Shown one piece after another: positions 1 through 64,000 of a stretch of 64,000 bases of DNA. Below the pieces are notes generated by a model. It was not told the DNA's origin and made no database searches. It was given only the letters and a program-made list of their open reading frames with translations. The stretch comes from Eledone cirrhosa (lineage: Eukaryota), in assembly GCA_964016885.1 (NCBI GenBank), contig OZ024758.1:20212001-20276000 (forward strand). Direction: 5' to 3'. Each line of letters starts with the position of its first letter. The first letter of the stretch is position 1. The position numbers were made by a program, and so were the translations under genes.

Positions 1-152
1 ACCTCGTACCTCTTTGGGGAAATCCGACATTACCCTATTCAAATTTGCCAGTATCGATGACATTATTGCGACCGAATGCTGACAAACATTCCCAACAATT
101 CTTTTTATGATTAAACGTACACGGTAATGTGGACTGCGAATATGTTCATTAA

Positions 153-607
153 AATATCAACGTGCTGTCCTCACTCTTGTATGGAAGTGAAACATGGCAC
201 CTTAAAACCAGCCAAGAGAAGAAGTTGGACGCATTCGATTCCAGATGTCTGCGAAAGATCCTGAGAATTAAATGGAGTGACCATGTAACAAACCAGGAAG
301 TCAGGAACCGCACCAACCAGCAGCTAGTCTCTTCTACCATCTGCAAGCGACGCCTGGGCTGGTTTGGACATGCGTTGAGACTTCCCCCGGAGAGACTGGC
401 GAACCAAGTACTTAAATGGAGCCGACAGGGAAGCAGATGGATAGGGCGACCCAATATGAACTGGCGCCAGACATTTGAGAGGGACCTGCGAGCGACAAAC
501 AGACAATAGCGGGACGCTGTGCAACTGTCTGCTGACCGAACGCGATGGATCACTATGATTGCTCATGCGTCGCAAGACGCGGGAGCTTCTGAGTCCGAGT
601 CTGAGTT
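153..607 (+). mobile_element. 5'-truncated RTE-clade LINE, 3' end of RT ORF plus short-repeat tail
   Basis: Translation NVLSSLLYGSETW...CLRKILRIKWSDHVTNQEV...RRLGWFGHALR...GRPNMNW is the typical RTE ORF C-terminus. The frame continues past a premature TAG (507-509) as RDAVQLSADRTRW. Ends in CTGAGT-CCGAGT-CTGAGT. Confidence 0.9.
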
Positions 608-2929
608 GTATTAAGTCCAAGATTATATCAGCAAATACTTGAAAATCATATTTTAGGGGAATAAAGTATTGAAACTGACAACACCAAAATCCGATTGTGT
701 AAAATGTTATATTACATGTGAATTCAACGAAGCAGATAGGAATGCGTCCAACAATTGTCCACCATTTTAAATATATTTCGGAGAATCTGACTCATTAAGT
801 CCTAGAGAAATGATTGTACAATGAAGTGTTTCTTTAAATGCTAAATGCGGTACATTTTTAGAAGTATACTGTCTCAGATGTTTGATATTTCGGTTACGGA
901 ATTACAAAACAGGTTGCTAGTTCTGGTTTGGCTTAAGCCTTGCAATTCATATGAGGGGAGCTTTTCCAAATCTTATTAACGTTAATCCAGTAAGAAGAAA
1001 GGAGACTCTCGAAACGAGATGCCATTCCATCGAATGGATGCAGCCGAGCAGCTGCAGTTGGTATTCATGTTTATATGACCTGAAGGGATCAACGTGAGCA
1101 TGATGTTTGTGCTGAAGAAAAGAACGCCTCGGAAAGTCTGTGACTTGAAACAAGTTATTGCGAGTATACAAACAACTCTCTAACCAGTAAGATGCTCGAC
1201 TTCACTGTAAACTTATTTCCTTTATCGTCGGCTTTATATATTTATATTGTTGAATGCCATTAACTAATAGTCTAACTATACTGATAGATTTACAACACGT
1301 TACAAAAGATTGAAAATATTTTGTTGTTCACGTTGTTGGTATTGTAGTAACACTATGAGGTTTTGTTGGAAAATCAAATGTCAGCTTATCGATAAGTATC
1401 TTGCCGAAATAGAGTACTTATGTGTGTTACATCCTTTCTTTAGGAGTTGCAATCCGAATTATGACAGTAGGCTTATACTTTTACTGAAATGAGATCTTTT
1501 CAAGGAATATTAATCATAGGGCATGCATTTTTTGATTATTTGTTTTCTATAGAAACATAACGTTACAAAGGTTTCTATTAATCAGTCGAGGATTAATACA
1601 CTGTGGGATTGTTATATCATACTAACAGTGTATTATAGACCTATGTAATTTCATAGAAGGTGAACAATTTGTTTCAGAACGAAGAGAAAATAAGATAATA
1701 GAATTTCATACTGATATATAGTATTAATTTTTCCGGTGATAGAAATATGTTACACATTTAAGGATAAACATATCAACTATTTGTATGTAGTCAGTAATGC
1801 ATTATACCAGAGGTGTTGTTTTGTTGTTTGATCAACCGATATACATGACGAATTTGAGAGATAATACATTTAACCCAACTGGTATTGAACACAGGTCTTT
1901 AATTCTACTTTTATAAACATATAAGTGTACATATGCTTCTTTGACAGTTAGCGTATTACGATTATACTATTATTTGGGCAATCTAAGGTTATAATGAGGT
2001 GTGTTTGTCTCACACACATCTACATGTTGTCGAATTAACATTATAACTGCATGCGTTTCACTACTAAATTGCGCAGAGTTTGAAATGACCAGCCCAAGTG
2101 GCTATATTGACCTCTATATGACGAGGTGACAAGAATGTTGAAATATAATGTCAGATGACATTTTCCCCAATCTAATCCAGAAAATGTGGTCGAAAATGAC
2201 AAGAGTATATACATGAAAAATACATGTATATCTGCCTAACAATTTACACACAAGGATTCCGGTAACTAGTTTAATAGCTTAAATGGTTTTAGAATCTCAC
2301 ACTAATGGTTATTATTTCGAATACAATCGTAATTTCTATTGCTCATATTTCACTTATAAACAGATGGCCTGTTTCTCGCCGATCTAAATGTAAATAAATC
2401 CTTTTGTAACATTTATTTAGCAGGAATCAATTTGATCCTCTAAATGAACGACTGCCTGAAGCAAATCTAACATACTTTAAAAGTTGAGTTCCATGTGTAT
2501 TAGGTAGCGGTGATTGTTACCTCAGGAAACAAGTGTTATTGTAATATCTGTAAACCTTGTTAGAATAATCTAAACCACGCCTTCTTCCAATCAACACTGC
2601 TCTTGTAAATGAATAACTACAAGGGGAATAACAAGGAGGCGAAATAAATCAATAGAAAATTAAATGTTTCGCACGCAGCTTATTATATATGAGATACAAT
2701 ATTTCAAGAATTTTGTATTATATCTTATTTGAGCAATATTGATTTCTCGTGTTATTTCATATAAAAAAATAAACGCATCGAATATAAAGGAATGAAACAG
2801 AATGGTGCTGCGTTAAATAGCTTCATCTTATCGAAGAATGTCCTGAAAACTGAGTTTTGTACCTCGGGTTATTTTATCTTATGTTGAAGGAAATCAACGC
2901 ACTCACGTGCACTTACGAATACACACATC

Positions 2930-2951
2930 AACACACAACACACACACACAG

Positions 2952-3049
<98 letters not shown>

Positions 3050-3069
3050 CGAGAGAGAGAGAATATGTA

Positions 3070-3104
<35 letters not shown>

Positions 3105-3114
3105 AGAGATATAT

Positions 3115-3169
<55 letters not shown>

Positions 3170-3200
3170 GAGAAAGAGAGAGATATAGACACAGAGAGAG
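2930..3200. repeat. Compound (CA)n-(TA)n-(GA)n microsatellite
   Basis: Direct reading. Confidence 0.95.
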
Positions 3201-3246
3201 AGAGAGGACGGAGTTGAAGAGTGACTGAGATATATATATATATATT

Positions 3247-3418
3247 TTTCTACCTTTGGCACAAGGTCAGCAATTACACCACTGCATTACTGGTACTTCA
3301 TGTTATCGACCTCGTAAAGATGAAAGCAAAGTTAACGTCGTCAGGATTCGAACTCAGAAAGTTAAGGGGCATAACTCTATGCTACAAAGCATGGTATCCG
3401 CCGTTCTACCGATACTGG
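3247..3418 (-). mobile_element. tRNA-derived SINE copy
   Basis: Reverse complement of the family consensus (A box TGGCAGTATCGG, B box GAGTTCAAATCC, core GCCTTTCATCCTTACGGGGTCGATAAAATAAAGTACCAG, tail GGCCTTGTGCCAAAAGTAGAAACAATT). Confidence 0.85.
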
Positions 3419-4689
3419 AAAAGATGCTAACATATGATGCTGCTGTTGGATTATGCGTTTAAGTGTTTGACTCAAAATTCAGTTGATAAACGCTTAACTG
3501 GACATATTAGTTAGTAGTGAATATCAGAATAAAACGGGTACTATACACACATACACACTCACACATATACATCGATCTCTATATATATGTGTGTATGTGT
3601 GATGATGTAATTATGTGTGGTTTCGTGGTTTGAATGTATGCATTGTTACATGATTGTGCATAATATGCTTGCAATACTTTCGGGTTTTAAATGCGAAATT
3701 ATTGCTTGCTTGAGAGCAGAGGTTCTTTTTTAAAGGCCTTTTGTTGTCCATGTTTCTTGAAAGTTACTTACCACTGTAGAGACTAAAGCATTTTATAGTG
3801 CATATTGTAGAAGGTTAATTTTGTATCTCTCTCATCAAATCACTGAATACTTGGTAAATCGAATTGTAGTTACTCTTCATTTCGTGAATGCTATGGTAAA
3901 AATGCATGTGATTGCTCAGGATTGCCTCATGACATCCTTTATAATAAATGTGACTAAAGGACATACTGTGGATTTAAATACAATTTTATTTGCGAAAATC
4001 TAAAATCTTATTTAGAAATTGTATTCCAACGTGTGTAACCTTATGAATTGAATGTGATTTATATCGCACATAACAATAGAATATTTTTTTCGTCTATTAA
4101 GATTTTTCCTTATCGGATATACGTCAGGATTTTGTGGAATAAATGAAATATAGAACGCGTGGTGTTACTCAGTTCTCACAATTAACTGTATATTTGACAG
4201 CTAAAACTATAATTTTGTCGAACACATTTTATTGCTTGTCTTTGGGGAGTAGTTAAACGCTTTCGTTATATATTCGTACTAAAATATAATACCATAACAA
4301 ATATTCCTAAATTTTAAACTTTTAGTTAAATAAAAAAAATCCTCAACTGAACTTTCAATTTGAATAGGTTAACTGTAAATGTTGTATAAAAAAAGCTATA
4401 GAAAACAGCAATTTGAATAGTGATTTGTATAGTTCAATCTGTGTTCTAGTCATGGCTTCGTCAATAAGACTAATAGGCGATGCATTTCATTTTAGATCTA
4501 ATTCATTCTTCTTCTCTCTTGTATCTTGTAACTCCAGGGGGATCTACTGAGGATCCGTAATGATATTAGCTGTATATAGTGCATTTTTAAACATGACAAG
4601 CCTACCATCTGTTCAGGTCTGAATACATCAGATTTCTTTCAGAGGAGAGAGAGTGAGAGAATAGAAGTGAGGAAGATATATAGAGAAAT

Positions 4690-5376
4690 AATCGAACCCA
4701 GCACTAGATTGGAACTTTATTCTCTTTATCTCGAAAGAATGAAAGGCAAAGCTAACCTCAGTTGGATTTCAACTCAGGTAGCAGAGAGCTGTAATGCATA
4801 CCCCGAAACATACTATCCAACGTGCTATAAATCATTATTAGACCTAGCCTAATTATGCCCAGACACGATATTGTGGATGATCATTTCATCTTCGAAGGAT
4901 GTACGTGTGTATATTATTGGTTCGTTATATGCCAAAGTGAAACAATTATTATTATTGGTCTGAAAGTATCGGTAGAACGTGGGACAGAATACCTTGTGGT
5001 AGAGTTACAGACCTTTCCCTTCTGAGTTCCAATTCAACCTATGTCAGCTTTGCTTTTCATCCTCACGATGGTCGATAAAATAAAGTACAAGTCCCACATT
5101 GGGATACATTTAATCCCCTATCCTCTGCCACAAAATAAAAGCCATTATTTCAAAACTAGAAACAATTACTATTATTATTAGGTGGTTGGCAGTATCGGAG
5201 GAGAGTCGGACGCCATGCTTTGCAGCAAAGAGTTACAGCCCATTATGGTAGGAGTTCAAATCCCGCCAAGGTTATCTTTGCTTTTCATCCTTACGGGGTC
5301 GATAAAATAAAGCACCAGTAATGCACTGGATAATTGCTGGCCTTGTGTCAAAAGTAGAAACCATTATTATTTTTAC

Positions 5377-5417
<41 letters not shown>

Positions 5418-5480
5418 GAATAAAGTACCAGTAATGCATTGGGTAATTGCTGGCCTTGTGCCTAAAGTAGAAACAATTAT
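4690..5480. mobile_element. SINE cluster (old minus copy ~4690-4830; plus copies ~4960-5170 and 5180-5365; 3' fragment 5418-5480)
   Basis: Repeated core and tail motifs separated by (ATT)n. Confidence 0.85.
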
Positions 5481-6742
5481 TATTATTATTATTGAAATCG
5501 TAATCATCATCAACAGTATTTTAAATCATATACTTAACCTGTTTGAGATATGTTCGAGATAACTGACAATATAGACGAGTGTCACTTTTATTCCTATTGT
5601 CTGGATTATGTTTTCCTTGTAAATTGACATGATTTTAAATGTTTCCTACGTATAATGGTTTGATTGTATTATGAAATGTACGTGCCTCGCCAACAATGTT
5701 ATCTCAATGTGATAATCGATTTAATATCAATGTTGATTTTTTTATTTTTTATATTGGCTATATTATTCGGAGCTATAACGGTAATGTACGTCGATATTAT
5801 AGACGAAGAATATTCTATTTAGATTTTTGTCTTTTTCCCTCTCATTGTATATTCCGTTTGGCTTAGTATATTCGGTTTATCAATATTATATTGCATATTA
5901 TTTCATTGAGCCTATATTAGAAATTAATATTTCATTTTATTGTTTAATACATCTTTACCAATGACGCTGACAAATTTCCTATTCGAATATAGCCAATCGT
6001 ATTCTCTCTAGAATGTTTTGCTGGTATAGCGCGATTTACATATTTTTACTAGCAGATAGATTATCAGGGTTGATACGCTGGCTTGCGGCATGGTTATAAT
6101 TGTCTCTGAATATAGAAAAACATTAATATTACATCACAAACAACACATATTTTTCGAAACATACACAACATGAATATATATATATATATATATAATCTTA
6201 CTTAAAATGTTTTGTAGTATTTTCTGGAAGACACACACCGAAATATAGAATATTATGGACATAAAAGTACTCAGAAGCTTGCTCATATATCAAATTTCAT
6301 ATGGTATGGAAAATGGGACGGAATAATTATAATCGAACTATCATTATGAAACGTTGTAAAACATATTTTATTTTCATCCCAGGGAAACATATAGTAAAAC
6401 ATTATTGTTAAAGATGGATAAATATTGTTCCATCCCAGCATCTAATAATAATGGAAACCATATAATGTAATTTAATAACTATAGATAACAATGATGTTCA
6501 GATCGAATGCAATTAAAATAATTAGAGCTTAGTAACCTGTTAATTTTCTTAATTAAATATATCATTCCCATTTGTTAACAAAGATTATGGGAACTTACGT
6601 AATCGAAATTATCAGCAAGCCATTACATCTTATAGTGATTGCAGAGAGGAAGCAGTAGACGATATGACAAATACATCTTCATAGATATTGGCTGATGGGA
6701 AGATTTTTTATTAATTACATTTTTGATCGTATAATCACTAGT

Positions 6743-6865
<123 letters not shown>

Positions 6866-7359
6866 TTATTGACTGTTATTGAGAGAGAAGGAGAGGGATG
6901 GGTGGCTGTGTATAAATATACATTTTTTAAAAAATTGCCTTTTCACTTAGTAACTATCAAATATATAGAGATATCTTAGAGATATCATGTATTAGATCAG
7001 GATTTCTTAAATGTTTGAAATGTAAGGAAGAAGTTTGTTTAAAACAATCTTGTTAAAGAGACCCAGGCTTTATTACAATGGTACCAAGATATATCTCCAA
7101 TAGATTGATGCACGTGAATTGGGATGTGTTTTAGGGATGGCATTTGGCATTTGGACTCTCGGCAATCAGTATACAATATGATAATAGGAAGTGTGTTTTG
7201 TTTACCGTGTGTTTACATGATATAACAAATAGCTTCCTCATTAGTGAAGAATATAAGTTGTATGGATGGCGTTATCCGGTGTATGGGTTGTCTCGGTCAA
7301 GTTACACAGTATATCATTTTCTATCTATATATCTATCTAATTATCTATCTCTTTCTATA

Positions 7360-7392
<33 letters not shown>

Positions 7393-8118
7393 CAGCACAC
7401 GAAAAGGTATATATGCATGTCTGTATTTGTGTGAATATGTAGGCGTCTGAGTGTAGGCGTTTGTATCGTTCTGTTTGATTGCTAATATAACTTGAAAATT
7501 GATTTATCAATATTTATACATGTTTTATTGATATCTATAATTTATTTTATAACAACAAACGCTTTATGTGCTGTTACCAAATACTGACTATTCTTTATTT
7601 TTCCGATATATTTTCAGAGTTGGAAATGCCTTTAGTGCACATCAGGAATTACACATAAATAACCGAATTTATAGCTTTGTAAATATTTAGGACAACAACA
7701 AAAACATTTTCTTCCTATTATTTATAAACAAATTTATTGAAACTACAAACTTTCGAGGAGTATATGCATATTACAATATATTTTCAAAATTGTTTCCCTT
7801 CCTCTAAGTTATGAAAGAATAATATGTAACATGAAGATTACATCATCGTATTCAAAGTGTGCAGTTAATAATTTTTCGAGTTAATATAATTTGTGCAGGA
7901 AATAAATTCTAGTGATAATATGAAATCAATTTTCATTCCAACACGTGTGGAAACCGGTACTTATATGTGTACCAGATTTGAGAGAACTATGTTTGTACTT
8001 AAACAATCTCAGTCAACACAATTGATGTTTTCCAAGAGAAAATAATCCCAAAGAATCTATTTAAATGGAGCGCATCCAAAGTTGGTTCTTTTGTATTTAA
8101 TTAGTTATAATTTATATA

Positions 8119-8186
<68 letters not shown>

Positions 8187-10982
8187 TTATATATATTTAC
8201 AATTGTATATATGTTTATGTGTATATATATATAAATATAAATAGAAAATTAAGATTATTGTGAATTAATTTGTAATTATTGAAATATATGCTTCGGTAAT
8301 TTCAATTTAGTTAAATAATATCAATATCAAAATTAATTAGAATTACACATTTTAATCAGGAAAAACCAAATAATTAAATACTCTCCGATAACTTGTGAGA
8401 TCAAATCGGTGTACATAAGACAAGACATGTATATATAGATATATATATATATATATATATATAATATTCCATTAATAAATTTACTTGAATTCATAGGTTG
8501 TAAATCACTTAGTGTAAATTTATGGTGGGATCATTATTGTGATCCAAACTAAGAAAAATATGAACGTGTTAGGAAGGCATGTACCATAATTGAATCGTTA
8601 GATGTAGGTACTATTTTTCTTTGAATATAACCAGATCATTCCAAATTGCTTACAATCCTGGGGAAATTATATAAAGACATGCAGAAACCCGTGATAATAT
8701 ATAGTTTAATTCTTCCCTCTAATACAAGGGAAGCGTTGAAAACTAAATAACAGGATTGGAATACTAATATATCATCTATTATATAGAAGAATTCATGGTA
8801 TATTTGCATATATAAATTTATGAAACCGATATAAAATATACATATCAGCCTATATTATATATTTATATGAACATAACTGACGCAATTTGATATAGATAAA
8901 TGTAGCTGACATACCTCGGCTGCTCAAAACAAACCGATAAAAAAAACGTACTTGAATTTGTTCCGAAGAACCTGGATTGTACCATTGAAAAAATAATAAC
9001 ACATTGTGACTATGGAATACAAACGATTGTGATGTTTGTAAAGATTAACCAAACGGATTTGATAAAAACACTTGGATAAAACATGAGGTAAGTGCAATTT
9101 TTAATACGTATTTTTACACGTAGTTTGCAATTGATTAATTTCAGATTTGAAATATCTCTATACTCTTCCCGTTTAAATTATAGAGAATATTTTGTTCAAA
9201 ACTACAAAGAGAAATAATATGAAGTTTTATGAAATTTTATTTAATTTCAAAATAGTGTAAGGTGGATTTGTAGCGTGTGTGTGTGGCGAGTTACTGATTC
9301 TATCTCTAGTTGGAATATAAAAGGTCCCAGCGTAAATCAGTATCGATCTGCATAAAGGAAAATAATACCTTTTTAAATATAAATTGTTCCTAACTTCTAA
9401 AAATATAATCTTGTTCATCAACATTGATATCAATTCATCAGTTTTTGCCTTTATATTTGCACTTGTTTGTTTTTACTATGTCTGATATATTTCATATCTA
9501 GTTTTGAATTCTGTAACCAGATGATGAAATGCAGGTGTATTGTGAGAATAAATGTTAATATTATCATTCGACAGGTTCATCGTATATTTTTTCATCGAAA
9601 CAATAACACAGATACACGTGAAAAGTACACCTATGCCCTTGGCCACACAGACACGATCTATCGCTACGAGGAAGCTGTAGATTCCAAATAATCCCGGTGA
9701 TACTGATATAATGTCTGACAAGTATCGACTGGATTCACTAGTGTGAACAACGATTAAAAGCATTGTATTATAGTGCTCATCGTATCATAATAGATTATTC
9801 ATTTGGTCAGCGGCTAGAGATTGTTTAGAATGTCAGGGATTTATACAAGTGGGCTACAATGAGTAGACATAACTTATATTTCTGGTTGTTTTAGGTAGAG
9901 TGCATGCACTGAGACCCATTCAGAAAACACTGCTTTTTTCCGGTGCACACACATTAACGAATTAGTGGGTCGGAAATTGAAGGTGATGGAGTGAGTGGGT
10001 CCCAGACGTTTGTAGAAATATATACCTGCTACAGTTTAATTCAATGTCACTCATTAGTTAATGCTGAGTGCTGAAAATGTGCTGAACAGAAGCTTCGATT
10101 CGAAGGGTAGAACGGGGTTAAGTGATTGGCAAATAATCAGCTTTCGATTATCTGCCTTTCAAATATAGGTATACATGCCAGAATTGTTTGCCAACTTTTT
10201 CGTATATATGCCTTGCAACTGGCAGCAAAGCGGGAGAACTGGTCTTTCATTGCACTGGGATTAGAAGCTTTGCTCTCTAACGGCGCCGACAAAGGTGATA
10301 TTATTGATAATTTTCTGCATGTAAATCGCATTTTTATAGGTCTTAGAATTTCGACTAAAATCCTAGCACAATGCTAAAGTATAGTGTCAGTAGTATCGTG
10401 GGAAGATCCACAACTAAACGATCATGTGTATATTATCTGTCATTTGTCATCAAATCAACTTGTTCCGGTACCGGTTTGAAACCCACATTAATCTCTCCGG
10501 AATACAGCAACACTTTCACAGCGTTTCGAGAATATATCAAACTATCTCTACGAATTTACACTGTAGGAACCTGGCCAAATATAACAATATATATATATAC
10601 ATATATATATTAGGCTTTAACACAAGGCTTCTTCTATTATCCCTTTTAAACCCGACTAATGTGTGTAAGTTACTAACTATAAAAATTGTGTTTAAATTGT
10701 ATACGGGAATCGTTATAAAAAACGTGCATACAGTAACTACTTAATAGGTGAGTTTTAAATCTTAGAAATTCATTTAATTATCATATGATATACTGCATAT
10801 AAACTTCCTTTGTTATTTTGTAGTTAGTTATTTATTTATATATATATGTCAAAGACATTGACCAATTAATGATCAACATTGATTGCCAGATAAATTAATT
10901 ATGGAGACATAAAATATATAGAAGAGAAAACCAATCCAAACCAAATAGTGAGTACGATTTATTGTTATTATTTCTGGCAATG

Positions 10983-11320
10983 TAGTTATGTCCCTTTACG
11001 ATCTGAGTTCAAATCCCGCCGAGATTGACTTTGCCTTTCATCCTTACGGGGTCGATAAAATAAAGTACCAGTAATGCACTGGGTAATTGCTGGCCTTGTG
11101 CCTAAAGTAGAAACAATTATTTCTGGCAATATATGAAGGCGGTGGTTATCGGTAGAGGGTCGGACGCCGTGTTTTCCAGCATAGTTACGTCCTTTTACGA
11201 TCTGAGATCAAATCCCGACGAGGTTGACTTTGCCTTTCCATCTTACGGGGTCAATAAATTAAAGTACCAGTAATGCACAAGGTTATTGCTGGCCTTGTGC
11301 CTAAAGTAGAAACAATTATT
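10983..11320 (+). mobile_element. Two tandem SINE copies
   Basis: Consensus motifs; flank ATTATTTCTGGCAAT repeated at 10967, 11116 and 11315. Confidence 0.9.
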
Positions 11321-11717
11321 TCTGGCAATATTATAACAATATGACCCTCCCCAAATATAACACTATTTATTTATATATATATATATAATGTGTGTGTATG
11401 TATATATAATGTGTGTGTATGTATATATATATGTGTATGGATGTATATACATATCTGTATATATGTACGTGCATGTCGGTATATATGCACGTGTATGTCG
11501 GTATATATGTAAGTGCATGTATGTATATATGTAGGTACACATCTGTATATATGTATATACATGACTATATATATATGTATGTACATGTACATATCTGTAT
11601 GTACATGTCTCTACATATGTACATACATGTCTGTATCTATATACATGTCACTATATATGTAGGTGCATATCTATATATATGTATGCACTTGTCTGTAATA
11701 TATATATATATATATTT

Positions 11718-11894
11718 AACGAAGGAAATGTGGTAAGGAACCAGGTGGACCATAACGCACCAAAGTACTCAATACTTGGGGTAATAGGAACCAGTAAGAC
11801 CCCGACAGCTGAGCTCAAGCCGTTTCGACGGCTAATTCAGTCCAGAATTAGCCGTCGAAACGGCTTGAGCTCAGCTGTCGGGGTCTTACTGGTT

Positions 11895-11897
<3 letters not shown>
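11718..11897 (-). mobile_element. Family A fold-back element (short)
   Basis: Starts (TA)n-AACGAAGGAAATGTGGTAAGG. Perfect ~54-bp inverted repeat 11784-11897 around loop AGTCCA, ending TTCCTA-(TA)n. Contains the 3' half of a hammerhead (GAAACGGCTTGAGCTCAGCTGTC^GGGGT). Confidence 0.8.
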
Positions 11898-11976
<79 letters not shown>

Positions 11977-11977
<1 letters not shown>

Positions 11978-12214
11978 CGAAGGAATTGTGGTAAGGAACC
12001 AGATGGACCATAACGCACCAAAGTACTCAATACTTAGGGCAGTAGAATGGGTAATAGGAACACGCATGATTCCGACTGCAGAGCTCAAGACGTTTCGGCG
12101 GGTATTTCTGGACGCAGAAATAGCCGTCGAAACGGCTTGAGCTCTGCCGTGGGGTCATACTTGTTCCCATATATATATATATATATATATATGGGAACAA
12201 GTAGGACCCCACGG
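11977..12214 (-). mobile_element. Family A fold-back element (second copy)
   Basis: Same AACGAAGG start and diverged fold-back. Extra inverted repeat 12147-12214 around a (TA)n spacer. Confidence 0.75.
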
Positions 12215-12222
12215 TCATATAT

Positions 12223-12450
12223 ATGTATTCATTAGAATATTTGAGCTTCTATGGATATGGCGCATGTCTCAACATGACTCCCTTAATTTAATTTATTTTA
12301 TTTTATTTTGTCTATATATATACAAAATTAATTTAAATAAATATAAATTAGGGGAATCATGTTTGATACATACGCCATATCCACCGTAGAAGCTCAAATA
12401 TTCCAATGAATACATCGGAGCATTTTATATCAACTAGAAATTGATTGACA
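12223..12450 (+). repeat. Diverged fold-back element
   Basis: ATGTATTCATTAGAATATTTGAGCTTCTA...(12223) pairs with ...TAGAAGCTCAAATATTCCAATGAATACAT (12415), followed by a short tail and TA. Confidence 0.75.
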
Positions 12451-12565
12451 TATATATATATTTAAAATAATAGGAGATAATTTGTAAAGTGTTTAATTAC
12501 GCATTGCTGAGTAGGTAACTAATTAATGTTTAACAGGGAGCTTCAAATATTACCTTTCAAAAAAT

Positions 12566-12607
<42 letters not shown>

Positions 12608-14010
12608 CATACGTATATACTGCAAAGGAATTGAAGCGAAGAGAAACACGAAGGCTATAGATTTACAATTAAATTAAATTCGTATTGTACAAAATATTTC
12701 TTTGGATGAAGCATTCATGCGAATGTCAAGTGTGTAGCTAAATCATTTTCCATCGGTTTTGTAATTATTCACTGGAACACTTAGAAAATCTCCAGGATAC
12801 ACTTGCGCATAATTTAAGCGGTACACTTATTGTTTGAGATATTCAAAACATAAACGAATCACTTTGGCATAGGGAGTAATGAAACTGAATTACGATTGGA
12901 AGTAAATGTCGTTTTTTAATGTCGTTTTTAAATGTCGTTTTTAAAGGTATATTTATGAACATAGCAGAAAATGAAAACAACAAATAAACAAAAAAAATTA
13001 AAATAACTAATAATAAATCAGACAAAATTACTATTTCAAATAAAATAAACGAAATAATCAATAACATTAGACACATGTCACTTGGGAAATAATAAATTTC
13101 TTTCGGCATTATTTTTATTCGTTGTTTTTCGTTTAGGTTTCTTTTAGAATTCTTTGTTACTTTTCGACTTGCATTTCACCAAGAACAAAATTTTAATTGC
13201 AGCATGCATAATTTACAGTGTCTTCTTCTAAAGCGACTCACATTACCATCAGTTAATGATAAAATGCACAAGCTTTGCAGCCGAAATAATAGAAAGTTAA
13301 TGATTAATTACAGAATATGGATGCATAAAATTAACTATGAGCTAAAAATAATATGTAAAATGGTATGAATAAAAAAACAATATGCATAAACATATTAAAA
13401 CACTGATTTACTTTGAGCAAAACAAATATAAATACTTCGGTGCAGATCATATTCATTTTAGGAGTATAAAGATTGGGGAAATTTGAAGGAAAATATACTT
13501 GAAAGTATTTAAAGAGAGATGCATTGATCCGAACACTTCCTCTGATTTAATTAGACAGCGAAGTCGCTGAGGTTTAGAAAAGGTGACGTTATCAGCTCCA
13601 GTAATCTTTCCATTGTTTTGGTCAGTGATCGTTGTCTTCTCAAATTCAACGTGAAATGTGCACAGAGTAGCAATACCGTATCTGATGGTATAACATAGAA
13701 AACATCTGATGTGACTTGCAATAATTATTAACGATTTAGACGAACGGTTATCTACATTGTTATGAGGTCAATTGTATTAGCAGCATTTGAAGATTCACCG
13801 ACAAAGGAGGCATTTCTATTGAACGTGTGCGGATTCTCGGTTAAACCACTTATTATTCTAAGCGTAGAGAAAGAAACCATCTATTGACATTTTAAATGTT
13901 ATAACTTATATTTTCTGGACAATGTTTCAATATGCACACTTATATGTATACATATCGTTTTACACCAACCACACACTCACACTTATACCGAGTTACATAC
14001 ACACACGATG

Positions 14011-14066
<56 letters not shown>

Positions 14067-14829
14067 GAAAAAGAATTTGAGTATGCAATCGGAGTTTTAA
14101 GATTTATTTACAACTATTGCAAATAGACCTTCTTAAAACTGCAACTGCATATTCAATTTATTTTTCAAATATGAAAATATAGAGATATGTGCACGCGCGC
14201 GCGCGCGTGTGTGTGTGTGTATGTATGTGTGTGTGTTTGTGTGTAAAGCAAGCTGTTCCAGCGGGTATTCTCTACATCGAGGTAATATCTGCCACCATGA
14301 CGGTAACAATAGACAGTAAAAATCTTGAAGATATTTTATGTAGTGATGTAGACAGAATACTAGTCGACGAAATACTCGTTGATAAGTTGCCAACCTATAT
14401 GTTTGATAGTGATTTTCCTTCTAATAATATATAATTCAATCATAAGAAAATAATTATACGTCGCTTATTTGCTTTGCACACACTAATTGAAAGACTATGT
14501 TGAAAGTTGTGAGTACAGAGTTCTGATTCTCCTTTGTATTCATTACTTATATGTTGTATGTTTTATGTTACTAAGCAAGTACCTCAAGGAAGGGTCATAT
14601 TAGTCATATAAAACCAAAGAAAAAACACATAAAATATATATTTAACTATAATTCACAGTCACAATCTCACTGGTCTAATTGGTAGAACTGCAACACACCG
14701 TCGATGATCATGTCATTTGAATGCAACTTTCATTCGAAATGTTTTTATGACATTTCCATTTGTCACGAGGATACTCTTATTAAGTTTAAATACGTTACGG
14801 TGTTTCTCTAATTTAAATTTAATATCGTG

Positions 14830-15205
14830 AATTGGCAGTATCGGTAGAGGGTCGGACGCCATGCTTTGCCGCATAGAGTTACGGCCCTTGCCATTCTGAG
14901 TTCAAATCCCGCCAAGGTTAACTTTGCCTTTCATCCTTACGGGGTCGATAAAATAAAGTATCAGTAATGCACTGAGTTAATGTCTGGCCTTGTGCCAAAA
15001 GTAGAAACAATTATTAGCTGATGTATGGCGGTAGATTGGAAATATTGGTAGATAAGAATCAACGCATAGAGTTACGTCCCTTTACGGTCTGAGTTCAACT
15101 CCGGCAGAAGTTAACGTTGCCTTTAATCCTTACAGGTCGTTGAAATAAAGTACCAGTAATGCTTTGAGATAATTGCTGGCCTTGTGCCAAACGTACAACC
15201 AATTA
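14830..15205 (+). mobile_element. Two tandem SINE copies
   Basis: Consensus motifs; AATTATTAGCTGATGTA at 15009 and 15201. Confidence 0.9.
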
Positions 15206-17168
15206 TTAGCTGATGTACATTATGGAAACCATAATCATACCATATTTAAGTATGGTCGACATTTTACATGCTAATACTTGAGGCTATAATGATTCACTTG
15301 TTGTGTCTGTGGTGCTCATTTTAAATCCCATTGATTTTAATTTACTTTTATTGATAACTATATTTCGTCCAGTAAAAAAGGTAAATTCTAGCCAGCTTAT
15401 TAGTGGCAGGTAACGTCTTAAGAATATTTGATGTACCTAAAACAAATTAGTTAGATTCTAACGTAATATATATATTTCAACACGTAAGAGCCATGTTTTA
15501 TTAGCATATTGGTATGAACGTAATCAATATTAACGTTTTTCAACAATCGTAGCTCCACAGATAAAGGATAAATGAAGTCGAAATTATTGTCCCGTAGCAA
15601 AAGACATCTACACTATACGATGCTTTATACATTCTTGTTTCCGTTTAACACGTTAACTAAGCAAACGAACATTGAATTCAGAAGAAGAAATGGCCGCTTG
15701 TAACGGATATATATTTACTAATTGTTATAATGCTTCATAGGAAGAGATATAGCTTCTATCGATTGTGAAAATAGCTTGCTTAAAACCAACTGGGAACTTG
15801 CCACACACTCCGCAGAAAACAACGGTCCGTTGAATAATAGAAAATACTAATCTAAAGCGAATGAATAATAAATGTGGGTGCGATGCTCTTAAAAGGGAGG
15901 GGAATATATGAGCCCAACATCCCAATACAAAAGCAGCAAGTATTCTACTTTGCAAGCTACTACTGAAAGATAAACTACATAAAAATACCGTAGCTATATA
16001 GATTGTGACATAGCAATGTACACAGATGTATTACTTTTTTTTTCTTTTGTCAACAAAATATGTGTATGATCATATTAAGGCGTGCATGTTTAACGTATAA
16101 GCATACGGACATACATACATTCAGAAGCAAACTTAGCATACAACAACTACACATACACACACACACACACTCACATGCACACGCATTCATCCACACACAC
16201 ATACATATATATATTAGTGTATATGTGTTTGTATATATAATAGATTATTTCCTTAACCAGTAACGATTTGACGTAACATTGGACTGGTGCACGTTTTTGG
16301 CATCATAATACCTCTTCCAGACGGTCTGTCTGAGGTCGTACTGGACACATACTCTTTCGATAATCGTAATAAGGTATGCTTTGTATATTTTTTCAATTCT
16401 TATATGTGTGTGAGTGAGTGTGTTTGTGTGTGTTTCTCAGAGGGAGAGAGAGAGAGCGAGATAGAGATAGAGAGAGAGAGAGAGAGAGACAGAGAGAGAG
16501 AGTGAGAGAGAGAAAGAGATCGCAGAACATGCAGGTGTGTCTTTTATTTATATGTATGGGTGTTGCTGTTTTTGTTGGTTAATGTTTTGACGAGGTGTTT
16601 CTAAATACCGTTGAACACCATTTCCTTATAAAGTGGAACGTTAATAGGTATATGTGACTTTATTGTCAATGATATATTACATTAAACTTTCTTATAAATA
16701 GTTTGATAAGTGCGCATGAACTTACTCAAAACGTGTTCAGTTCATATCAGCAACATTTTTAATCACTGAGATTTCACAACGCCTCAGCTGATGTCTGCTG
16801 CCAAGGCTGCTTGTCTACGTTCACCAATCCAACAGAAATTATAGAACACGGACATATTACAGAAAGGAAATAAAGAATATTTACCACGTGTTACCTCATG
16901 GGAAATCTAGATGTTTTGCAGACCATTCAACTTGCAAATCGCGGACGAACAAAGCTATGTTACACATTTAGCTTTACAATATATAGCTATTTCTATGTCC
17001 CAATTGGTTGGTATATAAATCGACAATGGGAAGACAAAGATACATTGCGGGTCCTTCATTTATATATAAGAAATAATCATTTTCTTACAGAGTTAGTGCA
17101 CGTTATATTAAAATGTTTAGAACTCGGAATATAATCTAAATCATAGTTAATACACACACACACACGTA

Positions 17169-17201
<33 letters not shown>

Positions 17202-17297
17202 TGAAAGTGATTGCTTATATATACGAAGATAGTGGTCAGACAAATGAACACTCAACGCATGTAAGGCGAGTACAAGTTGTATTATAATAGCCAAATA

Positions 17298-17326
17298 CTA
17301 GCAGAATGGCCCGCCGTTGTTCGGGA
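17298..17326 (-). mobile_element. Possible Helitron 3' terminus
   Basis: Minus strand reads CCCG-aacaacgg-CGGG hairpin, about 8 nt, then CTAG|T, the canonical Helitron end. Only a short fragment is visible. Confidence 0.4.
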
Positions 17327-17446
17327 TGTTCTCTATGGTTCTTATATATTTGATGTATATTTATCCTTATCGAGCCTCGTGAAATATATACGTTTGCTAA
17401 TATTTTGTTATCGTGTATGAAAAAATATATGTACACGAATATATAA

Positions 17447-18013
17447 TTAAACAATTAAGTTAAAAATGTACATCCACATATGTATACTGAAATACTAGTA
17501 TGCATATGAATACACACACGTGTACATATGTAGATGTACCGAGTTTTTCACTGGTCACTTTACTGTGAGTGTCCAGCTATTCTGTATGTAAACACGCAGA
17601 CAAACCGGTTTTTAGAGTCATACTGGTTTTTGAGGAAACACCTTTCCTCTATTTTCCAGAAAGCCAGACAAGGAATATTGGACTAGTTTCGATGTTGTTA
17701 CATCTCATCAGCAATATTTACCTATCTTCCGGCCTTTCTAGAGAATCGTAAAAGCACATATCGTTATATGCTTTTTCTGTGAAAATTAGTAGTGGGCAGA
17801 CTAATTTGCATAGAGCGTAAGTACGTACCGGTTCAGCGGAGACGATAAAAACAAATAACGAAACGAAATTAAATTTCGTTTCGTTTGTAACTCACTTTTG
17901 TATGACTGACGCTTAAACAATTAAGTTAAAAATGTACATCCACATATGTATACTGAAATACTAGTATGCATATGAATACACACACGTGTACATATGTAGA
18001 TGTACCGAGTTTT
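17447..18013 (-). mobile_element. Retrozyme/PLE-like unit: 365-bp structured insert between identical 101-bp direct repeats
   Basis: Repeats at 17447-17547 and 17913-18013. The insert carries a perfect hammerhead and several hairpins. Confidence 0.7.
17674..17718 (-). ncRNA. Minimal type-I hammerhead ribozyme (intact core)
   Basis: Minus strand: AATATTG-CTGATGA-GATG taacaa CATC-GAAA-CTAG-TC^CAATATT. 7-bp stem I, stem II, palindromic stem III ACTAGT, GUC cleavage triplet. Confidence 0.92.
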
Positions 18014-18041
18014 GTTTTTAATATATAATTACATATATATA

Positions 18042-18130
<89 letters not shown>

Positions 18131-18535
18131 ACAGATTAAAGTTTAAGCAAATAATCGCTGCTTTCACCGTTAACGAGATCTTCTGAAACTAAAAATCAAT
18201 CTGTGAACGCAGAATTAAATATTTCGTAAAACGTTACAGAATATATATATATATATATATATACACATACATATAGCGTCAAAATGTAATGCAGACATCA
18301 GACATACAGACATATATTATAAGGGCGCAAGGTTATATCTATGTATCTATCTATAAAGAAAAACTAAGAATTATAGAGAGAGATCGCTAAATCGCCTAAT
18401 GCGCTCCCTACGCCATTGGACATTTTAAATTTATTTTTGCTCAACGCTCTCACAGGACCATAAGTTTTACATGAGTAAAGTTTGAAAACAATAGGTTGGC
18501 TGGTTCTCGAGTTATATAAATATATAGTACAGTTC

Positions 18536-18587
<52 letters not shown>

Positions 18588-18589
18588 CT

Positions 18590-18981
18590 AATTGTTTCTA
18601 CTTTTTAGCACAAGGCCAGCAATTACCCAGTGCATTACTGGTACTTTATTTTATCGACTCCGTAAGGATGAATGGCAAAGTTAACCTCGGCGGGATTTGA
18701 ACTCAGAATGGCAAGGGCCGTAACTCAATGCGTCAAAGCATAGCGTCGGACCATCTACCGATACTGCCAATCTACTGTCATTATATATATGTATAGGGCG
18801 GTGGATTGGCAGTATCGGTAGAGGGTCGGACCCCATGCTTTCCAGCATAGTTACGTCCCTTTACGATCTGAGTTCAAATCCCGACGAGGTTGATTTTGCC
18901 TTTCATCATTACGGGGTCGATAAAATAAAGTACCAGTAATGCACTGGGTAATTGCTGGCCTTGTGCCTGAAGTAGAAACAA
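18590..18981. mobile_element. Head-to-head SINE pair (minus 18590-18772, plus 18797-18981)
   Basis: Full-length consensus motifs in opposite orientations. Confidence 0.9.
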
Positions 18982-19272
18982 GTATATATATGTATGTATA
19001 TATATATATATATATGTATAATATAATGTATAATAAACAATACAATATAATTACCTCATTGCCAGAGGTTTCCCGAATAAGACGAATACGAAAAACGTCC
19101 TCATTCGTTCATATATATATAGTAGAACTGTAACATTCGTATCAATAATATAGAATAATTCCATAGAAATGAAACGGCTTTTGTCATGTAGAAATCATAA
19201 AAATGCGTGTGTATGTGTGTGTGTCATATGTATATGATGGTATGTATATATGTATGTATATGTGTATGTGTA

Positions 19273-19328
<56 letters not shown>

Positions 19329-19332
<4 letters not shown>

Positions 19333-19550
19333 GGAATAAAAGCTTCACGGCACAGTCATTGCTTTATATCTGGAGATCTCTCTGCACTTGTCGTCACATG
19401 ATACCAAGGGCCCAGCACTATGTGTCAACAATTGCCACAAGTGTAGTGTTTGTACCAGAGTTTTCAAGTCGCTGGCTGGACTAAAAAGTCACACTCGTTC
19501 AGCGCATTGGTAGGGGTTCTCCTACATGGATATAAAGTTGGCAGCCACCA
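19329..19550 (+). mobile_element. LINE 3' fragment with C-terminal C2H2 zinc finger (RTE-like)
   Basis: 19442-19513 encodes [23 protein letters not shown], the Cx2C..F....GL.SH.R..H finger seen at the end of many RTE ORFs. A short 3' UTR follows, and both ends abut (TA)n. Confidence 0.7.
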
Positions 19551-22416
<2,866 letters not shown>

Positions 22417-22417
<1 letters not shown>

Positions 22418-24438
22418 ACTTTGAAATATTTTGGCCACTGTTGGCCCAGGCCATGTCTAACTTAATAGCACCACCTGGCGAAGTCTTTCAATCAGGATTT
22501 GGGCACCATGGCCCATTCGAGAAGAGAATTACTGTTTGCGGAGACATATCCGGGTGTGGGTGGTTTGTCCGGGGATTACTTGGAGGAATTTGTCCAAAGG
22601 ACTTCTTGAATTTTGTGTGGTCAGTTTCTGTTTTGACGTGTCCTGGTGTGATGTTGAAGAGAGCAGGGCCGATTGAGGTGAAATAATTGTGCCGTATTAT
22701 TGTTATGAGTTGCGATTTAGATTTTTGAATGGGACGGATAGCACGGGGCCCAAGCCTTGGGTGTATCTTGAAGGCGATGCCAACATCATTTGGGCAGTGA
22801 TGATGGAACATTTTCCACATCATGCAGATAATATAACGCTCACGGCGACGTTGGAGTGAGTAAAGTTTCAGGTTTTCTAATCGACCCCAGTAGTCAAGTT
22901 CTGACATGCCATCTATCTTTTTCGTGATTGCCCTTTGAGGAGCTTCAAGTTTCATGATACTTTGTTTCGTGTGGGAGACCACAGTGGACAACAGTATTCA
23001 AGGTGTGGTCGGGCAAAAGTAGAGAAGAGAAGGATAATGGTGCGGGAATCTCTCGACTGGAAGGTTCTGAGGATCCAGGAACACATTCTGCGGGCCATGT
23101 CAACTTTGCTGCTTATATGCGTGGTCCAGCTTATGTTGCTGTCCACGGTTACTCCCAAGTCTCTGATGTTGTTAGATGCCACGAGAGTTTCCCCGGATGG
23201 AAGGGAGTACGGGTGTTTCAGAGCATCCTCTTTTCCAAAGTGGATCAGTTCGAATTTGTCTTCGTTCAGTAACATGTTGTTCTTTTCTGCCCATTGGGTA
23301 ACAGCCAGTAGGTCTGACTGAAGGCTTATCCGGTCATCCACGCCATTGATGACCTTTTGGAGCTTGGAATCATCAGCGAAAATTTTAATGTTGCTGTGTT
23401 TGATGATGTCAGTGATGTCATTAATATAGATGATGAAGAGAAGTGGGCCCAACACAGTGCCTTGTGGGACTCCACTACTGACTTTGGCTGGGCTTGATTT
23501 GACTCCCTCAACTACAACATGTTGGGTTCTGTTTGACAGGAAGCTCTTGATCCACTGCAGCAGCTTTCCAGTGACACCAATATTGGACAGCTTTCTCAGA
23601 AGAATGTTATGATCAACCCTGTCAAAGGCCTTGCTGAAATCAAGGTAGATAACATCAGTGTTGGAACCCTCTCCCAAGGCTCTCAAAATGTCATCAAAGT
23701 GATGCAGTAGCTGCGTCAGGCAATCCCTTCCATTACGGAATCCATGCTGGTTGGAGTTCAGCATATTGTTACTCTCAAGGAAGTGGGTCATTCGCGATCT
23801 CACCACTCGCTCAAATACCTTAATGATATGAGAGGTGAGTGAGATTGGACGGTAATTCACGGCAAGGGATGTGTTTCCCTTTTTGAAAACTGGGACAACA
23901 GACTGGGATAGAAGGTTTTCTGGCACATAACCAGCATCCAGTGAGTTCCGCCACAGATTGACAAGAGGAGATGCAAGTTGGTGTTGACACGCCTTCAAGA
24001 CACAAGCAGGGAACCTATCGGGACCTACTGCTGAATTATGCTTGATTTCCTTTATTGCCGCCAAGACATCAGGGGCGCCAAACGTTATGTCCGATAAGGT
24101 GTAATGGGGAGTAACATCGCCGATACAGCCCAGATCGGCCATATCAGGATTGCTGAAAACAGAGCAGTATTGTTTCTGCAGTATCTCACCCATGGTTTTA
24201 GCATTGTCTTGAAGAGTGCCATTTTCATCGATTAGAGGGCCAACAGTAGAGCCAGTGATTTTGTGTTTTTTTGCAAATGAAAAGAACACTTTGGGATTGA
24301 GTTTGATCTTCTCAATGGCCCAGGCCTCTTCAGCTCTTCTCTGATTGTTGATGAGGGACATTATGTTGTATTGGAGGTTATGTTTTTTAATCTCTAGTGA
24401 TGAAATGGCAGTCAAGTTGATGTGTTGCTGCTGACAGT
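22417..24438 (-). mobile_element. 5'-truncated CR1-group LINE with reverse transcriptase
   Basis: ORF 22952-24415 has YRPISLTS, QHGFR, YLDFSKAFD, GVPQGTVLGPLLF, FADD and RDLGV...RPHLEY. It continues after a frameshift (~22975) as KLEAPQR...LYSLQRRR. No APE domain is present. The short 3' UTR has a GGCC hairpin. Confidence 0.95.
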
Positions 24439-24439
24439 A

Positions 24440-25400
<961 letters not shown>

Positions 25401-25905
25401 ATGATTGATTGTATATAGGTGCGTATATGTATGTCTGTGTATATGTATGTATATATGTATGAATGTGTACACGTATATATGTGGGTATTTATCTATGTAT
25501 ATAAAGTTATTTCAGTGAACAAACATATGTAGTGTAATACTATTTTCGTGGTGCTATCTCTTCCCCTCCTATATATTTCACATTATTCTTCATTGTCCAT
25601 CACGTAGACTTAACATTCTATTTGCTTCCTTCCGTTGTTTGTTTTCTCATCTTAATAAATCTATTTTCTTCGTGTTTTATTCTTCATTCTCACTTTGATA
25701 TGTTTTTATCTATGCATTTGATGTTTGTTATAGATACATAAACAACCTTGACTATTGTTTCTACTTTAAAACACCCTTTAATATAATCACGCTCGCACAC
25801 ACATAACACATGAGCTCCCATCTGCATATACACACATACATACAGATATATATAATTTATATACACACACAATATACTTTTACACACATACACCCCCCTC
25901 ACACG

Positions 25906-25937
<32 letters not shown>

Positions 25938-26014
25938 TAATAACAATAATAATAATAAATATACATCGATATATAGATATAGATATGTATATATACCTGT
26001 GAAAGTTTCGGTAG

Positions 26015-26064
<50 letters not shown>

Positions 26065-28101
26065 AGAGATGTGTGTATGTTTGTATAAATACATATGTAT
26101 ATTCATGTGTGTATATGTATACATAGATATATAGATATATGTGTGTGTCCGTATGTTTGTATGTAATCGTGGCCGTCAATGTGTGTCCTCTGAATTACCG
26201 ACGATAATGGTGATTGAAAGTCAAGTGCAGTGTGTGGTGGAATTCAGAAGAAACATTTAATGGACACGCACATCCATTAGGTAGTTTGTGTTAAACACGA
26301 TTCTATACAAATCAACACGTTCTGGAACGGCGGGCAACCTTTTAAACCCAATTAATAATTAAAGTAAATATGGAAAAATAGTTCCGTTATTAAGCAAGTA
26401 AAGTCAGTAAAAGCAATCGTCCCGTACATCATGTGTCGAAACGTTCTATAATTGTGGAGTTATCCGATTATTTATTTATCTGCCATGTTTTAAAACCATT
26501 AATATGCAATATGATAATGTTAATAATGAAAAAATATATATAATGACATATTTGTAAAACTAGAAATGTCTTTAAAATTGGTGGAAATGACCTGTAGATG
26601 AGCAAATATTTGAAACCGAAATGTTAATAGAATGACCTGATTACATCAACCGAAATATAGGAAACAGTCTGTTTACTTCTGTATAGCCAGAGCCGAGATT
26701 TGATAATCAAAAATATTTCTGATAGCATTTGTTCCTGCAAAAATAATAATATCCTGGTAATACATATACATATATTAATATATGTCTGTGTATGTGTGAG
26801 TAAATGTGAGGCGTAAGTTTTTTTTTTTAATTTTTATCAGCTCTCTTCGTCGGTGAATTGAAATATATTGCTAATGGAAGTAAAAGTTGTTGTCTTTTTC
26901 TCTTTCTGTCAAGGGAGTTCCATGGATTTTGTAAATGTGTGGTAAAAGTGAGAGTGTGTTGATTAAGTTTGATACACTAATTCAGTCATCCAATATGATG
27001 CATATATGAATATCCCGATGTGTTATAATATCGTTGATCAGGGATCATGCTTGGTTTTCAAAGATGAGCAAGCTGTTGTTGGATCAACTTAAAAATGTAA
27101 TCAGGAATTAACGTGTGAATCTTTAGTGTGTCGTAGACCAATACGACGTTAATATAATTCAAGTGCAGAAACAAGTTTCAGTATGAAGCTTTGGCAGGTT
27201 TCGTCTCCCACATTGTATATTTTTGATTTAGCACCACTTATCCGAATACAACATAAAACAAAAGAAAGATTAAATATATTCGCCCTTAATAACAATTGTT
27301 CATATTATATATTAATAAGTATTAACTCTGGCAGCAGATAAAAAATACGTCATACGGAGTTATTGGGACTTGATTAAGATGCAAGGCATGATGAGCGCTA
27401 CTATTTGTTAACGACGGTCGTCTGAGAATAGTTTTACATGTTAAACTCACAACAATTCAAACTAAACATTAATTGATTTATTTTTTACTCAAGACGTAAC
27501 CCCTCTCCCAAAGGAAATACTGAAGAAAATACGCATTATTACTACTTTAAACCACATTATTGATGTTTTGTTGTTGCTGTTACAGCTGCTTTTGCTGTTG
27601 TTTTTATAAATTTAAGCTGCATAGAATACATCTAAAACATGAGTACTACCGCTATCCTTATTTTCAGCACCATCGTCGGCATCATCATCATATTCATTAT
27701 CATCGCTGATGTTCTTTCTTTTCATCCTCCTCTCCCTCCTTCTCATCACCACCCTCATCTCCATCATCATCATCATCGCCATTTTCACTGTCATCGCACA
27801 AGGAAACAATGGCATCATTAAAGTTTGCCCGAGACGCCTGGAATTACTCTGTTTTCAGAAAAAAAGAAGACGTAAATAAACAATTCAGAAAGAGAATTTA
27901 AAAAAAATAAAGAAAGATCTTCGTTTTAGATTAAGTGCATTGAAAATGTGCCAGTTTATAAGAACTTTGTTTGACGGCAATTGTAGAAACGCTAGATTAC
28001 CAAAGAAATTACCATGTGATGCACAGTTACGACCTTTGCTATCGAGTTTACTTCAATCATTGCTTAGATTCGTATTTATATTTTATTATCGTCTTATTCT
28101 T

Positions 28102-28420
28102 AGCAATATCGGTAGAGGGTTGACGCCATACGTTCCAGCATAGATACGTCCATTTACGGTCTGAGTTCAAATTCCGTCGAGGTTAACTTTGCCTTTCATC
28201 CTTACGGGGTCGATCAAATAAAATACAAGTCACGCACTAGGGTCGATTTAATTGACTTTCCCTTCCTCCAAAATTGCTGGCCGTGTGCCTATATAAGAAA
28301 CCATTATCGTCTTATTCTTAAGGCGGTGGATTGGCACTATCGGTAGAGGGTCGATAACATAAAGTACTAGTAATACACTAGAATAATTGCTGGCCTTGTG
28401 CCAAAAGTAGAAACAATTAT
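28102..28420 (+). mobile_element. SINE copy plus an internally deleted tandem copy
   Basis: Consensus motifs; ATTATCGTCTTATTCTT at 28085, 28303 and 28416. Confidence 0.88.
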
Positions 28421-29124
28421 CGTCTTATTCTTTCGTAGTCGATAACTGAGTTCAGTCACCTGACTGCGGTCCTGATATGCCTTGGATGGGTTAATATCAC
28501 AATCAATTATAGAGATTATTAAAGTCAAAGAAGTCATCCGTGTCTATAGGAAATTTAGAGATATTTATCATTATTTGTTTTGGCTTAATATCTAAATGAC
28601 CAGAGAGTATAAAAAAATATATAGTAAAACATTTCATTTTTGTATTGATTTTGATAGATTTTTCATGTGTAAACATGTATTGAAACTTTATTATACGTTC
28701 GCAGGGCCATGATCTTTATATTATCTCGTCTTTTTAGGCAAGATAATGTATAACAGAATAAAGACGAGACACAATATAACTAATGTAGTATCTAAAAAAG
28801 TCACAAAATGTGTAACGAAAGTATTTTGACTATCAGCAAGTAACCACCTGATCCTTTGCCAATTTGGTGTCAGTTAATGTGTTGCATTGTTTACAAATAA
28901 TTCCCTAGTAGAGACTTTTAATTTATCTAAAACAGTATAGCTGAGTTTTGCAACGTAGAAGTTGTAATACTAGCAACGGCAGTAGTATTCGTAGTAGTAG
29001 CAACATCAGTAATACAGTATTGCTATTAGTTGTAGCAGTAGTAGTACCAGCAGTAACAGTAATCGCAATAGTAGATGTATTAGTAGTTGTTGAAGTGGTA
29101 GTAGATATGTTGGGGAATTATAAT

Positions 29125-29665
29125 AATTCTTTCTACTTTGGCACAAGGCCAGCAATTTAACCAGTAGATTACTGGTACTTTGTTTTATCGACCCCGAAGG
29201 ATGAAAGGCAAAGTTAACCTCGACGGGATTTGAATTCAGATCATAAAGAGCCGTAACTCTTTGCTGCTGCAAAGCATGGCGTCCGGCCCTCTACCGATAC
29301 TGCCAATCCACCTATGATAATAGTTTCACAAGGCCATCTATTTTGGGGAAAGGGAAAGTCGATTAAATCGACCCAAGTGCGTCACTGGTACTTTATGATA
29401 TCGACCGTGTAAGGATAAAAGGCAAACTTCACCTCGGCGGGATTTGAACTCAGTCCGTAAAGGGACGTAAATATGCTAGAAAGCCTGGCGTCTAACCCTC
29501 TACCAATTTTGCCAATTCACCAGATAATAATTGTTTCTACTTTTGGCACAAGGCCAGAAATTATCCCAATGCAGTACTGGTACTTTATTTTATCGACCCC
29601 GTAAGTCTGAAAGGCAAACTTAACCTCGACGGGATTTGAACTCATATCGTAAATGGACGTAGCTC
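29125..29665 (-). mobile_element. Three tandem SINE copies
   Basis: Three reverse-complement consensus units. Confidence 0.88.
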
Positions 29666-30659
29666 TGCTATAATAATTAATTGAATCAAAATCAGCAGGT
29701 GCGTGTGTTATTTAGTGGCTGCCTGACCCTTCCAGTGTATACCAATATGGTAAAGAGTTATATTACATAACACATTTATATTTAACGCCTTCCATATCAC
29801 ATTTCTATGATATTATATTCCAAACGATGAAATTAGGAAGGATGTATATAAAGATTAGGGATATAGTTAATTTTCTCGTTCTTAAGCTGATGTTGGAACC
29901 TGATTTGACAAAATAACCATTAAGGTTTTAGATAAATATTATCACTTTAATAATATAGCACCATGTGGGTTTCAGATGTGGTATCAAATGTCGTCATTGA
30001 CATATATTGTGGGATTTCAGTGCGTGATTTTGCATTCTACGTCCAATTTCTGTCTAGATCAATGTTGCTATTAAATCTTCAGCTCGGTTCTTATCAAATA
30101 AGTACTAATTAAGTGTCGATAAACATTCACTGCGATCTACATTTCCCTAACATCTGAAGCTATCTGCGAGTACATCGCTAACATCTGAAGCTATGTGCGT
30201 ATGTTTGAAATTGTTGTTATTATTAGTAATTATAGAGCAAGGATTGCCAAAGTAGTTTATATCGACACAACGTAGCCGATTTGACTAGGTCGAAGATCGA
30301 TTTAAGCCTGACATATGTATGAGAAATAAAGATACAGAAGATAAAATACAAAAAAATAATACAATAAAGTAAAACCTGCTTATACAGGTTTCTTCTTATA
30401 GCTTCTTTTGTATCTATTTTCTGTTTAATAATTTATTTATTTACGGATATATTTTAAAACATGCTAGCTGTTGATGAGGGTCAAGGATTATATGAACAGG
30501 GTGGGAGGTCGAAACTGCTTTGATATCACTAATGAAGACTCTGTAAATGAAGACAGCATGATTTAACATACTTTATACATGAACTTCAAATTCTGAAGGA
30601 ATCAACTTTGCCCTCGTGTGAATACTCCATGTGCTTTTTGTACAAGGTGTGGGAAGTGG

Positions 30660-30666
30660 CAGCAGC

Positions 30667-30721
<55 letters not shown>

Positions 30722-30892
30722 GTAGTAGTAGTAGTAGTAGTAACTGTAGCAGCAGTAATAGTATGAGTAAAAGCAGCATTCATAATGGTAGCTGCGGTAG
30801 TAGTCTAGTAGACGAGGCAGCAATTCAAGTAATACCAGCAGCAACAGTTATAGTATCAGTAAAAACCAACAGCAGCAGTAACATCATTATTG

Positions 30893-30932
<40 letters not shown>

Positions 30933-30935
30933 ACA
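30660..30935. repeat. (AGT)n trinucleotide repeats
   Basis: Direct reading. Confidence 0.9.
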
Positions 30936-31631
30936 TAGTGGTAATGGAGGTGTTGGAGGTGGTGGTGATATATGTAGAGAAGGCAATGTAATGAAACAGT
31001 TAATTCGTTGAAACTATGAAACGAGAAAAAAAATAGATTATAAGAAAGGAGACTATGTGAATGTCTGAATGGAGGCCAACATTAATTACATATCATCTCA
31101 ACATTATACACCTACTAAGGTTTCTTACGAAAAGACGCTAAGGAGTGAATCGCTTTACAGATATAATGAAAAATCGATGCTACACAGGAAATCTCAGCGA
31201 AATAAGGCGAAGACATAAACATATTAAGTAGGGCAGCATCTAACAGTGAATATAGAAACAAATAGGAAAAACGAAACACATTGCGGTAGAAGAACTAAAC
31301 ATTTATACGATGAAATCTTTTAAAATCGTAATCTGTCAATAAGTATGTTCAACAATACCAACAATGTAAGAGGAAATTATTCCTCACCTACAGATTTTTA
31401 CGACGCCGTGTGTAGGAGAATGCTTGGAATGAAAATTAACTAGGTCATCGTTAATAGGTTTTTCAAGCAGCAAGCTTTAATATCGTTTGAAATAAATAAG
31501 CATTGCAGAGAAAGAAGAAAAAAATCATTAAAAAAATCATCAATGTACAGAACAATGAAATGTACTGAAAAATAAGGCAAGGGAAATAATTCATATTGAG
31601 TGATGTCAATAATCTAAAGCGGTCCTCTCTT

Positions 31632-31668
<37 letters not shown>

Positions 31669-31671
<3 letters not shown>

Positions 31672-31950
31672 GCTTAAAAATGGAATGTGAATAAGAAGAA
31701 AGGGAGAACAGTTGTGGAGGCTTGGGGTGGCTCGTCATTTGTGTACTGGGGGTCTATGCAATTTCAACGTTTTAAAGACAATATATCTACCTAGTTGTTG
31801 AATGCTCTCGTTGAGATATCCAAGACCCCCAGTAGACATCTGACGCGGAACCCCGCCTTTCTCCGTCCATGCTTTCTTCTTATACTCATTCCATTTTTAA
31901 GCGTACCTTAACTAGCGACTACATAGCCACTCCTATTCTCCAAATATATT
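31669..31950 (+). repeat. Diverged fold-back element (~235-bp hairpin plus tail)
   Basis: TACGCTTAAAAATGGAATG...(31669) pairs with ...CATTCCATTTTTAAGCGTA (31905). Inner pair TACTGGGGGTCT/AGACCCCCAGTA. Flanked by (TA)n. Confidence 0.8.
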
Positions 31951-31967
31951 TATATATATATATATAT

Positions 31968-32143
31968 AACAAAGAGGGTGTGGTAAGATACTAGGTGGAC
32001 CATAAAGCGCCAGAGTATTCAATACTTAGGGTAGTAAAGTGGGTAATAGGAACAGATTCATGATCCCGGTTTCGACAGCTAGAACCAAATATAGCTGTTG
32101 AAACGGCCGTACCTCAACCGTCGGGCTCCTGTCTCTTTTCCTA
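31968..32143 (-). mobile_element. Family A element (diverged fold-back)
   Basis: AACAAAGAGGGTGTGGTAAG...GGACCATAA...GGGTAATAGGAAC, ending TTCCTA-(TA)n. Confidence 0.7.
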
Positions 32144-32307
32144 TATATATATATATATATATATATTTATGTTGTTATACTTGCGGAGGGTCATATTTGT
32201 GTAATAACATTGCCAGAATTAATAACAGAAAACACTCGCTGTTTGGTTGGTTTTCGCTTCTGTGTCTGTTTTATCGGTTTATTTAATTTATTCGGTGCTC
32301 AATGTTA

Positions 32308-32381
<74 letters not shown>

Positions 32382-32509
32382 ATAATATTACATTTGAAGA
32401 CTAACATCCAAAGAGTGCTCGATAAGGATACATATATATCAAATATATAAGAACAGTGGAGCAAATATTTATTAAAATAAAATATTAAACGTTAATCTGT
32501 TGTTTTAAG

Positions 32510-32547
<38 letters not shown>

Positions 32548-32549
<2 letters not shown>

Positions 32550-32688
32550 CGAAGGAAATGTGGTAAGGAACCAGGTGGACCATGACGCACCAACGTACTC
32601 AATACTTAGGGTAGTAGAGTGGGTAATAGGAATAAGTAGGACCCCGACGGGTGAGCTCAAGCCGTTTCGACGGCTAATTCTGGACTAG
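32548..32688 (-). mobile_element. Family A element (no fold-back arm)
   Basis: AACGAAGGAAATGTGG...GCCGTTTCGACGGCTAATTCTGGACTA inside (TA)n. Confidence 0.8.
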
Positions 32689-32852
32689 TTATATATATAT
32701 TAAAATAACAGATTAAAATTTAAGCAAAGAATCGCTGATGTTACCCTTCACAGGATCTTCTGAAAATATTTTCTCTATGGTTCTTATATATTTGATATAT
32801 ATTTTTGCTTATCGAGCCCTCTTTGGATTTTAGTCTTCAAATTTATTATTAT

Positions 32853-32921
<69 letters not shown>

Positions 32922-33536
32922 TGGAATTAACACAAAAAGCTGGTACGAATACCGATTCCCTTATTTCTAGGCTCTGACTACTTGAATATTTTCTGTAATG
33001 TTACTCAACGTTTACTGTTAGGATAGTGGAATATAATTGAAATCATAGCGATATTATTAACAAATATTCCAATGCTAATCAACAGACTAATTCATAGTAT
33101 TCTCTGACGCTGCTCTATTTCTAGGGAATTAGTTGCCTTTATTAAATGGGAAAGTTTGACAATAGACCTCCAACTCAACATGTGCTAATTATATAGTTGG
33201 AAAATGTGTACCTATTCAGAAATACCCAGTTTGATTGTTGGCTAAATTTAAGCCATTAGATTATCACAAAATATAATAAGATTTATATCACGTATTTCAA
33301 TGAATCTTTATATGGATGAATAGCGTAAACAATCGACATCATTCTACACCTTCTCATATTAGTGAAATATGAGGAGGGTGAGAGAGACGGGGGTGGTGAC
33401 AATGGGAATTTAGTTCCTATGCTTGTTACATCGGACCTGATGTACATGTGTGTGTCATTTTACACTATCGACCCTTTCCATTGACATATCCAGTGTATAT
33501 CAACACATGAAAAGGAATTGTGTTTCATTGGTAATT

Positions 33537-33720
33537 AATAATTGTTTCTACATTTGGCACAAGGCCAGCAATTATCCAGTACATTACTGGTACTTTATTT
33601 TATCGACCCCGTAAGGATGAAAGGCAAAGTCAACCCCGGCGGGATTTGAACTCAGATCGTAAAGTAACGTAACTATGCCGGAAAGCATGGCGTCCGACCC
33701 TCTACAGATACTGCCAATCC
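33537..33720 (-). mobile_element. SINE copy
   Basis: Consensus; TSD AATTAATAAT at 33533 and 33721. Confidence 0.9.
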
Positions 33721-34115
33721 AATTAATAATATCTCGCAATCATAATTGAAATGTTTGTTACATTTAAATATAATTGCACTCGAATTTCTAACAAAGCCAG
33801 TTGGGGGTAATTCTATTCTTCGTGGGTCGGATTCTATTCAGCACCATAACTTATCAAAGGAAATGCCCATTTCTAACGAAGAAATGTAAAAGGGTTAACT
33901 TGTACGCGAGTAAACATCAGTTATATCAGAGCTCACGAAAGTCGTTATGCGCAGTCCGAGGGATGCTATGATTACGTTGGTGACTGTAAAACTCCAGACT
34001 ATGCAGTTCTAAAGCATCTTAATAAATCCAAATATTTAACCACCAAGAGACTTGATGAGTGCTATTTTATATCGCTTTCAAACGTATCCTGTTATCGTTC
34101 TTTTCCTTTCCCCTC

Positions 34116-34250
<135 letters not shown>

Positions 34251-34349
34251 GTGTGTATGTATATATATATATACAGACACATATGTAGGCGCATATAAAC
34301 ACAGTCAAGCACGCACGCAGAACACACAATCGAATATACATGCATACAG

Positions 34350-34427
<78 letters not shown>

Positions 34428-35349
34428 ATGTGTGTGCGTGCATGTGCGTATATATATATATATATATATGTATACATGTCTATATTAGCTTAATTCGTAT
34501 GCGAGAATATATAAGATGTTAGATTATAGAAAATTTGCAGTTTCCTTTTTTGTCGAACTTCATAGCGATATATCTAATATTGATTTATGGTTTTCTTTCA
34601 TCCGAAAAGAAGATGCATTATAGTATCCATTAAAATCTCTGGTTATTGTTACTCACTACATTACTCAGGCCATTTCCTTCCAAGAAGTGTGTAAAACGAA
34701 GATGTATATGTAGATATATTTTATGTACAACACTAATGTAAATTTAAACTTATTGTTATGTTTGAGACGCATACTCTATAAATCCATGCATGTTTTACCG
34801 AACGAGTTAGAGTGACTGTAATGTATGTAGTAACACATCTAAGAACACATATGTTTTTAGTAAATACTCATATAGTGCTTAAACTAACTTACGTCACATA
34901 ACAAATCGAATGGGGCCACCTGTCTTAGGATATGCCAAGCTATCGATCGAATAATCTTGCCAAAACACATATCTTATTTTCATTCTTTTTCCTAATAATG
35001 AGTTATAGATTATACAATAGTTAATCTGATATATTTTAACATCAAATTCATACGTTGTGCCTGTCTGTTTAGGAAAGTGTTCTGGTTTTAAATCTATAGT
35101 TCATTTTTAGTATGTAACTATATATTTATTTTTTAGTACAGTTTCATCTGCATCGCAAGTTTTATATGTCTATAGATAAATATGCGTATGTTTATCTACT
35201 ACATATAGAAACATGATTTATATACTATTTATGAATTTTAATGTGTTTACCACCACTATATTAATCATTTAATATGACAGCAGATAGTTTAGTTGCTCCT
35301 GTGTTCGGAAAGAGAGCTACGGTTGAGAAGAGGGGACGTTGCACATGGT

Positions 35350-36200
35350 CAAAAAATTATGAACAGTGCAAGGTCGGTGACTGAAGGGCAGGCAAAAAAA
35401 GGAAAATAACTGGAATTAGATTTGAATAGTAAGCTTTTTTCAATAGTATAAACATTGTAGGTCGATTGATATAGGAAATGTATCAGTTGTGAGGGCAGTG
35501 ATGGAGTCGATGCCATGGAAGCGAGGGACTGCAGCTTTGAGCAAGATTGGATGTGATTCGCATATGTTAAACAGCGAAACCATATTTTGAATCTGGTTCT
35601 CAAAATTGCTGTGGCGTATGTTTAGTTTGAATGTTGGAACAATAATTCGAAGTAAGAATAGGAGTTGATACTTTCATGGTAAATTGATGTAGTAAGAATG
35701 ACGTGGAGCATGTGAATAGAAACGACTACATTACTTAATCCAAATAAGATATGTTGAATAATATACTTCTTTTTGAAGTTAAAATTATGCGGTGGTCCAG
35801 GATGAAAAGATTTCGTCAATACTTTGTTAAATAATGTTTGACATGGAGCTAAACAATATCATACTAGGCATGATCTTTTAATCCTTGGTCTGCAATTATT
35901 ATAAGGAAACAAGTGTTAATAAGAATATTTAAGAGGAAATAAACCATCGAAATATTACAAATAGGTATTATGTAAATATTCAGAACAGGAGGTTGAGATT
36001 CAGAGTAACATAGAATTTGAGAATATGATTGAAACTGAAAATGAAGTGAAATATTGTGCAGGTAAGGCTTACGATACAAGGAAGAAACACGAGTGGAAGT
36101 CTCATAATAAAAAATGTAGCTATTAACATTATAATACTTGGAATAATGTGTCGAGGTGATATTGCTGTGTTTAACAGATTGTGTATACATTTTGATTTTA
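35350..36200 (-). pseudogene. Degenerate Penelope-like RT/GIY-YIG coding relic
   Basis: Fragments in the expected order: HSNITST (cf. HPNIKFT), SSLYRKP (cf. TSVYRKP), SNVV..FTCS..YYI (GIY-YIG-like), IEKSLLFK...VTDLALF (PLE C-terminus-like). Many frameshifts; recognised by eye only. Confidence 0.5.
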
Positions 36201-36604
36201 TTAATTTAGTATATAGGTAGGTATTTTTATACACTCATGTGCGTGCTGTGTAATGATGCATCAGTGAAAGGAATAAAGTAAGAATGAAGGAAGAAAAATA
36301 GAAGACGAAATTGGCAATGTTATTTGAGGGAAAGCACATCATCTGCTCTATAACAGCCATCCCAGACATATCACATTTAATGGCTTTGGAAAGCATATTG
36401 AAGAAAATCCAACAGACGTAAGATTACATTTGTTAGTTTCAGTTTTCAATACTATTGAAAATATCTAACTAAAAATCCATTAAGGAAATGAGAAAAAAAA
36501 TAGTAGAAATAACTAAGAGATATGAGACGATGCACAGAAATATAATGAACGTCACAAAAACAATGACATAAGAACTGCATACACACGCACGCACACAGAC
36601 ACAC

Positions 36605-36657
<53 letters not shown>

Positions 36658-36729
36658 CAAACACCCACGCACACGTACACATTAACTTACACATACATAC
36701 TTATATAGAAATATACACCATACAATCAG

Positions 36730-36766
<37 letters not shown>

Positions 36767-36914
36767 AGTGTGTGTGTGTGTGTGTGTATGTGTGTGTGTA
36801 TGTGTGTATGTATATATGTGTATATATATATATATATACATAAATATATATATGCCTCTCTGTTTTGTCCCTGTTCACATTTTTCCATTATATATATAAA
36901 TATATATATATTAT

Positions 36915-37200
36915 ATCACAGAAAAAAGAGAATCAGTGTTGCGACGAAGGGAATTTATTGGAAATTCGGCTTCGTAGATTCGAGAGGTATCCGACGACCG
37001 AGTGATGTCAGAGTCAGGTTTGATCACCATATCGATCGTGCCTCGAGCTGGTCACCTGAGAAACAAGTGTAATATGTCCAATAAATTCCTTTCGTCGAAC
37101 ACTGATTCTCTTTTTTCTGTGATTTCATACTCTGCTCTACGAAGGCATTGAGTACCCATACGGCCTACCGCAATCGGACGCTTTAAGCATCCGACACCAA
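36915..37200 (+). repeat. Fold-back element: 48-bp arms, structured spacer and tail
   Basis: 36915-36962 pairs with 37077-37123. Tail has TACTC...GAGTA hairpin at 37128-37154. Flanked by (TA)n. Confidence 0.8.
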
Positions 37201-37686
37201 TTATATATATTATATATATATATGTGTGAGTGTGTGTATATATGTATATATGAGATACAATGCCTGTATATGTACATATGCGAGTTTTTCTGTAGCTATG
37301 TATCATCCTATATATATAATACTCCACGTTCAGACACTAAATCTCCGCACAGAATCATATATAATTGTTTTTAAACATATAACTCCCGAAACACATGTAA
37401 ACAATAATTTAAATGTATGTTAAAATAATAAAACGCAGCACCAGCATATAAGCATGGTGGTAACACATAAAAAACACTGCAATATACATCTATTAAGAAC
37501 ATCGTAAATATACGTTTAAATGTAAATGTTTCCTTTAATACTTGAAAATGTAAAGATTATTTAAATAGAAAATCTATTCGAATTTTCTAGGTATTCGTTT
37601 ATAGCTACATATTCTAGTTCTGTTAATTCTCTTTCAGCAATATCTTCGAGGAAATACTTACTGTTGTAATTTTCCGACATGCACAC

Positions 37687-37742
<56 letters not shown>

Positions 37743-37802
37743 GTGTGTGTGTGAGAGTAAAACGTCGGGGGCTATATTCAGTTGATTCAGGTTTATTTAA
37801 AA

Positions 37803-37864
37803 CTCTGTCATACATATTTCGCTGATGACTATGTGTTATAATAGCCCGAGCTCTTCAGACGGCG
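37803..37864 (-). ncRNA. Degenerate type-I hammerhead
   Basis: Minus strand: CTGAAGA-GCT..GGCTAT..ATAGTC..AGC-GAAA-TATGTA-TG. Position 17 is G and stem I is weak, so it is probably inactive. Confidence 0.65.
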
Positions 37865-37944
37865 AAGCTTAAAATAAACATTGAAAGTTCCTAAGAACGC
37901 TTTTACCGACGAGTAATAAATATATATATATATATATATATATT

Positions 37945-38178
37945 AGGAAAAGATATCGAAAATGCAACTGGAGTCTTTATAAGGACATTTACGTATTTAT
38001 TTAGTTTTAATTTTACTTTTGAAAATCATAAGAACTGTGAAATCGGTAAAGGAAATAAATACATATTCTTAAACAGATTCCAGTTCCATTTCAATTTCTT
38101 TTCTTTATAGTTTCACCCGTGTAGGACTTCTCCTTTTTTTGTTTGTTTTTGTTTTCATTAACAAAACACTTATTTTCT

Positions 38179-38180
<2 letters not shown>
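37945..38180 (+). mobile_element. Family D fold-back element with degenerate U3-A8 hammerhead
   Basis: Homologous to 47390-47570. Inverted arms ~37957-38012 and 38053-38092. TTGAAAA-tcat-aagaa-ctgt-GAAA-tcgg-TA at ~38019-38048. Confidence 0.65.
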
Positions 38181-38212
<32 letters not shown>

Positions 38213-38254
38213 TATAATCCAGGTTATCATGCCTTCTTCGCATTCTGGTAATTA

Positions 38255-38329
<75 letters not shown>

Positions 38330-38944
38330 TATATATATAATGTAAAATAGAGAGAGAAATAGATGATCTCGACCGCGATCGAACTTACAGTCTTCCCATT
38401 ATATAAACTCAGCCCTTTCCCCTGATTTCTTATGTCTGACATCACCGTCAGCAGACTTTATATATGTTCGAATTATTTACCTTCACTTCGATGTATTAAC
38501 TATAGCCATTCTCCACAATATTATATGTGAGAGCGGATGGCTAATATAAATATTATATATTAACAAGAAACATTTATAGTGGTCATAATATCTACAATTT
38601 ACGAAGCATTGCGTGATAGTGTGTGTCACTAATGTAGCTTATGTAAACACAATATCAGCATATAATTAGAAATCAGTCCTGAATTTAAAAAAAAGCATAT
38701 GAAAGCAGTTGAATCATTGCCTGACGAATAGTTTCTTTAATCTTGCGAGATATTATGTTTATATGAGTCGTATGAGAGGAAATGACAATGAACATCTGGA
38801 AAGTAGTAGGAATTATGGAATGTATTGAAAAACGAAAAATAACAAAAACCTAAACATTTCGAGGTCAAAAAGAAAATAAATTGAAAACCTCTATTTGCTT
38901 AGAAGTTATCATAGTTCTATCGTTCATAATTATTGTTAGCTTAG

Positions 38945-40100
38945 AGCGGCGTATTAGCAGTATAGGTCGAGCGTCAGACGTCATGCTTTGCATTATAATT
39001 ATGGCCCATTACGTTCTGTTTTCAAATTCTACCGTTGATTAATTTGCCTTTCATCCTTACGGGATCGATAAAATAAAGCACCAGTAATGCACTCGGGTAA
39101 TTGCTGGCCTTGTGCCAAAACAAGATACAATTATTATAGTTAGCTTTGCCTTTCATCATTACGGGGTCGATAAAATAAAATACCAGTAACGCACTGAGGC
39201 CGATTAATCGACCCCCCCCCCTCTAAATTGATGGCCTTGTGACTAGAGTAGAAACAATTATTATTGAAGAGGTCACAGAATGTGTGACGAAAGAACTATG
39301 ACTATATATAAACAACTATCTGGTTGTGGAACCAACCAACCAAGCCGAAATTTATAAATTATAAATTTATAATAAATTGAAGTGAAAGCAACTGGCGCGT
39401 GTGATTCTGATTGGCAACATGACCCTCCCAAAGTATAACAATAATTATTATTGAATTTCGGTGAATTGGCAAAATAGGTAGAACCTCCGACAATAAGCTT
39501 AGCGGCGTAGTTAGGATCCCTTTCGTTCTGAGTTCAAATCCCACCGAGATAAGCAGTCATGCATTGGGGTCGATTTAATCGATTCACCCCCTCCGGCCGT
39601 GGTTTTGCAGAATCGGTAGAGAGTCTATCTTGTTTAGCAGCATAGTGTTAAGACCGTTTACGTTCTGAATTAAAATCCATCCGATGATAGCTTTACTTGT
39701 CATCGTTACGGGAACGATAAAATAAAGTAACAGTAATGCACTGGGGTCGAATTAATTGAAAATATATATATATATGTATATATTGCTGACCTTGTGGCTA
39801 AATCAGAAACCATTATTATTCAATTGCTGTTTTTCTCGATTGGATCTTCCCTGAAAAATATTCGGGGAACTCAAATGCAGTGCGTTATATTCGGTATGGC
39901 GTCTGACAAGCTTAGCAGCATAGTGATAAGACCATTTACGTTCTGAGTTAAAATCTAACCGAGGTTAGCTTTGCTTTTCATCCTTACGGAGACGAGAAAA
40001 TAAAATAACAGTCATGCATTGGAGTCGGCTGAATTGAATCTCCCACCACAACCATCAAAAAAAAAATTGCTAGCCTTGTGCTTAAATCAGAAACATTATT
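38945..40100 (+). mobile_element. Cluster of about 5 SINE copies or fragments
   Basis: Repeated B-box, core and tail motifs. Confidence 0.85.
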
Positions 40101-40934
40101 ATTGAATTTCTGTTTTTCTCTATTAGGTCATTCCTGAAAAATATTCGAGGAACTCACATGTGATGCATTATAGAAAAAGGGAATCAAAACAAATCTTAAA
40201 GAAATGATTAAATATGAAAAAAAAAAAAGGTTTATGACTAAACAATAAAATAAATGCAGAGCAAACTGCATGAATATCAATGATATATTTTTTCCGGTAT
40301 ATATTGGAAATGAAAATCATTTCTATAATTTTTTTTTTATAATATATATATTTTTTTCCCAGAAATCTTTAATATTATTATTATTATTTGCTGCAAATAA
40401 TTTAATCTCGTTTTTTTTTTTCATTTCTATTGTTATTTTTTCAATTAGATTGGGTTTTCTTGAAAGTCTTCAGAATTCGTGACTCTTAAGAAATATGTGA
40501 TTGGTTTTAGGATATTTTCTCTACAGATATTGAATACTGTTTTATATCGTTTTTGCCACGTTCTTTCTTGAATTAAGGCTTTAAAATATCGTCTATAATT
40601 GACAATAATGACAAATTTATTAAACAAAGATACAAAAGGAACAGATACTTTGGCGTTTTTAAAGATACAGTCTTTTTTTTTTTTCCAATTTCATATTCGA
40701 CTTATATCATTTTTCGTATCGTTTCACCTCATAAAAATATTATTATCTCGTTATGTAGGTAGGTATCTATGCGTAGCCGTGTTGGTGTGGAAATATGGAA
40801 AGCATCATTGAAGTGACACACACACACGTGCACAAACAAACACACACACCCATACACAAACACACACACGCACACACAGACACGCACACAAGCCCACACA
40901 CACATACATACACTCACAATCACACACTCACAAT

Positions 40935-40970
<36 letters not shown>

Positions 40971-41024
40971 TATATATATATATATTCACTCACCAACCTG
41001 CATATATGCATACACAAACACACG

Positions 41025-41116
<92 letters not shown>

Positions 41117-41357
41117 TATGTACGCAACCGCATGTATATTTATATACATATTTATATATATATATATATGAGAAAGTATGTGCCCGACGGCAGAGCTCAA
41201 ACCGTTTCTACGGCTATTTCTGTACTAAAAGTTCCTTACCACAACTCCTCCGTTATATATATATAACGAAGTAAATGTGGTAAGGAATCAGGTGGACCAG
41301 AACGCACCAAAGTACTCAATACTTAGAGTAGTAGAGTGGGTAATAGGAACGAGTAGG

Positions 41358-41453
41358 ACCCCAACGGCTGAGCTCAAGCCGTTTCGACGGCTAATTCTGG
41401 ACTAAATGAAAATTGTTATCCTGGAATATGAATAGCCGAGCTTCTCAGGGGGT
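41358..41453 (-). ncRNA. Type-I hammerhead, variant core (left arm)
   Basis: ACCCC-CTGAGAA-..CGGCTA..TAGCCG.C-GAAA-CGGCT-tgagctc-AGCCG-TT^GGGGT. G8 is replaced by A. Confidence 0.65.
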
Positions 41454-42623
41454 AATTCCATATATGGTAATAGTGATTGTCACAAGGATTGGTCAAAAGT
41501 TTGTTGTTGTGAAATAATTCTATCATGGCAATTTGTGGAAGGAAGGGGTAGCTGAACCGGCCAGTAGAAGAAAGAGGGAGAGGGAGTAGAGGAAACCAAG
41601 TCGTGCGTTGATAGTGCCAACTACAGCAGGGCAGGAGGTCAAGCAAGTATACTAGGGAGGAGGAGGGGGAGGAAGTCGAAACAATAAGTAAATCAATATG
41701 GAGTAAATATATAGAAGAATACCAAGAATGTTAAAAATATAAAAAAAACTATTTATGGTAACTATTCCCTAACCACAGTCATCAAGTCTCTCACTGGTAC
41801 TGCTAAACTATAGAACAGTTTACTAGGTGGGACGGAATTGTAGTAAGACGATTTTAAGAGTTAGTAGTAATCAACCGAGTATATCTTACGGTGACAGGTC
41901 AACAATTGGGGGGTCAAAATACTAAAGAAACTACCACTAAATAATAATTCAGAGTCCCGAAACTAATACGAAATAATTGTTTCTACACTAGGCACAAGGC
42001 CAGCAACCAGCCAGTGCAAAAAATAAACTAATACGAAATAAACTAAAACTATTTCGTATTAGTTTATTTTTTGCACTGGCTGGTTGCTGGCCTTGTGCCT
42101 AGGGTAGAAACAATTATTTCGTATTAGTTTCGGGACTCTGAATTATTATTTAGTGGTAGTTTCTTTAGTATTTTGACCTCACACTTGTTGACCTGTCACC
42201 GTAAGATATACTCGGTTGATTACTACTAACTCTTAAAATGGTCTCACTACAATTCCGTCCCACCTAGTAAACTTTTCTATAGTTTAGCAGTACCAGTGAG
42301 AGATTGATAACTGTGGTTAGGGAATAGTAACCAGAAATTGTTTTTTTATATTTTTAACATTCTTGGTATTCTTCTATATTGATTTACTTTTTTTTTTTAC
42401 TTCCTCCCCCTCCCCCTCCCTAGTATACTTGCTTGACCTCCTGCCCTGCTGTAGTTGGCACTATCAACGCCCGACTGGGTTTCCTCTACTCCCTCTCCCT
42501 CTTTCTTCTACTGGCAGGTTCAGCTACCCCTTCCTTCCACAAATTGCCATGATAAAATTATGTGTCTCAACAACAAACTTTTGACCAATCCTTGTGACAA
42601 TCACTTTTACCATATATGGAATT

Positions 42624-42719
42624 ACCCCCTGAGAAGCTCGGCTATTCATATACAAGGATAAACATTTTCATTTACTCCAGAATTAGCCGTCGAAACGGCT
42701 TGAGCTCAGACGTCGGCGT
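42624..42719 (+). ncRNA. Type-I hammerhead, variant core (right arm)
   Basis: ACCCC-CTGAGAA-...-GAAA-CGGCT-tgagctc-AGACG-TC^GGCGT. Confidence 0.6.
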
Positions 42720-42731
42720 CTTACTCGTTCC

Positions 42732-42801
<70 letters not shown>

Positions 42802-44587
42802 TAAGAAATAGAAGTTGTTGTGAAACACATCTTATTGTGTTCGTAGTGAGAAAAAAATTGATAAATAATTCGTATGAAATGATATACACAGATCCTGCTA
42901 AACACGAAGAGAGCTACATTCAAAAGCTATTCGTAATAAATACAGAATCAGATTTCACTCAATGTGTTTCAGCCGGCGATTGTCTAACTGTTTATATGTG
43001 ACAGTGTAGGGTATTATGAGGCAGTGGTAGATTTTGATTATTTGCTTATATAGAGAAAGTATTTTCTTCACACGTGATATATTTTTAGGAAAATATGTTC
43101 GAGTGATTTTTTAATCTATATTTCTTCGTTAATATTCTTTTCTAATTCCAGAAAAATCACATATGAATATATCATTGATATTGTGCAACGTATGATTCGT
43201 AAGAAAACCACTCTGCAATCGCATAGTTTCGAGTTTCTTAATATTGCAAGGCTCTTGAGCAAAGTATAGTTTACAAAGGACTCGGGATTACAAAAGCTTT
43301 GTGATTAACGAATGGATATTTATCAGATGACTAGGTTTTTTTCTCGTAGTGTAGATTTACTCCTCTTCTAGATTATAACAAACATGGAATACAAATATAT
43401 ATACCTAACATAATTTATAAAAACCTGTCATATTATAAGGAAAAATATAATAAAGATAATCTGATCTATTTGATTTGTTTACGCGACAAATGTTATGCTG
43501 TTAGTGCAAAATTATTGTAGAATTCCGACATGTTTTTCTACAAACGCTGTGTAGTCAACATCGGATTATGGCTACAAAAGAAAAGCCTTCCAGGAAGAGA
43601 TTAAATTGAAGTCGAAGAACGCAAAACTAAATAATGTTTTCTATTGTTATTTATTTATTTATATATTCATGTATTCGTTTATTATCTTAACGTGAAATAT
43701 TTTGCTTCAGACTTGTGTTACAATTCCAAGAAACCTTAGTGATAACCCGAATCTATTGTACTATTTTCTATGCCGGACTTATCAATTGTATCGTAACAAT
43801 ATATTAACCTTTCACCAAGTGGAATTCCAAGAACCAGATATTATTTTCTAACAATGCCAAGTTAGCAATTACGTGAGGCAATGACAGTAACACAGCGTCA
43901 GCAAGGTTTTAGTACCAACATAAATTCAAGTTGTAGCATTATTCACCACAAACACGAGTATGATTTTTAATAAACTTACTTATGAGCAGCAATCCCTATG
44001 CTTTGCCAGAGCAGTAATGACCATGCTTCGGCAGAAATAATATTCATTTAATATGTTTAATCCATTTTTTCTTTGTCATTACCATTGAGTTTCTTCATGC
44101 TATATGCTGCTATTATCAATATTGTCGTATCTAGCTTTGTACTACCATTCCCGTATCGTATTTATACTTTGAATCGTTGTCGTTGATAATTCCTCATTTC
44201 GCAGGGAAGATTCCATGTGTATTCACTTCATGTCTCGATTATTCTAGAAGTAAAATGGGTTTCGTATATGAAGGAATTGGGTCCTCGTCGGCTGGACTCT
44301 TGCTATTTCAACAGTAGGTATTAATGGGAAAATAGTTCAGCATGTATAAAAATGCGTGCTGAGGATGGTTTTTTTTATTGAAACTCTAATCATGGATATT
44401 TAAAACGATATGGCAAAAGGTCGTTAACAATATCTGTATAATATGGAACATTTCCTAACATGATTCTTTTGGTTGATTATATGGAGGCTGTTAAGAAGTT
44501 TCTTTTTGTTGATTCATCTAAAGTTTATACATTGTTTAAATGTTATAGACGAAAACGCGACGTAGGTACTTTTATTTGTGTATGTGC

Positions 44588-44711
<124 letters not shown>

Positions 44712-46777
44712 TGAAGAGTGTGGCAGCAAATATTATTTCAATAGATAAATTATTTATATACTTTTTAATATATTGAAATATTTAGATTTGATATTTTGAT
44801 AGTGTGTATTTCCTTTAGTAGACGCTTCCTTAGGCAAATACAGAAAATCTTATTATGGTGCATACTTTAGTCATATTGATATATTCTACCATGATACACT
44901 TTTAAAGAACATTATTCTTTTTGTGCTTGATCAACAAATTACCTGGTACCATATAAAGCTTAGAATTCTATAAATCTAACTACAGAAAATGTGTTATTTG
45001 AAGATTTTTTTTCTTAATGTTCATGAGCTCAGAATATTTTAGAAGTGTCAAATATCAACCAATGCGTTTCCCCGAACCAAGAAATATATTCATATTACAG
45101 AGTTCCGCGGGTTTCAACAGTAATATTATAAGAGATAAATCATAATATGAAGTAATCTGGTTAATATAAATTCCTTGCATCTGAAATAAATTGATAGGTT
45201 TGACAATCCGTAAATATAAAGGGAAATTATAGAGGGTAGCTGCTGAAGAATTCCTTAAATAGCCAATTAAAGATAATAACGACTAAGATAGCTTCTTGAT
45301 CAGACTGCAATAATTTGCTCGTTTAATGTGGAAATACTAATTCTTAAAGATTTGCGATAATAACGAGAACTTCAATAGAAATTCTATAAAGAAGAAATGT
45401 TCGATTTCTGAGTATATACTACCATCGATCTTTCGAAACCCTTTATTAGGCATTCTTGATATATTCTTCATTCCTTAGATGACCAGGCATAAGAGGTTAT
45501 TGATTCACACCAGCTCATTCCTCTCAACATTATGACATTTAGATATTGCTGGACATATCAGTTTTATTTCTATGCAATTTCCAATAAATTTTCAAAGTTG
45601 TATATAAACAACATATGAAACTATGTTCAATGTACGATCAGAAAATGTTGCTGTATTTTGATAAGCAATAAATGTATATTATTTACGACTGGACGAACTT
45701 ATACATAATAGATATACATTAAGTAATTTTCTGCTGATATATGTAATGCCGTTGCTATTTCAATATCCTCATCTTTATTCGTCAAATTATCAGTTGTATA
45801 CCTTATTTGTAAGGCACGAACACGTAACGCCCCTCCTAATTCACCGTTCCATTTCGTATTTGAAAATGTGTATAAATTTCACGTAAAAAAAGGCGTATTT
45901 CGCTTATTAATCACTTATGATTTAGTTAATGTTGGCTATGAGGCACTAAACATATTATGAAAATGATCCTGCTGTGACCAGGCAAAAGACTATGATGATA
46001 ATTATATTATACATACTATTTCATTCCTGTAAAATACGGTGGTGTGTAATGTGATGAAAGTTGGATTATCAGCAGATTAAACTAAACGGCCGATGATAGT
46101 GCGTAAAACTTCCATATCTTGTTATATTATGTTAACAGAACGAATCTTCAATATCCTTCAATCACAATATACAGTATTTGAATAATTTTTCTATAGATAT
46201 ACTTATATCTAAAATGAATTATACTAACAAACAAACTCATGTATAAAAACATTCTCTATTAAATTCCCGCCTTCATTTTCCTTTAAATATTTCCATGACA
46301 TGTGTGGAGGTGATTTCACAAAACAGTCAGTCTCAGTATATCACCCATAGCATTTGTTATCATTCCCTGCCATCATCTGAAATTGCGTATATCACCGCTG
46401 AAATAAGAACAATTATAAACGTATTCAATTTTCTACCAAATCCCTCAGAGAAGGCAGTATTTTGATAATTACTAGGGTAAATAAAATAATTACAATAGAT
46501 ATGTTTCATTCCACAAATCTAGGAATGTGGGTAATTCAGAGCTACACTAAAGCAATGGCTAATTTACTCAGTAAATTGTCCTTGCGTATTATGCCAAACT
46601 AACAATGCTTACTCGCGAATATCTGTTGATATGGAGAAGGATCATGACATTTCAGAACCGCCTCCATATTTATAGGTTTCAATAGTTGTTTTATATATTA
46701 CATAATATAATGATTACGTACGATGCTGTCAACAGAGGTCGTGTCAGTAAATGCGTTATCGCATTATTAGGTAATTA

Positions 46778-46875
46778 ATAATTGTTTCTACTTTAGGCAC
46801 AATGCCAGCCGTTAACCAGTGCATTAGTGGTACTTTATTTTAACAACCCCGTAAGGATGAAAGGCAAAGTCTACC
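46778..46875 (-). mobile_element. 5'-truncated SINE
   Basis: 16-bp TSD TTAGGTAATTAATAAT at 46767 and 46876. Confidence 0.9.
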
Positions 46876-47245
46876 TTAGGTAATTAATAATGTCAGCATA
46901 TGAATGCGCATTGTGGTAAATTCTTTTATAAGGGAAATTGTGGAAACATAACCATAGTATGTTGTTATTATTATTATTATTATTGACCGGTACTCTCCTT
47001 AATGTCTACTTTGTGTAAGCCCTTGTGGTTAATAAAGAAAGCATTATTATTATTATTATTATTATTACTTTTATTATTATTACTGTCAGTAGAACCCATC
47101 GTGTACAGCCAATGTGATGCGTCATGTGATACGGAAAGCTACATCTGACGCTGAGAAGTTGGTTCATTTTACACCATTGTTTACTGAATGGAGTGACAAA
47201 AAAGGAAGCCAACTACCGATTATTACCTTTTTCTAACGTACATAA

Positions 47246-47297
<52 letters not shown>

Positions 47298-47329
47298 GCA
47301 TATGTGTGGTTATATATATATATATAAAA

Positions 47330-47569
47330 AGATGGAGGGTGGGTGGTTTTTCTCAGATGTGAGAAAAACCACCCACCCTCCGTCTCAACTCTACTTTTGA
47401 AAAGCAGAAGAACTGCGAAACCGGTAAAGGGACCAAATAAATACATATATTTTTTTTTAAATAAGACTCCAGTTGCATTTTCGATTTGATATTTTTTTCT
47501 TTATACTTTCACTCGTGTAGGACACCTCGGTTATTTTTCATTTTGTAAAAAAAAAAACATACTTTATAA

Positions 47570-47570
<1 letters not shown>
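47330..47570 (+). mobile_element. Family D element with 5' hairpin and hammerhead
   Basis: Near-perfect 26-bp hairpin 47330-47385, then the hammerhead and a tail homologous to 38050-38180. (TA)n flanks. Confidence 0.7.
47394..47429 (+). ncRNA. Minimal type-I hammerhead with U3-A8 core
   Basis: CTT-TTGAAAA-GCAG aagaa CTGC-GAAA-CCGG-TA^AAG. Palindromic stem III ACCGGT; stem I is only 3 bp. Confidence 0.7.
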
Positions 47571-47640
<70 letters not shown>

Positions 47641-47644
<4 letters not shown>

Positions 47645-48128
47645 AGATCAAAAGATGGTTAAAGGAGTTCCATGTATTTTATTATGCGCATTTCAAAAAC
47701 AAACATCGTCATGCAATAATTGTTTCTACTTTAGGCACAAGGCCAGCAAATACCCAGTTCATTACTGGTACTTTATGCAATAATATTGTGTTTTCATCAG
47801 ATAAAACAGGAGAACATGATATGAAGGCTAAAAAACATTTGTGGATAGTGCAGTTTTAAATCAACATATCTATCAACTGCACTATCAACTGCACTATCCA
47901 CAAGTGTTTGTTAGCCTTCATATCATGTTCTCCTGTTTTATCTGATGAAAACACAAATATCATTGCATGATGATGTTTGTTTTTGAAATGCCCATAATAA
48001 AATACATGGAACTCCTTTAACCATCTTTTGATCTTATAATATGTATACTCCAGTCCTACAAACTGTAGAGTGCTTCTTATCCGAATCTTCATTGCTTTAT
48101 TGTACTACAATAAAACTCACCTCCTACA
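47641..48128 (+). mobile_element. Fold-back element with a hammerhead in both arms
   Basis: Arms 47641-47855 and 47888-48037, tail with TACTC...GAGTG hairpin, (TA)n flanks. A SINE fragment (47716-47774, TSD ATGCAATAAT) is in the left arm only. Confidence 0.85.
47936..48002 (+). ncRNA. Type-I hammerhead
   Basis: TTTTAT-CTGATGA-long stem II-GAAA-TGCCCA-TA^ATAAAA. The mirror copy (47677-47806, minus) keeps the perfect palindrome ATGCGCAT. Confidence 0.85.
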
Positions 48129-48179
48129 TATATATATATATACACATATATGATTAAATATTTATATATATATATATAT

Positions 48180-48278
<99 letters not shown>

Positions 48279-48511
48279 TAAATTAGCGAGAATCGTATTT
48301 CAGCTCAGGAATTAACGACAATCTACTTCCGAGATGTCTGGCAAGCGCTCGATGATTCATATGAATCAAAGCTACAACATACGTTAAGGGCCAAACACAC
48401 TAAGATTGTGGTTAAACAAATCATCCGTAAAGCCAAAACAAGCGACCAAATAATTCATAAATTCACCGATATATATATATATACGCATATGTGGATAAAT
48501 ATTTATATGAG

Positions 48512-48542
<31 letters not shown>

Positions 48543-49017
48543 TAAACATGTTGCACACTAGATGATGCCACTGTGTTCTATATATTTTCCCATTGTAAAC
48601 AGTCGATTGTCTGTGTCTGAAACAGAAATACATATATAGCGAACAAAACAGAAATAAAAAAGTCGTATAAGAAAAAACGTTTTCCTTGATTTTTACGATT
48701 TTATCTTTTTTACATACTGTCCTATTTATGTTTCCTGAAAAAATATACATCGAAATATTATTGAATAGATTTTCTTTTCTACAGTACTGTTGATTCTTTA
48801 CATTACCATAATATTTTTCAAGAGAAATATTTTTGAATGTGTTTATTTCTGTTCAACGGATGCGAGATTGTTATGTTTCAAAATACATCTTTTCTTAATT
48901 TCATTTTTCTTTATTTTTTTCGTTTTCTGAATTCAAGAAGTGAACTATATACGAGCAAAAGCCACTTTCAAAAAAGAACATGTGTCTCATACAAACAAAT
49001 CCACAAACACACCTGTA

Positions 49018-51820
<2,803 letters not shown>

Positions 51821-51825
<5 letters not shown>

Positions 51826-52108
51826 ATTAAATAAATGGAAACTATATTTATAAAACCATATTTATTTCATTATATATATTTCGGGGATATCATATTAACA
51901 ATATGCTATGCCTTCCTGCGGAAGGCATAGCATATTGTTAATATGATATCCCCGAATATATATATAATGAAATAAATATGGGTTTTATAAATATAGTTTC
52001 CATTTATTTAATATTGTAAATATACTCCAAATATTTGTCGAGTGCTTTTATAATCAGTTATAAATATTTACTAGTTGTAACCCAACAATTTTAAATATAA
52101 CTTTCCAT
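51821..52108 (+). mobile_element. Family B fold-back element (truncated inside the hammerhead core)
   Basis: Arms 51821-51916 and 51920-52017, loop TGC. Tail homologous to 54006-54091. Confidence 0.85.
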
Positions 52109-52713
52109 ATATATATATATATATATTTGTATATATAATATATATATATATATATATATTCATTCATATAACCATATATATAAAAGAAATTCAATACATG
52201 CATATATGTACATATATATTACATTATATATCACACACGCAGTCATATATAAAACCATACAGATTTAAGTATACGGTACTATGTGTGTTGAGTGGTGTAT
52301 GTGCAGACCCATTTCTAGTGTTAGTGTTCACTAGAAATACTTTAGATATATGCAGATCTTATGTCAATAAAACGAAACAAACGTCAAACTTTTAGTTGTC
52401 GTTTTAGTGATGAAATTCTTGAATACATTTTTACGATTATACTCTCAAATTATTTCTACACATAACTACATTATTGAATGTAACACATACGCACATACTC
52501 ATACTTACACATGAACCCACACTATATATATACACACATACATACACACGCACACACACATATTACATGTATATTATATATATAATATATATTATATATA
52601 TATTATATATATATATATATATATAATATATATATATATATAATCATCGATTCTTTGCTAAAACTTTAATCTGTACATATAATAAATATTTGCTCTATGG
52701 TTTTATATATATA

Positions 52714-52760
<47 letters not shown>

Positions 52761-52839
52761 GTGTGTGTGTGTATATGTGTGTATAAACCTTATCGGTGCC
52801 TCTCTCGGAGTTTATTATGTATTACTACTTTATTATTAC

Positions 52840-53028
52840 GGCGGTGGATTGGCAGTATCGGTAGAGAGTCGGACGTCATGTTTCCCAGCATAGTTACGCC
52901 CCCTTTACGGTCTGAGTTCAAACCCGACGAGGTTAACTTTGCCTTTCATCCTTACGGGGTCCGATAAAATAAAGTACCAGTAATGAACTGGGTAATTGCT
53001 GGTCTTGTGCCACAAGTAGAAACAATTA
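52840..53028 (+). mobile_element. SINE copy
   Basis: Full consensus. Confidence 0.9.
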
Positions 53029-53645
53029 TGTATTATTACTACTATATGTATATATATATATAATCATATATATATATATATATATAATGTGTGTGTGAGT
53101 GTGTAGTGTATGTGTGTGTGTATAAGTGTGTATTACTGACTGCTTTGTTCGTTCATATGTAAGTAATTGTATGTATGTCTGCGTGTGTGTGTATATCTTT
53201 GTATGTGTGTGCATGTAAGCTTATATATATGTATGTTTGGTCTCTATATGTACTGTATATATATATTTCCATTCCTACGTATATAAATGTATCAGTAATT
53301 ACATTACTCAAGTCCACATGACGAAAACCTAAGATGAACATGGAAGGAATTTTGCGGGAGAACAACTTAAAGAATCAACAAACTATTGACATGTAGCAGC
53401 TCTGCGATTAGTTTGTTACCTACCACACGCTGAGAAAGCTCATGCCAAATGTTAACTGCGTGTGGTAGGAAGGATCTATCGCAGAATTTCATCATTGACC
53501 CCTACCAAGAAACGATAAGTAAATCAACGAAGTAACAAAGCATGGTTTTACCTGTGTTAAATGATGTACATATGTCATTTTGCGTGCGTTTATGTATCCT
53601 GCATATCAGTGTATAATTATACATATAAATATATATATATATATA

Positions 53646-54090
53646 TATACGATATTAAACAAATGGAAACTATATTTATAAAACCATATTTATTTCATTA
53701 TACATAATTTCAGGGATACCATATTAAAAATATGGCATGCCTTCGTCAGCTAAAATACAATATATAAACAGTTTTATAAATAATTTTGACGTACCATAAT
53801 ATAAGCGACCATTAAATTAGGAGGCTGCCTAATTTAAATCGTCGCTTATATTATGGTACGTCAAAATTATTTATAAAAACTGTTTATATATTGTATTTTA
53901 TCTGACGAAGGCATGCCATATTTTTAATATGGTATCCCTGAAATATGTATAATGAAATAAATATGGTTTTATAAATATAGTTTCCATTTGTTTAATATCG
54001 TATATCTACTCCAAAAACGTGTCGAGTGCTTTATATCAGTTATAAAATATTTACTTGTTGTAACCCAACAATTTTAAATAAAACTATTGC

Positions 54091-54091
<1 letters not shown>
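53646..54091 (+). mobile_element. Family B fold-back element
   Basis: Arms 53646-53821 and 53828-54005 with a hammerhead in each arm, plus a tail with hairpin. (TA)n flanks. Confidence 0.88.
53894..53959 (+). ncRNA. Type-I hammerhead (intact core)
   Basis: TATTTTAT-CTGACGA-AGG..ATGCCATAT..ATATGGTAT..CCT-GAAA-TATGTA-TA^ATGAAATA. Mirror copy at 53691-53757 (minus). Confidence 0.88.
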
Positions 54092-54868
<777 letters not shown>

Positions 54869-55469
54869 ATATTGGAAAATGTGTGAGATCCCTGGTACAA
54901 TTAGGAATATTTGAAGAAAAATGGAAAGAATGACTGCATTTGTAGTTCTAAATAATTTGATTTAATTTCATAACATTATATTGTGACCAGCATCTCATAA
55001 TATTATAATATTGTAAAATAAAATAAAATTATTTAGAACTACAAGTAAGGGCATTCCTTTCATTTCTTTCATATATATATATATCTATATATATATATAT
55101 ATACGTGTGTGTGTGTGTGTGTATTTCTTTTGCAACTTCATTTATCTGAAATCCTGTCCGGAAACAGATATCCTCCTTATATTTAAGGAGAGTTATTTTC
55201 TCATAACATTGCTCGAAAAATAAAGTAAAAAACAACCGTTGTTTGCTTTGGTTTTCGCTTCAGTATATTTAATTATTTATTCATATATTTAACTGTTACT
55301 CAAAAATTAAGAATCATTGACTGCCAGCTGAATTATTCATAGAAATATAAAAATATACTGAACGAAAATGAAACAGAAGAGTGAGTCTGTTTTACTATAT
55401 TCTTCTTGCAATATTATAACATGACCCTGCGCAAATATAACTATATATACATACACACACTCATATACA

Positions 55470-55530
55470 TATTTTATTATACGAATTTCAAGGCTACCAA
55501 TATTTTAGTACGCTTTCGTCAGATAAGATA
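55470..55530 (-). ncRNA. Type-I hammerhead (diverged)
   Basis: TATCTTAT-CTGACGA-AAG..TACTAA..TTGGTA..CTT-GAAA-TTCGTA-TA^ATAAAATA. Confidence 0.78.
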
Positions 55531-55731
55531 CAATAATTGGTGAAAAATGGTGACATATCTTCATGTGAACTACATATTATAAGTGTATTGTAGTTTATAT
55601 ATATATATATATATAATAGCACTGTTTCAAATATTTAAGCACATTTGTTAATTGCTTTATTTATTACGCTTTAATTAGGAAATATGATACATTCATTGTA
55701 TATAAATAAAATTATTTCATTACACCCTGAG

Positions 55732-55920
55732 GGCGGTGGATTGTGAGTATCGGTAGAGGGTCGGACGCTATGCTTTGACGCATAGAGTTACGGCCCTTGC
55801 CACTCTGAGTTCAAATACCGCCGAGGTTAACTTAGCCTTTCATCCTTATGGAGTCGATAAAATAAAGTACCAGTAATACACTGTTTAATTGATGGCCTTG
55901 TGTCAAAAGTAGAAACAATT
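55732..55920 (+). mobile_element. SINE copy
   Basis: Full consensus; TSD AATTATTTCATTACAC at 55710 and 55917. Confidence 0.92.
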
Positions 55921-56006
55921 ATTTCATTACACTTTATCTGAACTCCTTTTAAATGACGGTGAATATGACGTATTTAATTTCGCCATCATCTGAGGCCGGG
56001 TATTCC

Positions 56007-56137
56007 GATGGACCATAACGGACCAGAGTACTCAATACCTAGGGTAGCAGAGTGGGTAATAGGATACATTATGACCCAGACGGCAGAGCTCAAGCCGTTT
56101 CGACGGATTGAGCTCTGCCGTAGGGATCATACTTTCT

Positions 56138-56141
<4 letters not shown>
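56007..56141 (-). mobile_element. Family A fold-back element
   Basis: GGACCATAACG...GGGTAATAGG, fold-back centred ~56100, ending TCCTA-(TA)n. Confidence 0.75.
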
Positions 56142-56205
<64 letters not shown>

Positions 56206-56384
56206 CGCCTGAATACGTATGTGTGTGAGTCTGAGTGTGTATGCGTGTGTATCAGTGTGTGCTTACTTTGTGTGCCTGTTTGCGTGTATATATATATAAT
56301 TTATATATACACCAACCCACGCCACTTGTAACGTTTGCGTTAGGAGTTATTGAAGATAAAAAACACAACTTAGGCACTAATTGA

Positions 56385-57050
56385 ATCAAATATATATTCC
56401 CCATATAAATCAATACCTATCTTTCAACACCGTAAAAAGTACCGTATGCCATTTCTATAGAAATGAGATGGTTTCAGTCGCGTAGTTCCATTTCAAGTGC
56501 TTCTACGGAATTGTAAGCTTTTCCATTAAGTAAATGTTACAAAGATTCATGTTAATCGAACGAGCAAGGTCAGAAGAATATGGAGAACGTAGAATTTTTT
56601 TCCCAGTCAAGTATATTGTTCTAGGAAGATTATTTTAGTCGTGATAGAAAATACCATCGTTTCAATTTACTTGAGAGCATTATTTTTTCTGTCCATTGTT
56701 TTCACACAATTCATGTTGAATCAATATGCCAGACTTAGATACGAGTCTAAGTCACTGAAAATGGCGATGGATGTTTGATAGTTCTGGAGTAACCTCTTTT
56801 ACTATATCTAACTGTGACATTGGAATATATTTTTCTTTTCAAAAAAGCTTTCAACGTATCATTATCAAAGGATACATGGCGTATGGTGCGGTGCTCATCG
56901 TACAAGTCAAATTGCACTTGTTGATATATATTCAACCGTCTTTGGTACACTCCAAACATTCAAAAAGCCTTTAACATATATGTTTTGCAATTTTTATTTA
57001 CATTATTCGTAAAACAGTGGCATATTTTAAACACGCAAAGACTGATGTAT
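56385..57050 (-). pseudogene. Mariner (Tc1/mariner) transposase relic, internally deleted
   Basis: FDLYDEHRTIRHVSFDNDTLKAFL (HTH2 region), ILIQHEL (cf. WVPHEL), LDWEKILRSPYSSDLA (cf. YSPDLAP), FYRNGI...GEY, in order. Confidence 0.8.
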
Positions 57051-57311
57051 CATATGCGCTCTTTGTTCATTCCACCTTTCAAGGATGATTATTAAAGCAA
57101 CACTGGAATTTGTGTCTGTGAGCCGGAAAGTATATAATTGAAGCTATTCCGTTTCTGCAGTATACAGCAGGAGAATAAATATGTTTAGCCTCACTGGAAC
57201 ATCTTTTAACAAGTACAGTGTAAAATCGATATTCCTTGTGGGCTGAAATAAAAAATATATATATATATTAATTCAAAATATTAACAAAATAGATATTCTT
57301 GTGATCAATTA

Positions 57312-57377
57312 TATTTTATTATACATATTTCAGAGGTACTGTGTTAAGTTCACAGTACGTCCTCATCATATAAAATA
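57312..57377 (-). ncRNA. Degenerate type-I hammerhead (C3>A)
   Basis: TATTTTAT-ATGATGA-GG..GTACTGTG aacttaa CACAGTAC..CT-GAAA-TATGTA-TA^ATAAAATA. Perfect 8-bp stem I. Confidence 0.78.
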
Positions 57378-57789
57378 GATGATGCATGCCATACCCTGAC
57401 AAAGTAGATGGTTAATATTCAGTTATGGTAGTGATTAACTTATGACAAAACTCAATATTTATACCCTAATATTGATAACATGAGATAACAAACAATAGAG
57501 AGGCTGCGTGTAATACAGCTTAAAAAATACATGGCATCAATATAACAGTTATAACTTTTTTTTAAACTACTGGAGAAAGAGGAGGGGAAGGAAAGCATAG
57601 AGGAAGAAACAGCTGATGTGATAATATATGTAGTAGGTGGCTTGAAAAAGAACAGATGAAAGATGATTAAAGGGAGAGAGAAAGAAAGAGGAGTAATTTA
57701 TGTTCAAATTTATATACAGATTTCCATATATGCAACACATATCCAAATTAATATAATATAGTTGGCCGTTAATTTTCAAAACATTTAAT

Positions 57790-58050
57790 TTAAGTTATTT
57801 CAGAGTAAGGAATAATATTTTAGGTTTTAAAAGTTAATAGGTATTTGTATTAATATTACAATTATGTTTAGTTTCTAAAATTCAAATTTTATGATAACAA
57901 ATTTAAAGGATTTACGAAACGCGAGAAAGAAAATATATAATGTTTTTATACCCTCACGAAGGTAATCTTTACCAGAATTATTTATAATATTGACAACAGT
58001 TTATATAATATAATTTATAAAATAATTATTGTTATAATTATTAAAGAATG
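57790..58050 (-). pseudogene. Possible GIY-YIG endonuclease relic of a Penelope-like element
   Basis: IIYKLYYINCCQYYNK followed by LREGIKT resembles PLE 'IYxxxCxxCxxxYIG..LRER'. It lies upstream of and on the same strand as the 57.3-kb hammerhead. Confidence 0.4.
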
Positions 58051-59371
58051 TATTGTTAAATAGTTTGAGTGCCTAAAGGATCAACCGGCCTTATAACTAA
58101 ACTGAAAGAAGTTCGAATTTTTAATTATATATATGTGTTGATAAAAAAATACAAGGATTATAGTTTATTATTTGTTTATAGTTGAGGTGATACCTTTCAA
58201 ATATATATAATATAATACTATAATACAATAATAAAATATAGCGAATAAGTTACTGAAAATATTGTTCAAAAAATATATATAGTTAAAAAATATTGTTAAA
58301 AAATATTGCTAAAGAATTAATGTTTTATATCAACTATTTTCATTTAGTTGATATATACATTTAACATATAAGTCAAAGTTATACGAGTCCTAACATATTG
58401 TTAAATGTTTAACAATATTTTAGGACTCATATAATTTTGACTTAGTTTAAATGAAGAATTGCTGGTTTGTGTCTGAACGCCGGAAAGTATCTAATTGAAG
58501 CTATTCTATATTATTACTATATATATATATATATATATATACGGCGTGTGTAGCCCATTTAGTACAAATTTCTATGTTTTTTTTATTATTTCTTCAAACG
58601 ATATTTAAGTGGTTATCGTACCATTGGAATATTGTAATACAAACTTTTCAGAAAACGTCATATTCCCAATTTCGAAAATTGTGACACTTTGAATTGCGAA
58701 CAGGGTGAATTTAGTACTGTATTTTACATGAATCTATCTTTCACAGTGTTTTGTCATTTGTAAAGTACGTGTATCTTTTCTCCATTTATTTGTTAAATAT
58801 GTTACCTTTTTTTTTCTATCTCTCAAAACGTTCGATATTTAGTGTTCTCTTGTTTTCTATATATTCAACAGGTTATCTTGAATCACTTGCACTTTCGAAT
58901 ATGTATTAACTTATTCGTAATCCAGGTGTGTTCAACTAAAACCTCATTCAAACCCATCATTGCTTATATAATTTCCTTTTCACTAAATCGCTGTACATGT
59001 ATGTCTATTCTCTCTTATCATTCTTTTGCTTTTAAACGTTTTCTTGTTCATGGTTTTGTCAATGGATCTTCCTGGAACTGAAGATAGTATTCTCCTCAGC
59101 TATCCCACATGGTCAAGTATTTCAGTAAATAATCTCCGGAATCTTACTTTTATATTCATACCCAGCCTCGTAGCCTTAACGTATTATGTATTATAATAGC
59201 CTTCCTCTATACATGCATTTTTCCCCAATGCCTCCTAACAAACCTAAGGCATTATTTTTGGTGTTATTTCCATGGCGATTTCTTTACAGATGGTGCTTTA
59301 CAATTTAATCTTCTTCGTCATCTATCTAACATCCTCTTTTATTCATTCCATTTCCTATGTCACCCACCATC

Positions 59372-59551
59372 TGGCAGTATCGGTAGAGGGTCGGGCGCCA
59401 TGCTTTGACGCATAGAGTTACGGCCCTTGCCATCCTGAGTTCAAATACCGCCGAGGTTAACTTTGCCTTTCATCCTTATGGGTTCGGTAAAATAAAGTAC
59501 TAGTAATACACTGGGTAATTGCAGGCCTGTGCCAAAAGTAGAAACAATTAT
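59372..59551 (+). mobile_element. SINE copy
   Basis: Full consensus. Confidence 0.9.
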
Positions 59552-61201
59552 ATAACATAACGAAATATACAATTATGTTAAATTGTTAATACTGATGTGT
59601 CTCCGATTATATTTGGAGAGAGTTCCACAGAAAAACATGTATCGTTTTCCTATATATGGTATAATTATGAAAAATTATATATTATAATTAGATAGTTATT
59701 TCATTGTTAATTTGTTTAGTAACATTGATTATGGTAGCTAATAAATTGTACTCTAATCTAATAAGAACCAGAATTAAGAATTAACTTTTACAATCATACG
59801 TTTTTCTTTTAATCTTAATCGACCCGCTGCACCTGCTCAGATGGTAACGAAACCTAAAGAAAACTAAAATTAATTAACATTTGTATTGTGTTCTATTTAA
59901 GGTTTTTGTTTAGAAAACCTCAGTCATGTTCTACAAATATATTGATCGATCCCGGTTAAAATGTGCTTATTTCAGCTAAATTTGTATTTGTTTCCCTATA
60001 TCCTTTGTTATCAGACAGGTTATTTTTGCTCACTTCCTGAGTATAATATTTAAAGATTTCTTTACCCATTCTGCTATTATACTGACCAAAATACAGCGAA
60101 TTAATTCAATAGATATTTCTATGGCAAATTATATATCCAAAACGAAATGTACTCGCTTAATCGAGGTCTTTTCTTGTAAAAGAATTTATTATATCCCCCC
60201 TAGTTTCATATTCTTCCAGGAACAAGGATGAAAACCGTTCCGACTCTGATACATATTCCTGCAAAGTCTCCGAAGAGCAATTTTGCTCTAAATGTTTATT
60301 TAGTAACACATAAAAAATAAAGCAGATATTATTCTGGAATCCTCATGCAGATGCAGCGTGAGATTACAGTCCGAAAAATATGAAAACTGTTACTAATATG
60401 TGTATAGTTAATTTGGCTTCGATTTTAAATGGTTTACTTTATATTTTATGTAGCATGTGAAAATACATAATAAATGTGGGCTAGCATTTTTGACTAAAAG
60501 TTGTCATTCAAAGACAAATCCCGTGATAATAAAATATGACACGTTGTAATCAAATATCAGAATGTATTAAATAAATATAACATAACGTCTCACAAAATGA
60601 ATGAATTAATGACTAAATCCCAGATTTATTAATTGGTCATAAAAGTAATTAATTATAGATCAAATGCTAACATGAATCAGTTTTTCAGTTGTAATTAACA
60701 GTATATGTAGCAATACTCGCAGGAAATTCATAAATAAATACGAATACATACTGACGGATAGCAAATGTGTCGTATGTTGTATTGAAATGTAATGTTAGTA
60801 TGTTTCCACCAATTTCTCCGCAGGTCATCGGGTATAGGCTAACTATATTTTCCCGATTAATCGGCATCGGTTCGATAGGAGTTGAACATAATTGTTTTTA
60901 TATATTTCTTTAAATAGTAGGTTGGAGAGAAAAAAGTCACTGGAGACATTTTTGATTAAACAAAGATAAATAAAGATAACTAAAAAATAAAAATTATTTC
61001 AAAGGATGCCTAAATCAAGTCCATTAGAGTGTTCTTTTTCTAGAACGCACAGGGCTATACACCTGGGAATTTATATCGTTTGGCCAACGAGCACAGCTAC
61101 TGGTAGATAAAACATATCAAATATACTTGAGACGTTACATCCCACCTGATTAGAGGTGTAATCGATTGATCTTTGGACATGCAGTTAATTAAAAATCATA
61201 T

Positions 61202-61500
61202 GTGCATTACTGGTTCTTTATTTTATCGACCACGTAAGGATGAAAGGCAGAGTTAACGTCGGCCATGTTTTGAACTGAGACCGTAAAAGGCCGTAACTCT
61301 ATGCTGGAAAACATGGTGCCTGACCCTAATGATTGTTTCTACTTTTGGCACAAGACCAGCAATGATCCCAGTGTATTACTGGTGCTTTATTTTATCGACC
61401 CCGTAAGAATGGAAGGTAAAGTTAACGTCGACGGGACTTGAACTCAGACCGTAAAGGGAAGTAACTATGCTGGAAAGCATGGCGTCTGTCCCTCTGCCAA
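61202..61500 (-). mobile_element. Two tandem SINE copies
   Basis: Reverse-complement consensus, twice. Confidence 0.85.
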
Positions 61501-63078
61501 ATGATATCTTAGATGAGTAAAACAAGAAATAACATTTGATAATCAAATTTACGATAAAAGCAAGTATATAAATATTTATATTTTTGTATTCATTATAATA
61601 AAAATCGGAAACAAATATGTTTCTAAGTACGTCAACACTACAGATATTTCAAAGCGAAAATTGAGGGGGAGGGCAAGTGATCTAGCTTTACAGAAGAAGG
61701 GGCGGGAAGAGATGGGTGATAGGCGCTTGGAGAGGGGTGATAGGCGCTTGGTCTAGGGTATGACCGTGCTATGCTAAAGTTAATAGCTTCAATGAACAGT
61801 TCTCTCTTTATGGAAAAGTTATGCTGTTCTGAAGCGGCTGGAGATGTTCATTCTTAACCATATAGTGCATACCTGTTCCTACTTGGGTGCCTATGGCAAA
61901 CCAAAACTCTGACCTATTTTCAGAAGATAATATATCAGCACCCAAGCCAGTTAACGCTGCGATAGTCATATTGACCCATCCTACAGTAAACAGACAAAAC
62001 ATCCTTGGCGTATATCGCATTGTTATAAAATACTTTGGAGAAGATATATTAATCTATCGATGAACATATGCCCAAATATTTTTCCTACTTTCTCTTGTCC
62101 TTCTTCCTTTCTTTATAACAACTTGTAACTATTGCTAAACAGTCGCCGACACGGCTAAAATGGAAGATTACACACCAACTACCTATGCAATCCAACAAAT
62201 TCTCTGATATTCCAACTGAATATGAAATGGCAATGCCTTAGATATGTATGTCGTTGTCACTTGGGATGTGCTCAGTATGTAAATGAAATAACTGATATAC
62301 AGTTCATAGCCGCATTTCATTCACTCTTCTTTATAAGACATATTCCGCTTTTTCTTTACAGAAACCATCATTTTGTATGGCAACATACAGAATGTGTGTC
62401 CTTTTACACACAAGATTTACTTTACAACACAATCATTGTCACAAACACAAAAAATACTAAATCAATATGAATGTTTCTAAATTGCCTATTTCGTCATAGT
62501 AAATACGTCTTATATTTTCTTTGTCGATAAAATGTTTCATATATACCTTTTAATATAAAAATACTATTTATTTTTTTGTATAATATTCGTTTATATTAAG
62601 TGGTTTTATGAGCTTGAAACATCTCATTTGTGTCTTATTTAAATATAGATAGATTTTAATATTAGAATATATATTTTGCACAAGAAAGAAAATTATGTAT
62701 TAGACAAAGGATACTGCGGAAATCTATAATTTGATTTTCAAGTATATCTATTAAGAATCGTGTTTTATATATCATTGTCTTCATAATCGATTCCTGTCAT
62801 TTTTAGAAATGCTATTTTCTATGATGTTCTGTGTGTGGTGGCGTATATATTTCGTGTTCATTATCATCCCTATTCAGTAAACTGTAGCTTATCCCATCAA
62901 TCTCGTTGTATTTATACTGTCTATCAGAAATGTAGCAAAGACCTACATGGACATATGCACAATAACACTTTTCTGGCATACATTGATATATTAAGTTATA
63001 CTCCTTCTTTTATATGGGAACTGGACTATTCAAGTCCTATACGCCAATATAATATTTCCAAATATTATACTCAATCAA

Positions 63079-63268
63079 GGGTGGTGGATTGGCAGTATCG
63101 GTAGAAGGTCGGACGCCATGCTTTCCAGCATAGTTACGTCCCTTTATGATCTGAGTTCAAATCCCGCCGAGGTTGACTTTGCCTTTCATCCTTACGGGGT
63201 CGATAAAATAAAGTACCAGTAATGCACTGGGTAATTTGCTGGCCTTGTGCCTAAAGTAGAAACAATTA
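63079..63268 (+). mobile_element. SINE copy (near consensus)
   Basis: A and B boxes, core and tail; TSD ATTATACTCAATCA at 63064 and 63265. Confidence 0.93.
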
Positions 63269-64000
63269 TACTCAATCATATGACTGTCTTCTATCTCTGG
63301 CTCTAATGCACAGAAAGTTTCTTTTAATGTAGACCCACCACATGCCGATATAAAGACAATATTTAGATAATTATAATTACTAGTAGAAAAAACACCCTTT
63401 GGGCGATTTTCTGCTACTATGTGTACTGTCCATATTGATATTATACGCAAATATCTATGTATATTGCTATGATACGTCAAATAAAATCATAATTGACAAT
63501 ATACACAGACATTGAAAGAAGTGTCTGTTAAACTCTCTCCTGTAATCAGTAAAGTAATCCATGATGCATTAAAAAAAGACAATATTATATATAAACTGAA
63601 TATATAATAAACTAAAATGTTATGAAAATGAAATGGGAGAAAATTAGCGACGGAAATATAAACCTTATATAACGATGCAAATATATTAACGTTTATATTA
63701 GCGATGTGATGAGTGTTATGATATAACGGACACTAACAGGAAGTGTAGACATTTCAACATTTTTAAAGAAGTGAATGTTAAAATAAGCAATAATTTATGT
63801 ATAATAATATTTATGTTTAATGAAGAGATACGAAATTTAGTAGATAAATTATATAATACTTATTCATTATTTATTCAAAGTAATCCAACTTATTTTAGTG
63901 ACGGGATAACAAGATATAAAACGGACGCTGTCCCGTACTCCTCCCTGTATTATATTATAGATTTCATTAGCTGTATTTAATGGAGATTCGTTTCTCATGC

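Follow-up and report, generated by a model that had tools for sequence, protein, structure and literature searches.

In a stretch of 64,000 nt from Eledone cirrhosa (contig OZ024758.1, positions 20,212,001 to 20,276,000), referred to here as the window, a hammerhead motif lies between two identical direct repeats. The locus raises the question whether these repeats belong to the element or to the host, and which machinery inserted the unit. In the first-pass annotation two readings had been offered, a young non-LTR retrozyme consisting of a 466-nt monomer plus a partial repeat, or an insertion with an unusually long target duplication.

The unit covers 17447..18013 on the minus strand and forms one main arm of 567 nt, corresponding to 1.22 monomers. 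Monomer positions were counted from the predicted hammerhead cut, with position 1 at 17680. In this numbering the 3' end of the arm is located at a 'short' site, S, and the 5' end at monomer position 134. A single monomer period (17447..17912, minus strand, 466 nt, 36% GC) shows two differences from the youngest arrays of the family. Two bases, at monomer positions 27 and 368, are private to the window copy. The direct repeats at 17447..17547 (copy 1, minus strand, monomer 134-234) and 17913..18013 (copy 2, minus strand, the overlap into the next monomer) are exactly identical over 101 bp with a period of 466, as had been noticed before. Their length results from the 567-nt S arm minus the 466-nt monomer. 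A long AU-rich hairpin (17468-17539) sits within copy 1. The 'tail' segment between the S end and a second 3' end, L, is found at 17845..17919 (minus strand). No ORF of at least 90 aa was detected in the unit, in agreement with the absence of ORFs noted earlier. An ORF with RT plus GIY-YIG, the mark of an autonomous Penelope-like element (PLE), is likewise absent from the unit. In a sister array (L100) the sole ORF of at least 30 aa per monomer has 50 aa and is antisense. Elsewhere in the window, a LINE-type RT ORF of 495 aa is located at 22488-24439 (minus strand), and a further fragment at 153-509 (plus strand) was recognized by eye.

The type I hammerhead motif was assigned to 17672..17722 on the minus strand, with the core CUGAUGA..GAAA..GUC, C3 at 17711 and a predicted cut at 17681/17680. 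The predicted stems comprise 7+2 bp with a UA bulge for stem I, 4-5 bp for stem II and 2 bp for stem III, the latter around a palindromic 2-nt UA loop (ACUAGU). The annotation had called this a flawless GUC-cleaving hammerhead. Core, strand and GUC triplet were verified, but 'flawless' does not apply, because stem III has 2 bp and is not formed in the monomer fold. A palindromic stem III of this size likely needs a second hammerhead; for animals, hammerheads with a short palindromic helix III are described as the usual kind, which needs a dimer for its activity (PMC4209133). The Rfam model HH9 matched 17658-17729 with an E value of 2.6e-8 and 38.9 bits. This is below the gathering score of 52, and hence a gathering scan of the window gave nothing.

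The 365-nt middle of the unit folds with z = -6.1, and none of 100 shuffles was equally stable. The computed fold contains the outward extension of stem I as well as the hairpins near 17750-17775, 17785-17807 and 17857-17885, the last one within the tail segment. The insert had also been described as rod-like; both the linear and the circular fold are branched, with about 65% of the bases paired. Between the window family and a sister family, compensatory changes were found in 10 of 58 pairs (0 of 500 shuffles; seven related sequences), three each in the hammerhead stems I and II. In this small sample of sequences, the changes in these two stems suggest that the ribozyme fold is under selection.

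With a strict hammerhead pattern, 2,994 exact matches to the ribozyme core were obtained in the 3.0-Gb genome, and none with the reversed pattern as control. A genome search with the 365-nt middle gave 853 candidates; the 40 that were scored had 98-100% identity and were often 466 apart. Since period-466 copies of the middle abound, the 101-mer is part of the monomer, so that the former description as a 365-bp insert between repeats has to be given up. The annotation had proposed checking whether insert and 101-mer co-occur in tandem arrays, and indeed the 101-mer was detected inside each monomer of arrays on many contigs. Together with the core matches, arrays with a period of 466 and 98-100% identity support the reading as a young non-LTR retrozyme. 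The periods of the family range from 463 to 470 and the GC content from 0.36 to 0.38, and the units are short, non-coding and in tandem. Subfamilies of 466, 469 and 467 nt are distinguished by about 26-60 differing positions. The arrays are homogeneous, with 0-8 differences per monomer and with variants fixed within individual arrays (owing to overlapping stretches, as many as about 4 units from a single array entered this count twice). Most copies lie within (TA)n as head-to-head arms, the longest with about 15 monomers. A 2026 preprint calls a copy 'active' if it has two or more complete hammerheads in succession; such runs occur in the family arrays, whereas the window copy has one hammerhead. 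Therefore, release of a 466-nt circle by double cleavage is impossible for the window copy, and circles would come from arrays.

A looser core pattern resulted in 31,132 matches, the window family included. They belong mostly to a sister family with units of 422-538 nt, which is roughly ten times as abundant (about 28,000 matches by subtraction). Judged from the loci L165-L194, L125, L142, L143 and L079, this family has roughly 65-75% identity to the window family and the same order of hairpins; its S and L ends were found to be equivalent by eye. At the level of sequence, each property tested for an animal non-LTR retrozyme was found in the window family. The unit is likely a previously undescribed member of this class, and would work as a non-autonomous passenger of PLEs. 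Another minimal hammerhead-like family (CUGACGA..GAAA, triplet read as AUA), probably a PLE-type repeat, was observed in the window at 53660-54005 and about 55522. It forms a head-to-head palindromic pair at 53749 (minus strand) and 53902 (plus strand) beside (TA)n, with a related motif at 55522 (minus strand).

For 55 unique insertions the ends of the arms were determined. They were taken from the best identity matches, the first listed hammerhead matches on contig C1 and one copy beside a PLE. The duplicate L068 of L067 was not entered, and for an insertion at 5.74 Mb of C1 continuity over the middle 5 kb was assumed. At S (about monomer 227-234) or L (297-302), two sites about 70 nt apart, 88 of the 94 arm 3' ends were located. 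All inverted pairs are head-to-head. Of 34 copies with two alignable arms and both ends at S or L, 33 combine S with L, one has S twice and none L twice (binomial p 2e-9 against independent choice). Outside this count are 16 single-armed copies and five with one end elsewhere; two of the five are joined to a Neptune-type element and three to other sequence or rearranged. In a second set, picked by an L end without a following A, the partner end was at 227-236 in 9/9 unique two-armed copies. These 9 insertions correspond to 13 rows (29 of 30 loci); the other 16 rows were single-armed, array interiors, edge-cut, chimeric (L262) or a locus already covered. In the whole genome 2,042 exact junctions of L end and (TA)n were counted. 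Identical insertions with identical flanks were seen for L067/L068 and L245-L247, probably as segmental or assembly duplicates.

The 5' ends are scattered over the monomer. An enrichment at the cut was rejected, with 3 of 86 ends within 5 nt of it (p 0.28). Most inversion junctions show an overlap of 0-6 nt or a few extra bases. At sites other than (TA)n the target duplications have 12-16 nt.

The window copy follows the same rule, with the main arm ending at S, a stub ending at L and a 12-bp duplication around both. The stub, a vestigial inverted second arm of 10 nt, lies at 18011..18020 on the plus strand and corresponds to monomer 292-301, ending at the L site; 3 nt are common to the main arm. 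For its 7 added bases the chance of occurring there is about 3e-4, or 2e-3 if six end positions are allowed. This stub, and with it the Penelope-type anatomy of the insertion, had been overlooked before. In a scripted test of the 16 single-armed copies, clear opposite-type stubs of 10-11 nt were detected in three (window copy, L021 and L090). A further stub is visible by eye in L080; the remaining single-armed copies have 6 nt or less. The duplicated 12-mer AATATATAATTA had been reported just outside both ends of the unit, and it was found at 17438..17449 (left copy, plus strand), where its final 3 nt are shared with the 3' end of the element, and at 18020..18031 (right copy, plus strand), next to (TA)n. 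In 4 of 7 paralogous copies of the left-flank repeat the 12-mer is present once and followed by (TA)n. One left-flank paralogue runs on into the right-hand repeat of the window. Taken as one locus, the window copy is ordinary and probably dead on arrival. The flanks on both sides (about 17294-17449 and 18126-18231) are the termini of a different repeat that is abundant and associated with TA; in the right flank CAGAAGA replaces CUGANGA within a hammerhead-like stretch.

PLEs were examined in the same genome, which has 10,596 GIY-YIG candidates. The sampled copies have an RT, a C-terminal GIY-YIG and a CX4CXXC linker, the latter as given for Neptune and Nematis (PMC8557442). A young Neptune-type family (L132:4309-7122, minus strand; also L133, L137, L140, L141 and L143) has an open frame of 938 aa and a tail of about 65 nt. 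From the identity of 98.4-99.4% between its copies, this PLE family is as young as the retrozyme. A pattern search near its ends gave no hammerhead. Neptune-type PLEs terminate in (TA)n, either with a short end or with a long one, and the two end types are combined in each of the two-armed copies that were inspected (2/2). No pLTR homologous to the monomer was detected by BLAST in 50 GIY-YIG loci of the 10,596 candidates, which represent 49 distinct places and one chimera extension. Two exclusion patterns and tblastn of four PLE proteins against the retrozyme loci likewise gave no homologous pLTR. Direct joins of retrozyme and Neptune-type element in the same orientation were observed at L131 (2520-5000), L075/L151 (L151:780-1070) and L207 (1380-1540), the last one falling at the predicted cut site of the sister family. 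The joins are a hint only, because one of the three is long+long, against the pairing of S with L, and because neighbours may be fused by deletion.

On these grounds we consider it probable that the unit is a young, non-coding 466-nt hammerhead retrozyme with the footprint of a PLE, inserted by a borrowed PLE RT-endonuclease. Arrays would be transcribed, neighbouring hammerheads would pair their palindromic stems III and excise monomers, and ligation would give circles. At an AT-rich site the PLE enzyme would then make one nick per strand, with about 12-14 nt between the nicks, which would provide two 3' ends. Staggered nicks with two 3' overhangs are concluded from the positions of duplication and arms. 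From both ends reverse transcription would start on one and the same RNA variant, with S as the start for one cDNA and L, about 70 nt off, for its partner. The cDNAs would circle the template for a varying distance before their 5' ends are linked, frequently through microhomology. In the window copy, copying would have stopped after 567 nt in the S arm and after 10 nt in the L arm. In this scheme we infer transcription, dimer cleavage, ligation, staggered nicks and two-end priming on one RNA variant. A more specific version, which is put forward tentatively and with the balance somewhat against it, is a PLE dimer on one circular RNA that primes two rolling-circle cDNAs with its subunits fixed at S and L.

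The nature of the template is indicated by the arms themselves. They traverse the cut site many times, up to about 15 monomers, and thus a cleaved linear monomer cannot have been copied except by an enzyme able to jump from one RNA end to the other. In 14 of 32 insertions the two arms have alleles in common that are missing from all other sampled insertions, and mixing of the two main subfamilies between arms was found in none of the 32. Alleles private to one arm number 64, compared with 37 common to both, 'private' being relative to 32 sampled of about 2,000 insertions. The comparison favours one monomer variant per event, for which a circle would be the best match; a homogeneous multimeric transcript is also compatible. 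The idea of a ligation scar at the cut was dropped, with 0/172 family monomers carrying one and 367 substitutions against 365 in the control for the sister family. From run X4 (type unknown), a single self-closing contig of 495 nt with a period of 465 and no flanking repeats was obtained for 17545-18009 of the window. It is not evidence, because a collapsed tandem array looks alike.

If the hammerhead were incidental, a linear transcript that reads through an array and stays uncleaved could have served for the PLE-driven two-ended insertion without any circle. We regard this as unlikely, though worth serious consideration. Hammerhead cleavage was dispensable for a lizard PLE in vitro (PMC11167929), 8/9 Xenopus retrozyme dimers are reported as uncleaved (10.64898/2026.07.22.740005), no ligation scar was found in the monomers compared, and a homogeneous source array would likewise yield homogeneous daughters. 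However, the array-specific variants, fixed in each sampled monomer, need a single-monomer bottleneck, stems I and II carry compensatory changes between families, and related animal elements are reported to accumulate as circles (PMC7229834).

Other rivals concern the second arm, the mobilizing enzyme and the 101-mer. It is very improbable that one arm alone was primed on RNA and the inverted arm came about when the first cDNA folded back and was copied, or through a subsequent rearrangement of the DNA. Such copying would account for the alleles common to both arms and for a few near-symmetric junctions (169/180, 266/262 and 344/328), and for PLE inversions an origin by self-priming was suggested (PMC3846280). 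Yet neither arm is contained in the other at L087 and L142, the fixed stop of the second arm differs from that of the first, and the longer arm may be either one. There is hardly any likelihood that a LINE, such as one of those represented by RT fragments in other parts of the window, mobilized the unit by twin priming of the ordinary kind. LINE-like RT ORFs do occur within the window, and twin priming of L1 yields 5' inversions. But a poly(A) or 3' repeat tail is absent, and the two fixed internal starts and the preference for (TA)n agree with the PLEs found in the same genome. The chance that a 365-bp insertion duplicated 101 bp of host DNA is negligible. The two repeats are identical, as this would require, but arrays on many contigs have the 101-mer within each of their monomers, and at paralogous empty sites it is missing while the 12-mer is present a single time. 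The unusually long target duplication considered in the annotation is refuted by these arrays and empty sites.

Like the animal non-LTR retrozymes described so far, the family consists of short, non-coding tandem units of low GC (below 45-50%), each with a single type I hammerhead; copies number in the thousands, and the target duplication is longer than 4 bp (here 12-16). The monomer of 466 nt exceeds the 170-400 nt given for invertebrate retrozymes and is within the 51-972 bp of a vertebrate survey. Head-to-head arms, fixed paired ends and targeting of (TA)n are absent from the animal retrozyme descriptions compared. Circles have been demonstrated for animal retrozymes; for the Eledone family they are a prediction. 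Mobilization by PLEs was proposed for animal retrozymes, with circles in coral, mussel and axolotl (PMC7229834), and the vertebrate survey argued that they are non-autonomous PLEs (10.64898/2026.07.22.740005).

The likeness to endonuclease-positive PLEs (Neptune, Poseidon and Naiad) and to Chlamys, as far as described in the sources compared, extends to an inverted 5'-truncated arm, a tail at one end, two starts downstream of the hammerhead, AT-rich or (TA)n targets, short duplications and tandem copies. For PLE insertions, inverted copies and a tail often at one end only are reported (PMC8557442, PMC3846280), the tail is set by two internal start sites of the RT (PMC11167929), and a non-autonomous Chlamys pair has been described (PMC9977147). 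In the sole PLE studied in vitro both strands had the same start sites, and cleavage by the hammerhead was unneeded for insertion (PMC11167929). Unlike these PLEs the retrozyme has no ORF and arms of up to about 15 monomers, and in 50 loci pLTR homology was not found. Its tail has about 70 nt compared with 30-40 nt in published PLEs, and its duplication 12-16 nt compared with 8-10 nt. Plant LTR retrozymes, in the descriptions compared, are likewise non-coding hammerhead retroelements thought to move via circular RNA. They are characterized by type III hammerheads inside LTRs, PBS/PPT and duplications of 4 bp. In contrast, the hammerhead of the window unit is of type I and lies outside the 101-bp repeat, and the duplication has 12 bp.

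A search by title and start of abstract, with Repbase, Dfam and most subscription journals outside its scope, gave no published account of the family or of end-pairing counts for retrozymes. The class itself is known, and the earlier case for mobilization by PLEs came from co-occurrence and pLTR similarity. New here is evidence at the level of single insertions, with a complete PLE footprint on a retrozyme, start sites that are paired almost strictly, and arms that both stem from a single monomer variant. What makes the family of interest is its insertion record, not the window copy. In the literature compared, the PLE cycle and the integration step of retrozymes are described as unresolved. 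With a non-coding substrate of 466 nt, its two mapped starts and young candidate enzymes from one genome, both questions can be tested in vitro. If a PLE dimer on one circular RNA does prime both arms, the 'optional' tail of PLEs would be an obligatory asymmetry of one complex, and thousands of young copies in Eledone would record the integration of retrozymes and the origin of PLE inversions and tails.
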